The notes beneath the pieces are model-generated. The model had not been told where the DNA came from. It was given only the letters and a program-made list of their open reading frames with translations, and searched no databases. From contig OY761158.1 of assembly GCA_963664405.1 (NCBI GenBank), positions 6,560,001-6,624,000 on the forward strand: 64,000 nucleotides of DNA, read 5' to 3'. Source of the DNA: Thermoanaerobaculia bacterium. Lineage in GTDB: Bacteria; Acidobacteriota; Thermoanaerobaculia; Multivoradales; Multivoraceae. Made by a program: the position numbers and the translations under genes. Below are positions 1 through 64,000 of this stretch, piece by piece. The stretch's first letter is position 1. Each line of letters starts with the position of its first letter.

Positions 1-1
1 A

Positions 2-1144
2 GGCCTTTACCTTCACGTTCCTTTCTGCTCGAGTATCTGTCCCTACTGCGATTTTGCTGTCCTCCGTGACGGCAAGGCCGCTCGCTCGCGCTTCGTGGCC
101 AACCTGCTCCAGGAGGTGGACGCTTGGGGCGGGGGGGGAGGAGGCTTCGACACCCTCTATTTGGGTGGCGGCACTCCCTCTCTCCTCGAGCGTTCGCAAC
201 TGGAGACGATTTTGGAAGCGGTGCGGCGGAACCTAGGTATGGGGCCCGACGCCTTCGTCGTTCTCGAGGCGAATCCCGAGGATGTGACTCGAGAGAGTGC
301 TCAGAGCTGGCGGGCGCTTGGAGTGAACGGGGTCAGCTTGGGTGTCCAGTCGTTCCGCCCTGGTGCTCTGCGTTTCTTGGGTCGAAAGCACGATCCCCGG
401 CGTGCGCGAGAGGCTGTCATCGAGCTGCTCGATACGGGGTTCGAGTGGATTTCGATCGATCTCATCTACGGCCTTCCGGCGCGGCTCGAGTCCTCCGGCC
501 CTTCCTTCGAAGCCGATCTGGCGGAGGCGATTGCTCTCGAGCCCCATCATCTCTCTTGCTATCAGCTGACCGTACACAGCGGCACTCCCTTCGATCGTCT
601 ACGCAGTCGAGGTGGCCTCGTCGAGCTCGGGGCAGACGATCAAGCCGAGGCGCTGGTGCTGACACACGAGATCCTTGCAGAGGCCGGCTACCAAGCCTAT
701 GAGGTCTCCAGCTTTGCTCGAGAAACGGAGCATCGCTCCCGGCACAACCAGAAATATTGGGATCATACTCCTTACCTCGGTCTGGGCCCGAGTGCTCACT
801 CCTTCGACGGAGTGAGGCGATGGTGGAACGAGCGTTCGCTCGATGCTTGGGAGTCCAGACTTCTTGCCGGCCTCAGACCGATCGGCGGAAAAGAGACTCT
901 TTCAGCAGGTGATCTGGCGCTGGAGGCCGTGATGTTTGGTCTGCGGACCGCCGGCGGACTGGATCTCGATTCTCTCGCCGCCGACTTCGGTATCGACCTG
1001 CTGGCGCTCAACGAGGCGAGGGTAGAGCGATACTCGAGCGAAGGCCTTCTGGTGATCTCTGAAGGGTTGCTGCGCCCGACCCGGAGGGGAATGGCGGTGG
1101 CGGACGGGCTTGCCGCCTCCCTACGGCTGGAGCCCGGAGGATGA
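2..1144 (+). CDS. hemW: Radical SAM heme chaperone HemW (HemN-like), 5'-truncated by window edge
   Basis: Frame open from base 2: GLYLHVPFCSSICPYCDF (CxxxCxxC); LGGGTPS, LEANP, SLGVQSF, DLIYGLP, YEVSSF and the HNQKYW motif typical of HemW. Confidence 0.88.
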   Translation, partial: GLYLHVPFCSSICPYCDFAVLRDGKAARSRFVANLLQEVDAWGGGGGGFDTLYLGGGTPSLLERSQLETILEAVRRNLGMGPDAFVVLEANPEDVTRESAQSWRALGVNGVSLGVQSFRPGALRFLGRKHDPRRAREAVIELLDTGFEWISIDLIYGLPARLESSGPSFEADLAEAIALEPHHLSCYQLTVHSGTPFDRLRSRGGLVELGADDQAEALVLTHEILAEAGYQAYEVSSFARETEHRSRHNQKYWDHTPYLGLGPSAHSFDGVRRWWNERSLDAWESRLLAGLRPIGGKETLSAGDLALEAVMFGLRTAGGLDLDSLAADFGIDLLALNEARVERYSSEGLLVISEGLLRPTRRGMAVADGLAASLRLEPGG

Positions 1145-1213
1145 TGCCTGGAGAGGTGGCTGTTCAGGCGCCGGTAAACGAGACCGGACAGCTGGCCGGG
1201 AGCAGTGGAGCCG

Positions 1214-3430
1214 TCATTGGCAGAGCCACTCTCGCAGTCGCGTCCAGCGGGCCTGTTGGCCGCGTCCGCGTATTGCTATGCCGAGGGCTCTTCGCTCGCC
1301 AAGAAGCACAACGAGACGCTGGCCGCGGGTGAGGCCGGTGTAGAGCAAGTTCCTCTGCAACATCACATAATGCTGGGTCGTCAGGGGGATTACGACCGCC
1401 GGGTATTCGGAGCCCTGTGACTTGTGGATGGTGATCGCATAGGCGAGGCTGAGCTGGTCGAGCTCACCGAAGTCGTAGCTCACTCTGCGCCGGTCGAAGA
1501 GAATCTCCATCTCTTGTTCGTCGAGGTCGATCCGGACCACGGAGCCGAGGTCGCCGTTGAAGACTTCCTTGTCGTAGTCGTTCTCGGTCTGCATCACCTT
1601 GTCTCCCGGACGGAAGCTCCAACCGAAACGCTCGACCGAGGCGTCGCCCTTGCTGGGGTTGAGGGCCTCTTGAAGGCTGAGATTGAGGGCCTTCGCGCCA
1701 AGCGGCCCCCGATTCATTGGCGACAGTACTTGGATGTCGCGTATCGGATGGAGCCCGAAACGGCGCGGAATGCGGTCCCTCACCATCCGTACCAGCTTGT
1801 CGACCGCGTCTTCCGCCGAAGCCGCATCTACGAAGAAGAAGTCCTGCGCTGGGTCGCCTTCAGAGGCCTGGAGCAGAGGCATCTCGCCACGGTTGACCCG
1901 ATGGGCGTTGGTGATGATGTTGCTCTGTGCGGCCTGACGGAAGATCTCGACCAAGTGGGCAACGGGGAAGACGCCTGAGCTCATGACATCTTCCAGAACC
2001 TTGCCTGGTCCCACCGAGGGGAGCTGGTCCGCGTCACCTATGAGGAGGATCGCCGCGTGCGACGGCACTGCGCCCAGGAGAATGTCGAACAGAGTCACAT
2101 CGACCATGGAGGTCTCGTCGATGATGAGTAGATCGCATTCCAGCAGATTGTCGGGCCCCCGGCGGAACCCTCTGGGGCCTGCCTCGAGGAGTCGATGGAT
2201 GGTCTTGGCTTCCATTCCGGTGCTCTCCGCAAGGCGTTTTGCCGCTCGACCGGTCGGAGCACAGAGAGCCGCGGTGACCCCGCGTGCGAGTAGGATGCGC
2301 AGCAGCGCCCTCACCAGAGTCGTCTTGCCTACCCCGGGGCCGCCGGTGATGACGCCGACCTTCGCCGAGAGGATGGTGACGAGGGCATGACGTTGACTGG
2401 TGGGCAGGGAGATCCCGAGCTGCTCCTCGACCCAGGGCAGAGCACGGCCGGCGTCGATCGCCGTCCACGGAGGGCTGCCGCGACCCAGCTCCCGCAGCCG
2501 GATGGCGATGCTGTTCTCCGCCTGCCACAAAGAAGGTAGAAAGGTGCAGGGCTCGCCTCCGATGCTGTCTGCGACGAGATCGCCGTTGTCGAGCTCGGTG
2601 ACGAGGGCTTGCTCGAGGATGGTCGCCGGGATCTCGAGCAGCTCGGTCGCCGTTTCCAGTAGCCGCTCGCGTGGCAGACCGCAGTGTCCCTGGCCCGTGG
2701 CTTCGGACAGAACCCACGAAAGGCCTGCCCGGGCACGTTGTGGAGAATCCTTGGCGATGCCCAACTTTGCGGCGATCTGGTCCGCCACCTTGAAGCCGAT
2801 GCCGCGGATATCACGGGCGAGTCGATAGGGGTCCTCGCTGACCAGAGGGACCGCGTCAGCACCGTAGGTCTTGAAGATTCGGACAGCGCGTGAAGTGCCG
2901 ATGCCGTGAGATTGGAGGAAAACCATGATCTCGCGGATCGATCGCTGCTCGGCCCAGCTCGAAGTGATGCGCTTGGCCCTCTTTGGCCCAATACCTTCGA
3001 CCTCGCGCAGGCGCTTTGGCTGGTCCTCGATGACCTCGAAGACCTCTTCCCCGAAAGCGGCCACGAGTCGCTCCGCGTAGGTCGGACCAATGCCCTTGAT
3101 CAAGCCGGAACCGAGGTATCGCTCCATGCCCTCGAGCGAGCTCGGGGGGGTGATCTGGAGATAGCGTGCTCGAAACTGAACGCCGTGGTCGCGACTGTTT
3201 TCCCAGTTTCCGCTCGCTTGCACGAACTCACCGGCGGTGACTGCCGGAGTGAGGCCGATGAGCGTGGTGAGGCCGGGCCTCCCCTTCACTCGGAGGCGCA
3301 GTACGGCAAAACCGGTATCCGGGTTGTGAAAGCTGACCCTTTCGACAAGTCCCGAGAGCGGGACGCGGCTGTCGGTCTGCGCGGGGGAGGTATCGGTGTT
3401 CCTACGCAAGGTGTTGCCGGCTCGATTCAA
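1214..3430 (-). CDS. recD2: ATP-dependent RecD-like DNA helicase (RecD2), SF1B
   Basis: N-terminal OB/HhH region (YLGSGLIKGIGP, GIGFKVAD), Walker A GGPGVGKT, APTGRAAKRL, IIDETSMVD, GDADQLPSVG, AYAITIHKSQGSEY, LLYTGLTR; exact start uncertain. Confidence 0.93.
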   Translation of the reverse strand: MNRAGNTLRRNTDTSPAQTDSRVPLSGLVERVSFHNPDTGFAVLRLRVKGRPGLTTLIGLTPAVTAGEFVQASGNWENSRDHGVQFRARYLQITPPSSLEGMERYLGSGLIKGIGPTYAERLVAAFGEEVFEVIEDQPKRLREVEGIGPKRAKRITSSWAEQRSIREIMVFLQSHGIGTSRAVRIFKTYGADAVPLVSEDPYRLARDIRGIGFKVADQIAAKLGIAKDSPQRARAGLSWVLSEATGQGHCGLPRERLLETATELLEIPATILEQALVTELDNGDLVADSIGGEPCTFLPSLWQAENSIAIRLRELGRGSPPWTAIDAGRALPWVEEQLGISLPTSQRHALVTILSAKVGVITGGPGVGKTTLVRALLRILLARGVTAALCAPTGRAAKRLAESTGMEAKTIHRLLEAGPRGFRRGPDNLLECDLLIIDETSMVDVTLFDILLGAVPSHAAILLIGDADQLPSVGPGKVLEDVMSSGVFPVAHLVEIFRQAAQSNIITNAHRVNRGEMPLLQASEGDPAQDFFFVDAASAEDAVDKLVRMVRDRIPRRFGLHPIRDIQVLSPMNRGPLGAKALNLSLQEALNPSKGDASVERFGWSFRPGDKVMQTENDYDKEVFNGDLGSVVRIDLDEQEMEILFDRRRVSYDFGELDQLSLAYAITIHKSQGSEYPAVVIPLTTQHYVMLQRNLLYTGLTRGQRLVVLLGERRALGIAIRGRGQQARWTRLREWLCQ

Positions 3431-3481
3431 TCACGAAAGCAGCTGCGTCCGACGGTGTAGCTGTTTCAAAGCGATCTTTGG

Positions 3482-3490
3482 TGCTACAAT
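3482..3490 (+). promoter_or_regulatory. Possible extended -10 promoter (TGcTACAAT) for the coiled-coil gene
   Basis: TGnTACAAT in an AT-richer divergent intergenic region about 80 bp upstream of ATG 3570. Confidence 0.3.
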
Positions 3491-3569
3491 ACGTAATTCG
3501 ACATATTTCGAATCGACGATTCAGTTCAGTATCCCAACTGCGTCTCGTCATCAGCCTGCGGAGAACAAG

Positions 3570-5753
3570 ATGAGCGGAAAGCACACGAACCGGCAATTCG
3601 ACCAGGTAGTTCTCGTTTCCGTCCCCAAAAAGTTGGAGCAGAAGATCGCTCCAGCGCTCGAGGCGAGCCTGGGTGAGATCGATCTGCTGCACCTCGAAAG
3701 CGCAGAACTTTCGAACGGTCTTCCGGACCTTAGCCGTTCGCTCGTGGTGGTGCCGCATGGACTGGACAACACCGACGGAGTGGCGATCATCGAGGGACTG
3801 CGGCAGCGAGAGGTGAGGTCGCCGGTCCTTCTGCTTGCCGCCGACCCGAATGGATTGGCTGCTGAGACCGTCGCGGGCCTAGGATCCGTGACCGCGTTTC
3901 CCGCCGCGGGTTTCAAGAAGGAGGCTCTCGAGAACTGCCTGCTTGCGTTCGAAGGTCCAGCGGAAGTCGTCTCGAATGACTCCGATGGTGAAGCCGAAGT
4001 CGCGGCTAAAGCCGAAGGGGCCAAGGCCAAAGGTGTAGCTGAAGTGGAATCTGAAGCTGCGACGGAGGGCAAGAAGAAACAGGGCTCCGAGCCGACGATG
4101 GATTTGGAGCTCAAGGGCCTCCAAGAGGTCGACGATGAAGAGGAGATGTATCTCAAGGAGATCGAGACCCTTCGCGTCCGACGCAAGAAGGAGATGAAGA
4201 CTCTCGAGCGCGATCTCCAGGGGCTGCAGCGGAAGCTGAAGGGTGTAGAGAAGCGCCTTGCCAGCTCGCAGGAAGCACTGGGCGTCGAGAAGCGCCAGCG
4301 TTGGGAAGTCGTACTGGATCTCCGCGAGAGCCAGGAGCGCGTGACGGAGGTGGAGGAGCGTCTCAAGAGTGCGCGGGATGCAGAGAGCGAAAACCAGAAG
4401 GAGCTCGATGCGCTTCAGCTCGAGCAGAAGAAGCGTGAGAACGAAGTCGCCTCCATAACCAAGCAGAGGGCTGCCGTCGAGAAGAAACTCGAGCAGGCGC
4501 TGAGTAGGTTCGAGCGCGATAAGGAAAAGGCAAGTGGCCAGGTCGAAGCGTTGACCGCGGAGCTTGCGGCGGCAAGGTCGACGGAGGAAAGCTCCAAGGC
4601 CGCGGCGGCCGAAGGACTTACCAAGGTCAAAGAAGAACTGGAGGTCGCCCGCCGCGAGCTCGACGACCAGTGTGAAGACCTTGTTGGGCTCCGAGATGCC
4701 AAGGATCTACACGAAGAGGAGCTGGCGGATCTCGAGAAGAGCCTTCGTGAGGCGAAGAATGAGACCACCAAGAACGCCGCGACGTTCGAGAAGGAGGCCC
4801 AGGAGCTTCGAGTACGCCTCGAGGCGGCGGCGCAGAAGAGCGAGGGGCGTCTCGCCGAGCTGGATGCAACCCTGAGCGACACTCAGAAGGAGCTGGCGGC
4901 CCGCATCGACGAGGTCGAGCTATTCGTCGAGGAGCGAGAGAAGGTCGCGGACCAGCTCAAGTCGGTGCAGAAGGAGAGTGACGATTCACAGGCCTGGGCT
5001 GCCGAGCTCGAGACCGAGACCGAGCGGCTGCGCTCCGAGGTCGAGGCCTCGAGCCAAGAAGGTGCGAGTCGGATCGCCGAGGTCCGAGACGAGCTCGAAA
5101 GCGCGGGCGCTGCTAAGTTGGCGGCTGCTGAGAAAGATCTCCTTGCGGCGAGGGGCCAGCTCGAAGGTGCTTTGGAGGAGAGGTCGCGGGCCGACAAGCT
5201 CCAGAAGCAGGTCGATTCACTGTTAGCCGAGCTTGCTGATCACGAAGAGGAGGCGGCTCGTGTGAAGGGAGGCCGGGACGCGGCGGAGGTCGAGCTCGAG
5301 GAACTGAGATCGAGTGTTGCCACCGCTAGGGAAGAGGTGCTTGCTCACGTCGCCGAGCTCAAGGAGCAGCGAGCTGAATCCAAGCGTGCGGCGCGCGAGG
5401 CACAAGAGAAGTCCGAGACGCTGACGCGTCAGGTGAGCTCGATGAAGGCCAAGGTGGTCGATCTCGAGGTTGCTCGCGAGGAGGACTCGGAGCGAGTGCG
5501 GGACCTGGCCCCAGCTGCCGGCGCTGCGGCTCCGATCAACGGGTCAGACGAGATTGGCGCTGAGAGGGATCGGCTCAAGACCGAGCTCGACGCACTGCGG
5601 ATCGACGCCGAGAACACACGGCGGGCCCTTGCTGACTCGGACGCGCGTCTGCGCAAGCTTCAGCAAGAGACGCCGAGCGCCGCGGTCGACGCCAAGTCCG
5701 GCGACGCCGCTATTCAGCAATTGAGAGCCGAACTGGGCTCGCTGGGGGACTAG
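3570..5753 (+). CDS. Pseudo-receiver domain plus long coiled-coil protein
   Basis: Likely ATG at 3570; first ~120 aa have a receiver-like beta/alpha pattern (VVLV...LVVV...DGVAIIEGLR...PVLLL) without the canonical Asp/Lys; an acidic linker is followed by several hundred aa of E/K/R/A/L heptad-like sequence. Confidence 0.7.
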   Translation: MSGKHTNRQFDQVVLVSVPKKLEQKIAPALEASLGEIDLLHLESAELSNGLPDLSRSLVVVPHGLDNTDGVAIIEGLRQREVRSPVLLLAADPNGLAAETVAGLGSVTAFPAAGFKKEALENCLLAFEGPAEVVSNDSDGEAEVAAKAEGAKAKGVAEVESEAATEGKKKQGSEPTMDLELKGLQEVDDEEEMYLKEIETLRVRRKKEMKTLERDLQGLQRKLKGVEKRLASSQEALGVEKRQRWEVVLDLRESQERVTEVEERLKSARDAESENQKELDALQLEQKKRENEVASITKQRAAVEKKLEQALSRFERDKEKASGQVEALTAELAAARSTEESSKAAAAEGLTKVKEELEVARRELDDQCEDLVGLRDAKDLHEEELADLEKSLREAKNETTKNAATFEKEAQELRVRLEAAAQKSEGRLAELDATLSDTQKELAARIDEVELFVEEREKVADQLKSVQKESDDSQAWAAELETETERLRSEVEASSQEGASRIAEVRDELESAGAAKLAAAEKDLLAARGQLEGALEERSRADKLQKQVDSLLAELADHEEEAARVKGGRDAAEVELEELRSSVATAREEVLAHVAELKEQRAESKRAAREAQEKSETLTRQVSSMKAKVVDLEVAREEDSERVRDLAPAAGAAAPINGSDEIGAERDRLKTELDALRIDAENTRRALADSDARLRKLQQETPSAAVDAKSGDAAIQQLRAELGSLGD

Positions 5754-5754
5754 G

Positions 5755-5921
5755 CTAGACCAGCGTTTCCAAAGTCGCGCTACAATAGCTCGCGGTCATT
5801 CTGTTCGCTGGCAAGGCGCGCCGACGTAGGCATATTGGGGAATATGTCGAGGAGGCGCAACGCCGCCAGCGGGGCAGAACGGGTCGAGATATGTAGCGCT
5901 ACTTTGGAAACGCTGGTCTAG
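5755..5921 (-). repeat. Palindromic MITE/ERIC-like element, arm type A, copy 1 (167 bp, reverse orientation)
   Basis: Perfect 21-bp terminal inverted repeat CTAGACCAGCGTTTCCAAAGT...ACTTTGGAAACGCTGGTCTAG; central CATATT-N4-AATATG; closely similar to 38588-38831 and 53743-53908. Confidence 0.92.
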
Positions 5922-6568
5922 TCCTCGAGGAAGTTCAGAAACTCTTCTTGGAGGAGGCGGTGAAAGGCCTCCAGGCGCCGTGGCTGCGGTGGACCCTTCT
6001 GCGCCTCGACAATGAGCACATGAGGTAGGTCCGGGCGGTCCTCGTAAGTGTCGTGCTGCTCCACGCCCTGAAACACCGGGTGGGAGCTCTCTCCGTAGCG
6101 GCACCAACTGAGGTCCACGAAGCCGCAGGCTTCGAGTGCCTCGTCAAGTAGGGGCCGGTTCCAAAGGAAGCGGTGTCGCCAGCCATGGAAGGCGCGGTTG
6201 AGTCGGATGCCGTCGAGCCGCTTCGAAGTCGGATCCTTGGGGTGGCTCGAGTAGTGGGTCTCCCACACCCAATCGAGGTTGGGTGTCGAGAGACGGAGGA
6301 GTCCGCCTGAAGCGAGGTTATTGCGCACGTCGCACAGCAAGGAGACTGCGTCGGCGAGATCGAGGTGCTCGAGGAAGTGCTCAGCAAAGACAGCCTCGAC
6401 GCCGGTGAAGTGGAGACCTCTTGTCACGTCGACGACGTGGTCGACGCCGGGTAGGTCCTGGCTGTCGAGATTGAGCCATCCTGGAAAGTGCTCCCGACCG
6501 CAGCCGATGTGGAGCCGCGGAGGGTCGGGTACTCCCCAAGCGCTTGCTGTCTCTGCGCCGTGGCTCAT
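5918..6568 (-). CDS. Class I SAM-dependent methyltransferase-like protein
   Basis: RLHIGCG...GWLNLD, AEHFLEHL, GGLLRLSTPN motifs; likely ATG at 6568; the TAG stop lies in the repeat's terminal CTAG. Confidence 0.8.
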   Translation of the reverse strand: MSHGAETASAWGVPDPPRLHIGCGREHFPGWLNLDSQDLPGVDHVVDVTRGLHFTGVEAVFAEHFLEHLDLADAVSLLCDVRNNLASGGLLRLSTPNLDWVWETHYSSHPKDPTSKRLDGIRLNRAFHGWRHRFLWNRPLLDEALEACGFVDLSWCRYGESSHPVFQGVEQHDTYEDRPDLPHVLIVEAQKGPPQPRRLEAFHRLLQEEFLNFLED

Positions 6569-6660
6569 GGGGACACATTGTCTCTCATTGTGGGAGTGAG
6601 AGGGGCTCGCCGAGGGAGAAAGTTGACAAGGCGGATAAAGCCAGAGAAGATGGTTATCGC

Positions 6661-6681
6661 TATTGAGACTCTTTCTCAATA
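6661..6681. promoter_or_regulatory. Putative Fur-like iron-responsive operator
   Basis: Inverted repeat TATTGAGA-ctctt-TCTCAATA just upstream of a TonB receptor ATG; TTGACA at 6623-6628. Confidence 0.55.
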
Positions 6682-6699
6682 AGCCCGCGTGAAGCTCCC

Positions 6700-8946
6700 A
6701 TGACTGCTACAGCCCTCTTCATTCTGGCCTCCATTCGAATTCTCGCAGCTGCAGCCACGGGAAGCGAACCGGGAGTCTCGAGCACGGCCGAGGCGGCAGC
6801 GTCGGAGGCTGCCGTTGTGGACTCGCGAGCTGCCGAATTCAGGCTCGCCGAGCTGGTGACGGTCGTAGGTACACCCGAAAAGATGTCCCACATTCCCGGC
6901 ACGGCTCATGTCATTTCCTTGGAAGAGCTGAGAGAGCAGCGCAATGACGATGTGCACCGCGTGCTGCAGAGTATTCCCGGCGTCAACCTCCAAGAGGAGG
7001 ACGGGTATGGCTTCCGGCCCAATATCGGCATGCGAGGCACCGGAGTCGAGCGCAGTCAGAAGATAACCTTGATGGAGGACGGTGTCCTGATCGCACCCGC
7101 TCCGTACTCCGCACCGGCTGCCTACTACTTTCCCACTGTGAGTCGGATGGAGGGAGTCGAGGTCCGCAAGGGGTCGGCGGCGATCAAGCAGGGGCCCTAC
7201 ACCAACGGCGGCGCCATTAATCTCATTTCGGCCGCGATTCCCTCTTCTCTGGCCGCCAGTCTCGATGTCGCTCTTGGTGAAGACAGCACCGGTCGGGCGC
7301 AGGGCCAGGTAGGAGGTGCCACAGAGAGGTTCGGTTGGTTGTTTCAGACCTACCAGTTCGACACCGACGGGTTCAAGCGGCTCGACGGCGGCGGTGAAAC
7401 GGGTACCAAGATCGAAGACTATCTCGGCAAATTGCGTTTCAGCACCTCGGCGCGAGCCAAGGTCGCACAGAGTCTTGAGCTGAAATTGGGCAGGACCAAG
7501 CAAGACGGATTCGAGACCTATCTCGGCCTGACCGAGGAAGATTTCAGGCAAGATCCGTTTCGGCGCTACCGCGGGTCTTCGGAGGATCACTTCACAAGCG
7601 ACCACGAGCAGGTCCAAGTGCAGCACTTCGCGATGCTGAGCTCTCGCCTCGATCTGGTTTCGACCCTCTATCAGAACGACTTCTTTCGTGATTGGTTCAA
7701 GAATGAGAGCGTTCGCGGAGTTTCGAATGCTGAGGTGCTTTCGCGGCCCGCGGAGTTTCCGCTCGAGCTAGGCATCCTGCGCGGCGAGATCGACAGCGAT
7801 GGCGGTGATTTGCGGCTGCGCCATAACCGAAGAAGCTACGAGTCGCGGGGCATCAGCTCCGCACTTGGCCTGAGGATGAATTCCTTTGGCGCCGATCACC
7901 ATCTCGAGGTCGGGGTTCGCTATCACGAGGACGTTGAAGACCGATTTCAAGAAGAGGACCTCTTTAGCATGTTCGGAGGCTCGCTCGAGCTCGATGCTCT
8001 GGGCTTGCCCGGGAGCCAGAGTAATCGACTTGCGGGAGCGAACGCCTTCGCAGCCTTTGCCCAGGACCGCCTCTCCTGGAAACGGCTGAGCCTATTGCCC
8101 GGACTTCGCTACGAGTCGATTCGTTATCGCCGGCGGGACTTCTCCAAGTTGGACCCAACCCGCTCCGCGGGTGTTGTCGGGTATCGCGACAACCAGGTCG
8201 ACGTCTTCATCCCGGGCATTGGCCTAGCTGTCGACCTCGAGGGTGGGCATAGCGTTTTTGTTGGGGCCCACAGAGGCTTCTCGCCTCCGGGTGCGAGCTC
8301 TACCAAAGAGGTCGAGGAGGAGGAGAGCACCAATGTGGAGCTCGGTTACCGCTTTGGGCACAGCCGACTGCGTGCCGAGCTCACCGGTTTCTATAGTGAT
8401 TACTCGAATCTGCTGGGAACAGAGACCGTCGTTGGGGGCGGGGCCTCGACCGGCGAGATCTTCAACGGTGGTGCGGTGGAGGTGCAAGGGATCGAGGCCG
8501 CGTTTGACCGCCGCTTCCAGCTCGGTGGCGTCCAGCTTCCGCTTCGCCTCTCCTATACCTGGACCGTGGCGGAGTTTCAATCCAGCTTTTTCACCAGCTT
8601 TGCCGACTGGGGGCCGCACGTTGAGGCTGGAGATCGTGTGCCCTATATCCCCGAGAATCAGCTGCAGCTCTCACTCGGGGCCATCTCTCGTCTTTGGTCG
8701 GGCCACCTGACTACCAGTTACGCGGATGCGATGCGGACAAAGGCAGGGCGCGGTCTACTCGAGGGACAGGGGACGGACTCTAGGGTCGTTTTGGACCTGT
8801 TGGTGGAGCGGAAGCTTGCCAGGTTCAGCGTGTACGGGCAGCTGCGCAACCTGAGCGACGAAGTGTACATTGCCGCGCGGCGCCCCTATGGTGTTCGCCC
8901 GGGTCTTCCTCGCACTTTCCTCGCCGGCGTCTCCGTCGATTTCTGA
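6700..8946 (+). CDS. TonB-dependent receptor, FecA-like iron-complex family
   Basis: Signal peptide; plug motifs (IPGVNLQEEDGYGFRPNIGMRG, MEGVEVRKG...YTNGGAINLIS); beta-barrel ending in Phe (GVSVDF). Confidence 0.9.
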   Translation: MTATALFILASIRILAAAATGSEPGVSSTAEAAASEAAVVDSRAAEFRLAELVTVVGTPEKMSHIPGTAHVISLEELREQRNDDVHRVLQSIPGVNLQEEDGYGFRPNIGMRGTGVERSQKITLMEDGVLIAPAPYSAPAAYYFPTVSRMEGVEVRKGSAAIKQGPYTNGGAINLISAAIPSSLAASLDVALGEDSTGRAQGQVGGATERFGWLFQTYQFDTDGFKRLDGGGETGTKIEDYLGKLRFSTSARAKVAQSLELKLGRTKQDGFETYLGLTEEDFRQDPFRRYRGSSEDHFTSDHEQVQVQHFAMLSSRLDLVSTLYQNDFFRDWFKNESVRGVSNAEVLSRPAEFPLELGILRGEIDSDGGDLRLRHNRRSYESRGISSALGLRMNSFGADHHLEVGVRYHEDVEDRFQEEDLFSMFGGSLELDALGLPGSQSNRLAGANAFAAFAQDRLSWKRLSLLPGLRYESIRYRRRDFSKLDPTRSAGVVGYRDNQVDVFIPGIGLAVDLEGGHSVFVGAHRGFSPPGASSTKEVEEEESTNVELGYRFGHSRLRAELTGFYSDYSNLLGTETVVGGGASTGEIFNGGAVEVQGIEAAFDRRFQLGGVQLPLRLSYTWTVAEFQSSFFTSFADWGPHVEAGDRVPYIPENQLQLSLGAISRLWSGHLTTSYADAMRTKAGRGLLEGQGTDSRVVLDLLVERKLARFSVYGQLRNLSDEVYIAARRPYGVRPGLPRTFLAGVSVDF

Positions 8947-8955
8947 TCGGCAGGC

Positions 8956-9678
8956 CTACCCGCGGACACCCATCAGCATCCGCCAGTCGTCAAGCGAGCC
9001 CATTCGCATATAGGTGTTGCGGCGTAGCTCATGACCGATGGTCGAGGTGGGGGAGGGGCCGTAGTCGTGGCCCGGGAAGAGGACCGTGTCCTCAGGGAGC
9101 TTGGCGAGCTTGCCGGTCAGAGAGTGGTACATGGCATCGGGGTCGGATCCGGGCAGGTCGACCCGCCCGCATCCTTCCACGAAGAGGGTGTCGCCGGCGA
9201 CCAGGGCTCCCTCGATCAAGAAGCATTGGCTGCCGGGCGTATGCCCCGGCGTGTGGATGAACTGAATCTCCCGATCGCCGAGCTTCAGCTTGTCCCCGTC
9301 GTCCACCTTTCGAAGGTCGGTCTCTGAGACGCCGGTGACCTTGATCACGCCGGCCGCCTCGTGCTTGTTGACGTGGAGAGGAACCTGCTTGCGCTCGAGC
9401 AGCCTGGCGAGGCCCTCGACGCGCATTCCGAACATCTCGCCGCCGATGTGATCGGGGTGGTAGTGGGTGACCAAGGCTCCCACCACTTCGAAATCGTCTT
9501 CTTCGGCAATGTCGAGGAGCCCGTCGACGTCCCACGCCGGGTCTACGACGAGCGCCTTTCTGGTACTGGGGTCGCCCATGAGATACATGAAGTTGCGCAT
9601 CTGCCCCGCGGCTGGATGGTTGGTCGCAACCTGCTGGCCGGCGAGAAGCTGGCGGAAGTAGAGCTCTGGTGCTGACAT
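8956..9678 (-). CDS. MBL-fold metallo-hydrolase (glyoxalase II-like)
   Basis: THYHPDH, HTPGHTPGS, GDTLFVEGCGR, PGHDY motifs. Confidence 0.88.
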   Translation of the reverse strand: MSAPELYFRQLLAGQQVATNHPAAGQMRNFMYLMGDPSTRKALVVDPAWDVDGLLDIAEEDDFEVVGALVTHYHPDHIGGEMFGMRVEGLARLLERKQVPLHVNKHEAAGVIKVTGVSETDLRKVDDGDKLKLGDREIQFIHTPGHTPGSQCFLIEGALVAGDTLFVEGCGRVDLPGSDPDAMYHSLTGKLAKLPEDTVLFPGHDYGPSPTSTIGHELRRNTYMRMGSLDDWRMLMGVRG

Positions 9679-9687
9679 TGCGGGTTC

Positions 9688-11952
9688 CTATTGCTGTCGA
9701 TCTGCGACCGCCGCAAGAATTCTCGGCGGCGTCATCGGCAGCCTGGTGAGGCGCACCGACTTCGCATCGTTGATGGCATTGGCGATCGCCGCCGCCGTAG
9801 CGATGACCGGTGGCTCCCCCACCCCTCTCGCCCCCATCGGGCCGAGGTCGGACGGCACCTCGATGATCTTGCAGTCAAGCCGGATCGGGGCCTGGTCCAT
9901 ATCCGGCACGGCGTAGTCCATCAGGGTGCCGGTCAGCAGCTGCCCCTCGGAGTCATGCAGCAGGCTCTCGTAGAGGGCCCAGCCGACGCCTTGCATGCCG
10001 CCGCCCGCGATCTGGCCCCGCACCGCCGCCGGATTGATTGCCTTGCCGGCGTCCTGGACCAGGACCAGTTGGTGGACTTTGACCGCACCGGTCTCTTCGT
10101 CGACCTCTACCTCGGCCAACTGGGCGCAGAAGCCGGGCGACTGAACATTGTTGGCGTGACGACCGTGGGCGAAGACCGGGGCGTATTTTCCACCGAAGCG
10201 CATCGTTCGCGAGGCGATCTTGCCGAGAGGGAGGGCCTGGTCCGGTGCCCCCTTGACTTGGACCTGAGCATCGATGATCTCGAGATCGGCGACGTCCGCT
10301 TCTAGCATCTCGGCGGCCAGGGCCAGAGTTTGCTTACGGGCTTCGGCGGCTGCCGCCAGGACTGCGGGGCCGACGGTATAGATGGTCTTGCTGCCGCCGG
10401 AGGCGCCGGCGTAGGGGCCGGTGTTGGTGTCGCCGCTGACGATACGAATCTTCTCCGGGTCGACGCCGAAGGCATCGGCCGCCAGAAGAGCAAAACTGGT
10501 GGTGGTGCCGGTGATATCGACAGAGCCGACATGAACATGCACCGTACCGTCGCGCTCGAGACTGCAGCTTGCCGAGGCCGGCTCGGTGCCGCCAGGCCAA
10601 CCACCGACGGCGATGCCGATGCCGCGCCCCTTGGCTCTGGCCTCATTTCTCTGCTGCCAGGCAGGATGCTGCTGTAGCGTTTCGAGCACCTGACGCAGCG
10701 CCATATTGCCCCACGGTGCACCGTGCACCATCGGATCGCCCGGATCGGCGGCGTTCTTCAACCGCAGCTCGATGGGATCCATGTCGAGCTTGCCGGCAAG
10801 CTCGTCCAGCGCCTGCTCCAGAGCGAAAGCAGCCTGCGGCGAGCAGGGTGCGCGGTAAGCGCCGACCGAAGGCTTGAAGGTCACTATCTCCCTGGCGCGA
10901 ATGCGTAGATTCTTCACCGGATAGAAGCTTCCCAGAAGGATAGCGGCCAGCCCCGTCATGCCTGCCGGGTAGCAGCCATCATCCAAGAGGCAGTCCGCGT
11001 CGATGGCGGTCAGGGTTCCGTCTTCGGTGGCGCCGAGGCGGATCGAGATTCTGCTCGCGGGAGCTGGGTTACCGGCCGCCAGCTCATCCCCTCGGCTCAA
11101 CACCAATCGGATCGGACGCCCTAGCTTCCGTGCCGCGAGAGCGATTAGAGGATCGTAGAGCAGGAATTTCCCGCCAAAACCGCCTCCGACCGCCGCCGGC
11201 ACGACATTGACGTCGGACTCGGTGACTTCGAGGATCTTGGAAATCTCCTGGCGGACGAAGAAGCTCGCTTGAGTGCTGGTGTAAACCGTTGCGCCACCGG
11301 TGACGAGGTTGGGCTCGACCAGCGTGGCGTGTGGCTCGAGGTAGCTCTGATGCACTCCCGAGGTCTCGAAGGTTCGGTCGACGACGACGGCCGCGGCGGC
11401 GAGTGCGGCTTCGACATCCCCGTTGTCGAAGCGAGTTTGGGACATCAGATTGGAGGGCTCTTTGGCGCTTTCTTCCTCGGCTCCGCCGCCGGCGCCGTGG
11501 GCTCCCGCCTCTTCGGACTTGCCAGGCACCCCATCCGGCCACACCAACGGCGCGTCGGCGGCGAGCGCCTCTTCAAAGCCGACAGCGGCGGGCTGTGGCT
11601 CGTAATCGACGATCACCCTCTCGGCGCCGTCCTCGGCGGCTGCCTCGGTCTCGGCGAGGACGAGGGCGACGGGTTGGCCGACGAAGATGACACGATGTCG
11701 AGCCAGTAGTAGACGCCCTCTGGTGGCCGGCACCAGCGAAGGTAGGTCGTCGGCGGTGATGACGGCCGTGACCCCCTCGGTAGCTCGCGCCTCTTCGGTC
11801 TGGATGGTCGAGAAGGTGGCGTGAGCGTAGGGGCTGGTGACCAGGCGGCCGTGGAGCATGCCTGGGCAGCTCTGGTCGGTGCCGAAACGCGTCGCGCCCA
11901 GAACCTTTTCTCTACCGTCGATGACAGGGCGAGATGTGCCTACATGAGCCAT
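9688..11952 (-). CDS. Xanthine dehydrogenase/aldehyde oxidase family molybdopterin-binding large subunit
   Basis: DGREKVLG, SPYAHA, HQSYLEPH, VGGGFGGK, AYRAP, DAGKAINP..VRGQIAGG, DYAVP, GARGVGEPP. Confidence 0.9.
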   Translation of the reverse strand: MAHVGTSRPVIDGREKVLGATRFGTDQSCPGMLHGRLVTSPYAHATFSTIQTEEARATEGVTAVITADDLPSLVPATRGRLLLARHRVIFVGQPVALVLAETEAAAEDGAERVIVDYEPQPAAVGFEEALAADAPLVWPDGVPGKSEEAGAHGAGGGAEEESAKEPSNLMSQTRFDNGDVEAALAAAAVVVDRTFETSGVHQSYLEPHATLVEPNLVTGGATVYTSTQASFFVRQEISKILEVTESDVNVVPAAVGGGFGGKFLLYDPLIALAARKLGRPIRLVLSRGDELAAGNPAPASRISIRLGATEDGTLTAIDADCLLDDGCYPAGMTGLAAILLGSFYPVKNLRIRAREIVTFKPSVGAYRAPCSPQAAFALEQALDELAGKLDMDPIELRLKNAADPGDPMVHGAPWGNMALRQVLETLQQHPAWQQRNEARAKGRGIGIAVGGWPGGTEPASASCSLERDGTVHVHVGSVDITGTTTSFALLAADAFGVDPEKIRIVSGDTNTGPYAGASGGSKTIYTVGPAVLAAAAEARKQTLALAAEMLEADVADLEIIDAQVQVKGAPDQALPLGKIASRTMRFGGKYAPVFAHGRHANNVQSPGFCAQLAEVEVDEETGAVKVHQLVLVQDAGKAINPAAVRGQIAGGGMQGVGWALYESLLHDSEGQLLTGTLMDYAVPDMDQAPIRLDCKIIEVPSDLGPMGARGVGEPPVIATAAAIANAINDAKSVRLTRLPMTPPRILAAVADRQQ

Positions 11953-12027
11953 GCTTGCGTCCTTTACTTGATTGGAGTGGGATTCTCGTCCACCCGAAGT
12001 CCTAGGTCAAGGTCGTGGAGAGCTGAC

Positions 12028-12195
12028 CTAAGCGCCGTGTCTCCGACATGGCTTACCAATATCTCGGCCCCTTTTGCCCGCTGCCGTCGTCACGACTCGT
12101 CGACATATTCCCAATATGCCTGCCTCGTCGCTCCTTGACAGCGAACAAAATGACCTCGAGCTCTTGGCAAGCCATGTCGGAGACACAACACTCGG
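12028..12195 (+). repeat. Palindromic element with the same core as type A but arm type B
   Basis: Arms GTGTCTCCGACATGGCTTACCA (12037) / TGGCAAGCCATGTCGGAGACAC (ends 12186), 21/22 complementary, with degenerate outer bases; core ATATCTCGGCCCCTTTTGCCCGCTG...TCGACATATTCCCAATATGCCTGC...CAGCGAACAAAATGACCTCGAGCT. Confidence 0.85.
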
Positions 12196-12202
12196 AGAAG
12201 GC

Positions 12203-12925
12203 CTACGGCCTCTTCTTGAAAATGAACAGGTGCTGGGTCGGAAGCTCTTCCCATAGCTCCACGAGCTCGAAGCCGGCAGGCTCCCACTCCTTCAGTACCT
12301 GCTGTGGAGACATGCGGTGATCGAGCTTGATATGGGCAGCGGAGTCGCCGTCGAGGCGGAACTCCACCAGAGCGATGCGCCCGTTCGGAGCGAGGGCTTC
12401 GCTGAGCTTGGCCAGTACCGGGGCGGGGCGCTGCAGCTCATGGTAGACGTCGACCAGGAGGATCCAGTCGATCTCGCCCGGAGGGAGATGGGGATCGTCT
12501 TCTTTGGCGAGAATGGGGGCGATGTTCTCGATGCCCTCTCGCTCGGACAGCTGGCGCAGGATGCCGAGCATCTCGGGCTGGATGTCGACTGCGAAGACAG
12601 TTCCCTCGTCGCCGACGAGGCGGGCCATGCGGCGACTGTAGAAGCCGCTTCCACAGCCGAGGTCGGCGACAGTCTGGCCCCGCTTCAAGTCCATTTTCTC
12701 GAGCAGCGCCGCGGAGTTTTCTTCGGCCTCACGCTCTTGGCGCTCTAGCCATGGGGCTCCTCGGTAGGACATCACTCCGGCAACGGTGCGTCCCTTGAAA
12801 GCCGGGGCCGCTTCGATGCCAGGCTGCTGCCCGTTCGCAGCGGGTGACCCGCCGAGAGCCAGCAAGAGGCCGACGGCGCCGAGAGCTCGGGTATGAGTCG
12901 AGGAAGGTGGAGATGGGTGGCTCAT
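12203..12925 (-). CDS. Class I SAM-dependent methyltransferase with predicted signal peptide
   Basis: VADLGCGSG, VFAVDIQPEML, LLVDVYHEL; hydrophobic N-terminal leader. Confidence 0.85.
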   Translation of the reverse strand: MSHPSPPSSTHTRALGAVGLLLALGGSPAANGQQPGIEAAPAFKGRTVAGVMSYRGAPWLERQEREAEENSAALLEKMDLKRGQTVADLGCGSGFYSRRMARLVGDEGTVFAVDIQPEMLGILRQLSEREGIENIAPILAKEDDPHLPPGEIDWILLVDVYHELQRPAPVLAKLSEALAPNGRIALVEFRLDGDSAAHIKLDHRMSPQQVLKEWEPAGFELVELWEELPTQHLFIFKKRP

Positions 12926-13106
12926 GCGATCTCGAGGACCGCCCTAGGATAGGTCCTGTCCACGAGCGAGGCAAATCCAAGAACGTCGGCATCGGGGGGG
13001 CGCCGATCGGCCTTGAAGGTCGGCTAGGGGCGTGATATCTTCGTAACCCCTTTTTCTCACAGAAAGGGTCCCGAGGTGGGCCAAGGGTAGCGGCTTGCAT
13101 CTCCGT

Positions 13107-13616
13107 ATGGATTTTTTCTCTTATCTACAGACGGCACGAGTAGAGAGTGTCGGTTTTCGCCCGCCCGAGTCGGTCGGCAGCGACGCGACTGTGGCGGAAG
13201 TGATCGATATCATGCAGAGCCGGAGGGTGGGCTGTATCCTCGTGGTGTCCTCAGAGCGCGTCCTCGAGGGCATTTTCACCGAGCGCGATCTGATGCGTAA
13301 GGTCCTGTCTCACCAGGGAGATGCCGAGTTCGGCGACCCGATTGCCAAGGTCATGACCAAGGATCCCGTAACGGTGCGCGAGGACGAAACTCTGGCGGTT
13401 CTCTTTCGCCGGATGTACGAAGGCGGCTTTCGCCATATGCCGCTGCTCGACAGCGCGGGCCGGCTTCTCGGCACGGTTTCTATCAAGAGGGTGGTCAGCT
13501 TTCTCGCCGATCAGTTTCCTGAGACCGTTTATAACCTGCCGCCAAGAGGGTGGTCGAGCCGGAAAAATTCGGCGCGCCCCGCGAGGGCGCATGATCTGTC
13601 CCTCTTGCAGCTTTGA
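13107..13616 (+). CDS. CBS-domain protein; 3' end probably frameshifted (alternative stop 13594)
   Basis: Tandem CBS motifs (VGCILVV...GIFTERDL; GFRHMPLLD...LLGTVS); one extra G in the GGG run near 13550 would give ...VVEPEKFGAPREGA* ending in an ATGA overlap with the next gene. Confidence 0.8.
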   Translation: MDFFSYLQTARVESVGFRPPESVGSDATVAEVIDIMQSRRVGCILVVSSERVLEGIFTERDLMRKVLSHQGDAEFGDPIAKVMTKDPVTVREDETLAVLFRRMYEGGFRHMPLLDSAGRLLGTVSIKRVVSFLADQFPETVYNLPPRGWSSRKNSARPARAHDLSLLQL

Positions 13617-14118
13617 TAACCTCGAGGGGGCGGATTCCTGTGCCGCTTGCCTCATGGATCTTCGTGCTCTAGACGAGCCACGAACCGAGGACTCTCTCGA
13701 GGACAGCCTGATGCACGAGCCGGTCGAGAGCCTCGGGCCCAAGACGGCAGTGACCGTCACCCCCGAGACGACGATTCGCGATGCTCTCGAGTGTATGGTC
13801 GAAAACAACATCGGGTGCGTGCTCGTCGTCGGAGAGGGCAGAGTGGTCGGGATCTTCTCAGAGCGCGATTTACTGTTGCGAGTAGCCGGTAGAATGGACG
13901 AGGTAGAAGATCAGCCGATCTCCCGCTTCATGACCGTCTCTCCGCAGATGCTCGAAGTAGGAACGCCTCTCGCATTCGCGCTCAACCGCATGTCGCTGAA
14001 CGATTTTCGTCATCTTCCCCTGACCGAGGGTGGGGGGCTCTTGGGGATAATCTCTCTGCGCGATTTCCTGGGACTGCTTTTTCGCTCGCACCCGAACTTG
14101 GCTGCCACGGACGCTTGA
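13591..14118 (+). CDS. Zinc-ribbon plus CBS-domain protein
   Basis: N-terminal CPSC-x10-CAAC; CBS pair (IGCVLVV...GIFSERDL; FRHLPL...GIISLRD). Confidence 0.85.
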   Translation: MICPSCSFDNLEGADSCAACLMDLRALDEPRTEDSLEDSLMHEPVESLGPKTAVTVTPETTIRDALECMVENNIGCVLVVGEGRVVGIFSERDLLLRVAGRMDEVEDQPISRFMTVSPQMLEVGTPLAFALNRMSLNDFRHLPLTEGGGLLGIISLRDFLGLLFRSHPNLAATDA

Positions 14119-14129
14119 GCCGTCTTGAG

Positions 14130-14222
14130 CCTAGCCCCAGAAAACGCGCCTTCGGCCCGTTTTCCGGCCCATCCCCGCCTGAGAACTACTCGCCTGTCCG
14201 AATTCTCGGACACGCTCCTAGC
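14130..14222 (+). repeat. Free-standing two-hairpin mini-element bounded by CCTAGC direct repeats
   Basis: Shares CCGGCCCATCCCCGCCTGAGAACTACTCGCCTG exactly with the insert at 38692-38776; CCTAGC at 14130 and 14217. Confidence 0.8.
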
Positions 14223-14257
14223 GCACCGACGAGCCGAGTGACGTAAGATCAGCGCAC

Positions 14258-14899
14258 TTGCCCGGAAAACGATCGAACGCTGCGGCGGTCTGTAAAGAGC
14301 TGCACCGGCTCTATCCTGATGCCGACTGTGAGTTGACCTACTCGAACCCTCTGGAGCTGCTGGTGGCGACGATACTGTCCGCTCAGTCCACCGATCGGCG
14401 CGTCAACCTGATCACCGGCACCTTGTTCAAGAAGTACAGGGCTGCCGCCGACTATGCGGATGCGGATGCCGAGGCTCTCGGTGAAGAGATTCGGTCGAGC
14501 GGGTTCTACCGCAACAAGACGAAGAGTCTGATCGGTATGGGCCGGGCCCTAGTGGAGCGCTACGGTGGCCAGATTCCACAGCAGATGGATGAGCTGATCA
14601 CGCTGCCGGGAGTGGCCCGGAAAACGGCCAATGTGGTCCTCGGAACGGCCTACGGGATCGCCGAGGGCTTCGTGGTGGACACTCACGTCAAGAGAGTCTC
14701 GGGTCGGCTCGGTCTCACCGCGGAGAGTACGCCAGGGAAGATCGAGAGCGATTTGATGGACTTGTTTCCGAGATCGCAATGGACTTTTCTCGCTCATGCG
14801 CTGATCTGGCACGGCCGTCGTGTCTGTCGCGCCCGCAGTCCAGGGTGCGACGAGTGCACTCTACGACCTCGCTGTCCTCGGCAGGGGCTTCCAGCATGA
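14258..14899 (+). CDS. nth: Endonuclease III
   Basis: LLVATILSAQSTD, HhH LPGVARKTANVV, VDTHV, C-terminal Fe-S motif C-x6-C-x2-C-x5-C. Confidence 0.95.
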   Translation: MPGKRSNAAAVCKELHRLYPDADCELTYSNPLELLVATILSAQSTDRRVNLITGTLFKKYRAAADYADADAEALGEEIRSSGFYRNKTKSLIGMGRALVERYGGQIPQQMDELITLPGVARKTANVVLGTAYGIAEGFVVDTHVKRVSGRLGLTAESTPGKIESDLMDLFPRSQWTFLAHALIWHGRRVCRARSPGCDECTLRPRCPRQGLPA

Positions 14900-15606
14900 G
14901 GTCGCCGGGACTCTACTCTTTCAGCTGCTCCTTGGTGGCACTGGCGCTGAGCACTGCGTTGACGGCGGCTCCGCGCTACGCCACTCCCGAGGGGTGTCCC
15001 GACCCCGATAGCCATCGAGAAGAGCTGGCTCGAGGAGAGGTCCTGATCCGCGTCGCGGAACGCCCCGGCTCCAATGGCAAGGAGGGCTGTGCTGTTGTGC
15101 ACATCGCCGCCTCGCCACGAGAAGTGTTCACGGTGGTTCGCGCTGTCGAGCACTATGCTGAGTTTCTGCCTCGCGTAGCAGTGTCCGAGGTAGAAGAGAG
15201 TGCCGAAGGGGTCCGGCTGAACAAGCAGCGCATCCGTCTTCCCTTCCCGCTGGTGGATCGAAACTACACGGTACGTCTCGAAGAATCGCCGGTCGGCGAC
15301 GAGGGATGGGTCCTACTCTGGAGCTACGTGGAGGGCAGCGGCAACGTCAAGGATACTCGTGGTGGGTGGCTGGTGGAGGCGATCGAGAGCGGGTCCAGAG
15401 TGACCTACCATGTGTTTACGGATCCGGGAGGCTTGATTCCGAAGTGGGCTGTGAACAAGCTGTCGCTGCGGACCTTGCCGGATGTGCTGCGGGCTCTGGC
15501 AGATCGTGTTTTTCTGATGCGGACGAAGGGGGGAGGCGTGGGCTCATTATCGAGTCTGCGCTCCGGGAGTCTCGATCCGGTCGAGAGAAGTGTAAAAGTT
15601 CAGTAA
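14896..15606 (+). CDS. SRPBCC/START-family lipid-binding protein, probably exported
   Basis: ATGA overlap with nth; signal peptide; YAEFLPRV, PFPLVDRNY, GGWLVE...VTY...DPGGLIPKWAVN. Confidence 0.75.
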   Translation: MRSPGLYSFSCSLVALALSTALTAAPRYATPEGCPDPDSHREELARGEVLIRVAERPGSNGKEGCAVVHIAASPREVFTVVRAVEHYAEFLPRVAVSEVEESAEGVRLNKQRIRLPFPLVDRNYTVRLEESPVGDEGWVLLWSYVEGSGNVKDTRGGWLVEAIESGSRVTYHVFTDPGGLIPKWAVNKLSLRTLPDVLRALADRVFLMRTKGGGVGSLSSLRSGSLDPVERSVKVQ

Positions 15607-15669
15607 AGCCCGGATCTTTCTCATCACTCCGAGCGTATTGGTAAATGTAGTCTCTTTCCTCGTTAGACG

Positions 15670-15705
15670 GCCCTCTCCCCTGAACCCGGAGGGGGCTCTT
15701 TTTTT
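15670..15705 (+). terminator. Rho-independent terminator
   Basis: GCCCTCTCC/GGAGGGGGC stem followed by TC and T7. Confidence 0.7.
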
Positions 15706-15789
15706 GTACCGAATTGCGGGCGCGATCCTTTGTCGAGCGGGGCGCGTAGAGTCGTTAGCAGCGCATTTGGCGTTGGAATGGAAGATTCG

Positions 15790-18261
15790 ATGCTGATCTC
15801 AACCTCGAGCCTGAGCGTGTTTCCGGCGCGTCCAAGCCGGCGCCGACCTTGGATTGCGGGGGCTCTCCTGCTGTCGCTGGTTCTTCCCGTGACCGCTGCC
15901 CAGACGGAGGGCTCGGGCGTCGCGACGGGTCGAAGCGCCGAGCTCGAAGTTCGTTTGAACAGTGCTCTGAGGGCCAAGGGGAAGGGCTACGAGCCGCGGA
16001 CGAAGCATCTCCGCGACGACGGGAGTCCACTCTTCACCAACCGTCTGATTCTCGAGGACTCCCCCTACCTGCAGCAGCACGCCCACAACCCGGTCGACTG
16101 GTACCCCTGGGGTGACGATGCCTTCGAGAAGGCCCGGGCCGAGGGCAAGCCGGTCTTCCTCTCCATCGGCTATTCGACTTGCCACTGGTGTCATGTGATG
16201 GAGGAGGAGAGCTTCGACAATCTCGAAGTCGCGGCGTTGATGAACGAGATGTTCGTCTCGATCAAGGTAGACCGTGAACAGCGGCCGGATCTCGACGACA
16301 TCTACATGACGGCTATTCACCTCACTCGCGGCCGCGGGGGGTGGCCGATGTCGAGCTTTTTGACCCCCGAGGGAAAGCCCTTCTTCGGAGCTACCTACTT
16401 TCCTGCCGCCCAGTTCATCGAGCTATTGAACGCGGTCGATCGGGGTTGGCGGGAGGAGAGACCGAACCTGGTGGCGACCGCCGATCGACTCGCGAGCGCG
16501 GTGAGAGAGGTCACGGCTGCTCGTTCGGAAGCGACTGAGTTGAGCCCTGACGCGGCACGGCGGGCGAGCGCAGCCATGCTCGGCAAGGAGGACAAAGAGT
16601 TTGGCGGCTTCGGGAGCGCTCCTAAGTTCGCCAATGAGCCCGACCTGCTATTTCTTCTCGATCGGGCGCTGCGCACCGGCGATCCTGCTCTGGTCGAGAT
16701 GCTCGAGCGGAATCTCGACGCGATGGCGAGAGGTGGGATCTTCGATCAGGTGGGAGGAGGCTTTCATCGCTATTCGACGGATGCGAAGTGGCTGGTGCCC
16801 CATTTCGAGAAGATGCTCTACAACCAGGCACACCTGGCGCGCGCCTATCTGGTGGGCTATCGGCTGTTGGGGCGACCCTATTTCCGTCGTGTCGCGGAGC
16901 AGACTCTCGACTATGTGTTGAGAGAGATGACGGCGCCGGAGGGAGGCTTCTATTCCGCCACCGACGCCGACAGCGAAGGTGAAGAAGGTCTCTTCTTCTT
17001 GTGGACGCAGGCTGAGTTGAACGAGGCTCTTGGTGCGGAGCGGGCGGAGCCCATAGCCAAGCTCTTCGGTGTCTCCGAGGCAGGCAATTTCGAGGGCAGG
17101 AACATCCTCCACCTGCCGGTCCGGCTTGATGACTTCGCGGCCGAAAGAGAGCTTGATCTCGGGGTTTTTCTGAAACGTGTGGATGACGCGCGCCAGCGTC
17201 TATGGGTGGTGCGCGAAGGCCGCGAGCATCCGTTCAGAGACGACAAGATCATCACTGCCTGGAACGGGATGATGATTACCACCTTGGCCGATGCGTACTC
17301 CATTCTTGGTGAACCCGAGTATCGAGATGCGGCCTTGTCTGCGGCCCGCTTCTTGTGGCGAGAGAACCGCAAAGAGGAAGGCCGGCTGTGGCGAGTCCAT
17401 CTACGAGGTAGCTCGTCGATTGCAGCAATGCAAGAGGACTACGCCTACCTGGCTGAGGCCCTCTTTCATGTCTACGACATCAGCGGCGAAGTGATCTGGC
17501 TCGAGCGAGCGGAGGAGCTTCTCCTTGGCATGAAGGCTCAGTTCTGGGATCGGGAGGGTGGAGGCTTCTTTTCCACCAGTGAGGAAATCGATCCGAATCT
17601 GATTGCCCTCCCGAAGTCGCCCCGAGATCTAGCGATTCCTTCGGGCAACTCGGTCGCCCTGCGCTCCCTGGCTTTAGCCTACAATCGCACCGGTAGGGCC
17701 CAGTATCGCCAACAGGCTGACGAGCTGGTGCTGGCGTTTTCCGGCTTGATCGAAAAAGGGCCCTCCGGCTTTGCCTACCTCCTGCTGGGGGCGGCAGAGC
17801 TCGAGCAAGCTGCGGTTGGAAGTCCACTTTACGCTGCCCGCGGCAAGGTTTCCTTGAGAACAGAGACCAGCCGAGTCCCGGGGGGCCTGGGCGTCGCTCT
17901 GCACCTCAGGATCGCGCCGGGCTGGCACATCAACTCTTTCGCTCCGCTGGGAGGGGATTTGGTTGCGACCTCGGTGGAGCTCGAAGGCGAAGCCGAAGGT
18001 TGGAAAATCGAGGACCTTGCTTATCCAGATCCGAGTGTCGTTCAGCTGGGATTTCAAGCAGATCCACTGTCAGTCTATGACGGAGACCTCGACTTCCGCC
18101 TCAGGCTCGAGGCCCCGCCTGAGGCGCGTGGCGCCGGCGCGATCGCACCCCTCTTGCTGCGGCTGCAGGCCTGCGACGATCGTGTCTGTCTACGTCCAGA
18201 GGAGCTCTCTGTGCGCCTTCCTCTGGCTCCAATTCTCGGCCCTTCAGGAAATCGTTTCTGA
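15790..18261 (+). CDS. YyaL/SPATA20-type thioredoxin-domain (DUF255) protein with a C-terminal DsbD-N-like domain
   Basis: [44 protein letters not shown]...[19 protein letters not shown]; C-terminal IAPGWHINS...QACDDRVC; start uncertain (15730-15817). Confidence 0.88.
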
Positions 18262-20226
18262 GCTCGCGGACGCGCGAGGCTCCTCTTCTCGCACTCTTCC
18301 CTTCCACAATAGGAGTAGCGCTCCGGCCATACCTAGGGTAGCGAGAACAAGTGCTCTGCCGCTGGGGTCTTCGATCCCTTCTGCCGCGAAGACTCCGATC
18401 CCGTTGTGAATGGCGTGCCAGAGCACGGCGGGAAAGAGGGAACCGCTGACCAGGACCACAAAGGCCAAGAGGACACCCAAGCCGGCGGTGGGGAGAAAGC
18501 GGAAGAAGGACATATGAAAGAGGCCGAAGAGGAGCGCCGAGAGAAGAATCCTCTGCGCCGGCGTGCGAGCGCCCAGGCCGCTGAGCAGCAAGCCGCGAAA
18601 GAAGATTTCCTCGACGACCGCAGGCAAGACGGCGAGAAGTAGAAAGAGCCGCCAGGCTGGGGTGTCTGGCGGAAAGAGGGTCGACTGAAGCTGGACCAGC
18701 GCTTCCTCCGGAATGGGCAGAAAGGGGGAAGTGCCCTGAACCAGCCCGGCTGCCAGCACGACCCCCGACGGTGCTCCCAGCAGGACAGCGGTCCACGACG
18801 AAGGCTTGGGTAGGCGCAACCGGAGGGTCGCCCTCGGCCCAAGACGGTAACGATGGAGGAGAAAGAGAGTGGCTGCGATGAGGACTGAGAAATTGAAGCT
18901 GAGCTGTGTAATTAGGCCGGCATCCGCTCCCATGAGAAAGGAAGCCGTGAGGAGGATCGCCCAGATTACCCCGGTCCAGCGCAGGATGTCGCGCCGGAAG
19001 CGGTTGGGGCCGGTCGGCCCCTGTTCGGGCTCGAATTCCACTGAGGTAATGAGGCTCTCTCGGCCGAGGAGGCGGACCGAGAGAGCTGCCAGCCACGTCG
19101 CCGCACCCGCTGTGACGACCCAGGACGCCACGACAAAAGGGAGGTCCAGACCTCCGGCGAGCACCTCTTTCACGGCGAGGCTGAGGTTGGCGATCGGCAC
19201 CAGCACCAGGATCGAGCGTAACGACGCCGCCGGCAGTGCCGCGGCCAGTGTTGGAGCCAGGGCGAGGACGAAGACGGGAAAGTAGAAGAGCTGCGCCTCT
19301 TTGTAGCTCTTGGCGTAGGCGGAGGTGAGCAAGAGAGCGCTCGCGATGAGAGCGGCGACCGGAAGATAGAGCAAGAGGAGGAGCGCGATTCGGCCGGACG
19401 TCAGCGTGGACGCCAGATCTCCCGGAAGAGAGATGACTCCGAGGGCTTGGTACAGCCAGAGCGAGAAAAGTTGTACCACGGTAATGCTGATTGCGACAAT
19501 GAAGATCGAGAGCTGCTTGGCTCCAACCAGCGTAGTGCGACTAACAGCGGTGGTGAGCAGGGTCTCTAGAGTCCCGCGCTCCTTTTCGCCGGCCAGGCTG
19601 TCGCTCGCCACCACCGAACCCCCAACCATCAGTAGCGAGACCAAGATCGTGCTGATAAAGCGACCGAGTTGGAGACCCATGGACTCGGCGGCTGAGGCCA
19701 GGTCGCGAGTCTCGATCAGGCCGGTGGCCGAGAGCGTGGTGGGGAAGCCGCGCTCGGCGAGAAGGTTTTCGCGAATCTCGTTTCTTGACTCCACTAGGGC
19801 GCGTCGAAAACGCTCACTTCCCTCTCTCGACAGGTCACGGTCAGCGCGAAAGTAGACCCGAAAGAGAGGCAGAGACGGATCGCTCGCTTCGTTCCCACCG
19901 GCAGCGAGCGAGCTCACCCAGAATTGGATCTCTCCGTCGGCCAGTGCGCGGGCGGCGTCTCGTTGCGAGCCGTCGAGCTCGTCGAAGTCGTCGTGATTCG
20001 GCGCCGCGGCCAGGAGCTCACGAGCGATGCTTGCGGACGGTCCGTCAACCAGGAACAGATATTTCGCGGCTTCGAGGCGCTCCTCTTGTTGAGAGGTCAC
20101 GAACTGCGAGATCAGGAGCATCAGTGGCCAAACCAGAGCGGGGAGCGCGACCGCGGCGAAGAGCGCGCGAGGTGAGCGAAGTAGTTGGCGCAGCTCGCAG
20201 GCGACGAGTGCTCTGAGTACGGTCAA
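18244..20226 (-). CDS. NatB-like ABC-2 permease fused to a CPBP (CAAX/Abi) intramembrane protease domain
   Basis: [21 protein letters not shown]; C-terminal [24 protein letters not shown]; TTG start overlaps the upstream stop. Confidence 0.85.
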
Positions 20227-20996
20227 GGCTGCGCCTTCACCGAGTCGCTTTCGATGCCCTGTACGATCTGGACGAAAATGTCTTCCAGGTAGTGAAGTCC
20301 GGTGCTCTCCCGCAGCCCCTCGAGAGTGTCGCAGGCGTGGATCTGACCGAGATGGATGATCGCGATGCGGTCGCAAAGGCGCTCCGCCTCGCTCATGATG
20401 TGGGTGGAGAAGACCACCGTCTTGCCCTCATCTCTCAGCTCCGCGATCACTTTTTGCAGCTCGATCGAATTGAGAACGTCGAGTCCGATCGTGGGCTCGT
20501 CGAAGATGAGCACTGGAGGGTCGTGGGCGATAGTGCGGGCGATCGAGACTTTTTGCTTCATTCCGGTCGAGAGCTGCTCGATGCGTACATCGGCGTAGTC
20601 CGCGAGACCGAATCGGGCGATGAGCTCGGCGCAACGGCTCTCGGCACGAGTCTCCGAAAGCCCATTGACCACGGCGAAAAGGCGCAGGGTCTCGCGCGCG
20701 GTGAGTCGCGGATAGAGCGCAGTGGAGACCGAGTAAAAGCCGAGGTTCCGACGAACCTCCTGCGGCTCCTGACATACGTCATGGCCCATGAGCTTGGCGG
20801 TTCCCGAGCTCGGTGCGAGAACGGTCGACAGCATCCGCAGCGTGGTCGTTTTGCCCGCGCCGTTGGCTCCGAGGAGGCCGAAGATCTCCCCTCCACTACA
20901 AGAGAAGGTGACCTCGTCGACGGCGGCGATGCGCCCCCGACTGCGATCCCAGAATGCTTTACTCAGGCCTTCGACCTGGACCGGTAGGAGATTCAT
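20223..20996 (-). CDS. NatA-like ABC transporter ATP-binding protein
   Basis: GANGAGKTT, LSTGMKQKV, IFDEPTIGLD, STH; ATGA overlap with the upstream permease. Confidence 0.9.
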   Translation of the reverse strand: MNLLPVQVEGLSKAFWDRSRGRIAAVDEVTFSCSGGEIFGLLGANGAGKTTTLRMLSTVLAPSSGTAKLMGHDVCQEPQEVRRNLGFYSVSTALYPRLTARETLRLFAVVNGLSETRAESRCAELIARFGLADYADVRIEQLSTGMKQKVSIARTIAHDPPVLIFDEPTIGLDVLNSIELQKVIAELRDEGKTVVFSTHIMSEAERLCDRIAIIHLGQIHACDTLEGLRESTGLHYLEDIFVQIVQGIESDSVKAQP

Positions 20997-22246
20997 GATT
21001 CCGCTGGGGTGCTCCCTCTCCATTTGTCTTTCAAGAAGCGCAGTGGACCCCCGACGTAGGAGCCGGTGATGACTTCCTCATAGCGAAGGAGGCGGATACC
21101 GAGGGTAAGGAGTGCTGCAATCAGTGTGAGCTGGACTACGACCGTGAGGGTCGCCGGTCCCCAGGGGACGTTTCCGCTGATTGCCTCTCGGACCAACATC
21201 GCGACGTTTACAACCGGAATCGCGGCCAGGGTCATCGACAGCTCGAGGCCCTCGCGAGTCAAGAACACTACCGGCAAAAAGGCGACGAGGTATACGGGGC
21301 TCACCATCGCTTGGCCCTCTCTGAAGGTTCGAGCGAAGAGAGCAGGGATCATCATTGCGGCGGCGACGGAGGCCGCCAACAGAATGGCCCCGACGAGCAG
21401 AAAGGGAAGCGAGCTCAAGGGGATTCTCACACTCAGGTCGGCGCCTGAGTCAGCGATGAGCGGAGCTAGGACCGAGGTCATGGTGAGCATCATCGCCAGC
21501 AAGTTCAAGACGCCGGCGATGCAGCCGAGGGTTGTCACGTAGAGGTACTTGGCGCACACCACACTGGTGCGCGAAGCCGCCAGGGTCAGAGTCGTCTCCC
21601 ATGTCCCTCGCTCGTGCTCGCCTGCGGTGGTGTCGACCGCCGGGTACTGGCAGCCGACGGCGACCATGATGACGAAGTAGAGAGGTACAACCAGACCCAA
21701 GAGCATGGCTCCCATATCGGCTCCGCTGGCGACGTTCTCGCTCTCGATGGTAAATCGCTCCCATTCTTGATGAGATAGCGTGCTGGCTGCGCGCCTCTCC
21801 AGCCACTGTTCCCGATGCTCTTCGAGCAAGGAGAGGAGTCTTTGGCCCGCGAGCGCACTTGCTTCTCGCGCGGAGTCGAAGGCGACTTCCGCGCGGAAGG
21901 AGCCCTCTTCTTCCGGCAGCGTCTCGAAACGTAACGCTGCATCGAGATCGCCACTGTTGATGAGCTCCTCCACCGATGCGGTTGGCTCGTCGACGATTTC
22001 CAGGCGGGGCTCTGCAGCAATGCTCTGGCTCAGCGCGTCGTGCTCTGCCGGTACGTCACTGATGACGACTCGATTGGCGACTCTTTCGCTCTGGCCCTGT
22101 ACCAAGAGCATCCCATTGATGAGGAACCACAAGAGGACGGGATAGAGGAGAACCGGGATGAGGACGGTGTTGATGACGACACTTCGCTCGCGGAAAGCGC
22201 TCCGGAGCTCCGCGAGGTAAAGAAGCCGGATGTCGCGCCAGCTCAA
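20993..22246 (-). CDS. NatB-like ABC-2 permease
   Basis: AGEHERGTWETTL, FARTFREGQ, multiple TM segments; TTG start overlaps the upstream stop. Confidence 0.85.
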   Translation of the reverse strand: MSWRDIRLLYLAELRSAFRERSVVINTVLIPVLLYPVLLWFLINGMLLVQGQSERVANRVVISDVPAEHDALSQSIAAEPRLEIVDEPTASVEELINSGDLDAALRFETLPEEEGSFRAEVAFDSAREASALAGQRLLSLLEEHREQWLERRAASTLSHQEWERFTIESENVASGADMGAMLLGLVVPLYFVIMVAVGCQYPAVDTTAGEHERGTWETTLTLAASRTSVVCAKYLYVTTLGCIAGVLNLLAMMLTMTSVLAPLIADSGADLSVRIPLSSLPFLLVGAILLAASVAAAMMIPALFARTFREGQAMVSPVYLVAFLPVVFLTREGLELSMTLAAIPVVNVAMLVREAISGNVPWGPATLTVVVQLTLIAALLTLGIRLLRYEEVITGSYVGGPLRFLKDKWRGSTPAES

Positions 22247-22554
22247 TCGCTCTCCCACCCGGCGGAGGGGTGGGCGAGAAGCTCACGGACTTCCTCTGCA
22301 TCCTCCGGGCACACGCGGAGGCTGACGCCCAAAGAGGATGGCTTGAAAAGGCCGTTCGCCGGCGACAGCGGAATCATTCCCAGCGAGTGCTCACCCTGGA
22401 CTTCGTATTGCAGCCCGGCCGAGTCGAGCAGGCCCTTGACTACCGAGAGCAGGGCCAGATCCTGGGTATGAAAGACCTTGACCAGGGATGGGGCGTCGCG
22501 CTGGCTCATCAATAACTCATCGGATCGGTTGCTCTCTGGCTGCTCGGTGTCCAT
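22243..22554 (-). CDS. Small DUF2007-like putative signal-transducing protein
   Basis: LVKVF...VVKGLLDSAGL.YEVQGE...VSLRVCPEDAEEVRELL pattern. Confidence 0.7.
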   Translation of the reverse strand: MDTEQPESNRSDELLMSQRDAPSLVKVFHTQDLALLSVVKGLLDSAGLQYEVQGEHSLGMIPLSPANGLFKPSSLGVSLRVCPEDAEEVRELLAHPSAGWESD

Positions 22555-22609
22555 TGTAGCGGCTCTCGGAGAAGTCTCGACGGGTTGCTGGGAGCTATGA
22601 TGGCGGGAC

Positions 22610-23989
22610 ATGGGTACACCCGATTCTCTGGGCCGGTCCCTGACCGTCTATCTCCGGCCGAGGCAGTTGGTCGTTCTTGCGCTAGGTATCGCCCAGGGAG
22701 CACCCTTCGCTCTGATTGCCGGCACGTTGACGTATTGGCTTTCGAAACTGGGCGTCGACAAGTCGACGGTCGGTCTCTTCTTCTTGACCGGTCTTTCTTA
22801 CTCGCTGAAGCCGGTCTGGTCGCCGCTCATCGATCGCGTCCGATTGCCCTTCTTCGGATCCAAGTTCGGCCAGCGGCGAAGCTGGCTTTTTCTTCTTCAG
22901 AGCCTCCTCATCGTCGCGATCATCGCTCTCGGGCATTCGAACCCCGGGGAGCGTATCGGCCTTGCCGCGGTCTTGGCGGCGCTCATCGGGTTCCTCTCGG
23001 CCAGTCAAGACATCGTAATCGATGCTTATCGGATCGAGATATTGGAGGATGACGAACAGGGGGCGGGTGCGGCCTCCATCCAATTCGGTTGGCGTGTCGG
23101 TGCCTGGTTATGTGGCGGAGTGACTTTGGGGATCGCCGGTGTTTGGGGCTATATGGCCGCTTATACGGTCTCCGCTTTCTTCATTCTCCCTGGCGCGGTC
23201 GCGGCTGTGCTGTGGGGAGAGCCGCGATCGGTGGAAACGCCGGAAGCGGCTCGACTTCGCCAGGGGGCTGAGGCGTTTCTCGCTGCCAGGAAGATTCGCG
23301 GTTCGACCGCCGAATGGGTGGCGTGGCTGCAGATGGCGGTGGTCGCGCCCTTCGTCGAGTTCATGAAGCGCCCGGGTTGGTGGCTGATCCTGATCTTCAT
23401 CCTACTGTTCAAGTTCGGAGATGCCGTAGCTGCCAACCAGACTAGCCCGCTGCTGGTCGAGCTGGGCTTCAGCGAGCTCGAGACGGCGCTCGGCGTCAAG
23501 ACCGCTGGGCTCCCGCCCTTGTTTGTCGGTATCGCGTTGGGAGGCTCGCTCTACTTTATTGCCGGCGCCTACCGCTCACTACTGATAACCGGCGCCCTGA
23601 TGATGCTGACCAACCTGATGTTCGTCGGCCTGGCGGCTGCCGGCCACAGCATGCCGATGTTGATGGCGACGATCGCGTTCGAGAATTTCGCCAGCGGCTT
23701 GGGGGGGACGGCGGTGGTCGCGTATCTCTCGGGCATGTGCAACCGAAGTTTTACTGCCACCCAATACGCGCTGCTTTCTGCGGTGACGTTGATCCCCAGG
23801 AGTCTTTTCGCGAGCTTTTCGGGGTTTCTGGCCGAAGTCGTCGACTGGGAGACCTTCTTCCTGATCTCTACCGTGGTCGCGCTACCCGGCATTCTCATGT
23901 TGGTTGCGATGCGGCGGATTGCTTTCACCGCGGACGGAATGCCAAGGCTGCGCCATGATGCCGACTCCCGAGAGGCAGCCGAGTTCTAG
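22610..23989 (+). CDS. ampG: AmpG-family muropeptide MFS permease
   Basis: LGIAQGAP, LKPVWSPLIDR, GQRRSWL, SASQDIVIDAYRIE, FKFGDA, FTATQYALLS. Confidence 0.9.
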   Translation: MGTPDSLGRSLTVYLRPRQLVVLALGIAQGAPFALIAGTLTYWLSKLGVDKSTVGLFFLTGLSYSLKPVWSPLIDRVRLPFFGSKFGQRRSWLFLLQSLLIVAIIALGHSNPGERIGLAAVLAALIGFLSASQDIVIDAYRIEILEDDEQGAGAASIQFGWRVGAWLCGGVTLGIAGVWGYMAAYTVSAFFILPGAVAAVLWGEPRSVETPEAARLRQGAEAFLAARKIRGSTAEWVAWLQMAVVAPFVEFMKRPGWWLILIFILLFKFGDAVAANQTSPLLVELGFSELETALGVKTAGLPPLFVGIALGGSLYFIAGAYRSLLITGALMMLTNLMFVGLAAAGHSMPMLMATIAFENFASGLGGTAVVAYLSGMCNRSFTATQYALLSAVTLIPRSLFASFSGFLAEVVDWETFFLISTVVALPGILMLVAMRRIAFTADGMPRLRHDADSREAAEF

Positions 23990-24114
23990 GGCGGGGAGCC
24001 AGCCCAGGAGGAGGGGGCCCTTGTCTCCGAGGGATTGTGTATAATCGGAAGACATATGGAGCCGTGCACTGGTGCGACATCCGTCGTGCCCTGTCAAAAC
24101 TTTAGGAGAGCAAC

Positions 24115-25788
24115 ATGCTGAAAAAGCGTGTGATCCTTGCGATCGCGATCGCTGGCCTCGGAGTCATAGCGTGGGCCGCAAACAACCCTTCCTCGACGAG
24201 CGACGTCACCCTTTCGGGCTTGGTGGTCGACAATGCCGGCAAGCCGGTGCGGGGAGCCACCGTAACCGCCTTCGACGATGCCATTGGCAAGAGCATCTCG
24301 GTCTACAGCCGAGAAGACGGGAGTTACAGCCTGTCCGGGCTCGAGGCGAAGGACTACACTCTCCGAGCGAGACTTCTCGGCATGGACGACTCTGCCATCG
24401 AAGTGGCTGCGAGCCGTTCGGGCAATCACAAGCTGGTGATGAATCCGGCATCGGACCTCAACGAGCAACGACCCGCCAACAGCCGCCTCGATCTTCTGCA
24501 TTGGGAGAACGAGAAGGACGGGCAGAACTTCCGCATGATGTGCATCTACTGTCATCAGATAGGCACCGAGGGCTTTCGCAGTCCCGAGGAGCCGGTGGAC
24601 TGGGAAGTCATGGTGACGCGGATGGACGGCTTCAAGGGGCTCTACGAGCACACCCAGGGCATCTTGGTCGACAAGCTCCTCGCCACCTACGGGCTGGGGG
24701 CGGAAGAGAACTGGCCCACCTATCAGCCGCCGGAGAGGCCTTCTGGAGATGCTCTTCTGGCCGAGGTCACCGAGTGGAAGATGGGCAAAGAGAACGAAGC
24801 CATGATCCACGATCTCGAGGTCGGTCGCGACGGCAAGATCTACACCGTCGACATGCTCTCAGATGCGATCTCGGTCCTGGACCCGGTGACCGGCGAGCGT
24901 GAGAACTACACGTTTCCCGGTGGAAAGGAATACAACTCCACCGACGGAACCGTCAAGGGCCCTCATTCGGTCGAGGTCGCGCCCAATGGTGACCTCTGGT
25001 TCACCTTGGCAATCTCCGGCGAGATGGCGAAGTTCGATCCGAAGACCAAGGAGTTTACGGTGGTTTCGGGCCACCCGACGCGCAAGCGCTCCGGGTATCC
25101 CCACACACTTCGAGTTGCCCCAGAGGGTGACAAGGTGTGGTGGACGGATGCCGGTATGGGTGTGTTTTCGATCGACACCGCCAGCTACGACGTGAAGTTC
25201 TACGAACTGCCGAGCGCCGACCAGGTGCGTGGCACGGGTGCCAGCGGCGAGTCTCGAGGGTTGACACCCTACGGCATCGACATCGCCCCTAATGGCAAGG
25301 TCTGGTACACCAAGCTGAACGGCCAGCGTGTCGGTCGCATCGATCCTTCGAAGCCGGACGGCGATCCCGATCAGATCGTCGAGTGGGAGCCCCCGGTCCA
25401 CGGTCCTCGTCGCCTTCATGTGGCACCCGACGGTCTGGTGTGGGTGCCGGGTTGGGCGAGCGGAAATATCGCCAGTTTTGACGAGACGCTCGAAGAGTGG
25501 GGGATTTACGATCTGCCGAACGGGAAGAACTCGATGCCCTACGCGCTCAACATCCACCCCAAGACGGGTGACATCTGGATCTGCGGCACCGGCAGCGACT
25601 CGATGTTGAAGTTCAACCCGAAGACCCAGGAGTTCACCGAGTATCGGATGCCGACGCGTGTGACCTACACCCGCGAGATAGAGTTCGACGACGAGGGTAA
25701 TATTTGGTTGAGCAACTCCAACTACCCGACTCGCCACATCGAGAACCGCCACGGTTCGATAATCAAGCTGGCCCTACTAGAAGAGTAG
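24115..25788 (+). CDS. Exported carboxypeptidase-regulatory-like + c-type heme + Vgb-like beta-propeller protein
   Basis: Signal peptide; LSGLVVDNAGKPVRGATV; CIYCH heme motif; repeated P(H/Y)-x5-PxG-x-(L/V)W(F/Y)T propeller blades. Confidence 0.8.
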   Translation: MLKKRVILAIAIAGLGVIAWAANNPSSTSDVTLSGLVVDNAGKPVRGATVTAFDDAIGKSISVYSREDGSYSLSGLEAKDYTLRARLLGMDDSAIEVAASRSGNHKLVMNPASDLNEQRPANSRLDLLHWENEKDGQNFRMMCIYCHQIGTEGFRSPEEPVDWEVMVTRMDGFKGLYEHTQGILVDKLLATYGLGAEENWPTYQPPERPSGDALLAEVTEWKMGKENEAMIHDLEVGRDGKIYTVDMLSDAISVLDPVTGERENYTFPGGKEYNSTDGTVKGPHSVEVAPNGDLWFTLAISGEMAKFDPKTKEFTVVSGHPTRKRSGYPHTLRVAPEGDKVWWTDAGMGVFSIDTASYDVKFYELPSADQVRGTGASGESRGLTPYGIDIAPNGKVWYTKLNGQRVGRIDPSKPDGDPDQIVEWEPPVHGPRRLHVAPDGLVWVPGWASGNIASFDETLEEWGIYDLPNGKNSMPYALNIHPKTGDIWICGTGSDSMLKFNPKTQEFTEYRMPTRVTYTREIEFDDEGNIWLSNSNYPTRHIENRHGSIIKLALLEE

Positions 25789-25812
25789 TCGCTAACCGAT
25801 AACGAAGCCTCT

Positions 25813-25844
25813 AGGGTCGGCGTTCTACGCCGGCCCTTTTTTTT
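25813..25844 (+). terminator. Rho-independent terminator
   Basis: AGGGTCGGCGT-tct-ACGCCGGCCCT stem-loop followed by a T run, between convergent genes. Confidence 0.8.
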
Positions 25845-25920
25845 GGGCCCCAGCGGCCTTCTTCGAGGCAAGGGCGGTCGCCTTTTCCGAAGGCGGGGGC
25901 CAGCGCCCGTCCTGCACGGC

Positions 25921-27282
25921 CTACTCGAAGGTGATGAGAAGCTCTCGGAACTCGGCCTCGCCGACCTCGTCGATGGAGCGAAGGAAGGCGACCAGGGGCG
26001 CGATGTCGCTCTCGGCTAGATTCATCAACAGGTAGTCAGGATCGATCGAGTGGAGCTTGCCTTCTCTTGCCAGGCTGTTTACTCGCACGATGTCCGCTAC
26101 CGCCGACTCCAGTGTCGGGTACGCTCCGTTGTGCATGTAGGGATCGGTCCGCGGTAGGTTGCGGAGGCTCGGAGTGCGGAAGGCTCCGATCATGCGCTGC
26201 AGCAGGGCGTCGTCAGTCTCGCCCTCTACGCGCTGCGGACTGTTTTCGAGATCGACCCAGTTCCAATGTCCGAGATCGATCTTGCTCTTGTTCGACTTCG
26301 TCGGCACGGCGAGAAAGTCGGGGTCGGGGCGTCTTCCAGCGGCGGCCGCCTCGGCGATGGGGAGCTTGGCGAAGGCACGAGCAGAGTTGACGTCGGTGTA
26401 CTCGAGCTCACTGATTCCGGTGTTGTGAAAGAGACCGTCGGTAAAGCCGGGGGGGACGTGGCAGGAGACACAATTGCCGACGGACGCGTTCCCTTCAACC
26501 CGGAAGAAGGTCTTGAATCCTTGGTAGGCCTCCTCGCTGAACCCCACCGGGCGCTTGATCAGAACGCGACCTTCTTGGTTGGTCAGGCGGCCGTAGATTC
26601 GGCCGGCGTAGTGCTTGGGATCTTCGTCGCGAGCGGGACCCAGCGGAATTCGGTTCTGGTCGGCGAAGGCATCCCAGGTGGCGGTCCGTGCGGACTGGAT
26701 CTCGCCGGTGTACTGGGTGAGAGCTCGAACCGTGAGATCCACGACTTCTTTCTCCGAGAGAGTCTCGATATCGACCCGGTAGGCGGCTTGGAACTTGGGT
26801 CGATAGTCGACGGCAGGATCGTCGAGGAGGGCGGTCTTGAGCTGCCCCTCGGCCCGCGCTCGATCTTTGGACTGCCAGCCCAGATGGTTGGAGAAGATCT
26901 TCTCTCGTACCAGCTCCGCGAGGGAGGCGAAGCGACCGTCGATGCCGAATCTGTGAGCGCCATCGAGGTCGAGGAGGGCCGGCGTGTTGCGGAGGGTGGT
27001 CTCCTGCCTCGCCGAGCCTTGCCCTGGCATCAGGCTGCGGGGTACCTGTTCTGAGTAGAAGCGTTCCCTTCCGCCTCTCGGAGCCTTGCCGACGAAGTGA
27101 CAGCCACCACAGCCCGATTGAAAAGTGGCTCCGGGATTGTTGAGTGTGGTCTCGAAGAAGAGGAGCTCACCGAGCTCGCGTTGGGCCTTTGAGCTGCGGT
27201 TCTGCGAATGCAGGCCCGAGCCCGCCACGCTGCTTGCAAGGATTGCGGTGAGGGCGACTACGCGCCCCAAGCTAGGGTTCAC
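25921..27282 (-). CDS. Di-heme cytochrome c peroxidase/MauG-superfamily protein
   Basis: LGELLFFE, CGGCH, RNTPAL, NCVSCH, FTDGLFHNTG, FRTPSLRNL..TDPYMHNG; signal peptide. Confidence 0.85.
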   Translation of the reverse strand: MNPSLGRVVALTAILASSVAGSGLHSQNRSSKAQRELGELLFFETTLNNPGATFQSGCGGCHFVGKAPRGGRERFYSEQVPRSLMPGQGSARQETTLRNTPALLDLDGAHRFGIDGRFASLAELVREKIFSNHLGWQSKDRARAEGQLKTALLDDPAVDYRPKFQAAYRVDIETLSEKEVVDLTVRALTQYTGEIQSARTATWDAFADQNRIPLGPARDEDPKHYAGRIYGRLTNQEGRVLIKRPVGFSEEAYQGFKTFFRVEGNASVGNCVSCHVPPGFTDGLFHNTGISELEYTDVNSARAFAKLPIAEAAAAGRRPDPDFLAVPTKSNKSKIDLGHWNWVDLENSPQRVEGETDDALLQRMIGAFRTPSLRNLPRTDPYMHNGAYPTLESAVADIVRVNSLAREGKLHSIDPDYLLMNLAESDIAPLVAFLRSIDEVGEAEFRELLITFE

Positions 27283-27303
27283 CAGGTTTTCCTCCGATAC
27301 TAG

Positions 27304-28059
27304 TTATTCAACTCCGACGGCTTCTCCGAGGGTCGGGCCGATCTCGCCGTGAATCACGAGGTCGGCGAGCTTATCTTGGTCCGTCTCTTCCCGATTGAGA
27401 ATGACCAGCTTCGCGCCATTGCGCTTCGCGAGCGCGGGGAAGCCCGCGGCAGGGTACACGACCAGAGACGACCCGGTGGCGAGGAGCAGGTCGCAAGACA
27501 GGGTGGCCTCTTCACTCCGTTGCATCTCTTCGATCGGCATCGCCTGTCCGAAGGAGATCGTTGCTGTCTTGACAATGCCCCCGCAGCTCTCGCAGACCGG
27601 AAGGATGTCCTTCTCCTCGAAGAGCTCCATGAGTGGCTCGAGCTCGTGACGCCGGTCGCAATCGAGGCATTTGGCGTAGGTCGCGTTCCCATGCAGCTCG
27701 ATGACCCGGTCTGCGTCGATGCCGGATGTCTGATGCAATCCGTCGACGTTCTGGGTAATGACGGTCTGGCACGTGCCACGCCGGCACAGCTCCGCGATCG
27801 CTCGGTGTCCGCGGTTGGGCAGAGCTCTTTCAAAGCTTCCGTCGGAAGAGCTCTTGCGCTGCCAGGACTCGCGGCGCTTCTCCTCCGAGCTTACGAAGTC
27901 CTGGAAGTAGATCGGTTGAACTCGGGTCCAGATGCCACCGGGGCTGCGAAAATCGGGGATTCCCGACTCGGTGCTGATGCCGGCGCCGGTGAACGCCACC
28001 ATGCTCTCACTGGCATCCAGGAGCTCGCGAAGCCGCTGGAGATCAGCTCGAGTCGACAT
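27304..28059 (-). CDS. cobB: Sir2-family NAD-dependent deacylase
   Basis: TGAGISTESGIPDFR, ITQNVDGLH, ELHG, two CxxC pairs, GSSLVVYPAA; likely ATG at 28059. Confidence 0.92.
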   Translation of the reverse strand: MSTRADLQRLRELLDASESMVAFTGAGISTESGIPDFRSPGGIWTRVQPIYFQDFVSSEEKRRESWQRKSSSDGSFERALPNRGHRAIAELCRRGTCQTVITQNVDGLHQTSGIDADRVIELHGNATYAKCLDCDRRHELEPLMELFEEKDILPVCESCGGIVKTATISFGQAMPIEEMQRSEEATLSCDLLLATGSSLVVYPAAGFPALAKRNGAKLVILNREETDQDKLADLVIHGEIGPTLGEAVGVE

Positions 28060-28567
28060 CAGCGCCTCCGGAGGGTTCTTCGCCAACCGGTTCTTCGCGG
28101 AGCTCGAAGTCCTTGCCGCAACACCAGCACGGACCCGGCGCGGTTGCGGTGATGTTACAGACTTCGCAGCGGTAATGGACGTGGTATCGGCGACCCTGGT
28201 GGAGAGAGTAAACGGAGAGAATCTCGAAGGCATCCCCTTGACGGCGCCAGCCGACTAGTTCCAGCTCCCGCTGTCTCACGATCGGATCTATGAACATCTC
28301 GACTCGAGGGTCGTCGGCGAGGAGTCTCAGTCTCTCTCCGCCTGAGGTGACCAAGGCGAACCCCGCTCCCGGCAGGTTGCAAGGGTCTTGGCCGGGGTCC
28401 TCCCGGGAGGCCGCTTCGACGCACTCGACTCGGCCTCGGAGGGTCATAGGTTCCTCCGTGCTCGCCGCGTCGGTCTCACCAAGGGCCCAGCCAGAGGCGG
28501 ATAAAACGAGAACTAGGGCGCCCCAGAGCTGCGGATGGCGCACTGGCATTGCCGGGAACTTTAGCAT
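28043..28567 (-). CDS. Hypothetical exported protein with a C-terminal Cys cluster
   Basis: GGAGG before ATG 28567; hydrophobic leader; RCEVC-x8-CWCC. Confidence 0.65.
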   Translation of the reverse strand: MLKFPAMPVRHPQLWGALVLVLSASGWALGETDAASTEEPMTLRGRVECVEAASREDPGQDPCNLPGAGFALVTSGGERLRLLADDPRVEMFIDPIVRQRELELVGWRRQGDAFEILSVYSLHQGRRYHVHYRCEVCNITATAPGPCWCCGKDFELREEPVGEEPSGGADVDSS

Positions 28568-28722
28568 GATGCCGCCCTCCTTTCGGAGCACCGAGGCTCG
28601 CTTGCCGGAGTCTCTCAGGCCGGATCGAGCGCCGTCCGTTGCTGCTGTAGTAAACTCGCCCGACTTCCAGGCCCGGTCGCTCGACCAGGTTCCCACCAAG
28701 AAAGAAACAGGAGCCCAGTCTC

Positions 28723-29553
28723 ATGCAGTTTCAGCGTTTTCAAGGAAACGAACGCTATATCGTCTCGCAAGAGCTTCAAGATGCCGTCAATGTCGCAATA
28801 GCTCTGGAGAAGCCGCTGCTTGTTCGCGGCGAGCCCGGCACTGGAAAGACCGTCTTGGCGGAGGCGATCGCCGAGTCGTTGGTGATGGAGCTCATCACAT
28901 GGAACATCAAGTCGACAACGGAAGGCCAAGATGGTCTTTATCTCTACGACACCATTGCACGGCTCAACGACGCGCGCTTCGGCGACCGCGACATCACCGA
29001 CGTTCGTCAGTACATCAAGTATGGGCCTCTCGGTCGTAGCTTCGTCTCCGACCAGCGAGTCGTTCTTCTCATCGACGAGATCGACAAGGCCGACATGGAG
29101 TTTCCCAACGATCTTCTTCACGAGATCGATCGGATGACTTTCACGGTTCAAGAGACCGACGAGTACCACGCAGCCAAGCACCGGCCGGTCGTGATCATTA
29201 CTTCCAACGCCGAGAAAGAGCTGCCCGATGCCTTTCTGCGTCGCTGCGTATTCCATTACATCGAGTTCCCCGACAAAGAGTTGATGGAGGAGATCGTTCG
29301 GGTGCATCACCCTGACGTCGAGGAGGAGCTCTTGCGACAGGTGCTCGTTCGATTCTATTGGCTCCGCGACCTCCCGGATCTTCGCAAGCGGCCCTCTACG
29401 AGCGAGCTCATCGACTGGATCTCGGCGCTCCGTAGGGGCGGTATAGCAGCGGACACAATCGAAATGGAGCTCCCCTTCCTGGGCGTTCTGCTCAAGCGGG
29501 AGAGTGACGTCAACTTGACCTCTGCGGCGCAGCGCCGTAGTCGCGTCAATTAA
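28723..29553 (+). CDS. MoxR-family AAA+ ATPase
   Basis: GEPGTGKT, LLIDEIDKAD, ITSN.EKELPDAFLRRC. Confidence 0.92.
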   Translation: MQFQRFQGNERYIVSQELQDAVNVAIALEKPLLVRGEPGTGKTVLAEAIAESLVMELITWNIKSTTEGQDGLYLYDTIARLNDARFGDRDITDVRQYIKYGPLGRSFVSDQRVVLLIDEIDKADMEFPNDLLHEIDRMTFTVQETDEYHAAKHRPVVIITSNAEKELPDAFLRRCVFHYIEFPDKELMEEIVRVHHPDVEEELLRQVLVRFYWLRDLPDLRKRPSTSELIDWISALRRGGIAADTIEMELPFLGVLLKRESDVNLTSAAQRRSRVN

Positions 29554-29563
29554 GGAGTCGTCG

Positions 29564-30796
29564 ATGTTCAGCGGGTTCCTCTACCATCTGCGCGGCTACG
29601 GCTTGAAGATCTCCATGATGGAGTGGCTGAGCTTGATGCGAGGGTTGGCCGAGGGCTTTGCGCGCTCCAATCTGACCGTCTTTTACCATCTCGGTCGGGC
29701 ATTACTGGTCAAGAAAGAAGCCGACTTCGATATCTTCGACCGCGCCTTCGCCTCCTACTTCTCTGACGTATCCTCGACCTTCGACCTCGACGAGGAGTTG
29801 CTGCAGTGGTTGGAGAATCCGAAGCTGCCGAGAGAGCTCACCGATGAAGAGCGCAAGAGTCTCGAGGCGCTCGGCTTCGAGGATCTACTCGAGAAATTCC
29901 GCAAGCGTCTCGACGAGCAGGACGAACGGCACGACGGCGGCAACAAATGGATCGGTACAGGCGGTACTTCTCCCTTCGGCCACGGTGGCGAGCATCCGAC
30001 CGGAATCCGGATTGGCGGAGCTGGCGGCGGACGCAGCGCTGTGCAGGTCGCCCAGTCGCGGCGGTTCCGAAATCTTCGTAACGATCGCGTCCTCGATACG
30101 CGTCAAATCGGAGTTGCGCTACGTAGGCTGAAGAAGCTTGAAAAGGACGAGGGCCCCGAAGAGCTCGATCTCGACAAGACGATCGACGAGAGTGCGCGCA
30201 ACGGCGGCGACATCGAGCTGGTCTTTGGTCCGCCGAGGAAGAACAAGATCAAATTGCTCCTCCTCATGGATGTCGGCGGCTCGATGGACCCGCATACAAA
30301 GCTCTGCGAGCGCCTGTTCAGTGCGGCTCATCGTGCAAGTCACTTCAAGAAGTTCGAGGCCCGCTTTTTCCATAATTGTGTGTACGATAAGCTCTACACT
30401 GACATCAGTCGATGGCGCGGTGAGCAGACCAAAGATCTGATGAAGAAGATGGATGAGAAGTGGTCTGTCGTGTTCGTTGGTGATGCCTGGATGAGCCCTT
30501 ACGAGTTGACCTACAGTGGCGGGGCGATCGACTACTACCACGATAACGTCGAGACCGGCTTGGACTGGCTGAAGCGAATTCGCACTCGCTGCCCGAAGTC
30601 GGTGTGGCTGAATCCGGAGCCGAAGCGGATTTGGAACGCGCCGACGATTCGCCTGATCCGGCAAGTGTTTCCGATGTACCCGCTCACCGTCGACGGTCTC
30701 GGCGATGCTGTCGACGTACTTCGCGGCGCCAAGCCGAACAAGGCTTCGACCGAGCCTCTGCCGGATGAGGCCCGATCCTGGGGGACACTCGGTTGA
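29564..30796 (+). CDS. VWA (CoxE-like) domain protein, MoxR partner
   Basis: GGNKWIGTGGTSPFG, ELDLDKTI, MDVGGSMD MIDAS-like motif, FVGDA, WLNPEP. Confidence 0.88.
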   Translation: MFSGFLYHLRGYGLKISMMEWLSLMRGLAEGFARSNLTVFYHLGRALLVKKEADFDIFDRAFASYFSDVSSTFDLDEELLQWLENPKLPRELTDEERKSLEALGFEDLLEKFRKRLDEQDERHDGGNKWIGTGGTSPFGHGGEHPTGIRIGGAGGGRSAVQVAQSRRFRNLRNDRVLDTRQIGVALRRLKKLEKDEGPEELDLDKTIDESARNGGDIELVFGPPRKNKIKLLLLMDVGGSMDPHTKLCERLFSAAHRASHFKKFEARFFHNCVYDKLYTDISRWRGEQTKDLMKKMDEKWSVVFVGDAWMSPYELTYSGGAIDYYHDNVETGLDWLKRIRTRCPKSVWLNPEPKRIWNAPTIRLIRQVFPMYPLTVDGLGDAVDVLRGAKPNKASTEPLPDEARSWGTLG

Positions 30797-30876
30797 GGGG
30801 AGCTTCGGGGTCGAGCCATCTGGGTCACCGTCGCACTTCAGTCATTGATGACAGGACATTGGGTGTGAGGAAGTTA

Positions 30877-32994
30877 ATGCGCCTGCCACTGTGGATGGCC
30901 GTAGCTGTGTTCGCATTGGTTGGGAGTCCAGCCGCGTCCCTGGCGTTCGAGGATGACAGTCCGACGGAGGAGGATGTCTGGCGGGAGTCGATTGTCGTAT
31001 CCGCCTCGCGAGCCGAGCAGCAGGAAGCGGATGTGGCCGCCAACGTCACCGTGCTCGACGCCGAGGACCTGCAGCGCACCGCCGCTTTGACGGCGGACGA
31101 CGCTCTACGCCAGGTTCCGGGCTTCAGTCTCTTCCGCCGCTCGAGCAGCTTGGTGGCGCACCCGACTTCGCAAGGTGTGTCGCTGCGTGGAATCGGGCCC
31201 AGCGGCGTGAGTCGCACGCTGGTGCTTCTCGATGGCGTGCCGCTGAATGATCCTTTCGGAGGCTGGGTTTACTGGAGTCGCGTGCCGCTGGCGAGTCTGG
31301 AGAGGGTCGAGGTGATGCGGGGAGGAAGTTCGAGCTTATGGGGGAACTTTGCCCTCGGCGGAGTCGTCCAGCTATTCACCGAAAGTCCCACCACCGGCAC
31401 CTTCAGCTTGATGGCGGAGGCTGGGGATCACCAGACAGGTCAGCTCGACGTCAGCGCTGGTGAGAGATGGGAGCGAACTTCCCTCTTTGTCTCAGGCAAC
31501 GTCTTCGACACGGATGGCTTTCACGTCCTGCGAGCCGACCAGAGAGGCTCGATCGATATCCCTGCCTTCTCGGAGCATCTGAACGGCGGCGTTCGTCTCG
31601 GTTTCTATCCCGGCGACTCGATAAGCGTATCTTTACGGGGCGGCTATTTCGAAGAAGATCGCGGCAACGGCACGCCACTGACCGGCAACGACACCGATGC
31701 CGTCTCTTTCAGCGCGGGGGTGGTGGCATCGGGTGGTGGCGGCGCAGAGTGGAATGGCTCCGTCTTCGCTCATGATCAAACCTTCGCCAGCAGGTTCTCC
31801 AGTCAGGCCGCCGATCGCAACAGTGAGAGACCGGCGCTCGATCAGTTCGATGTCGATTCGACCGGGTTCGGACTGGGCTTGCAGTGGCTGCGGTCCTTCG
31901 ACGGTGGCGAAGTAGGTCAGCTGATCACTGCTGGGGCTGAGTTTAGGCGCACCGATGGCACGACTCTGGAGCACTATTTCTTCTCCGGCGACGACTTTCT
32001 GAATCGTCGAGAGGCCGGCGGTGAGCAGAGCTTGAGTGGCCTGTTCCTGCAGGACACCCTCGATTTCGGAGAGAGGCTCCAACTGCAGTTCGGGGCGCGA
32101 GTCGATCGATGGGAGAGCGAAGACGGGTTTCGTCTGCAGACCCGCCGAAGCACCGGCGCGGTGCTGCGAGACGAGAGACCTCCGGATCGAGATGAAACCG
32201 AATTCAGCCCGCGTGTTTCGATGCTCTACAAGCCTCGTGCGGGGGTCGGCCTGCGCGCCTCCGCGTACGAGGCCTTCCGGGCGCCGACCATCAACGAGCT
32301 CTTTCGTCCCTTCCGAGTTGGCAACGACATCACCGAGGCCAATGCCGAGCTCAACCCCGAGGAGTTGCTCGGGCTCGAGCTCGGAGCTGACCTTCGCGGT
32401 CGCCGAGTGCGAGGAAAGTTGACTGCTTTCTGGAATCAGGTCGACGATCCCATCGCCAATGTGACCCTGGCCCTGGGCCCGGGCGTGATCGCTCCTTGCG
32501 GCTTTACCCCCGGCGGCGGCTCTTGCCGTCAGCGGCAGAATCTCGATCGCACTGAGATTGTCGGCTGGGAGGCCGAGTTCGACGTGCGACCGAACCCTCA
32601 TTGGCGTTTCAACGTGAGCTATCTCATGAGCGACGCCGAGATTCGGAGAGCGCCAGGCCATCCCGAGCTCGAGGGTAACCGCCTGGCACAGGTTCCGGAG
32701 AGTCAGGCAGTGGCCGGTCTCGGCTATACGAGCAGCCGCGGATTCGATGTTTCGATTCTCGGGCGTTACCTGGACGAGCAGTTCGAGGACGATCTCAACT
32801 CTCGAGAGCTTGCGGCCGTCACCACTGTCGGTCTGGCGATCTCGAGCCCGGTCGGCGATCGCTGGAATGTATTCCTTCGCTTCGAGAATCTCTTCGACGA
32901 AGAGGTTGAAGTGGGGGAGAGCGCGAGTGGGCTGGTGGCCATCGGGACGCCGTTTCTGGTCCACGGTGGGTTCAGGTTCCGACTCGGTCGGTAG
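30877..32994 (+). CDS. TonB-dependent receptor
   Basis: Signal peptide, ESIVVSASR, LRQVPGFSL, SRTLVLLDGVPLND, ERVEVMRGG.SSLWG..ALGGVV, FRAPTINEL; its TAG stop is the start of the type C repeat arm. Confidence 0.9.
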   Translation: MRLPLWMAVAVFALVGSPAASLAFEDDSPTEEDVWRESIVVSASRAEQQEADVAANVTVLDAEDLQRTAALTADDALRQVPGFSLFRRSSSLVAHPTSQGVSLRGIGPSGVSRTLVLLDGVPLNDPFGGWVYWSRVPLASLERVEVMRGGSSSLWGNFALGGVVQLFTESPTTGTFSLMAEAGDHQTGQLDVSAGERWERTSLFVSGNVFDTDGFHVLRADQRGSIDIPAFSEHLNGGVRLGFYPGDSISVSLRGGYFEEDRGNGTPLTGNDTDAVSFSAGVVASGGGGAEWNGSVFAHDQTFASRFSSQAADRNSERPALDQFDVDSTGFGLGLQWLRSFDGGEVGQLITAGAEFRRTDGTTLEHYFFSGDDFLNRREAGGEQSLSGLFLQDTLDFGERLQLQFGARVDRWESEDGFRLQTRRSTGAVLRDERPPDRDETEFSPRVSMLYKPRAGVGLRASAYEAFRAPTINELFRPFRVGNDITEANAELNPEELLGLELGADLRGRRVRGKLTAFWNQVDDPIANVTLALGPGVIAPCGFTPGGGSCRQRQNLDRTEIVGWEAEFDVRPNPHWRFNVSYLMSDAEIRRAPGHPELEGNRLAQVPESQAVAGLGYTSSRGFDVSILGRYLDEQFEDDLNSRELAAVTTVGLAISSPVGDRWNVFLRFENLFDEEVEVGESASGLVAIGTPFLVHGGFRFRLGR

Positions 32995-33156
32995 TGTCCT
33001 GTACCAGTAGTTCGTCACATAACTCGCTGGCCCTTTTGCGTCCTGCCGTCGTTGCACCTCCTCGAAATATTCCCAATATGACTTCGTCGGCCCGCCTTGG
33101 CAGCCCACAAAATGACTGCGCGATTCATGCAACGAACCACTGATACAGGACACTAG
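32991..33156 (+). repeat. Palindromic element with the same core but arm type C (166 bp)
   Basis: Arms TAGTGTCCTGTACCAGTAGTTCGT / ACGAACCACTGATACAGGACACTA (22/24 complementary); core CCCTTTTGCGTCCTGCCGTCGTTG...CTCCTCGAAATATTCCCAATATG...CGCCTTGGCAGCCCACAAAATGAC. Confidence 0.85.
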
Positions 33157-33157
33157 C

Positions 33158-34549
33158 GTGAAGAGGGCGACCCTAGGGGCACTCGGCGCTGCCGGGCTGC
33201 TGCTTGCCCTCCCAGTTCCCTCGTCGGCCCAAGACTCGGATGGGTCGACGCTGGGTGACGAGGCGGTCGAGATTCTGCAGAATTATCTCCGGGTGGATAC
33301 CATCAACCCGCCGGGTAACGAGATGCGTGCGGTCGAGTTCTTCGCCGCTCTTCTCGAGCGTGAAGGAATCGCCTACGAAAGCGCGGAGTCGGAGCCTGGC
33401 CGAGGCAATATCTGGGCCCGTATCGCGGGCGGCGATGAGCCAGGGCTGGTGCTTCTCCACCACTCCGACGTGGTGCCTGCGGATGAGGAGCACTGGTCGC
33501 TGGACCCGCTCTCAGGAGAGATCGTCGACGGGTTCCTTCACGGCCGAGGCGCCCTGGACACCAAGAGTCTGGGGGTCCAACACTTTCTCGCCTTTGTCGC
33601 ACTCCATCGAGCCGGAGTGAAGCCGCGTCGAGATGTCATCTTCATGGCCACGGCCGACGAGGAGGCTGGAGGCTTCGCAGGGGCTGGATGGATGGTCGAG
33701 AACAGACCTGAGGTCTTTCGCGATGTCGGCTTCCTGCTCAATGAAGGGGGCCGAGGCTTGGTTCAGGACGGAGGTGTCTCGTTCAGTGTGGAGATCACGC
33801 AGAAGGTTCCTCTTTGGCTCGAGTTGACCGCGGAGGGTCAGGCGGGGCACGGCTCGATACCCCCCGTCGAGTCGGCCGTAAATCGACTGGTGCGAGCGCT
33901 GGGTCGGCTGCAGACGGCCAAGTTCGAGCCTCGCGTCGTTCCGGCAGTAGATACCTTTTTCAGGGCGATGGCTCCCCAGGCCGGGGAGGAGTGGCGCCCT
34001 CATTACGAGAATATTGCCGAGGCCGTCGCGGATCCAGATATTCTTCTCCGCCTCCAGCTCGAGAACCGATACCTCGCTGCCATTGTGAGAAACACCTGCT
34101 CCCTGACCATGCTGACGGGTAGCACCAAGATCAACGTAGTGCCGCCAACGGCCTCAGCTCAGCTGGATTGCCGACTCTTGCCTGACCAGGACCTCGATTC
34201 CTTCGTCGAAGAGCTCACGGCTATTCTCAACGAGCCGGCGATCTCGATCCGGCGGATCATGGGTTTTACGCCGGCAGTGTCGAGTACTGATACCGAGCTC
34301 TACCGAGAGATCGAGACTTTAGTCGGGCGGCATTTCCCTGGCGCTCCGGTGATCCCCACGGTCGCCGCGGGCTTTACCGACAGCCACTTCTTTCGCGATC
34401 TCGGAATCACGAGCTACGGCTTCGGTACCCTGGTTCTAAGCTCTGAGGAGTCCAGCGGGGTGCACGGTAACGACGAGCGGGTGCCCGTCGAGCAGCTGAG
34501 GAGGGGCACCCTGCTGATGGCTGAGCTCGTTCTTCGCTTCGTCGAGTAG
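33158..34549 (+). CDS. M20/M25/M40 family metallopeptidase/amidohydrolase, exported
   Basis: HSDVVPA, GRGALDTK, ADEEAGG, GHGS, GFTDSHFFR, HGNDER; signal peptide. Confidence 0.9.
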   Translation: MKRATLGALGAAGLLLALPVPSSAQDSDGSTLGDEAVEILQNYLRVDTINPPGNEMRAVEFFAALLEREGIAYESAESEPGRGNIWARIAGGDEPGLVLLHHSDVVPADEEHWSLDPLSGEIVDGFLHGRGALDTKSLGVQHFLAFVALHRAGVKPRRDVIFMATADEEAGGFAGAGWMVENRPEVFRDVGFLLNEGGRGLVQDGGVSFSVEITQKVPLWLELTAEGQAGHGSIPPVESAVNRLVRALGRLQTAKFEPRVVPAVDTFFRAMAPQAGEEWRPHYENIAEAVADPDILLRLQLENRYLAAIVRNTCSLTMLTGSTKINVVPPTASAQLDCRLLPDQDLDSFVEELTAILNEPAISIRRIMGFTPAVSSTDTELYREIETLVGRHFPGAPVIPTVAAGFTDSHFFRDLGITSYGFGTLVLSSEESSGVHGNDERVPVEQLRRGTLLMAELVLRFVE

Positions 34550-34572
34550 CTCTCTCGTTGGAGCTGGTTGGC

Positions 34573-35334
34573 CTAATCGTGTCGCCGGAGAAGATAGTAG
34601 AGGTTGAGGCGATTCTCGCGGCCATCCCCGGAGAAGACCTCGAGCACTGAATAGGGAAGGCCGACGATGAGCCGCTCAGCCTCCGCGGGGTCGACGTGAT
34701 GACAGTAGCGAGCTGGAAGGGAGGTAGAGCTCTCTTCGCCCCAAGGCAGTAGGAAGTCCCCCTTCTCGAGATCTTTGGGGTCTATCGGCCCGCTGAGGAG
34801 GGTGTCCGCCTTAGACCAGGGCAGAGCGCGTCGCTGGAAGCGGGCTTCGGCTCCAAATTGCCAGTGGGACAGGGCCAGCAATCCGCCTGGAACGAGGCAA
34901 CGAGTGACCTCGTCGATGAGCTCTCGGCGGCGTGAGAAGGAGGGTATGTGATGCAGGAAACCGAGAGCGACCGCTAGATCTACGCTCGCAGATGAGAGAG
35001 GGATCGACGAATCCGGCAGACTGAGATCGACTGCCAGAAAATCTCCGGGAGCCCGGCGGGCCGCCTCGCTGAGGAGGGGGAGGCTTTGGTCGAGCCCGAT
35101 ATAGGAGTGCGGAGGGCTCAGGGTGGTGCCTGCGAGGCGGCCGAATCGGCCGTTGCCGCAGCCGAGGTCTAGAATACGCACCGGAAGCAGCCTGTGCCGA
35201 TGAGAACTGACAAGCTCGAGGAGCCGAGCCCACCCCCTCCAGGCCCCTTTGCGGGTGGAGGAGAAGGCTGCGGCATGAGATCTATAGAAGTGTTGGTTGA
35301 TACGGTTCAGTGCCGCGATCGTTCGCCGGTGCAT
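34573..35334 (-). CDS. Class I SAM methyltransferase, Trm9/ALKBH8-like (candidate tRNA cm5U34 methyltransferase)
   Basis: FY..HAAAFSSTR..W, ILDLGCGNGRF, FLHHIP...RR..L......LVPGG.L..SHW, DFLLPW, RYCHH; likely ATG at 35334. Confidence 0.75.
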   Translation of the reverse strand: MHRRTIAALNRINQHFYRSHAAAFSSTRKGAWRGWARLLELVSSHRHRLLPVRILDLGCGNGRFGRLAGTTLSPPHSYIGLDQSLPLLSEAARRAPGDFLAVDLSLPDSSIPLSSASVDLAVALGFLHHIPSFSRRRELIDEVTRCLVPGGLLALSHWQFGAEARFQRRALPWSKADTLLSGPIDPKDLEKGDFLLPWGEESSTSLPARYCHHVDPAEAERLIVGLPYSVLEVFSGDGRENRLNLYYLLRRHD

Positions 35335-35376
35335 CGCCGTTGCTCCAAACCAGGCCTTTGCCGGCCCCGAGGCTAA

Positions 35377-37149
35377 GTGCGCGAGCGCAGCTACTCTTTT
35401 TCTCCCGCTCGCTACCAGGCGGAGCTTAGCGCGATCATCCAGGAGTGCATGGCGGTTGGCGCGCTCGACGACGCGGCGCTGCAGCGCATCCTCCGGAAGT
35501 ACCCCAAGGACGGCCGGGGTTTCTTCTCCAAGAGCGAGATCATTCGCGGCTATCGTCATTTACAGAGCTCTGGCGGCGCGATCGATTTGGGCGAGGAGAG
35601 CGAGTTTGTCCGGCGGATGCGGATGAAGCCGGTGCGCACCGCCAGCGGCGTGGCGCCGGTCACGGTTCTCACTCAGCCTTTTCCGTGCCCCGGAGAGTGT
35701 GTCTTCTGTCCCAGCGACGTGCGGATGCCGAAGAGCTATCTGTCTAGCGAGCCCGGGGCTCAGCGCGCCGCACAACATCGCTTCGACCCCTATGCGCAAA
35801 CGGCTTCGCGGCTCACCACTCTTTACAATATCGGGCATTCGGTCGACAAAGTAGAGCTCATCGTTTTGGGCGGGACTTGGTCTTCTTACCCCCAGGGGTA
35901 TCGGGTTTGGTTCATCAAGCGCTGTTTTGATGCGCTCAACGACTTCGACTCCGTCCCGACCTCGCCAACCCCGCGGCTCAAGAGTGCTTTTGCCTTCGAA
36001 GGAGTAGAGGATCGAGTCGACGGCGCTGATCTCGTAGAGCGATACAACGAAGTCGTTCAGCGGGTATTTCGTGAGGATCCGGCCGCTCGCCCGGTGGGGC
36101 GGGCGGCATGGCTCGAGCTGAGCGCCGCGCAGCTACGCAACGAGACGAGCCCTGTGCGCTGTGTCGGGCTCTCTCTCGAGACCCGCCCGGATCACCTCAC
36201 TCGGGAGGAGGTCCTGGAAATGCGGCGCTTGGGAGCGACCAAGGTTCAGCTCGGTTACCAGAGTCTCGACGACGAGGTTCTGCGTCGGAATAGGCGGGGT
36301 CACGATGTCGCTGCGACTCGGAAGGCGATGACGGTGCTGAGGTCTGCCGGGTTCAAGATCCACGCCCACTGGATGCCCAACCTCCTCGGGTCCTCGCCCG
36401 ATCGGGATGTTGAAGACTTCGAGCGAATCTTCAGCGACGAGGCGCTGCGGCCGGATGAGCTCAAGATCTATCCCTGTAGCTTGGTGGAGAGCGCCGAGCT
36501 CATGAGCCACTATAGGGACGGGTCGTGGCGGCCCTACACAAAAGAAGAATTGGGCTGGGTCTTGGAAGAGTGCATGCTCCGCACACCACCCTGGTGTCGA
36601 TTGACGCGGGTGATTCGAGACATTCCGTCGACGGAGATCGTAACCGGGAACAAGCTGACCAATTTTCGTGAGATCGCGCAGGCTGGGCTACGCCGGCGCG
36701 GAGAGCGGGTTCGCGATATCCGGAGCAGGGAAGTGGGTGGGGACGAAGTGCGTCGCGAGGATCTACACCTCGAGGCGTTGGAGTATCGAAGCTCCGAGGG
36801 TCGAGAGATTTTTCTCCAGTATGTTGATCAGAGCGATCGTCTCGCGGCCTTTTTGCGGCTCTCGCTTCCGGAGCAGCGGCCGAGCATCGACGAGCTGCGA
36901 CAGAGCGCGATGATTCGCGAGGTGCACGTATACGGCACGCTGGTCGCTCTCGGCGAGCGATCGTCGGGGGCGGCGCAGCATCTTGGCCTGGGTCGGAGCT
37001 TGATCGAAGAGGGCTGTAGGCGCGGGGTCGAAGCGGGATTCGCCGACCTTGCGGTCATCTCTTCAGTCGGCACCCGGAACTACTATCGAGGACTGGGGTT
37101 CTTGGACGGCGAGCTCTATCAACATCGCGAACTGAGCTCGTCGGGATGA
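35377..37149 (+). CDS. elp3: Elp3-family tRNA U34 carboxymethylation radical SAM/GNAT enzyme
   Basis: RTASGVAPV, CPGECVFCP, MPKSY..EPGA.RA, KVELIVLGGT, ETRPD, HWMPNL, PDELKIYP, RVIRDIP, IRSREVG, FLRL, IREVHVYG, QHLGLG, VISSVGTRNYYR.LGF. Confidence 0.92.
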   Translation: MRERSYSFSPARYQAELSAIIQECMAVGALDDAALQRILRKYPKDGRGFFSKSEIIRGYRHLQSSGGAIDLGEESEFVRRMRMKPVRTASGVAPVTVLTQPFPCPGECVFCPSDVRMPKSYLSSEPGAQRAAQHRFDPYAQTASRLTTLYNIGHSVDKVELIVLGGTWSSYPQGYRVWFIKRCFDALNDFDSVPTSPTPRLKSAFAFEGVEDRVDGADLVERYNEVVQRVFREDPAARPVGRAAWLELSAAQLRNETSPVRCVGLSLETRPDHLTREEVLEMRRLGATKVQLGYQSLDDEVLRRNRRGHDVAATRKAMTVLRSAGFKIHAHWMPNLLGSSPDRDVEDFERIFSDEALRPDELKIYPCSLVESAELMSHYRDGSWRPYTKEELGWVLEECMLRTPPWCRLTRVIRDIPSTEIVTGNKLTNFREIAQAGLRRRGERVRDIRSREVGGDEVRREDLHLEALEYRSSEGREIFLQYVDQSDRLAAFLRLSLPEQRPSIDELRQSAMIREVHVYGTLVALGERSSGAAQHLGLGRSLIEEGCRRGVEAGFADLAVISSVGTRNYYRGLGFLDGELYQHRELSSSG

Positions 37150-38591
37150 GCTCGCTCGGCGCGTTGTACCGCCCCTCAGCGGCGTTGGTTACTGACCTCT
37201 ACCAGTTGACCATGGCCTACGGTTATTGGCGTCATGGCATGGCGGAAAAGGAGGGCGTGTTTCACCTCTCCTTTCGTAGCAATCCCTTTGGAGGCGGCTA
37301 TACGGTGGCGGCGGGCCAGGGCCTCGTTGCAGGGCTGCTCGAGGACTTTCGTTTCGACCCGGAGGATCTGGCCTACCTGGCAACGCTCTCGGGTTCCGAT
37401 GGCGAGCTGCTCTTCCCTGGGCCGTTCTTGGCGCTGCTCAGGGACCTGGAGCTCGAGTGTGAGGTGCTCGCCGTGGAGGAGGGGCGGACTGTCTTCCCGG
37501 GCGAGCCCCTGCTCAGGGTTCAGGGTCCTCTCCTTCAGGGGCAGCTTCTGGAGACTCTTCTCCTCAATGTCGTTTCCTTCCAGTCGCTGATCGCGACCAA
37601 GGCGTCGCGAATCTGCTCTGCGGCCGGAGAGGACCCGGTCCTGGAGTTCGGCCTGCGACGAGCCCAGGGCACCGGCGGGGCCGTCGAAGGGGCACGAGCC
37701 GCGTACATCGGTGGTTGTGCCGCGACTTCGAATCTGGCGGCCGGTAGGCTGTGGGGCATCCCTGTTAGCGGGACCCACGCTCACAGCTGGGTCCTTGCAT
37801 TCGAAGACGAGGAAGCGGCGCTACAGGCGTATTCAGAGGCTCTTCCCGGGAATGCGACCCTCTTGGTCGATACCTACGACACCAAGCAGGGGGTGGAGAT
37901 TGCGGTGAGAGTCGCCTCCTCGCTTCGTCGGGCCGGGCACGAGCTCAACGGCGTACGTCTCGACTCCGGGGACCTGGTCGCGCTGAGCCGCTACGCGCGG
38001 GATGTTCTCGACCGCGAGGGGTTCGCGGAGGCGCGAGTGGTCGCGAGCGGCGACCTCGACGAGCACGAGATCGTCCGGTTGAAGGAGGCTGGAGCCTCTA
38101 TCGACATCTGGGGGGTCGGTACCCGTCTAGCGACCGCCTGGGGTCAGCCTGCGATGGAGGCTGTCTATAAGCTGTTGGCAGTTCGGGGCGGCGACGGAGA
38201 ATGGAGTTACCGGGCGAAGCGCTCGGAGGAAGCGGCGAAGTCTTCGACTCCGGGGATCTTGCAAACTGCACGTTTTCGTAAGGACGGACGAATGGTGGCG
38301 GATGTCGTCCTCAACGAGGAAGACGGCGTCGAGGTCACGACGACGAGTGTTGTCTGGCCACAGCGGTCTCGGCTCGAGTTGTCGGAGGAGCGACCAGAGC
38401 TGATGCTGAAGCCGCTTTTCGGCGAGGGGCGTCCGAGCATAGAGAGCCCGGACCTCGAGGAGCTTCGAGGGCGAGTGCGCGAGGAGATAGGCGCCCTACC
38501 TGAAGAGGTTCGCGGGCTGCGCCCGGAGGCCCGGTATCCTGTCGGGGTCACTGAGAGCCTGCACCGGCTGCGACAGCGGCTATTGGACTAG
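37146..38591 (+). CDS. pncB: Nicotinate phosphoribosyltransferase
   Basis: TDLYQLTM, EFGLRRAQG, GTHAHSWV, LLVDTYD, VRLDSGDL, GVGTRL, VYKL; ATGA overlap with elp3; TAG stop inside the repeat's CTAG. Confidence 0.93.
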   Translation: MSSLGALYRPSAALVTDLYQLTMAYGYWRHGMAEKEGVFHLSFRSNPFGGGYTVAAGQGLVAGLLEDFRFDPEDLAYLATLSGSDGELLFPGPFLALLRDLELECEVLAVEEGRTVFPGEPLLRVQGPLLQGQLLETLLLNVVSFQSLIATKASRICSAAGEDPVLEFGLRRAQGTGGAVEGARAAYIGGCAATSNLAAGRLWGIPVSGTHAHSWVLAFEDEEAALQAYSEALPGNATLLVDTYDTKQGVEIAVRVASSLRRAGHELNGVRLDSGDLVALSRYARDVLDREGFAEARVVASGDLDEHEIVRLKEAGASIDIWGVGTRLATAWGQPAMEAVYKLLAVRGGDGEWSYRAKRSEEAAKSSTPGILQTARFRKDGRMVADVVLNEEDGVEVTTTSVVWPQRSRLELSEERPELMLKPLFGEGRPSIESPDLEELRGRVREEIGALPEEVRGLRPEARYPVGVTESLHRLRQRLLD

Positions 38592-38831
38592 ACCAGCGTT
38601 TCCAAAGTTCGCGCACATATCTCGGGCCCTTCTGCCCGCTGGCGTCGTTTCGCCTCCTCGACATATTGCCCAATATGCCTGCGTCAGCGCGCCTCGCCCC
38701 GGAAAACGGACCTACGGCCCGTTCTCCGGCCCATCCCCGCCTGAGAACTACTCGCCTGCTTCGCAGGCTCCTAGCCAGCGAACAGAATGACCTCAAGCTA
38801 TGCAGCACGAACTCTGGAAACGCTGGTCTAG
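38588..38831 (+). repeat. Palindromic element arm type A, copy 2 (244 bp) with a nested 78-bp insert
   Basis: CTAGACCAGCGTTTCCAAAGTTCG...CGAACTCTGGAAACGCTGGTCTAG; extra module between CCTCGCC (38692) and CCTAGCC (38770). Confidence 0.92.
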
Positions 38832-39706
38832 GAGGCCACAAGGTCTCTCATTGCCTCCGCTACGTCGGTGAAGGCGAAGCGGTAGCCGAGCTCTTGCGCC
38901 CGGCGCGGGAGCACGCTCTGGCCGGTGAGGAGCACCTCTGCGACCTCGCCGAGGGCGAGCCTGAGGGCGATCGCTGGAACCTTGAAGAGAGTGGGTCGGT
39001 GGAGGGCCGAGCCGAGACTATTGGCGAGCTCGGTCATAGTTACCGGATTGGGTGCAGTTAGATTGAAAGTACCTTCGGCAGCCTCCGACTCGAGAAGGAA
39101 GCTCAGGAGATGAGCCGCGTCGTCGATGTGGATCCACGAGACCCACTGACGGCCGGAGCCGAGAGCGCCGCCAAGGCCGAGTCTGAATGGTGGCAGCATG
39201 CGCTGAAGCGCGCCGCCTCCTCGGCCGAGGATGACTCCGATTCGGGCCGAGAGCGTGCGTACCCCTGCTTCTCGAGCGGGCCCGGCGGCGGACTCCCAGT
39301 CGGCGCATAGCCGGGCCAGAAAGTCGTCTCCCGGCGGGGAGCTCTCGTCCAGGCCGAGTCGTGTGCTAGGGCCGTAGAAGCCGACCGCTGACGCGCAAAC
39401 AAAGACGGAGGGTCGATGTTCAGCGACCAGGGCGGCCAGTCTCCTCGTGGTCTCGAGTCGGCTCGAGATCAGGATCTCCTTCTGCTTGGCTGTCCAGCGG
39501 CGGGAAAAGAGGTTCTCTCCAGCTAGGTGAACTACCGCGTCAGCCGCCTCTACGCCGGCCTCCAGGCTCTCGTCGGACCAGTCGTATCCTTCGCTGGATC
39601 GCTGGCGGCTCACGCACAGTGGCTCATGGCCTCTCTCGGCGAGGTGTTGCTGAAGTCGGGTCCCGAGAAAGCCTGAAGCTCCTGTTACCAAGACCTTCAT
39701 TTTCAT
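38828..39706 (-). CDS. TIGR01777-family NAD-dependent epimerase-like oxidoreductase
   Basis: VTGASGFLG, VVHLAGE...RWT, SAVGFYG, FLARLCADWE, GSGRQWVSWIHIDD, APNPV. Confidence 0.9.
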   Translation of the reverse strand: MKMKVLVTGASGFLGTRLQQHLAERGHEPLCVSRQRSSEGYDWSDESLEAGVEAADAVVHLAGENLFSRRWTAKQKEILISSRLETTRRLAALVAEHRPSVFVCASAVGFYGPSTRLGLDESSPPGDDFLARLCADWESAAGPAREAGVRTLSARIGVILGRGGGALQRMLPPFRLGLGGALGSGRQWVSWIHIDDAAHLLSFLLESEAAEGTFNLTAPNPVTMTELANSLGSALHRPTLFKVPAIALRLALGEVAEVLLTGQSVLPRRAQELGYRFAFTDVAEAMRDLVAS

Positions 39707-39790
39707 CGGCAGTCGCTCTGGTGCATCCAGGGGTCGGGTGCTCGGGTATCATCGCCGGGCTCGCCAATGGACTTGCGCTAATCGTACAGT

Positions 39791-42643
39791 ATGAGCTCGG
39801 TCGAACGTTTCTTCTTGGGCTGGGAGAGCGCCTTTCTGGAGCGCGTGGCGACGTCGCTGCTCGAGGGCTGGGGCCGCGATCAATCGGAGGTGCTCGTTGT
39901 CGTTCCCGGCAGGCGAGCGCGTCGTCGCTTGCTGGCGCTGTGGGTAGAGGAGGCCGGTGCGTCGCGCAGCAGGGAGAGCGAGGCGCTGGTACCGCCGATG
40001 ATCGTGACACCGGGAGCGGTAGCGCCGGCGCTCTGTCGCTCAACGTTGCCGGTGGCGTCCGGGGTTCAGCGACTGTTGGCCTGGGAGAAGGCCTTGGCCG
40101 CCTCGGCTGGCGTCATGGGTGCGCTCTCCTTCGAGAAAACGGCAGCTTTCGCGGCAAGACTGTCCTTTGCCGCCGAGCTCAGCCGTGTGCAGGACGATCT
40201 GGCCGCCGCAGGTCTCTCGCTCGAGGTCGTGGCAGCGCGGCAGCGGTCGCTCTTCGACGGGCCGGAGGAGAAGCGGTGGCGGGCCATTCTCGAGGCAGAG
40301 AAGGTCTACACGCGGCTGCTTTCCGATCAAGGATTGATCGATCCGGGCGTGGCGTCACTAGATGAGGTCGATCGAGGAGGCGTCACAACCGAGGTGATCG
40401 TGCTCTGCGGCGTCGTCGAGCTGGGGGCTCGGTTGCGTTCGATGATCGCCACCAAGTGTACGGAGATCGTGGCCCTGATTCAGGCTCCGTCGGCGTCCGC
40501 GCGACTCTTCGACGAGTGGGGGGGGCTCGAGGTTCAGGCCTGGCGTCGTCGACGGCTACCCGCCTCAGGCCGCCGCGTTCTGATCGAGGAGCAGCCTCGG
40601 GACCAGGCCCGCGCGGTCGCGCAGGTAGCGCTCGAGGCCGAAGGGCGGGGTCGAGTGGCCATCGGAATCGCCGATCGGGGACTGCTGGGCGGCGTGGAGA
40701 GTGCGCTCCGGGCGACAGGACTTCGCTACCACTCCGGGCTCGGGCGCCCTCTCGGCGAGACCTCACCGTGGCGCTTGGTCGAGGCTCTCGGCGCCTACCT
40801 GAAGAGCCGGGACTACAGAGATCTCGCGTTGTTGTTGCGCCACCCCCCGTTCGAGCTGTACATCAGTGCCAAGCTCTCTGAGATCGATGTCGGCCGGGAG
40901 GGGGGCAGCGGCGAGCTCCGTGCGAAGGCTGTAGGCGAGGACTGGCTCAGCGTGCTCGACCTCTATCGAAACGAGACGCTTCAGTCCAGGGTCGGCGTCG
41001 AGTGGCCAGGGGATCCGAGCAAGGCGGCAGTGGTGGCTAGTATCGACAGGGCGATCAGGGAAGGGCTCGGCCTCGATGATCGAGGTCACCGCTCGGCAGA
41101 GCGCCGAGTCCCACAGCGAGACTCACTGGCGAGCTGGATCTCCCGAGTGCGCGGCTTCTTGGCTGAGGTCTACGAGGTCTCGGCATTAGAGGCGCGTACC
41201 GAGGTCTCCCGATCGTCGGTTTTCAGCCTCGGCGAGTTTCTTGGCGAGCTCGAAGAGGCCTGGCGGGGCGGCGATGTGGGCTCGATGAGCTTGGAGGAGT
41301 CGATTGATGTGCTCGTTCACTGCGGGCAAGGGGAGCTCGTGGCCGAGGATGGAAGTGAGGGCGTCGATGTTTTGGGCTGGCTCGAACTGCCCTTTGACAC
41401 CGCTCCCGCTGCGGTGGTTCTGGGGTTGAACGAAGGCTCGATCCCGCAGGCGACGAGCCCGGGGTCGCTTCTCTCGCCGCAGCTGCGACGGGAGCTTGGC
41501 ATGAGTGGGGACGACGAGCGCTTTGCCAGAGATCTCTACATATTGAACGTGCTGGAAGAGAGCCGAGAGCTGACTCTGGTTGCGGGTCGTCGCGGCCTCG
41601 AGTCGGAGCCCTTGGTACCGAGTCGCCTGCTGCTGGCGTGCCCGGATGAGCGGATGGCCGAGGTGGTCTTGTCCTTCTATCAAGGGTCCGGTGAGCGGAG
41701 GGTGGGCGACTCGCCCGGCACTGACGTCGGGAGCCTCCTGTTGGCAGCGCCACGATCCGAGGGGCGGCTCCTGGCGCAGCTCCAGGTCACCGGGTTCAAG
41801 GACTATCTGCAGTGCCCCTATCGCTTCTATTTGAAGCATGTCCTCGGCCTGCGCCAGATAGCCGATACGGCTCGCGAGCTCGACCCCGGGGCTTTCGGGG
41901 CTCTTCTACATCAGATACTTGTCGACTTCGCTGGCTCCTCCGGCGCCGACTCAGAGGACCCGGAGAGGGTGATCGCGACCCTGTCGCAGTTTCTCGACCG
42001 CGCTGTCGAGGCGCAGCTCGGTCGCTCTTCGCTGGTGGCGGTTCGGATCCAAGTCGAGCAGCTTCGACGCCGGCTCGAGACTTTTGCGCGTTGGCACGTG
42101 TCAGAGGTCTCGAAGGGCTGGCGGGTGGTAGCCGAGTACAGCGAGAGGCGCATGGAGGCCGAGCTCGATGTCGATGGGCAGGGAGTCGGCTTGGTGGGGC
42201 GCATCGATCGACTCGACGAACATCCTGAGCACGGCTTCCGTCTGCTCGACTTCAAGAGCGCCGAAAGACCCCGGCGACCCGAAGAGACGCACCGGGAGGG
42301 GCCGCCAGCGGCGCGCCGCTGGCGCGACCTCCAACTTCCTCTCTACGAGCTGATACTGAAGCAGAACGGCATCACCGAGCCGCTCCAGCTCGGCTACGTC
42401 AACCTGAGCCGACAGCTCGGTGGTGACCCTTTGGCGATGGCCGGTTGGAGTGCAGTTCAGCGAGCGGAAGCGGTCGAGGTAGCTCGTGGAGTCGTTCGCT
42501 CGATTCGGCAGGGTCGGTTCTGGCCTCCCTCGGAGCCGCCTCCGTATGACGATGGGCTCGGGGGGCTGGCTGGTGATGGCTTCGAGGAGCGCGAGGCATT
42601 GATCGCCGTTTCGGGCAAGAGGGGCCTCGAGGAGCCGCGGTGA
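39791..42643 (+). CDS. AddB-like protein: degenerate helicase region plus PD-(D/E)XK nuclease
   Basis: VLGLNEGSIP, DYLQCPYRFYLKHVL, GALLHQIL, GRIDRLD...LLDFKS, DLQLPLY. Confidence 0.82.
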   Translation: MSSVERFFLGWESAFLERVATSLLEGWGRDQSEVLVVVPGRRARRRLLALWVEEAGASRSRESEALVPPMIVTPGAVAPALCRSTLPVASGVQRLLAWEKALAASAGVMGALSFEKTAAFAARLSFAAELSRVQDDLAAAGLSLEVVAARQRSLFDGPEEKRWRAILEAEKVYTRLLSDQGLIDPGVASLDEVDRGGVTTEVIVLCGVVELGARLRSMIATKCTEIVALIQAPSASARLFDEWGGLEVQAWRRRRLPASGRRVLIEEQPRDQARAVAQVALEAEGRGRVAIGIADRGLLGGVESALRATGLRYHSGLGRPLGETSPWRLVEALGAYLKSRDYRDLALLLRHPPFELYISAKLSEIDVGREGGSGELRAKAVGEDWLSVLDLYRNETLQSRVGVEWPGDPSKAAVVASIDRAIREGLGLDDRGHRSAERRVPQRDSLASWISRVRGFLAEVYEVSALEARTEVSRSSVFSLGEFLGELEEAWRGGDVGSMSLEESIDVLVHCGQGELVAEDGSEGVDVLGWLELPFDTAPAAVVLGLNEGSIPQATSPGSLLSPQLRRELGMSGDDERFARDLYILNVLEESRELTLVAGRRGLESEPLVPSRLLLACPDERMAEVVLSFYQGSGERRVGDSPGTDVGSLLLAAPRSEGRLLAQLQVTGFKDYLQCPYRFYLKHVLGLRQIADTARELDPGAFGALLHQILVDFAGSSGADSEDPERVIATLSQFLDRAVEAQLGRSSLVAVRIQVEQLRRRLETFARWHVSEVSKGWRVVAEYSERRMEAELDVDGQGVGLVGRIDRLDEHPEHGFRLLDFKSAERPRRPEETHREGPPAARRWRDLQLPLYELILKQNGITEPLQLGYVNLSRQLGGDPLAMAGWSAVQRAEAVEVARGVVRSIRQGRFWPPSEPPPYDDGLGGLAGDGFEEREALIAVSGKRGLEEPR

Positions 42644-45600
42644 GGAGCCCTCATCAACTGGTGCGGGCCTCCGCAGGCTCCGGTAAGACCCATCGTCTAG
42701 CCCTTCGCTATCTCGAAGTCTTGTTCGCGGGCGCAGACCCCGCCACGATCGTTGCGTCGACCTTTACTCGGGAGGCTTCGGGAGAGATCTTAGGGCGAGT
42801 CTTCACCCGCCTGGCTTTGGCGAGCCGAAGTGAGAGCGAGGCCTCTTCGCTGCGGAAAGACCTGGGCCTGAGTGGTTTGGACCGAGGCAGGGCTCGAGTG
42901 GCGCTTCGTCTTCTGGCGGACTCTCTGCCTCGCCTTTCGGTATCGACGCTGGACAGCCTTCTCTATCGGATTGCGCTCAGCCTGCGCTCAGAGCTGGGTT
43001 TCCTGGTCGCACCGACGATGTCCGCGCTCGATGATCCTCTGGCCAGCGGATTGCGCGAACAGGCGTTGGAGGCGACCCTGGCCGAGCTGGCCGACGCTGG
43101 CTGGGTCGAGCTACTCGATCTCTTTGAGCGATTTCAGGGCGCCGCTGCGGGGCGCTCCGTCGCTCGCGCTCTCGACTCGGCGATTTTGGATCTCTACGAG
43201 ACCTACCGCGAGGCTCCCTACGAGGAGCTTTGGGGGCGCATGGAGCTTCCGGCGGAGCTGCCGCCCTCGGAGCTCGGCGCGGCGAGGCAGAGGCTCGGCG
43301 AAATGCTCCTGGCCAGCGCGCCGGGGGCGCTCAGCCGCACTCTAGAGCGCGATTTGCAGCACGTCGGGGCGGGGAACTGGTCTGCCTTCTTGAGTCGCGG
43401 GCTGGGCGCCAAGGTCGCCGAGGGAGAGACCCGCTATCGGAGACGTGAGATTCCTCCAGCCTGGCGGCAGGAGCTCGAGACTCTGGTGGCGGTCGGCAGC
43501 CGCGAGCTCCTGCAAGGGTCGGTGGCCCGCAGCCGGGCTACCTTTCGTTTTCTGGCTTCCTTCGATCGAAGCTATGCGGCCTTGCGCCGGCATCGCGGCC
43601 TGCTTCTCTTCTCAGATCTCGCTTCGACGCTCCTCGGCTGGTTCGAGATGGCGGGGGAGGAAGGTGTGGAGGAGATCTACTATCGTCTGGACGCCAAGGT
43701 AGGCCACCTTCTCCTCGATGAGTTCCAGGACACGAGTCTCGCGCAGTGGTCTCTGTTGCGGCCGATCGCGGACGAGATTCGGGCCTATGGCGATGGCTCT
43801 CGCACCTTCTTTTGTGTCGGCGATCCTAAGCAGGCGATCTACGGATGGAGAGGGGGCTGCGCGGACCTCTTCGGGCAGGTAGAGGAAGACCTGAGGCTCG
43901 ATCCCGCCGGCACCGAGAGAATGGACACGAGCTTCCGTTCGTCGCAGGTCATTCTCGACACGGTCAATCGAGTCTTCTCTAGATTGGAGTATGTTCGGTC
44001 CCTGGACGAACAGCGTGAGGTTGTCGACTCTTGGGCTGCTGCCTTCTTCGAGCATCGGGCCGAGCGACAGTCGATGCCTGGCTGGGTGGAGATGAAGTGC
44101 TCGGGTGGTGCCGATCCGAGGGTTCATGGAAGCTGGGTCGCTGGCCGTCTGGGTGAGCTCCAGGAGATGCTTGCCGGTGCGTCGATCGCGGCTCTGGTGC
44201 AGACCAACGAGCAGGTGAGCAACCTTCTCGACTGTCTGCGCCGAGCGGGGGTGGCAGCGAGTGGGCTCGGAGGTAGCCCTATTGCGGAGGACCCCGCGGT
44301 GGCGGCGATCCTGGCCGCTCTCCTTTTCTGCGACCACCCGGGGGATACCGTGTCGGCCTATCACTTGCTGGAGTCTCCTCTTGGAAGGAGTGTGGGCCTA
44401 GGCTCGCTGGACTCCGCCTCGAGAGTCGAGGCTTCGAGGGGCATGCGGCGGGAGTGGTGGGAATCGGGAGTGGTAGAGGCAGTGGCAGGGTGGGTGAGAG
44501 CGATCGAAGAGTGTTGCTCTGCGAGGAGCCGGCTGCGACTGTCACAGCTGATGGAGCAGGTCGAGCGCTTCGCTAGAGGCTCTGCCCGCCGCCCCGCCGA
44601 GCTCGCTGCCTTCTTGCGAACAGTCAAGGTCGAGAGCCCCCGCTCGGGAGGCGTGCGAGTGATGACGGTACATCGCGCCAAGGGGCTGGAATTCGATGTC
44701 GTGGCGCTGCCGGAGCTCGATCGCCCGCTGGTTGGCGCCTTGGATAGCGGGGTCTATCTTCAGCGCCTTTCGCCCCTCGCGCCGGTGGAAGCGGTCCATC
44801 GCAGTGTTGGTAGGGTTGTTCGTCGCCTGAGTCCGGAGTTGGAGTCAGCGTACGATGCCGAGCGAGATCGCCGCTTACGCGACGGTCTGAGCGCGCTTTA
44901 CGTTGCTCTTACCAGGGCAAGGCATGGGCTCCTTCTGTGGCCGAGAGCCGATCTGCCTGGGAGGAAGAAAGAAGCCTCGTTCGTGAGCTTCGCTACGATC
45001 CTCGGACAGACTCTCGCTCCCGGCGGCCTCGACAGCGGCTATCAGCCCGAGACAGTCCTTTGGCAGGTAGGGGATCTCGAAGCGGTTCGGCGATCCATCG
45101 CTCCCTCGCCGGAGGCGCCGCAGACCAAAGCCCTCGTGCTCCCGCTACGAGCCGAGACGCAGGTCGAAGGTCGCTCTCTCGAGGGTGTGAGGGTTGTCTC
45201 GGTCGATGAAGAGGTAGAGCCGGAGCGGCGAGGGGCGTTGGATCTCCTTCGGGCTGGACTTGCCGCTCGGCGTAAGTCGAGTCCGGTGCTGCTTTCAGGG
45301 GGGCACGAAGACGCCGAAGAGAGAGCTCTTGCGAAGTCTTGGCTGGGAGCGGATGTCGAGCTCGAGTCGCCCTTCAGGGCGAGACGATTTGCCGTGCTCT
45401 TTGGCGGCAGCGTGGTCGAAGGCAGCTTTCGGAGGCTGTGGGTCCGCCGTGATGGCGGAGAGATAACGAGGGCTCTGGTCGTGGACGATGGAGGGGGCGA
45501 CAGCGTCGAGAGCTCCTCTGTTAGGAAGCGGGTTCGGATCCTCCGTCAGGCAGCGGGCCTCAGCGTCGGTGTGGAACCGTTGGCGGTGGCGGTCCTCCTT

Positions 45601-45648
45601 CTAGTAGGCAACGGAAACGTTGGACGGATTTACCCGCCGGAGCCCTGA
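42640..45648 (+). CDS. AddA-like UvrD/SF1A helicase with a degenerate C-terminal nuclease domain
   Basis: ASAGSGKT, STFTREAS, LLDEFQDTS, VGDPKQAIYGWRG, SFRSS, MTVHRAKGLEF, LYVALTRAR; GTGA overlap with the addB-like gene. Confidence 0.88.
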   Translation: MRSPHQLVRASAGSGKTHRLALRYLEVLFAGADPATIVASTFTREASGEILGRVFTRLALASRSESEASSLRKDLGLSGLDRGRARVALRLLADSLPRLSVSTLDSLLYRIALSLRSELGFLVAPTMSALDDPLASGLREQALEATLAELADAGWVELLDLFERFQGAAAGRSVARALDSAILDLYETYREAPYEELWGRMELPAELPPSELGAARQRLGEMLLASAPGALSRTLERDLQHVGAGNWSAFLSRGLGAKVAEGETRYRRREIPPAWRQELETLVAVGSRELLQGSVARSRATFRFLASFDRSYAALRRHRGLLLFSDLASTLLGWFEMAGEEGVEEIYYRLDAKVGHLLLDEFQDTSLAQWSLLRPIADEIRAYGDGSRTFFCVGDPKQAIYGWRGGCADLFGQVEEDLRLDPAGTERMDTSFRSSQVILDTVNRVFSRLEYVRSLDEQREVVDSWAAAFFEHRAERQSMPGWVEMKCSGGADPRVHGSWVAGRLGELQEMLAGASIAALVQTNEQVSNLLDCLRRAGVAASGLGGSPIAEDPAVAAILAALLFCDHPGDTVSAYHLLESPLGRSVGLGSLDSASRVEASRGMRREWWESGVVEAVAGWVRAIEECCSARSRLRLSQLMEQVERFARGSARRPAELAAFLRTVKVESPRSGGVRVMTVHRAKGLEFDVVALPELDRPLVGALDSGVYLQRLSPLAPVEAVHRSVGRVVRRLSPELESAYDAERDRRLRDGLSALYVALTRARHGLLLWPRADLPGRKKEASFVSFATILGQTLAPGGLDSGYQPETVLWQVGDLEAVRRSIAPSPEAPQTKALVLPLRAETQVEGRSLEGVRVVSVDEEVEPERRGALDLLRAGLAARRKSSPVLLSGGHEDAEERALAKSWLGADVELESPFRARRFAVLFGGSVVEGSFRRLWVRRDGGEITRALVVDDGGGDSVESSSVRKRVRILRQAAGLSVGVEPLAVAVLLLVGNGNVGRIYPPEP

Positions 45649-45682
45649 TCCGCGAGTGGGGAACAGGGGCTCAGGGCTGGGG

Positions 45683-46861
45683 TCACGACCAAGGGGCGGC
45701 TCCGGTGGGGTCGCGTAGGAGGCGCCTGGCCACCACCATCCGATGGACCTCGTCAGGCCCGTCGTAGATGCGTGCGTAACGGGCCTCACGGTACATAGCT
45801 TCGAGCGGAGTATCGCCTGTCACTCCGAGCGCGCCGTGGACCTGAATCGCGCGGTCGATCACATTGTGCAACATGCGCGCACCCCAGAACTTGATCAGGG
45901 AGATCTGGACTCGAGCTTCGGTCCCGGCGTCGATCGCGCGGGCCGCATCTAGGGTCATCAGTCTCGCTGCCTGGATCTCGGCGGCCGACTCGGCTACATA
46001 GCGTTGGATCTCCCCCTTCTCGGCAAGAAGGGAACCGTGGGCCCAGCGGCTATTGGCGCGGGCACACATGAGCTCGAAGGCTCTTTGGGCCTGTCCCAAC
46101 CACCGCATGCAGTGGAATATCCGCCCTGGACCCAGCCGCTTCTGCGCAATCGTGAATCCCTCCCCCTGGGGCCCGAGAAGATTGGTTCTGGGCACGCGAA
46201 CGTCTCTCAGCCGAATCTCGCAGTGACCTCCTCCGGTGTGTCCCATGGTCGGGATGACCCGAACCAGCTCGTAGCCGGGCGAGTCTGTAGGAACGATAAT
46301 CGAAGAGAACTGGCGGTACTTGTTGTCGTGCTCTGGGTCGGTCTTACAGAAGATGGTGGTGAAGGCTGCTCGGTTGGCGCCGCTGGTGAACCACTTATGG
46401 GCGTTGATCACCCACTCGTCACCGTCGAGGACCGCAGCGGCCTGCATCAGGGTCGGGTCTGAGCCGGCGACCTCAGGCTCAGTCAGTCCGACCGAGGGGT
46501 AGATCTCTCCCGCTACGAGAGGCTTGAGCCAACGCTCTCGCTGTTCGTCACTGGCGTAGAGGTTGAGCATGATCGAGTCCTGCATCGACATCGACCCGAC
46601 CGCGACGGATCCGAAGCGAGATCGCCCGATGATCTCGTTCATGAAGACAAAGGGTATGAAGGGGATCCCCTGTCCGCCGATGTCGGCCGGATGTCCGAGA
46701 GCCCAGAGACCCTGCGACTTGGCCTGGGCTTTGAGCTGGCCCATCAGCTCACCTCTCGGGTCGTCCGTCAACTCTGCCTCGGCAGGAATGACGGCGTCGT
46801 TGATGAAGGTGCGCAGGCGGTCGCGAACTTCGTTCAATTCTGGGGTTAGATCCTGGGGCAC
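45683..46861 (-). CDS. Acyl-CoA dehydrogenase family protein
   Basis: LTEPEVAGSD, WVINAHKWFTSGA, AQKRLGPGRIFHCMR, IDRAIQVHGALG, RIYDGPDEVH; GTG start after GAGGAGG. Confidence 0.92.
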   Translation of the reverse strand: MPQDLTPELNEVRDRLRTFINDAVIPAEAELTDDPRGELMGQLKAQAKSQGLWALGHPADIGGQGIPFIPFVFMNEIIGRSRFGSVAVGSMSMQDSIMLNLYASDEQRERWLKPLVAGEIYPSVGLTEPEVAGSDPTLMQAAAVLDGDEWVINAHKWFTSGANRAAFTTIFCKTDPEHDNKYRQFSSIIVPTDSPGYELVRVIPTMGHTGGGHCEIRLRDVRVPRTNLLGPQGEGFTIAQKRLGPGRIFHCMRWLGQAQRAFELMCARANSRWAHGSLLAEKGEIQRYVAESAAEIQAARLMTLDAARAIDAGTEARVQISLIKFWGARMLHNVIDRAIQVHGALGVTGDTPLEAMYREARYARIYDGPDEVHRMVVARRLLRDPTGAAPWS

Positions 46862-46896
46862 GGCTTCCTCCTCGAATCGCGGCCCGGCGGGCCGGC

Positions 46897-47733
46897 TCAG
46901 TGAGTCATCGCGTAGAGAACGATATTGATACCCATCGGGTAGGATTTGGTTGCCGAGAATCTGGCGAAGAATTCTTCGTCTTCTCCTTCTCGCTCCCAGC
47001 CGTCGGCGATATCGGTGTTGTGAGTCATTACCACCATCAGTCGCCCGCGCTCGTCGAAGATACCTCGCACATGGGGCTCTTCCGATTCCCAACCCCGTTC
47101 CGACGTTTCACCCGTCCAGCGCCAATGCTGAATCGAAGGTACCTGAGGGATCTCTCGAATGAGATAGAGGCCGCGGAAGAGCTCGTGCTCGAGCGGGACG
47201 TCCACGATCGGGAACTCGGCAGGCAGCAAAACCTTGCCGATTTGACGACTCCAATGGTTCCATGCCCGCTCTCCCCAGAAGTCGTCGACGTAGAGAAAAC
47301 CACCCGATAGCAGGTAGGTGCGGAGGCTTTCGACCTCGGGCCCACTGAAGCCGACGGTTCCGACGTCAGACATGAAGATGAAGGGACAACCGTAGATCTC
47401 GTCGTCGGTCGGTCGTACGACCACATGATTGGGCTCGCCATCGTCATACTCGTTCACTTCCACCTGGGTCAGCTGCGACAAGCGCACCATGAAATGGATG
47501 TCGGAATCGGGATAGTCGGTGTTCCAACCGTGCCCGAGAGCCTCGGTGCGCACACTGTTGTAGTAGAGGCGGCAGAAAGTAAAGGCGCCAGCGGCGAGAT
47601 CTTCGGCTGCGGCGAATTTGGGTGCTCTGCGGTGCCAGCTCCTACCGCCCCATTGGGCTTCGGCCGAGGGGGCGCACAGCCAGGCGGCGGGCACCAGCAG
47701 CAAGAGTGGGGCGATGCGAGCCTTGAGCTTCAA
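46897..47733 (-). CDS. DUF4159-domain protein, probably exported
   Basis: FTFCRLYY, WNTDYPDSD, PFIFM, LRTYLLSGGFLYVDDFWG, HNTDIADGWE, MGINIVLYAMTH; start approximate. Confidence 0.8.
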   Translation of the reverse strand: MKLKARIAPLLLLVPAAWLCAPSAEAQWGGRSWHRRAPKFAAAEDLAAGAFTFCRLYYNSVRTEALGHGWNTDYPDSDIHFMVRLSQLTQVEVNEYDDGEPNHVVVRPTDDEIYGCPFIFMSDVGTVGFSGPEVESLRTYLLSGGFLYVDDFWGERAWNHWSRQIGKVLLPAEFPIVDVPLEHELFRGLYLIREIPQVPSIQHWRWTGETSERGWESEEPHVRGIFDERGRLMVVMTHNTDIADGWEREGEDEEFFARFSATKSYPMGINIVLYAMTH

Positions 47734-47771
47734 TGGGGCGATGCTAACCGGGAGCCGTTGGTAGCGCAAGA

Positions 47772-48893
47772 CTAGCGAGACAGGAGGAAGACGATAAGGG
47801 TGAGAGTCGCCAGAGCGGCGAGGACGAGTGCGAGGATCTTCCAAGGGCTCTTTGGGTATCTGCCGGCGATTCGACCGGTGTAGCCGTTGACGAGCAATTT
47901 GAAGCTGCGGGCGCCGTAGTCGTAGCTCAGGAGCCAGACCGGCACCAGAATGAGCTTGAAGGTCTCGTCGGCGTAGGTCGGGTCGATTACCAGGCGACGA
48001 TGGGTGTCTCCGGGAACTTGGTCGGCGCACAGCCGGCGGAGGTCGTTGTGCATGGCGGCGCGAGATTCTCGCACTGCGTCGATCAGGACGACTTGATAGT
48101 GCTCGACGACGAAGCCAGAGAGGTAGGCGGTATCGTAGGGAACTAGATTCGCGGTTGGAAATGGCTCCACCCCTCCGAGCAGATCTCGATCGACTCCGAC
48201 GGTTGCTGGGACCGGGTGGTCGTCAAAGAAGTGCTCGACCTGTCCCGATGCGTTCCTCCATCGAGTATGACGGACCTGCCGCCGTCGCTGCCGGCCCTGA
48301 GAATCTCGATAGCTCTCGGTGGTGTAATAGTAGGTCCCTGATTCGGCGGTCCATCGGCAATGTGCCTTGGCGTCGAAGGTCCAGTAGGGAAAGTAGGCAC
48401 CGCGGATTCGATCCAGCGCTGCCTTGACGCGCAGGCGCTTAGGCGCCAGCCACTTGGTTCGATACCAGCGACGGAGCCGCTCTCGCACCTGGCTCTCGGA
48501 GATCTTGAAGGGAAGCAGGCTCAGCGGCCGCAACGGAGCGAGAATCTCGTCGTAATCGACCAACGCCGGAGAGCCGCAGAAGTCGCAGCGCTGGCCTACC
48601 CTCTCGGCATCGAAGACGGACACCGCCCGACAGCTGCCGCACCGCACGCTCCTTTTCTCGGCCGCCCAACCTCGGAGCTCCTCGGGAAGCTCGCGTAGAG
48701 TCGTGACCAGATCGATCTCGCAGATCTCGCCAGTGTCGCTGTCGATCTCGTAGGGGGACTCGGTGCCGCAGAAAGGGCATGACAGTCGCTGTCTGGTCGG
48801 GTTCCACTCCGCCTGTGCGCCACATGCGGCACACGGATGCTTGTCGATCGCGTTGGTGGCTGGCGGGGGTGGGGGAGGGGTGGCTCCGGCCAT
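47772..48893 (-). CDS. Double zinc-ribbon membrane-anchored protein (YdjG-like)
   Basis: CAACGA..CPFCG and CGSC..CDFCG; YFPYWTFD, LVPVW..Y.Y....F..LVNGYTGRIAG..P.S..K, C-terminal TM helix. Confidence 0.8.
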   Translation of the reverse strand: MAGATPPPPPPATNAIDKHPCAACGAQAEWNPTRQRLSCPFCGTESPYEIDSDTGEICEIDLVTTLRELPEELRGWAAEKRSVRCGSCRAVSVFDAERVGQRCDFCGSPALVDYDEILAPLRPLSLLPFKISESQVRERLRRWYRTKWLAPKRLRVKAALDRIRGAYFPYWTFDAKAHCRWTAESGTYYYTTESYRDSQGRQRRRQVRHTRWRNASGQVEHFFDDHPVPATVGVDRDLLGGVEPFPTANLVPYDTAYLSGFVVEHYQVVLIDAVRESRAAMHNDLRRLCADQVPGDTHRRLVIDPTYADETFKLILVPVWLLSYDYGARSFKLLVNGYTGRIAGRYPKSPWKILALVLAALATLTLIVFLLSR

Positions 48894-48897
48894 CCGC

Positions 48898-49950
48898 TTA
48901 GTCGCGGAGAAGCTCGTCGACGGCGGCGCGCTTGATACGATAACTGGAGCCAATCTTCTTCGCCGCCAGTTCCCCGCTGGAGATGACGCTCATTACGTCG
49001 TCCTCGGAGACGCCGAGGATCTCGGCGACCTCTGCCGGAGAGAGAAGCTGAGGAGTTGGCGCTGTAACTGTGCCGGCCGCCGCCGCGCCGCTGAAGAGGT
49101 TGCTGCCCTGCTGCTGCATCATCTGTTGGGCGATGGCGAGGCCGACCGCCATTTCGGTCGCCATGCCGCCGGCGCCGCCGCCGCCGCTGCTCATGCCCTC
49201 CGCCATCTGCAGCTTGACGTAGTCGTTGAGATCGCCAAGGGCTGCCATGCTCGATCGCTTGTCGATAGCCTTCTCGACCTCTGGAGGAACGGAGATGTTC
49301 TCGACCACGAAAGTCGTGATCTCGAGTCCGTACTTCGCCGTGACGGTGGGGTTGATGAGCGGCAAGAGAGCGTCACCGAGCTCCGAGTAGCGGGTGGAAG
49401 CGTCGAGTACGGGGATATTGGACGAAGCCAGGGCGTCGCTAAAGCAGCTGACGATCCTCGAGCGCATGGTGTCGGCGAACTCTTCGAGGCGAAAGTTATG
49501 GTCGGACCCAGCCACTTCTCTGAGAAAGAGCTTGGCGTCGACGATGCGAAAGTCATAGGTTCCGAAAGCCCGCGCCCGAACGATTCCAAAGTCCTCGTCG
49601 CGCATCATGATGGGGTTCGCGGTTCCCCACTTATTGCCGGTGAAAAGGCGTGTATTGAGAAAATAGAGATCTGCCTTGAAGGGGGATTCGAGGCCGTACT
49701 TCCAGGACTTGAGTCGAGTCAGAATAGGGATGTTGTCGGTTTCGAGGGTCCATTTCCCAGGACCGAAGGTGTCACCGAACTCGCCAAGGTAGATGAACTG
49801 CGCTAGCTGAGATTCGCGCACGATCAGTTGGGCGCCTCTCTTGATCGCCTTGTCGTCGTCTGGAAAGCGGTAGGAGAGAACGTCTCTCGAGTCGTCGGTC
49901 CATTCGATGATCTCGAGCAGCTCGCCCTTCAGAAAGTCCAGTATGCCCAT
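48898..49950 (-). CDS. SPFH-domain (YdjI-like) protein with a C-terminal excisionase-type HTH
   Basis: LEIIEW, IKRGAQLIVRESQ, TLETDNIPILT, KWGTANP, RARAFGTY; C-terminal LLSPAEVAEILGVS...GELAAKKIGSSYRI; likely ATG at 49950. Confidence 0.85.
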   Translation of the reverse strand: MGILDFLKGELLEIIEWTDDSRDVLSYRFPDDDKAIKRGAQLIVRESQLAQFIYLGEFGDTFGPGKWTLETDNIPILTRLKSWKYGLESPFKADLYFLNTRLFTGNKWGTANPIMMRDEDFGIVRARAFGTYDFRIVDAKLFLREVAGSDHNFRLEEFADTMRSRIVSCFSDALASSNIPVLDASTRYSELGDALLPLINPTVTAKYGLEITTFVVENISVPPEVEKAIDKRSSMAALGDLNDYVKLQMAEGMSSGGGGAGGMATEMAVGLAIAQQMMQQQGSNLFSGAAAAGTVTAPTPQLLSPAEVAEILGVSEDDVMSVISSGELAAKKIGSSYRIKRAAVDELLRD

Positions 49951-50182
49951 TGGCTTGTATCCTCGTTGGGGGTCGTTTGTCTTGGAGTTGAGCTTGTTCG
50001 CGGCTAGGTAGCGGTCGGGTTCCTGGCTGACGCCAGCGGCTTCAACCTTCGAGGACTTGGGTCTTGATCTTCCAGCCTCGGGCCTCGAACTCGCTCCGAG
50101 CGCGCTCGGAGATGCGACCGGTGAGCCAACCCCTTCTTCAGCCCCGGAAAGGATATCGCTACGCAGGGTCGGCGGCCAGGAC

Positions 50183-50274
50183 TGAGAGTGATCAGGGTAG
50201 TTGATGGGATTCGCCTCTGTTCTAGTCACGGTAGTCGAGGGAAGAGCGTACTGGTCCCTCGGATAGCGTGATCA
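50183..50274 (+). repeat. Transposon left end with three putative transposase-binding motifs
   Basis: TCA(C/G)GGTARTYGAKGG-like motif at 50192 and 50226, plus an inverted copy at 50256-50274 (CCCTCGGATAGCGTGATCA). Confidence 0.75.
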
Positions 50275-50427
50275 AAGCGGGCAAAAGAGCCGGCATCATC
50301 CGCGGCCACCGGGCGCGCCGTTGTTGTGGGGGGGGAGTGAGGTGCCCTCCGGGGGTTGACGTCCCCTCGGAGGGCGTGTCTTCTTTCGTTGAATTTAAAA
50401 ACGAAAGGCCGAAAGGAGACAGCCCTC

Positions 50428-50994
50428 TTGTACCAGACCCTGCTTCAGGATGCCAGTTTCTACGATCTACTGTTGCGACTCGACGAGGATCTAGCGGAGA
50501 AGACTCGCGCCCTAGGCTGCGAATGCGGTGGGCGTTTGCACCAGGCTCACTATCCACGTAAGCCTCGCGGAGGGCCCGAGGAGCTGCGCAGAAGGACCTC
50601 GTTGCGGCTGAGCTATTGCTGCTCGGTGGAGGGGTGCCGGCGTCGTCAGACGCCTGCGTCCTTTCGTTTTCTGGGCCGGAAGGTGTACTTCAGCGTGTTG
50701 GTACTTCTGGTCCCAGTGCTGCGGGAAGGGGCCAAGGGAGAGCGGCTGCATCGTCTACAGGAATTGTTTCAGGTGAGCGCACGTACGGTGCGCCGTTGGC
50801 AGAGATGGTGGCGAGAGGACTTCGGTCTCAGCCCGGTCATGACTCGCTTTCAAGGCTTTCATGCCGAGCCGATCCAGCGGCAAGACTTGCCGGGCTCTCT
50901 GCTCCTAGTCTTTCGTCAATTGTCGCCGGCAGGCGAGAGGGTGCTGGCGGTGATTCGCGCCCTATTGGTCGGGCCCTCTGTGCTAGCTGTGTGA
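50428..50994 (+). CDS. Transposon accessory protein: Cys-rich zinc-ribbon plus HTH
   Basis: AAGGAG then TTG at 50428; CECGGRLH...CCSVEGCRRR; HTH-like RLQELFQVSARTVRRWQRWW. Confidence 0.75.
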   Translation: MYQTLLQDASFYDLLLRLDEDLAEKTRALGCECGGRLHQAHYPRKPRGGPEELRRRTSLRLSYCCSVEGCRRRQTPASFRFLGRKVYFSVLVLLVPVLREGAKGERLHRLQELFQVSARTVRRWQRWWREDFGLSPVMTRFQGFHAEPIQRQDLPGSLLLVFRQLSPAGERVLAVIRALLVGPSVLAV

Positions 50995-51100
50995 GGGTCG
51001 CCGGAAACCCGCAGAAGATGCGTCTCGACTCGCCGAGAAGCGGGCCTTAAGGTCTCTGTTCTCGCCGCCGATTGAAGGAATCGGCGCCCAGGAGAGGGAG

Positions 51101-52525
51101 ATGAGCCATCGAGCCTCGACGCAACAACGCTGGGCGCAGTTTCGCTTCAGTGTGGTGGGTGAGCTGTTGGCTGCGCCTCCCGCACCGGGACATCTGCAGG
51201 TGGAATTGTCTCGACTCTCCCAGAAGGCCTGGCGCCATCCGATCACGGAGAAGGCGGTGTACTTTGCCCGCTCGACGATTGAGCGTTGGTACTACACGGC
51301 CCTGGCCGGTCGCGATCCGATCGGGGCGCTACAACGCCGATCGAGAAGCGACAGCGGCCAAGCGCGCGCCATCCCAACCCGGATCGCCGAGCTGATCCAC
51401 ACGCAATACAAGGCCCACCCGACGTGGAGCTACCAGCTCCATTGGGACAATCTGGACGTGGTGCTAAAAGAGCGACCGGAGCCAGGGAAGGTGCCTTCCT
51501 ACTCCACCCTGCGCCGCTTCATGATCGCGCACGGTTGGCCCAAACAACGACGCACGAAGGGAAAGGATCGCAGCACTGCCTCCGGTGCCCCTGCGCGCGA
51601 GAAGCGCAGCTACGAAGCCGAGTACGTCAACGGGCTCTGGCACCTCGACTTCCACCACGGCTCGCGCAAGATCCCGAGCTCCGCAGGGACCTGGGAAGTA
51701 CCGATGCTGCTGGCGATTCTCGACGATCACTCCCGGCTCACCTGCCATCTGCAGTGGTATCTGCACGAGACCGCCGAGTGTCTGATCCACGCTCTGATCC
51801 AAGCCTTCATCAAACGCGGACTGTGCCGCTCACTGCTCACCGATAACGGCAGCGCCATGATCGCCGACGAGACCACCGAGGGGCTCCTACGCCTCTCCGT
51901 CGTCCATCGCACCACATTGCCCCGGAGCCCCTATCAAAACGGGAAACAAGAAAACTTCTTTTCTCAAGTCGAATCCCGCCTCCTCGCCATGCTCGAAGGA
52001 CACGCGGATCTCAATCTGGCATTGCTCAATGAGGCGACGCTGGCTTGGGTGGAGATGGAGTATCACCGCACCGTCCATTCCGAGACCGGCCAGACGCCGC
52101 TCGACCGCTTTCTCGAGGGTCCCTCCGTCTCTCGGATCTGCCCCAGCCTGGACGAGCTGCGCTTCGCCTTCACCGCCGCTCGAAAGCGCACCCAGCGCCA
52201 AAGCGACGGCACCATCAGCCTCGACGGCACCCGTTTCGAGATCCCCTCTCGTTTCCATCATCTCAACCGGATCTCGGTGCGATACCAGAGCTGGGAGAAA
52301 AGCTCCGTCTTCATGGTCGACGAAAGCTCCGACGTCCCACTCGAGCGCCTCTACCCCCTCGACAAGGCAAGAAACGCTTCCGGCATCCGCCGCCCGATCC
52401 AACCCCAGAGCACCGACGAGCCGACAGGCCCGGAGCCTGGCATCGCACCCCTACTCCGCAAACACATGGCGGAGTACGCCGCCACCGGGCTCCCGCCCGC
52501 CTACCTCAAAAAGGAGACACCGTGA
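51101..52525 (+). CDS. DDE transposase (rve core with Mu-type C-terminal domain)
   Basis: HTH RSTIERWY...RSDSG, SYSTLRRF, WHLDF (D), LDDHSR, TDNGSA (D), NGKQE (E), R...SDGTISLDGTRFEIP. Confidence 0.93.
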   Translation: MSHRASTQQRWAQFRFSVVGELLAAPPAPGHLQVELSRLSQKAWRHPITEKAVYFARSTIERWYYTALAGRDPIGALQRRSRSDSGQARAIPTRIAELIHTQYKAHPTWSYQLHWDNLDVVLKERPEPGKVPSYSTLRRFMIAHGWPKQRRTKGKDRSTASGAPAREKRSYEAEYVNGLWHLDFHHGSRKIPSSAGTWEVPMLLAILDDHSRLTCHLQWYLHETAECLIHALIQAFIKRGLCRSLLTDNGSAMIADETTEGLLRLSVVHRTTLPRSPYQNGKQENFFSQVESRLLAMLEGHADLNLALLNEATLAWVEMEYHRTVHSETGQTPLDRFLEGPSVSRICPSLDELRFAFTAARKRTQRQSDGTISLDGTRFEIPSRFHHLNRISVRYQSWEKSSVFMVDESSDVPLERLYPLDKARNASGIRRPIQPQSTDEPTGPEPGIAPLLRKHMAEYAATGLPPAYLKKETP

Positions 52526-53364
52526 ACAACCAGAAACTACTGGCACTCTTCGGACTTAAGTGGAACCCCTTTACCCCCAACATCCCCGTCGAAGCGCTGT
52601 GGCGACACCCGCATCTCGACCACTTCTGCTGGCGCCTGGAGACCCTCGTCCACGACGGTGGCTTCGCATTGATCTCCGGTGATCCCGGCACCGGCAAGTC
52701 GGTCGCTCTACGCACCCTCGCTCACCACCTTCAACACCTGCCCGACCTGCGCACCGGAGTCCTCACGCGGCCACAGAGCAGTCTCGCCGACTTTTACCGT
52801 GAGCTCGGACAGCTCTTCGGGGTCCCGCTCAATCCACACAACCGATGGGCCGGATTCAAAGCCCTCCGACAGACCTGGCTCTCCCATGTCGATGCCACCC
52901 ATCAAAGACCCGTACTCTTGATCGACGAAGCCCAGGAGCTCGCCGCCAACGTGCTGGCCGAACTGCGCATCCTCGCCTCTGCGGACTTCGACTCACGCTC
53001 CATCCTCACCGTCGTCCTGTGCGGCGACTCCCGACTCACACAGCTCTTCCGACGAGACGATTTCCTACCCGTCGCCAGCCGCATCCGCGTACGCCTCCTC
53101 CTCGACTACCTGCCCCCAGAGACGTTGGCCGAATGGCTCCAGCACTCCCTGACACAAGCCGGAAACCCCAGTCTCCTCGACCACGAGGTCATCACCACTC
53201 TCGCCGAGCACGCCGCCGGAAACCTCAGAGTACTCGCACACATGGCCAACGAGCTCCTCGCCATGGCCGCCAAAGAAGAGCTACCCAACATCGATCAGAA
53301 GCTCTACCTCGAGGTCTTCTCGCCACCTACCTCCCAGCGCTCTCCCAGGAAAGCCCGTGCCTGA
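52522..53364 (+). CDS. ExeA-family AAA ATPase (TnsC/MuB/IstB-like transposition helper)
   Basis: AAGGAG + GTG overlapping the transposase stop; FGLKWNPF, GDPGTGKS, LLIDEAQ, GNLR. Confidence 0.9.
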   Translation: MNNQKLLALFGLKWNPFTPNIPVEALWRHPHLDHFCWRLETLVHDGGFALISGDPGTGKSVALRTLAHHLQHLPDLRTGVLTRPQSSLADFYRELGQLFGVPLNPHNRWAGFKALRQTWLSHVDATHQRPVLLIDEAQELAANVLAELRILASADFDSRSILTVVLCGDSRLTQLFRRDDFLPVASRIRVRLLLDYLPPETLAEWLQHSLTQAGNPSLLDHEVITTLAEHAAGNLRVLAHMANELLAMAAKEELPNIDQKLYLEVFSPPTSQRSPRKARA

Positions 53365-53704
53365 CTCCCCATCCGCCCAGCAACAACGACGGCACCTCCA
53401 GAGCGTCCTCGAGCTCTATCGACGACATCCCCAAACCACCGGACGAGTCAGAAACGCCGATCGCCGCCTCGCCGTACATCTCTATCGAAACGGCGTTACC
53501 CTCGACACCATCAACGCTGCCTTACTACTCGTCGCCGCCAGGAGATGCAACGAGGCACACACCACAACCCCCATCCAGAGTCTCCACTACTTCCTCCCCG
53601 TCATCCGAGAGATTCGCGATAGACCCCTCGATAACGGCTACCTCCGGTACCTTGAAACTCTCATCCGCGACAGCAGCCAAGACCCAGACCATCATTTACT
53701 GTGA
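53357..53704 (+). CDS. Small hypothetical transposon protein
   Basis: GTG overlapping the ATPase 3' end; helical 115 aa (PIQSLHYFLPVIREI); stop lies in the inner right-end motif. Confidence 0.65.
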   Translation: MPDSPSAQQQRRHLQSVLELYRRHPQTTGRVRNADRRLAVHLYRNGVTLDTINAALLLVAARRCNEAHTTTPIQSLHYFLPVIREIRDRPLDNGYLRYLETLIRDSSQDPDHHLL

Positions 53705-53737
53705 TCAGCCCGCCATCGATTACCGTGATCACTCTCA
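53689..53737 (-). repeat. Transposon right end with two putative transposase-binding motifs
   Basis: CCATCATTTACTGTGATCA (53689-53707) and CCATCGATTACCGTGATCACTCTCA (53713-53737). Confidence 0.8.
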
Positions 53738-53742
53738 AGGAC

Positions 53743-53908
53743 CTAGACCAGCGTTTCCAGAGTTCGCGCACATATCTCGGCCCCTTCTGTCCGCTGACGG
53801 CGTTTCGCCTCCTCGACATATTGCCCAATATGCCTGCGTCGGCGCGCCTGGCCAGCGAACAGAATGACCTCGAGCTATTGCACACGAGCTTTGGAAGCGC
53901 TGGTCTAG
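53743..53908 (+). repeat. Palindromic element arm type A, copy 3 (166 bp)
   Basis: CTAGACCAGCGTTTCCAGAGTTCG...CGAGCTTTGGAAGCGCTGGTCTAG; same core; starts directly after the transposon target duplication. Confidence 0.92.
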
Positions 53909-54101
53909 TTCTTCGCGTTCTCGATCGTGGTCGCGGCGGGTCTTGCGGCTGTAGCGGCTGAAGCCGACAGCAGGCCAGCTCCTCGAAAGCTGGGCTCTTG
54001 TTGATCATGACCCTGCCCTATAGTCTATCGAGCCGGGGGGAATGCTGTGGACCGCTCGGTTGTGAGTGAGGTCCCTTATTCGAAAGAGAAGGAGTCAGAA
54101 A

Positions 54102-54482
54102 ATGGGTATTGCACCGGGCCCGGCACAGACCGCGGCCGTCTTGATTGCTCTTGTGGCGTTGGTGGGGTGTGCGCAAGAAGTAGCCTCAGAGTCTGCGGCC
54201 TCGGCGATCGAGACCGGTGCGCAGGAGGCTGCTCCAGCTGCCGAGATCGGCCCGCATGAGATGAGCTGCGCGGAGATCAAGGAGTTGCTGGATGACGAGG
54301 CCTCCGAGGAGGAGGCTTCGTATCTGACGGTCTGGGCCTATGGAGTGCGCACCGGGGCCAAAGGGCTCGATTTCGAGAAGCATCCTGTGACCGTGGCTGG
54401 GCTCGAGCAGTTCGTGACCGGAGTGATTCTTGTCTGCAAGGCCGATACGGAGAAACTGTTCGTCGACGCGATCCTGGAGTAG
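54102..54482 (+). CDS. Putative lipoprotein with an HdeA/HdeB-like domain
   Basis: AAGGAG RBS; lipobox-like LVGC; MSCAE...WAYG...VC pattern with a Cys pair. Confidence 0.55.
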   Translation: MGIAPGPAQTAAVLIALVALVGCAQEVASESAASAIETGAQEAAPAAEIGPHEMSCAEIKELLDDEASEEEASYLTVWAYGVRTGAKGLDFEKHPVTVAGLEQFVTGVILVCKADTEKLFVDAILE

Positions 54483-54487
54483 CGCTC

Positions 54488-55120
54488 ATGGCACCATTAC
54501 ACAAGACAGTTTCTCTCGGACTCGCTCTGGCGATATTGGCTCCAGCCCTGACTCCTGTATTCGCCGCCGCGGCGCGGCGGACCACCGTTTCCTCGAGCTC
54601 GCGAGCTGCGGTGTCGAGGAGTCGGGGAACGGCTTCAGTGCAGCGAGGTGGGTCGTCGACGTACGCGCGGCGCACAACCAGCGTCTCGACTGCGTCTCGT
54701 ACTGCGGTGAGTCACACCACCGTTGTGAGCTCGCGCTCCTATGTTCACCGCGGCGTAGCCGTCTACAGGCCCCACGGGACCTATTACCATGGCTACGGTG
54801 GCTACTATAACGATGACGATGCCTGGAAGTGGCTCGCGTTCACCGCCATCACCCTCAAGCTCCTGGACAACCTGAACGAGCAGCAACAGCGCGAGCACGA
54901 GGCGGCCCAGGTCGAGGCGACGACCGCACCGGTGGGACAGCCGATCACATGGGATGACGGAAGCGCGACTGGGAGCGTAACGGCGACGAGACAAGGTCAG
55001 GACGCCGCGGGGAACCAATGCCGTGAGTTCCAGCAGGAGGTAACGATCGGCGGCGAGACCGAGCAGGCCTACGGAACCGCCTGCCTCCAGCCCGACGGCT
55101 CCTGGAAGATCCAGGAGTAG
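54488..55120 (+). CDS. Exported protein with a C-terminal 17-kDa surface-antigen-like domain
   Basis: Signal peptide, R/S/T-rich low-complexity linker, G..ITW...GSV...CREFQQEVTIGG..EQAYGTACLQPDGSWKI. Confidence 0.8.
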   Translation: MAPLHKTVSLGLALAILAPALTPVFAAAARRTTVSSSSRAAVSRSRGTASVQRGGSSTYARRTTSVSTASRTAVSHTTVVSSRSYVHRGVAVYRPHGTYYHGYGGYYNDDDAWKWLAFTAITLKLLDNLNEQQQREHEAAQVEATTAPVGQPITWDDGSATGSVTATRQGQDAAGNQCREFQQEVTIGGETEQAYGTACLQPDGSWKIQE

Positions 55121-55150
55121 AGTTCGTCGGGCGCCCCGCCGAGAGTCGGA

Positions 55151-56188
55151 TTACGCGTCTTCGGTGAGGTCGCTCTTGCTGAGCTTGAGCTTGTCGGCGG
55201 TATAGCTCGAGACTTCGTAGATCCACGAGTCGTGGAAACTGTTGAAAGTCCGGATCTCCTCTGACCTAATGAGCTGATCGGCCTTCTCTCGGAGCTCCGC
55301 CTCAGGCGTGTCTGCAGCGATCTCGACCCGACTGACCTCGTGGCTGCCGCGGACGCGCAGAAAGCTGCGCTCCCCGTCCTCGGCCAGCACCAACGTGTAG
55401 CTGCTGCCGTCTTTCAGTCTCACGACGAGCCGTCGGTCGAAGAGCAGCCCACGAATCTCGCTGTTGTCGGCAAGATAGACCTTGTCGAAGGTCAGGCGCT
55501 CTAGAATCGACGTGATCTTGTTGGTTTCGACCGTCTTTTCTTTCTTGGATGCGGGAATGTCGCTGAGTCGAAGCGGGCTCTCGAGATCCTCGGCCGAGAT
55601 AGTGAAGTCGCCGCCCTCAATCCGTAGCACCTCGGACCTAGATAGGTCGAGGATCTCCTTCTGCAGGAAAGAGTCGGCGCTGGTGGTGAGGTGGACGCCT
55701 TCGGAGCTGAGGTAGATGGCTGATTCGTCCACGTCGAGCCTTTTCAGGTAGCGACCTCTGCCCTCGGGAAAGTTCTTGCCGAGACGGATTCTGACCATCT
55801 CCTGGTCGCTTGCGTTGGAGAGCGCAATCTCCACGGTCTCTTCTCCCGGGGGCTCGATCTCGAGCTCGGCTTCGAGACTCTCTCCGCGGCCGATCTCTTT
55901 CTCCAGGCCAATCTTCAGAAGATCGTTCAGGAAACGGTTCACCGACTCGTTCTTGGCCACGTAGTCGTTGAGCTCGGCGACCGTGAAGTCACTATCGTGA
56001 CGCTCGAGAGTCGTCGTTTCGTCGCCCTTTGTGATCTCGATCAGGGAGACCTCGTCGGGTGTGAGATTTGGCAGGAATGTCTGTCCGCGCTGGAAGCGGT
56101 CGCCGCGCGAGACGCTGTCGGCATAGGCCCATAGAGAGCCGGCGAGGAGCAGGACCAAAGCAATCGTGAGCTTGACGTTGGTATTCAT
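55151..56188 (-). CDS. DUF4340-like periplasmic ABC accessory protein
   Basis: N-terminal TM anchor, duplicated beta-rich domain, typical position after GldG-like genes. Confidence 0.7.
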   Translation of the reverse strand: MNTNVKLTIALVLLLAGSLWAYADSVSRGDRFQRGQTFLPNLTPDEVSLIEITKGDETTTLERHDSDFTVAELNDYVAKNESVNRFLNDLLKIGLEKEIGRGESLEAELEIEPPGEETVEIALSNASDQEMVRIRLGKNFPEGRGRYLKRLDVDESAIYLSSEGVHLTTSADSFLQKEILDLSRSEVLRIEGGDFTISAEDLESPLRLSDIPASKKEKTVETNKITSILERLTFDKVYLADNSEIRGLLFDRRLVVRLKDGSSYTLVLAEDGERSFLRVRGSHEVSRVEIAADTPEAELREKADQLIRSEEIRTFNSFHDSWIYEVSSYTADKLKLSKSDLTEDA

Positions 56189-56192
56189 CTTC

Positions 56193-58229
56193 TTAGCCTC
56201 CTCTGGCTTCCCGCTCTTGCTTCTTACGCCGCAGGAAGAGCACCAGGCCCATCACGAGCACCAGGGTGGGCATCCAGCCGAGTACGGCGAGACGGACCTT
56301 GCTCTCTTCGTTCTCGAGTGCTGCCCGCTGCTGCAGGCGAATCGCTCGCAGCTCCGCATTGCCTTCCTGGATGCGCTCGTTGAGCTGGCCGACTTCGTCT
56401 TGAAGCTTGCGCTGGAAGAGGGCGGCGTTGCGCTGTGTGATCTCGTTCTGTTTGCTCTGCAGTTCTGCCTGGAAACCCTCGACCTCCGCCCGGATCTGGC
56501 GCTCGCGCTCTAGAGTCTCTTTCTCGGCTTCGGCCTCGATCTCGTCAAAGCGTGAGAAGGGCCTGTCCAGGCGACGTGCGGTCCTGACGCTCATCAACTC
56601 ACGAGCTCCGAGTAGGTGGTCGACGCTGTTGAGCAGAACTTTGTGGTTATCGTTGTTGGCGTTGACGATGCCTAGAATATTGCGTTGAAAGGCCAGCGGG
56701 TCGGAGATGAAATCAACGTCCGCAAAGACGATCACTCCGGCGTCAGAGCGCCTGTCTTCCGGCACCGGTTCCTTCTTGATCATCTCGGTACCCTCCGGTG
56801 GCGGCAGCTCGATCCCCGGCGGTAAGCCAGGAGGCTGCTCGGGCGCCGTTGACGGAAACTCCACTCCCTCGGGGTAAGCGGAGGGAAGTCTGCCGTCGAG
56901 ATGGTAGGCGAGGACGACCGGCTCGGTTCCGGAGACGTAGTGATCTCGCAGCTTCGCGGCATTGTTGAGGTCGGTGTAGTAGAGACCCTCGGCACCGCCC
57001 AGGCCAGGCAGGATCTCCAGGGTGTTGCCGGAGGCAGTGGTCGTGATGAGAGCAGTTGTGGTCCATGGCCGCTCTTCGTCTTCGGCTCCGTCCACAGGCC
57101 GCAGGCTCCCAGCCATAAAGAAGCGAACGTCGGCGAGACCCTGCAGGACAGGGTGCTCGGCCAGAGTCTCCTTGCTAGTGGCCTCGGTGAGCTGGAGGTC
57201 GACGACGACGGATTCGCTGGCGCCTCCTCGCACTACCGGCCTCTTTACGGCGAGATCGAAGTCGGCGGCGAAGCGCTGCGCCGGCATCTCGAGGCCCCAT
57301 GCAGCGAGCAGCGTACCGAGGCTGGATGCGGGCTCGTACTGGAGTGCGGCCCAGGGCTGTTGGGGGTTCTGGGGCGCCGGGTCCGCGATGCTGTAGGGGT
57401 CGAGAAAGACCACGGTCTTGCCGCCGGTCACTACCCACTCGTCGAGAGCCCAGAGCATCTTGCCGCTGAGCCCCTTGGGGTGGATGACGATGACCAGGTC
57501 GTAGTCGTGATGTGAGATCTGATCGGTATCGAGCTCGATCTTGGAGACCTGGTAGTAGTCCTCGAGCAGTTGCACCGAGATCCACTTCTCGGTCGGGCTC
57601 TTGCCTTGAGCAGCGAGCATCTGCGCGAGGTAAGGGTTATCTGCTGTGCCGAATACTTCGAGGCTGGAAACCACCCCGATGCGCTTGGATGGCGGCCAGA
57701 GTAGGGAGGAGAGACGCTTGGTGATCTCGTATTCGACACTCTCCTGCTCGTTCGGCCACAGGAAGGGAATGGAGTCCTTGCTGCCGGTTTGGGTCTCGAC
57801 CGTGAGGCCGAAGAAGAACTGATCGCCATGCTGGTTGATGGGGCGACCTTCGACGCCGTCCTTGACCGCGTCCAGTGCCTCGTCACTGTCGGTGACAGGG
57901 TCGATGAAGCTGGTACGGATCTTTCCTTTGCCGGCCCGCTCGTACTCTTTGAGAAGGTGCCGCAGATAGCGCTCGTAGGTTACGAAGTCTTTGATGAAGC
58001 GAGGGAGCGTCTTGCCGGATTTCTCTGAGAAATAAAGCTTCATCTCGAGAGGCTGAGCTCCCTCGGTTTGCATCTTTTCGACGAGCTCGAGAGTACCGTC
58101 GGACAGGGAGTAGATGTTCTGCTCCGTCAGGTCGGACCTGAGGCCTTCGAAGAGCCGAAAGGCGAGGTGCGTCGAGAGCGCAGCCACCAGGGCCACGAGA
58201 AGAATTGTCAGCGATCGGTTTCTGGGCAT
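56193..58229 (-). CDS. GldG-family ABC transporter auxiliary component
   Basis: DLTEQNIYSLSDGT, LKEYE, FFFGL, EYEITK, VVFLDP, FADVDFISD, LNSVDHL, C-terminal coiled coil + TM. Confidence 0.85.
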   Translation of the reverse strand: MPRNRSLTILLVALVAALSTHLAFRLFEGLRSDLTEQNIYSLSDGTLELVEKMQTEGAQPLEMKLYFSEKSGKTLPRFIKDFVTYERYLRHLLKEYERAGKGKIRTSFIDPVTDSDEALDAVKDGVEGRPINQHGDQFFFGLTVETQTGSKDSIPFLWPNEQESVEYEITKRLSSLLWPPSKRIGVVSSLEVFGTADNPYLAQMLAAQGKSPTEKWISVQLLEDYYQVSKIELDTDQISHHDYDLVIVIHPKGLSGKMLWALDEWVVTGGKTVVFLDPYSIADPAPQNPQQPWAALQYEPASSLGTLLAAWGLEMPAQRFAADFDLAVKRPVVRGGASESVVVDLQLTEATSKETLAEHPVLQGLADVRFFMAGSLRPVDGAEDEERPWTTTALITTTASGNTLEILPGLGGAEGLYYTDLNNAAKLRDHYVSGTEPVVLAYHLDGRLPSAYPEGVEFPSTAPEQPPGLPPGIELPPPEGTEMIKKEPVPEDRRSDAGVIVFADVDFISDPLAFQRNILGIVNANNDNHKVLLNSVDHLLGARELMSVRTARRLDRPFSRFDEIEAEAEKETLERERQIRAEVEGFQAELQSKQNEITQRNAALFQRKLQDEVGQLNERIQEGNAELRAIRLQQRAALENEESKVRLAVLGWMPTLVLVMGLVLFLRRKKQEREARGG

Positions 58230-58231
58230 CG

Positions 58232-58981
58232 TTAGTTGCCTTTGGTCTCTCGCAGTACGAGCATGCCGCTCGCCAGCCAGGCTAAGGTGAAGATGGCGAA
58301 GAAGAGCAGGGTGCGCAGCTCGACAAGGCCGCGGGTCAGGCTTTCGAAGTGGTCGATGAGGCTGACGCTCTGCAGCACCTGGGCGACGTAGCCCCCCAAA
58401 GCTCGGCCGACGAAGTCCTGAGTCTCCGGCAAACCGAGGAGAAGGAAAGCCACCGAAGCGGTGACTCCGAGGATGAAGGCGACGACCTGGTTCTTGCTCA
58501 CGGCCGAGAACAGCATGCCGATGGCCAGAAAGGCGCCGGCGCTCAACAGGCAGCCGAAGTAACCGCCGATCAACACGCCCCAGTCAGGGTCGCCTAGCCG
58601 GGCGAGCTGAAACACCAAGGGCCAGGTCAGAAAGAGCGAGAAGCCGAGGAAGCTCCACCCGGCCAGAAACTTGCCGAGATAGGCCCCCTCGAGGCTGATC
58701 GGAAGAGTCAGGAGGAGCTCGAGAGTTCCGCTCTTCCGCTCTTCCGCCCACAGCCGCATCGCGACGGCTGGCACCAGAACGACGAAGATCCAGGGAACGT
58801 AGGTAAAGAAGGCGTCTAAATTCGCTTGTCGAATTTCGAGGAAGCGGCCAAAGTCGCGCGAGACCGTGAGGTAGCCGCTGGCGACCAGAAAGATGACGAT
58901 AAAGACGTACCCCAGGGGCGAAGAGAAATAGCTCTTGAACTCGCGGCGAAACACCGCTTCGAGACCGGTGAATCGGTTCAT
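58232..58981 (-). CDS. GldF-like ABC-2 permease
   Basis: REFKSYFSSPLGYV, AMRLWAEERKSGTLELLLTLP, GKFLA, KNQVVAFI, HFESLTRG. Confidence 0.88.
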   Translation of the reverse strand: MNRFTGLEAVFRREFKSYFSSPLGYVFIVIFLVASGYLTVSRDFGRFLEIRQANLDAFFTYVPWIFVVLVPAVAMRLWAEERKSGTLELLLTLPISLEGAYLGKFLAGWSFLGFSLFLTWPLVFQLARLGDPDWGVLIGGYFGCLLSAGAFLAIGMLFSAVSKNQVVAFILGVTASVAFLLLGLPETQDFVGRALGGYVAQVLQSVSLIDHFESLTRGLVELRTLLFFAIFTLAWLASGMLVLRETKGN

Positions 58982-59925
58982 GCGGCGACTCCCTTCGTCA
59001 CCTCACGGAAGACCTCGTCGAGGCTACCTTCGCGCTGATGGATGCCGTTGATCTCGAACCCCTCGAGCAGTTTGGGAAGCTCCGCGAGATGCGTCTCTCC
59101 GGATTCCGGGTAGACGTCTAGCAGTCTCTCTCCTGCCACTTCCACGCGCTCACACCATGGCTGATCTTCGAGGAGATTCTTCACTTTCTCGGACATGGCT
59201 CCTTCCGCGAGGCTGAGTCGGATGGTGTTGTGGTGAGGCGCCTGCTCGATCAGCTCCCTGGGTGTCGAGTCGACGAGGATTCGTCCCTCGGAGATGATGA
59301 CAGCGCGATTGCAGATCTTCTCGGCCTCGTCGAGGATGTGGGTCGAGAGGATCACACAGCAGCGATGAGAGAGGCTCGCGATCAGATCCTGGACCAGAAC
59401 CTTCTGATTCGGGTCGAGCCCGTCGGTCGGCTCGTCGAGGATCAGGATCTCGGGGTCATGAAGGAGGGCCTGGGCGAGGCCGACACGGCGCTTGAAGCCC
59501 TTCGAGAGAGTGTCGATGGTTTGATGTCGCACGCGGCGCAGTTCGGTGAGGTCGACGGCCCGATCGATTTGGCGGTCCGGCTTGTCGACGCGGCGGGCGT
59601 CTGCGATGAATCGAAGGAAGCCGTCCACTGTCATCTCGCCGTAGGCGGGCGCGTTCTCAGGAAGGTAGCCGACCTTGCGCCGCGCTTCCAGAGGATGGGT
59701 GGCTACATCGAAGCCCGCGACCTCGACCCGGCCGCTGTCAGGCTCGAGAAAGCCGGTGATCAGCTTCATTGCGGTTGTCTTGCCGGCTCCGTTGGGCCCG
59801 AGAAACCCCAGGATGTCGCCCCGGCTCACTGAAAAGGAGATCCCATCCACAGCGCGGATGGGTCCATAGTGCTTGCGCAGATCCTGCACACGCACGAGTG
59901 GGGTGTTTGCTGTCGACTCGTTCAT
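58978..59925 (-). CDS. GldA-like ABC transporter ATP-binding protein
   Basis: GPNGAGKTT, LSKGFKRRVGLAQA, ILDEPTDGLDPNQ, STHIL; likely ATG at 59925. Confidence 0.9.
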   Translation of the reverse strand: MNESTANTPLVRVQDLRKHYGPIRAVDGISFSVSRGDILGFLGPNGAGKTTAMKLITGFLEPDSGRVEVAGFDVATHPLEARRKVGYLPENAPAYGEMTVDGFLRFIADARRVDKPDRQIDRAVDLTELRRVRHQTIDTLSKGFKRRVGLAQALLHDPEILILDEPTDGLDPNQKVLVQDLIASLSHRCCVILSTHILDEAEKICNRAVIISEGRILVDSTPRELIEQAPHHNTIRLSLAEGAMSEKVKNLLEDQPWCERVEVAGERLLDVYPESGETHLAELPKLLEGFEINGIHQREGSLDEVFREVTKGVAA

Positions 59926-60186
59926 ATCCCTCCTGCCTCCAACTGCCAGTCCAGCGCTCAAACGTGTCATTTCGGCGCGTTCCGACCCAGGTCCCGCTCG
60001 GGGACCCTTACAAAGACGCCGCGACCAACGTGATCTACCGACCGGCGGCTCGTCGTCTACTGCAAATGTGTAGCAAGTCACATACCAGGCATAGAATGCC
60101 CTTCGGCGCAGTGCCGTCAGACGCCTAGGAAGCTGACGGCAAAACGAAACGAGATTCTATAGCCAAAGCGGCTGTTCGGGAGGCCC

Positions 60187-61170
60187 ATGCCGAGAATTCG
60201 AGTTCTTTCGGAAGACTTCGAGGTCGAAGAGGTGGCCCTCTATCCCCCGTGTGGGGAAGGGGAGCACACCTTTCTCCAGGTCGAAAAGCGGGATCTCGAT
60301 ACCGAAGGAGTGGTCGAGTGTTGGGCCAAGCTGTTGTCGATTCGCGCCGAGGAAATTGGCTATGCAGGGCGAAAGGATCGCCGGGCGGTGACGAGACAGT
60401 GGATCTCGGTGCCGCGTTTCGAGCCGTCCCGCGCTGAGATCCTGGAGATACCAGGAGTTCGAATTCTTCAAGCTCGCCGCCACCGGCAGAAGATTCGAGC
60501 CGGTGATCTCCGGGCGAACCGTTTCCGCATCGTAGTTCGCGACGTCGGCCCTGCCGACGCCACCTATGCACGAGCTCGCTTCGAGGAGGTGCTCGAAAGA
60601 GGTTTGACGAACCGCTTTGGTCGTCAGCGCTTCGGGTATGCGGGGAGCAATGTGGAGAAGGGTGCTGACGTGCTCAGGGGCAAGAAAGTTCCGGGTGGCC
60701 GGAGGCACCTTCGCTTTATGGTCTCCGCCTTTCAGGCCCACCTCTTCAACGAGGTTCTAGATCGTCGACCTGTTCCGCCCTGGGAGCTGCTCGAAGGTGA
60801 TCTCGCTCTGTTTCATCTGTCCGGCGGGCTGTCCCAGGTGAGGAGCCCAGCGGACGAGGCGGAGCGGCTCGGTGCTCTCGAGATCAGCCCGACAGGACCT
60901 CTCTTCGGCGCAAAGATGCGACGCCCCGCAGGAGCGGTGGCTGAGATTGAAGACGGAGTTTGGGAGGAGCAAGACCTGCTCCCATGGCACGAGATCGTCC
61001 CTTCTCGCGGCCTGCGGATCATGGGAGCTCGGCGGCCACTTCGGGTGCCGGTCGAGGAAGCGACCTGCGATCATAGGGAGGATCGACTGGAGCTGAGCTT
61101 TCAGCTACCGGCGGGCTCGTTCGCGACCATCTTGGTTGAGCATCTCTTTCCCGAGCTGGCCCAGGACTGA
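60187..61170 (+). CDS. truD: tRNA pseudouridine(13) synthase TruD
   Basis: EDFEVEE, GEGEH, GYAGRKDRRAVTRQW (catalytic Asp), NRFRI, N.FG.QRFG, LFNEVL, RRPLR, F.LPAGSFAT. Confidence 0.92.
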   Translation: MPRIRVLSEDFEVEEVALYPPCGEGEHTFLQVEKRDLDTEGVVECWAKLLSIRAEEIGYAGRKDRRAVTRQWISVPRFEPSRAEILEIPGVRILQARRHRQKIRAGDLRANRFRIVVRDVGPADATYARARFEEVLERGLTNRFGRQRFGYAGSNVEKGADVLRGKKVPGGRRHLRFMVSAFQAHLFNEVLDRRPVPPWELLEGDLALFHLSGGLSQVRSPADEAERLGALEISPTGPLFGAKMRRPAGAVAEIEDGVWEEQDLLPWHEIVPSRGLRIMGARRPLRVPVEEATCDHREDRLELSFQLPAGSFATILVEHLFPELAQD

Positions 61171-61715
61171 TGTTGGTCCATCTCATTCTGTCTTTGTGCT
61201 TTATGGTCCAGGGCGAAGCTATCGGCTCTACCAGGGCTGAGGTTTCGGTGTCGGCGACCGGCGCTTTTCGCATCGACCTTCATGCAGACTTCGATGGTCT
61301 TCTTTTGGGCAGCGGACCAGGGGGCTCTCTCGGCCCTCGACTCGAGGCGATGGAGCGCTTCCGCGCACTCGACTCGGAACTGCAGGCGGCCGCAGTAGAG
61401 CGGCTCGAAGAGTTTTTGAAACGTCGGGTTCGGGCACGCTTCGATGGGCGTCCCGAAACTTTCTCGGTGAGCTTTCCCCAACGGCGGCAGATCGGTACTG
61501 GTGTCTTGACTCTGGGTAGTACAGCTCGCCTCTCGGGACAGGTGCCCACCGGCGCAGCTCGATTTCAGTTCTTTGCTTCTCGAAGTTTTCGCTCGGTCGA
61601 CCTTCGGCTGGTATCGGCGACCGGAGAGGAACGATTGCGCTTCCTTCTCCAACCTGGTGAGGAGAGCCCCGAGGTGGACCTGAGAGAGCTAGGTTACAGG
61701 CAGGACCGGCTGTAG
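61170..61715 (+). CDS. Hypothetical protein, probably exported
   Basis: Start overlaps the truD stop; hydrophobic leader; no recognised catalytic motif. Confidence 0.6.
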   Translation: MLVHLILSLCFMVQGEAIGSTRAEVSVSATGAFRIDLHADFDGLLLGSGPGGSLGPRLEAMERFRALDSELQAAAVERLEEFLKRRVRARFDGRPETFSVSFPQRRQIGTGVLTLGSTARLSGQVPTGAARFQFFASRSFRSVDLRLVSATGEERLRFLLQPGEESPEVDLRELGYRQDRL

Positions 61716-64000
61716 TCGGTCACAGCGCTCACGAAGCTCGGCCAGTTCGGTCTCCATCGCAGATATCTCATCCCGCTTCGCCCGCGAAAGACGCGCGTTG
61801 ACTTCTTCCATGGCAAGCTGCCAATAGAGCAGGGCGGTTTCGATCGCTCCACAGTGTTCCGCCTTGGTCGCTGCCAGCGACAGGTAGGCCTGAGCCTCTT
61901 CGTGCAGCCGAGCTTCGCGGAAATGCCTTGCGAGTAGCTCGGCTACCGGAATGGGATCATCCCTATGGCTCCTCTCGATGAGCTCGGCGATCTCGCGATG
62001 CATGATCCGGCGCCGAGCGGGGTTGATGTGGCGGTAGATGGTTTCCCAGATTGCTTGGCTCGAGAACTCGAAGTAGGCCTCCTGGGTCTGGCCCTCTTCG
62101 AGGACATCCTCCCGTCCGCGCCATTGGTCCGCGGATCTTCTGATCAGCCAGCGCTGGAGCATGATGTCGAAACCGATCTCGCAGACAACGATGTGCTCGT
62201 CGGCGGCCTCGGCGAGTAGGTTGGCTTCGAAGCGCGAACCGGCGACCGCAGCGAGCGCCGCGAGTCGTCTGGTCGAATAGGGGAGGTGCTTGAAGCGCTT
62301 GACGATGAGACCGCGGATATCGCGCATGCTCAGAGCGAGGTCGGCAAGCGATGTTTCGCCTAGAGACCAGCGCCCGGACTCTGGATGAATGAGACCGCCG
62401 TCGCGAAGAAAGTTGAGGCCCTGGGTGAGGGCCTGAGGAAGGCCGGCACTGCTTCTTTCAAGAAAGCTTGCCAATTCCTCGGCTTGGTCGAGAGGGACTA
62501 CACCAGAGGCGATCTGATAGATCGCCTGGCTGTCGAGCCTGGACAGCGATATCTGGTTCTCTTGGTCGAGAGCGCTGGTCACCAAGCGATGAAGAGGGTG
62601 GTCTTTGGCGAGCTCCTCGCGCTTAGCGGTGAGCGCGATCCAGACCGGAAAGGCACGCAGCCGAGAGGAGAGAAAGTCGAGAAGCTCGAGGGCGGCGGGA
62701 TCTGCGCTCTCCATCTCGCCGAGCAGTACGAGAACCCGTCGAGAAGCGGCGCCCGGTACGCCGCAGAGGGCGACGAAGGCGCGTGCTATCGCCTCGAAGA
62801 CGCGTTCTCTCTGACGCGCGGGAGAAGATCTCCTTCGCGTCTTTCCGGAGGGGACCAGCGGAGCCAGGCCAGGGGCGATCAAGCTGAGGTCGGCGAGGGT
62901 GTCGGCGTCGAGGTAGCGGGCCAGATCATCGGCCAGCTCCGAGCCTTCGGCGAGGTGAGCGCGAAGGGCTCGCGCGATGGGCTGATACACGCCAGGGAGC
63001 ACATCCAGGCAGCCGCCGCTGAGAACGAGGGTGTTCTCGCTGGAGCTCGCCGCGTCGAGAAACGAGCGAATGAGGCGGGTCTTACCAATGCCAGCCTCTC
63101 CCTCGATCAGGGTCAGGAGCCCCTCGCCGCGAAGGGCCTGCTGCATGCAGCTCTCGAGCTGATCGTATTGCGCACCCCGACCCGCCATCGGGATGAGAGG
63201 GGTCGAGTCTTCGCCACTGACCTGATCGGAGGGCGCGGACCCTTGTAGCAGAATCCGGCGCTGTAGAGCCGCCGTCTCCTCGAGGGGTTCGACATCGAGC
63301 TCGCGGCGCAGCGTGCTGACGAGCTGTTCGTACTGGGCGAGGGCACGGTTACGCCTGCCTGAGAGAGAGTACAGGCGCATCAGCTGCTGGTGCGCATCTT
63401 CAGAAAGAGGCTCGACCCCAACCAGACGCTGGGCGTATTGAATGCCGAGCCGGTACTCTCCGCGCTCGACGTAACAGTCGATCAGCAGGCGTAGAGCCGT
63501 AACTACCTTTTCGCGGAGCTGATCTTGCCGAGCCTGCAGCCAGTACTCGAACTCTTCGCTGTCTTTGACCTGGAAACCGGTCAGAAAGTGACCTCGGTAG
63601 AGTCCTACCGCTTCGGTCAGACGGTGCGGGTCGAGTCGGTCCTGCGATCCGCTGCTGGCGATCGCGTCTTCGAAGGCGACGACGTCGACCCAGCAATCCA
63701 TTGCCGGATTGACCTGGATGTGCTGCCGGGAAGCTATAAGGGGGCTTTCTTCTTTAGGGAAGAGACTTCGTATGTTGTAGAGCGCCTGTCGGAGGTTTCG
63801 TCGCGCTGAATTCTCGTCCTTTTCGGGCCAGAACAGGGCGGCGAGGTGGTCACGGCTGAGGGCGTTGCCCAAATGGCAGGCAAGGTAGGCGAAGAGCGCC
63901 CGGACCTTCTGAGATTCGAAGCGATCGACCGGTTCTCCCGCGTGAGCTACTTGAAGAGTGCCTAGACAGTGAATACGAAGAGGACTGGCGGAGGGGCTCA
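61689..64000 (-). CDS. SARP-type regulator (wHTH + BTAD + AAA ATPase); start at or just beyond the window edge
   Basis: Frame open to the edge: LRIHCLGTL...KVRALFAYLA..SRDHLAALFWP..ARRNLRQAL; BTAD LYRGHFL..F..W, EPLSEDAH..LMRLY; Walker A GEAGIGKTRL. Confidence 0.88.
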   Translation of the reverse strand, partial: SPSASPLRIHCLGTLQVAHAGEPVDRFESQKVRALFAYLACHLGNALSRDHLAALFWPEKDENSARRNLRQALYNIRSLFPKEESPLIASRQHIQVNPAMDCWVDVVAFEDAIASSGSQDRLDPHRLTEAVGLYRGHFLTGFQVKDSEEFEYWLQARQDQLREKVVTALRLLIDCYVERGEYRLGIQYAQRLVGVEPLSEDAHQQLMRLYSLSGRRNRALAQYEQLVSTLRRELDVEPLEETAALQRRILLQGSAPSDQVSGEDSTPLIPMAGRGAQYDQLESCMQQALRGEGLLTLIEGEAGIGKTRLIRSFLDAASSSENTLVLSGGCLDVLPGVYQPIARALRAHLAEGSELADDLARYLDADTLADLSLIAPGLAPLVPSGKTRRRSSPARQRERVFEAIARAFVALCGVPGAASRRVLVLLGEMESADPAALELLDFLSSRLRAFPVWIALTAKREELAKDHPLHRLVTSALDQENQISLSRLDSQAIYQIASGVVPLDQAEELASFLERSSAGLPQALTQGLNFLRDGGLIHPESGRWSLGETSLADLALSMRDIRGLIVKRFKHLPYSTRRLAALAAVAGSRFEANLLAEAADEHIVVCEIGFDIMLQRWLIRRSADQWRGREDVLEEGQTQEAYFEFSSQAIWETIYRHINPARRRIMHREIAELIERSHRDDPIPVAELLARHFREARLHEEAQAYLSLAATKAEHCGAIETALLYWQLAMEEVNARLSRAKRDEISAMETELAELRERCDRLQPVLPVT

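Follow-up and report, generated by a model that had tools for sequence, protein, structure and literature searches.

A probable Tn6049-family transposon from Acidobacteriota, intact and recently active, with a Mu/Tn7-style DDE transposase and a MuB/TnsC-like ATPase

Results

A 3555-bp element related to Tn6049

We analyzed a mobile element of 3555 bp located in a 64-kb stretch of DNA (the window). Our best explanation, which we regard as highly probable, is that it represents an intact, recently active transposon of the Tn6049 family, equipped with a Mu/Tn7-style DDE transposase and a MuB/TnsC-like ATPase. An earlier note on this DNA had placed the element in a poorly described family. The family is uncharacterized but not undescribed, because it already includes Tn6049, a named element that is laid out identically; the element's kind is already known. 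Members of the Tn6049 family are small, measuring about 3.5 kb, and have no cargo genes.

We compared the element to Tn6049 from Cupriavidus metallidurans CH34, which is also found on the Pseudomonas aeruginosa plasmid pHS87a. In tblastn searches, 98% of the transposase could be aligned with sequences on pMOL28, pMOL30, and pHS87a, at 48.6% identity, and our family profiles match the Tn6049 proteins with 667 bits (transposase), 425 bits (ATPase), and 157 bits (ORF1, against a 181-aa ORF labeled "transposase"). The pMOL30 copy is of matching size (3517 bp), is flanked by a 6-bp CTATCG duplication, and has a right end, TGTGCGTGAGCACGAGATTCGATGG, that can be aligned with the ends of our element. 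The gene order is alike, with a small Cys/HTH ORF followed by a 479-aa DDE transposase, a 277-aa AAA ATPase, and a small last ORF that again overlaps the ATPase stop codon. Tn6049 likewise has TG..CA ends with homologous 20-bp sites and a short duplication of variable length, reported as 4 bp on pHS87a (PMC4739549). The two differ in host phylum (Acidobacteriota here), in their terminal bases (TGAGAG here, TGTGC in Tn6049), and in the fourth ORF, which in Tn6049 (90 aa on pHS87a) has no detectable homology to ORF4. Passages in the literature describe Tn6049 as multi-copy in CH34, with 12 copies (PMC2864759; PMC4739549), and the Tn6049 module as one that "could not be categorized" (PMC6210171). 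The expectation of the earlier note that annotation would split such an element was borne out: public labels of relatives are scattered over "transposase," "IS481 family transposase" (the RefSeq label of the Tn6049 transposase), "DDE-type integrase," "AAA family ATPase," and "hypothetical," and the Tn6049 ATPase is named gspA, a putative secretion ATPase, in the CH34 genome paper (PMC2864759).

Borders, copies, and derivatives

The outermost letters of the element read TGAGAG...CTCTCA and belong to terminal inverted repeats of 25 nt that are 88% complementary (22/25), and a perfect AGGAC duplication lies on both sides (Table 1), all as proposed previously. The same borders delimit a contig of exactly 3555 bp in a public run, which has a depth of 29.5 compared with 2-3.4 for the flanks. 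The genome contains five full-length copies that are 99-100% identical and have all four ORFs intact, each with its own duplication of 5-6 bp (AGGAC, CCACCG, CTGAG, TCCGG, CTCCT). An origin of these copies by segmental duplication is unlikely, because flanks and duplications differ. No clean empty site was present among 30 relatives searched, none of which is close enough. A single joint sequence across the element from a public run has on one side only 32 nt, inside a 166-bp MITE that has 373 blastn matches in the genome, about 238 of them near full length.

Of 19 family insertions in this genome, 9 have a duplication of 5 bp, 3 one of 6 bp, 2 one of 7 bp, and one each of 4 bp and 3 bp; in the remaining 3 it is absent or 1 bp. 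Duplications of 3-7 bp are also seen by eye in the flanks of family elements in other hosts. The target duplication of the family is thus not of fixed length, with a mode of 5 bp and a range of 3-7 bp, and the 5-bp duplication claimed earlier holds for this copy but not as a family constant.

Table 1. Positions of the transposon and its features in the 64-kb window
Feature	Position	Strand	Description
Left target-site duplication AGGAC	50178..50182	.	sequence reading
Whole transposon	50183..53737	+	3555 bp; TG...CA termini; borders common to five copies at 99-100% identity
Left terminal inverted repeat with site L1 (50188-50207)	50183..50207	+	3 mismatches between L1 and the R1 20-mer
Subterminal site L2	50222..50241	+	direct, 34 bp after L1; 5 mismatches to the R1 20-mer
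Subterminal site L3	50256..50275	-	inverted; 5 mismatches to the R1 20-mer
Terminator-like hairpin	50342..50377	+	14-pair stem, T-rich tail; between left-end sites and ORF1
ORF1	50428..50994	+	188 aa, TTG start; Cys/His cluster C31, C33, H38, C64, C65, C70, then HTH
DDE transposase	51101..52525	+	474 aa; N-terminal HTH domains, RNase H-fold core D183, D248, E284
AAA+ ATPase	52522..53364	+	280 aa, GTG start; Walker A GDPGTGKS, Walker B LLIDEAQ
ORF4	53357..53704	+	115 aa, GTG start; overlaps ATPase stop by 8 nt
Subterminal site R2	53689..53708	-	24 bp inside R1; 4 mismatches to the R1 20-mer
Right terminal inverted repeat with site R1 (53713-53732)	53713..53737	-	inverted-repeat pair, 20-mer scan, end alignment
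Right target-site duplication AGGAC	53738..53742	.	sequence reading

We also found 14 non-autonomous derivatives with the end layout of the element in this genome. They comprise a 477-bp MITE and an 1849-bp form, which is the MITE with an IS256-type insertion; the latter is present in 7 copies at different sites that are 99.9-100% identical. The MITEs are colinear with the element in L1/L2/inverted L3 and R1/R2. Their R1 differs from that of the autonomous element at 3 of 20 positions, which speaks against cross-mobilization. No second transposase or ATPase of the family was detected in the genome by tblastn. It is most likely that both derivatives have been moved in trans by the machinery of the element. 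Near-identical intact copies, distinct duplications, and mobilized derivatives together agree with the earlier suggestion of a recent insertion, and the element is probably active or was so recently.

Repeated sites at both ends

Using the right terminal site as a 20-mer query, we scanned both strands of the window and allowed up to 5 mismatches. Exactly five sites were recovered, all inside the ends of the element, and they correspond to the three left (one inverted) and two right motif copies noted before. The background is 22 sites in 1 Mb of other genome sequence, or about 1.4 per 64 kb, and part of these are ends of the related MITE. The left terminal repeat can be aligned to ends from 6 further elements of the family, the second left site is in register across 6 aligned left ends, and the 24-bp spacing of R1 and R2 is kept in 7 right ends; the inverted third left site can also be read in the MITE sequence. 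The end architecture is kept in 7 elements, namely our element, its MITE, and elements from Terriglobia, Eisenbacteria, Desulfosarcina, Desulfobacter, and Cupriavidus. Our element, its MITE, and the Terriglobia element are those from Acidobacteriota. The terminator-like hairpin that follows the left-end sites might block read-through transcription from outside.

Three core genes and an accessory gene

The four uninterrupted ORFs predicted earlier (a zinc finger-HTH protein, a DDE transposase, an ATPase, and a 115-aa protein) are all present, with overlaps of 4 nt between the transposase and ATPase genes and of 8 nt between the ATPase gene and ORF4. The transposase matches Pfam rve (E 2.5e-9), and its DDE triad is invariant in the family alignment. 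Its C-terminal part contains a β-strand domain, with strands predicted for residues 361-419 (pLDDT 70-84), followed by an invariant tail ending AATGLPPAY. Of 20 family members, 8 match Pfam Mu-transpos_C (best E 0.0019), the window protein itself not being among them. In a profile search against solved structures, TnsB from the type V-K CRISPR-associated transposon ShCAST is the best match (E 1.7e-7). Foldseek ranks TnsB (1.5e-9) above MuA (1.8e-7) and IstA (8b4h, 8.3e-7), with a query model that is poor (pLDDT 56.5, core under 50) and TM-scores of only 0.14-0.21. The family profiles do not directly reach MuA, TniA, or IstA.

The GTG start codon of the ATPase overlaps the transposase stop codon (GTGA). 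The protein matches Pfam AAA_22 (E 1.8e-22), and its Walker A and B residues are invariant in the family. AAA_22 is matched by 17/17 ATPase family members and ranks highest in Pfam for the first of them. Among solved structures, the ATPase profile matches MuB best (8xvb, E 4.6e-8, positions 44-262) and then ShTnsC (E 0.011); in our panel comparison MuB scores 36 bits with this profile. The ATPase is encoded in 79/80 related loci, and the lone miss is a contig ending at the transposase. Because of this retention and of the overlap with the transposase stop codon, the ATPase gene is probably core rather than cargo.

ORF1 matches Pfam HTH_23 (E 2.2e-5), its family alignment shows invariant columns, and its relatives amount to 2628 cluster representatives at E<=1e-3. 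It is present in 74/80 related loci, and all 6 misses are cut contigs. None of 17 ORF1 members directly matches Pfam DUF6431 (PF20020), but hhalign relates ORF1 to a RefSeq protein annotated DUF6431 from a distant sister element (probability 81.6%, E 1.1e-5), and 32-44% of the members of its Atlas neighbor clusters carry DUF6431. The sequence suggests that ORF1 is a DUF6431-like protein with a zinc ribbon plus HTH, and a core gene of the family. ORF1, transposase, and ATPase form a conserved core; across many phyla, all three are present wherever the flank of a related locus is long enough. ORF4 has no Pfam or NCBIfam family and 13 relatives, and was detected in 10/80 related loci. A paralog sits after istB in IS21-type elements, and in Acidobacteriota the ORF4-family gene is mostly found 3' of istB in such elements. 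ORF4 is thus a lineage-specific accessory gene and not a family-wide component.

Discussion

The Mu/Tn7-like character proposed by the earlier note is supported by both proteins, since the best solved relatives of the transposase are ShCAST TnsB and MuA, and those of its AAA+ partner are MuB and ShTnsC, with low sequence similarity in each case (34-36 bits). The element further shares with Mu/Tn7-like systems the TG..CA termini, several asymmetric subterminal sites, and a duplication centered on 5 bp, which is of fixed length in Mu and Tn7 but varies from 3 to 7 bp here. Unlike these systems, it has no TnsA, TniQ, Cas, resolvase, or cargo and is not a phage; Pfam and NCBIfam searches of the four ORFs found no TnsA, TniQ/TnsD, or resolvase. 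In place of such extras it carries the putatively DUF6431-like third protein.

IS481 elements are known as single-gene elements. One could view our element as an IS481-family insertion sequence with passengers, in which the ATPase (gspA, or ExeA-like) and the small ORFs are cargo with no role in transposition. IS481 (NF033577) is the best NCBIfam model for the transposase (residues 53-337, 123.6-124.8 bits, E 1.1e-35) and the RefSeq label of the Tn6049 enzyme, and 123.6 bits greatly exceeds the 34 bits to TnsB, so that one might prefer to describe the core as IS481-like instead of TnsB-like. The ATPase matches the ExeA-like model TIGR03015 with 88 bits and is a putative secretion ATPase in the CH34 genome paper (PMC2864759). 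Both scores, however, are below the curated cut-offs (224 bits for IS481, 324.5 bits for TIGR03015), and the IS481 model also matches IS21-type and other transposases in this genome. The transposase extends about 140 residues past the IS481 model, into the β-strand domain and invariant tail, and has an obligate-looking ATPase partner, which is translationally coupled, kept across many phyla, and most similar to MuB among solved structures. We therefore regard this reading as very unlikely.

A Tn6049-family transposon with TnsB-like transposase might also be taken for a stripped-down Tn5053/Tn402-type or Tn7-type element, with ORF1 as a TniQ-like selector for a specific kind of site. ORF1, a conserved third gene with a Cys cluster and an HTH, superficially resembles small TniQ proteins, and 2/17 ATPase members touch Pfam TniB (best E 0.0021). 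But all 17 match AAA_22, our profiles give no link to TniB, ORF1 has no Pfam TniQ match, and its profile finds neither Tn402 TniQ nor solved TniQ structures (the best hit, E 0.38, is an unrelated protein). Resolvase and TnsA are absent from the element, and no common sequence is obvious by eye at the 19 insertion sites in the genome. This origin appears still less probable to us. IS21 pairs a transposase gene with an AAA+ helper gene downstream, and our element shares this logic; both are small and free of cargo. Also known from IS21 are TG..CA ends, multiple sites arranged as three on the left and two on the right, and a short duplication whose length varies. In Acidobacteriota, an ORF4-family gene can follow the ATPase gene in either type of element, and the Foldseek matches of the poor transposase model include IstA. 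A very divergent IS21-family element, whose IstA-like transposase and IstB-like helper have drifted past recognition, is however the least likely of these readings. The NCBIfam IS21 model, whose cut-off is 160, reaches 44 bits on the transposase, the genome's own IstA and IstB go unmatched by the family profiles, Foldseek places TnsB and MuA above IstA, and no ATPase family member matches Pfam IstB, nor does IstB appear among the solved structures matched by the ATPase profile, which are MuB and TnsC instead. No relation of our two proteins to IstA/IstB is detectable by profiles, NCBIfam, Pfam, or solved structures, and an ORF1-type gene is not known as a shared trait of the IS21 family.

Borders, sites, copies, duplications, gene content, and homologies can be seen directly in the sequences, as can the conservation of the three-gene core and the end layout. 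For the element as a Mu/Tn7-style transposon of the Tn6049 family, we infer a mechanism that covers the protein-DNA pairings, the ATPase-transposase contact, the roles of ORF1 and ORF4, mobilization in trans, and the mode of transposition (replicative versus cut-and-paste). The N-terminal HTH domains of the transposase would bind the 20-bp sites L1, L2, inverted L3, R1, and R2, and the enzyme would pair both ends and expose a 3'-OH at the terminal CA. The MuB/TnsC-like ATPase, translationally coupled to the transposase, may bind target DNA with ATP and recruit or activate the transposase, probably via the invariant C-terminal tail. The ends would then be joined to the target at phosphates offset by about 5 bp between the strands, and gap repair would generate the duplication of 3 to 7 bp. 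ORF1, the third core component, would most likely bind the ends as a regulator or play an architectural part. ORF4 is a lineage-specific accessory protein that also occurs with IS21-type elements in this phylum. Both the 477-bp MITE and the 1849-bp derivative are most likely moved by this machinery as well. The ATPase, read as a secretion gene in earlier papers, appears to be a transposition helper.

Architecture and Family Membership of the Element

All features that an earlier note had read from this DNA were found again: the termini, the 22/25 inverted repeat, three left and two right end sites with one of them inverted, the AGGAC duplication and the four open reading frames. The 20-mer from the right terminal site served as query on both strands of the entire 64-kb window. 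Every one of the five places with ≤5 mismatches lies in the element ends, and five matches with 6 mismatches are scattered over the window. The background for this 20-mer is 22 places with ≤5 mismatches per 1 Mb of other genome sequence, part of them being ends of the MITEs described below. An Rfam search (E ≤ 1) of positions 49900-54000 gave no match, and a scan for sigma-70-type promoters gave 0 sites.

Features of the Tn6049-family element (window coordinates; L1-L3 and R1-R2 are 20-bp sites in the left and right end)
Feature	Position	Strand	Description
Element	50183-53737		3555 bp; termini TGAGAG...CTCTCA, read from the sequence
Terminal inverted repeat			25 nt, 88% complementary (22/25); repeat search
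Target duplication AGGAC	50178-50182 and 53738-53742		both flanks
L1	50188-50207	+	≤5 mismatches to right-terminal 20-mer
L2	50222-50241	+	≤5 mismatches to right-terminal 20-mer
L3	50256-50275	-	inverted; ≤5 mismatches to right-terminal 20-mer
ORF1	50428-50994		open; conserved TTG start with AGGAG ahead of it
Transposase gene	51101-52525		open
ATPase gene	52522-53364		open; GTG start overlaps transposase TGA
ORF4	53357-53704		open; 8-nt overlap with ATPase stop
R2	53689-53708	-	≤5 mismatches to right-terminal 20-mer
R1	53713-53732	-	site in right terminus, origin of the scan 20-mer

The element lies ∼230 bp upstream of a minus-strand SPFH/Band_7_1 gene with a C-terminal HTH_17 (48898-49950) and may separate this gene from its promoter. 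On the right it is inserted 5 bp from the edge of a 166-bp MITE (53743-53908, CTAGACCAGCG...CGCTGGTCTAG) that has 373 blastn matches in the genome, ∼238 of them near full length. The bin 53725-53901, which is mostly this 166-bp MITE, reaches a depth of 1100-2900 in public sequencing runs, compared with 2-8 for unique flanks.

A tblastn search against plasmids returned 151 records, 33 of them with ≥80% query coverage. The best well-studied matches (48.6% identity over 98%) are found in Cupriavidus metallidurans CH34, on pMOL28, pMOL30 and the chromid, and on Pseudomonas aeruginosa pHS87a, and the matched element is Tn6049. Tn6049 was reportedly first described by Van Houdt in 2009. Using published repeats, we placed the pMOL30 copy at positions 2210-5726 of the extracted locus (L101), where it spans 3517 bp and is flanked by a CTATCG duplication. 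Our family profiles score its three core proteins with 667, 425, and 157 bits. The element from Thermoanaerobaculia shows all four of the defining features that we tested and is a member of the Tn6049 family. For Tn6049 on pHS87a, inverted repeats of 12 bp and a direct repeat of 4 bp are given (PMC4739549), a 2012 paper mentions Tn6049-related transposons in Acidithiobacillus and tabulates them in its supplement (Table S5, PMC3414803), and one statement on the Tn6049 module is that it "could not be categorized" (PMC6210171). We found no mechanism assignment for Tn6049 in the literature searched, including the topics ExeA/AAA_22/IS481/IS21/MuB/TnsC and DUF6431. The family had been called poorly described in the earlier note; a named relative exists, but the description holds for its mechanism. 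The expectation that automated annotation would split the genes is borne out by the Tn6049 records, which list a "transposase" (181 aa), an "IS481 family transposase" (479 aa), and an "AAA family ATPase" (277 aa) together with a small ORF called hypothetical.

A sister group on C. necator pBB2 and an A. caldus megaplasmid shares only ∼29% transposase identity with the family yet has the same layout, and the architecture is thus older than the Tn6049 clade. The annotation of its genes reads DUF6431 protein, DDE integrase, a protein that binds ATP, and small ORF; the ATP-binding gene is not listed for A. caldus, where the gene table of the record is incomplete.

Gene Content and Ends across the Family

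Among 8000 candidates scored, 7997 are transposase relatives at E ≤ 1e-3. The best 120 relatives are 468-495 aa long and mostly come from contigs of ∼3.5-4.5 kb. Species-representative genomes contain at least 566 confirmed family loci. The best 80 of these stem from Acidobacteriota, Thermoanaerobaculia, Planctomycetaceae, Eisenbacteria, Verrucomicrobia, Polyangiaceae, and several Desulfobacterota, and further from Beta- and Gammaproteobacteria, Bacteroidetes, Campylobacteraceae, and Solirubrobacteraceae. By tblastn, the ATPase follows the transposase in 79 of these 80 loci, the single miss being a contig end, and ORF1 precedes it in 74, with <310 bp of contig before the transposase in the six misses. 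ORF4 is present in 10 of the 80, and the same 10 were recovered with an ORF4 HMM.

Multi-copy genomes allowed us to define element borders in Eisenbacteria (3267 bp), Desulfosarcina (3445 bp, 8 copies), Desulfobacter (3441 bp), and Terriglobia (4426 bp), with duplications of ∼3-7 bp as judged from the flanks by eye. The Terriglobia member exceeds the usual 3.3-3.6 kb by ∼0.9 kb, begins with TCAG rather than TGAG at its left terminus, and has duplications of 6-7 bp. An alignment of thirteen ends, taken from seven elements, gives the consensus TGAGCGTGAnCACGnTAATTGATGG, with the second site displaced inward by 24 bp in the right end and by ∼34-35 bp in the left end.

The Transposase and Its ATPase Partner

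The transposase matches Pfam rve (E 2.5e-9) and HTH_32. Its best NCBIfam model is IS481 with 123.6 bits over residues 53-337, ahead of IS3 (64 bits) and IS21 (44 bits); the cut-off of 224 excludes the protein from IS481, though its core is closest to that model. Asp-183, Asp-248, and Glu-284 are invariant in an alignment of 20 members, as is the C-terminal tail APLL..Y-AATGLPPAY. The best solved relative of the 20-member profile is ShCAST TnsB (E 1.7e-7, profile positions 57-220), followed by retroviral integrases. An AlphaFold model computed from the 20 rows is poor, with a pLDDT of 56.5 and the catalytic core <50; helical domains at the N terminus and a strand domain towards the C terminus (residues 361-419) reach moderate to good confidence. 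TM-scores of the Foldseek matches are low. We used only their ranking, in which ShCAST TnsB (1.5e-9) precedes MuA (1.8e-7), IstA (8.3e-7), E. coli TnsB (2.9e-6), and then integrases. Pfam Mu-transpos_C matches 8 of the 20 family transposases. With single sequences, which make too weak a template, hhalign gave probabilities of 1.4% for MuA, 3.3% for Tn402 TniA, and 0.1% for the IstA of the same genome, and only the TniA alignment is colinear across the core and the C-terminal domain.

The ATPase belongs to Pfam AAA_22 (E 1.8e-22) and scores 88 bits against the ExeA-like model TIGR03015, for which the cut-off is 324.5. Across an alignment of 17 members, the Walker A and Walker B motifs do not vary, nor do several arginines. 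The best solved relative of the profile is MuB (8xvb, E 4.6e-8, positions 44-262); two RadA entries and one EccA1 entry come next (E 0.0017-0.0093), then ShTnsC (E 0.011), and IstB is absent from the matches to solved structures. Pfam TniB is touched by 2 of the 17 members and Pfam IstB by none. Our comparisons show the ATPase to be a conserved transposase partner that resembles MuB and TnsC.

ORF1 Is a Third Core Gene

ORF1 contains invariant Cys-31, Cys-33, His-38, Cys-64, Cys-65, and Cys-70; behind them come a hydrophobic helix and an HTH of the transposase type (HTH_23, E 2.2e-5). Out of 1.84 billion, its profile retrieved 2628 cluster representatives with E ≤ 1e-3, of which 792 reach E ≤ 1e-30. 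ORF1 has no direct Pfam DUF6431 match. In Atlas neighbor clusters of ORF1, 32-44% of members carry DUF6431, and hhalign matched ORF1 to a RefSeq "DUF6431 domain-containing protein" with a probability of 81.6% (E 1.1e-5). This protein occupies the same position in the distant sister element on C. necator pBB2, the ATPase of which aligns with the family ATPase at a probability of 99.2%. No relative of the ORF1 profile was found among solved structures. A structure prediction from a 17-row alignment reached a pLDDT of 65.8, and a Foldseek search with this model against solved structures returned nothing at E ≤ 0.001 (best 0.33), so that no fold was assigned. Complex predictions of ORF1 with the ATPase and with transposase residues 340-474 scored 0.00 in two runs, which speaks neither for nor against binding. 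As judged from its distribution, this zinc-ribbon/HTH protein is as strictly conserved as the transposase and the ATPase, and ORF1 is a third core gene. A TniQ-like target selector would be one possible role for such a protein, and this identity is unsupported by Pfam, solved-structure, and Tn402 TniQ profile comparisons. Over such a selector we favor a putative end-binding function, regulatory or architectural.

Near-identical Copies and Non-autonomous Derivatives in the Genome

The source genome harbors five full-length copies of the element with 99-100% identity. Each copy lies between different flanks and has a direct repeat of its own (AGGAC, CCACCG, CTGAG, TCCGG, or CTCCT); a search for other copies had been proposed in the earlier note. 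By tblastn, all four proteins are full length in all five copies, with identities of 99.4-100% (transposase), 99.3-100% (ATPase), 100% (ORF1), and 96.5-100% (ORF4). The window corresponds to positions 6560001-6624000 of contig OY761158.1 (hereafter C1). Remnants comprise a solo right end (C1:395833-395932), a left end of 27 nt, and 166 bp of internal sequence.

Fourteen further elements in this genome carry a perfect 25-bp inverted repeat, TGAGAGTGAGCACGATAATCGATGG, and ends colinear with those of the autonomous copies, down to a third left site in inverted orientation; the R1 site of the MITEs differs from the autonomous R1 at 3 of 20 positions. Seven are MITEs of 477-478 bp (e.g. C1:410937-411413, 477 bp), and seven are 1849 bp long (e.g. 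C1:2643062-2644910). In the longer form this MITE contains, always at the same position, a 1362-bp insertion that has a 10-bp repeat on either side and codes for a Mutator/IS256-type transposase (Pfam Transposase_mut, E 2.2e-87); this insertion sequence has four more copies outside the MITE. The seven 1849-bp copies are 99.9-100% identical and occupy different sites with their own duplications, and the composite thus seems to move by its MITE ends. No further transposase or ATPase of the Tn6049 type was found in the genome by tblastn at E ≤ 1e-3. With no other family transposase present, the five autonomous copies likely supply the enzyme to the MITEs.

Over 19 family insertions in this genome, the duplication measures 5 bp in nine cases, 6 bp in three, 7 bp in two, and 4 and 3 bp in one each. 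It is absent or 1 bp long in the remaining three, two of which form an abutted pair at C1:3800330-3802657. Here, an 1849-bp form and a 478-bp MITE are arranged head to tail, only a single base separating their ends (...CTCA G TGAG...), and neither has a matching flanking duplication. The pair could result from insertion beside an end or could be a tandem junction like those of IS21 and IS30. At C1:6485606-6501609, 16 kb contain three MITE copies together with one IS21-type copy; either existing ends show no sign of conferring target immunity or the region is tolerant of insertions.

In public sequencing run X2, a contig of exactly 3555 bp corresponds to 50183-53737 and has a depth of 29.5, as against 2-3.4 for the flanks, which is the behavior of a multi-copy repeat. 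Contigs of runs X2, X5, and X6 cross the left junction, and the site is thus occupied in those runs. In run X8, from another study, one contig joins 50096 to 53740; its right side comprises only 32 nt in the high-copy MITE, and the joint is only a weak hint of an empty site. A search of 30 related genomes gave no empty site, the best match covering only a neighboring gene at 75% identity; none of the 30 is close enough for this comparison.

ORF4 Is Shared with IS21-type Elements

ORF4 matches no Pfam or NCBIfam family above threshold, and a word-indexed search found 13 relatives. We considered a replication-clamp docking motif; the sole candidate, IQSLHYF, reads PIRSLHYFLP in most homologs, and no conserved clamp-type motif was seen by eye in the homologs. 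The source genome contains ∼25 ORF4 paralogs with 41% identity. They occupy the 3' terminal part of an IS21-type element of 3390 bp (C1:6498220-6501609) present in ∼22 copies of 99.8-99.97% identity. This element has four ORFs: a Cys-rich 131-aa ORF that differs from ORF1 and lies ahead of istA, IstA (523 aa), IstB (266 aa), and a 121-aa ORF4 paralog overlapping the istB end. ORF4 profile matches occur in 11 of 201 Acidobacteriota genomes, including the source genome and an unpublished one (G078). In 13 loci of other genomes the gene follows istB in nine and a MuB-like ATPase in one, and its context is unclear in three; ORF4 is thus mainly a third gene of IS21-type elements in Acidobacteriota. 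A Tn6049-type subclade carries an ORF4 homolog at the place equivalent to that in IS21-type elements. A 99%-identical copy of our element, found in another Acidobacteriota assembly (L013) and in genome G192 (L127), is broken near the start of the transposase gene by the IS21-type element with the ORF4 paralog.

Discussion

In its anatomy the element agrees with DDE transposons of the Mu/Tn7 type that are regulated by an ATPase. Its transposase would bind the repeated end sites and join the terminal CA-3'-OH to target DNA with a stagger of ∼5 bp, and the MuB/TnsC-like ATPase most likely selects or prepares the target and acts as activator of the transposase. An obvious candidate for the contact with the ATPase is the invariant tail of the transposase, for which MuA-MuB and TnsB-TnsC provide the model. 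If transposition is replicative, cointegrates would be resolved by host recombination; cut-and-paste transposition is the alternative. Although the element would work like Mu and Tn7, it has no TnsA, TniQ, or resolvase gene and its duplication is variable, which places it outside Tn7, Tn5053, and Mu proper. It is likewise set apart from IS21, sharing no relation to IstA or IstB.

The Tn6049 family has been counted in genomes since 2009 and is poorly characterized. Our analysis adds links of its module to TnsB and MuB by profile, a three-gene core with a DUF6431-like protein as third gene, an end architecture conserved across phyla, MITE derivatives, and the connection of ORF4 to IS21-type elements. 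A broader reading, which we offer tentatively and at somewhat less than an even chance, is that Tn6049-type elements, next to Mu/Tn7/Tn5053 and IS21, form a third lineage of DDE transposons assisted by AAA+ proteins, one that is ancient, very widespread, and built on three core proteins. The DUF6431-type zinc-ribbon/HTH protein would be obligatory for transposition, either as an end-binding architectural protein or as a new kind of target selector. With its IS481-like core and a Mu-type C-terminal domain, the transposase would be the evolutionary link between IS3/IS481 elements, which use a single protein, and transposons under ATPase control. For AAA+-dependent transposition generally, ORF4 would provide a portable accessory; it follows the ATPase gene in both Tn6049-type and Acidobacteriota IS21-type elements.

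The Tn6049 ATPase, still annotated as a secretion protein, emerges here as a conserved, MuB/TnsC-like transposase partner. In practical terms, pipelines mislabel Tn6049-type genes. Metagenome assemblies break at these elements, and contigs of about element length carry many of the relatives. The family is very large, with at least 566 loci in species-representative genomes and thousands of metagenome protein clusters. At ∼3.5 kb, with three core genes and no cargo, its members are among the smallest natural systems for studying or reconstituting ATPase-controlled DDE transposition.
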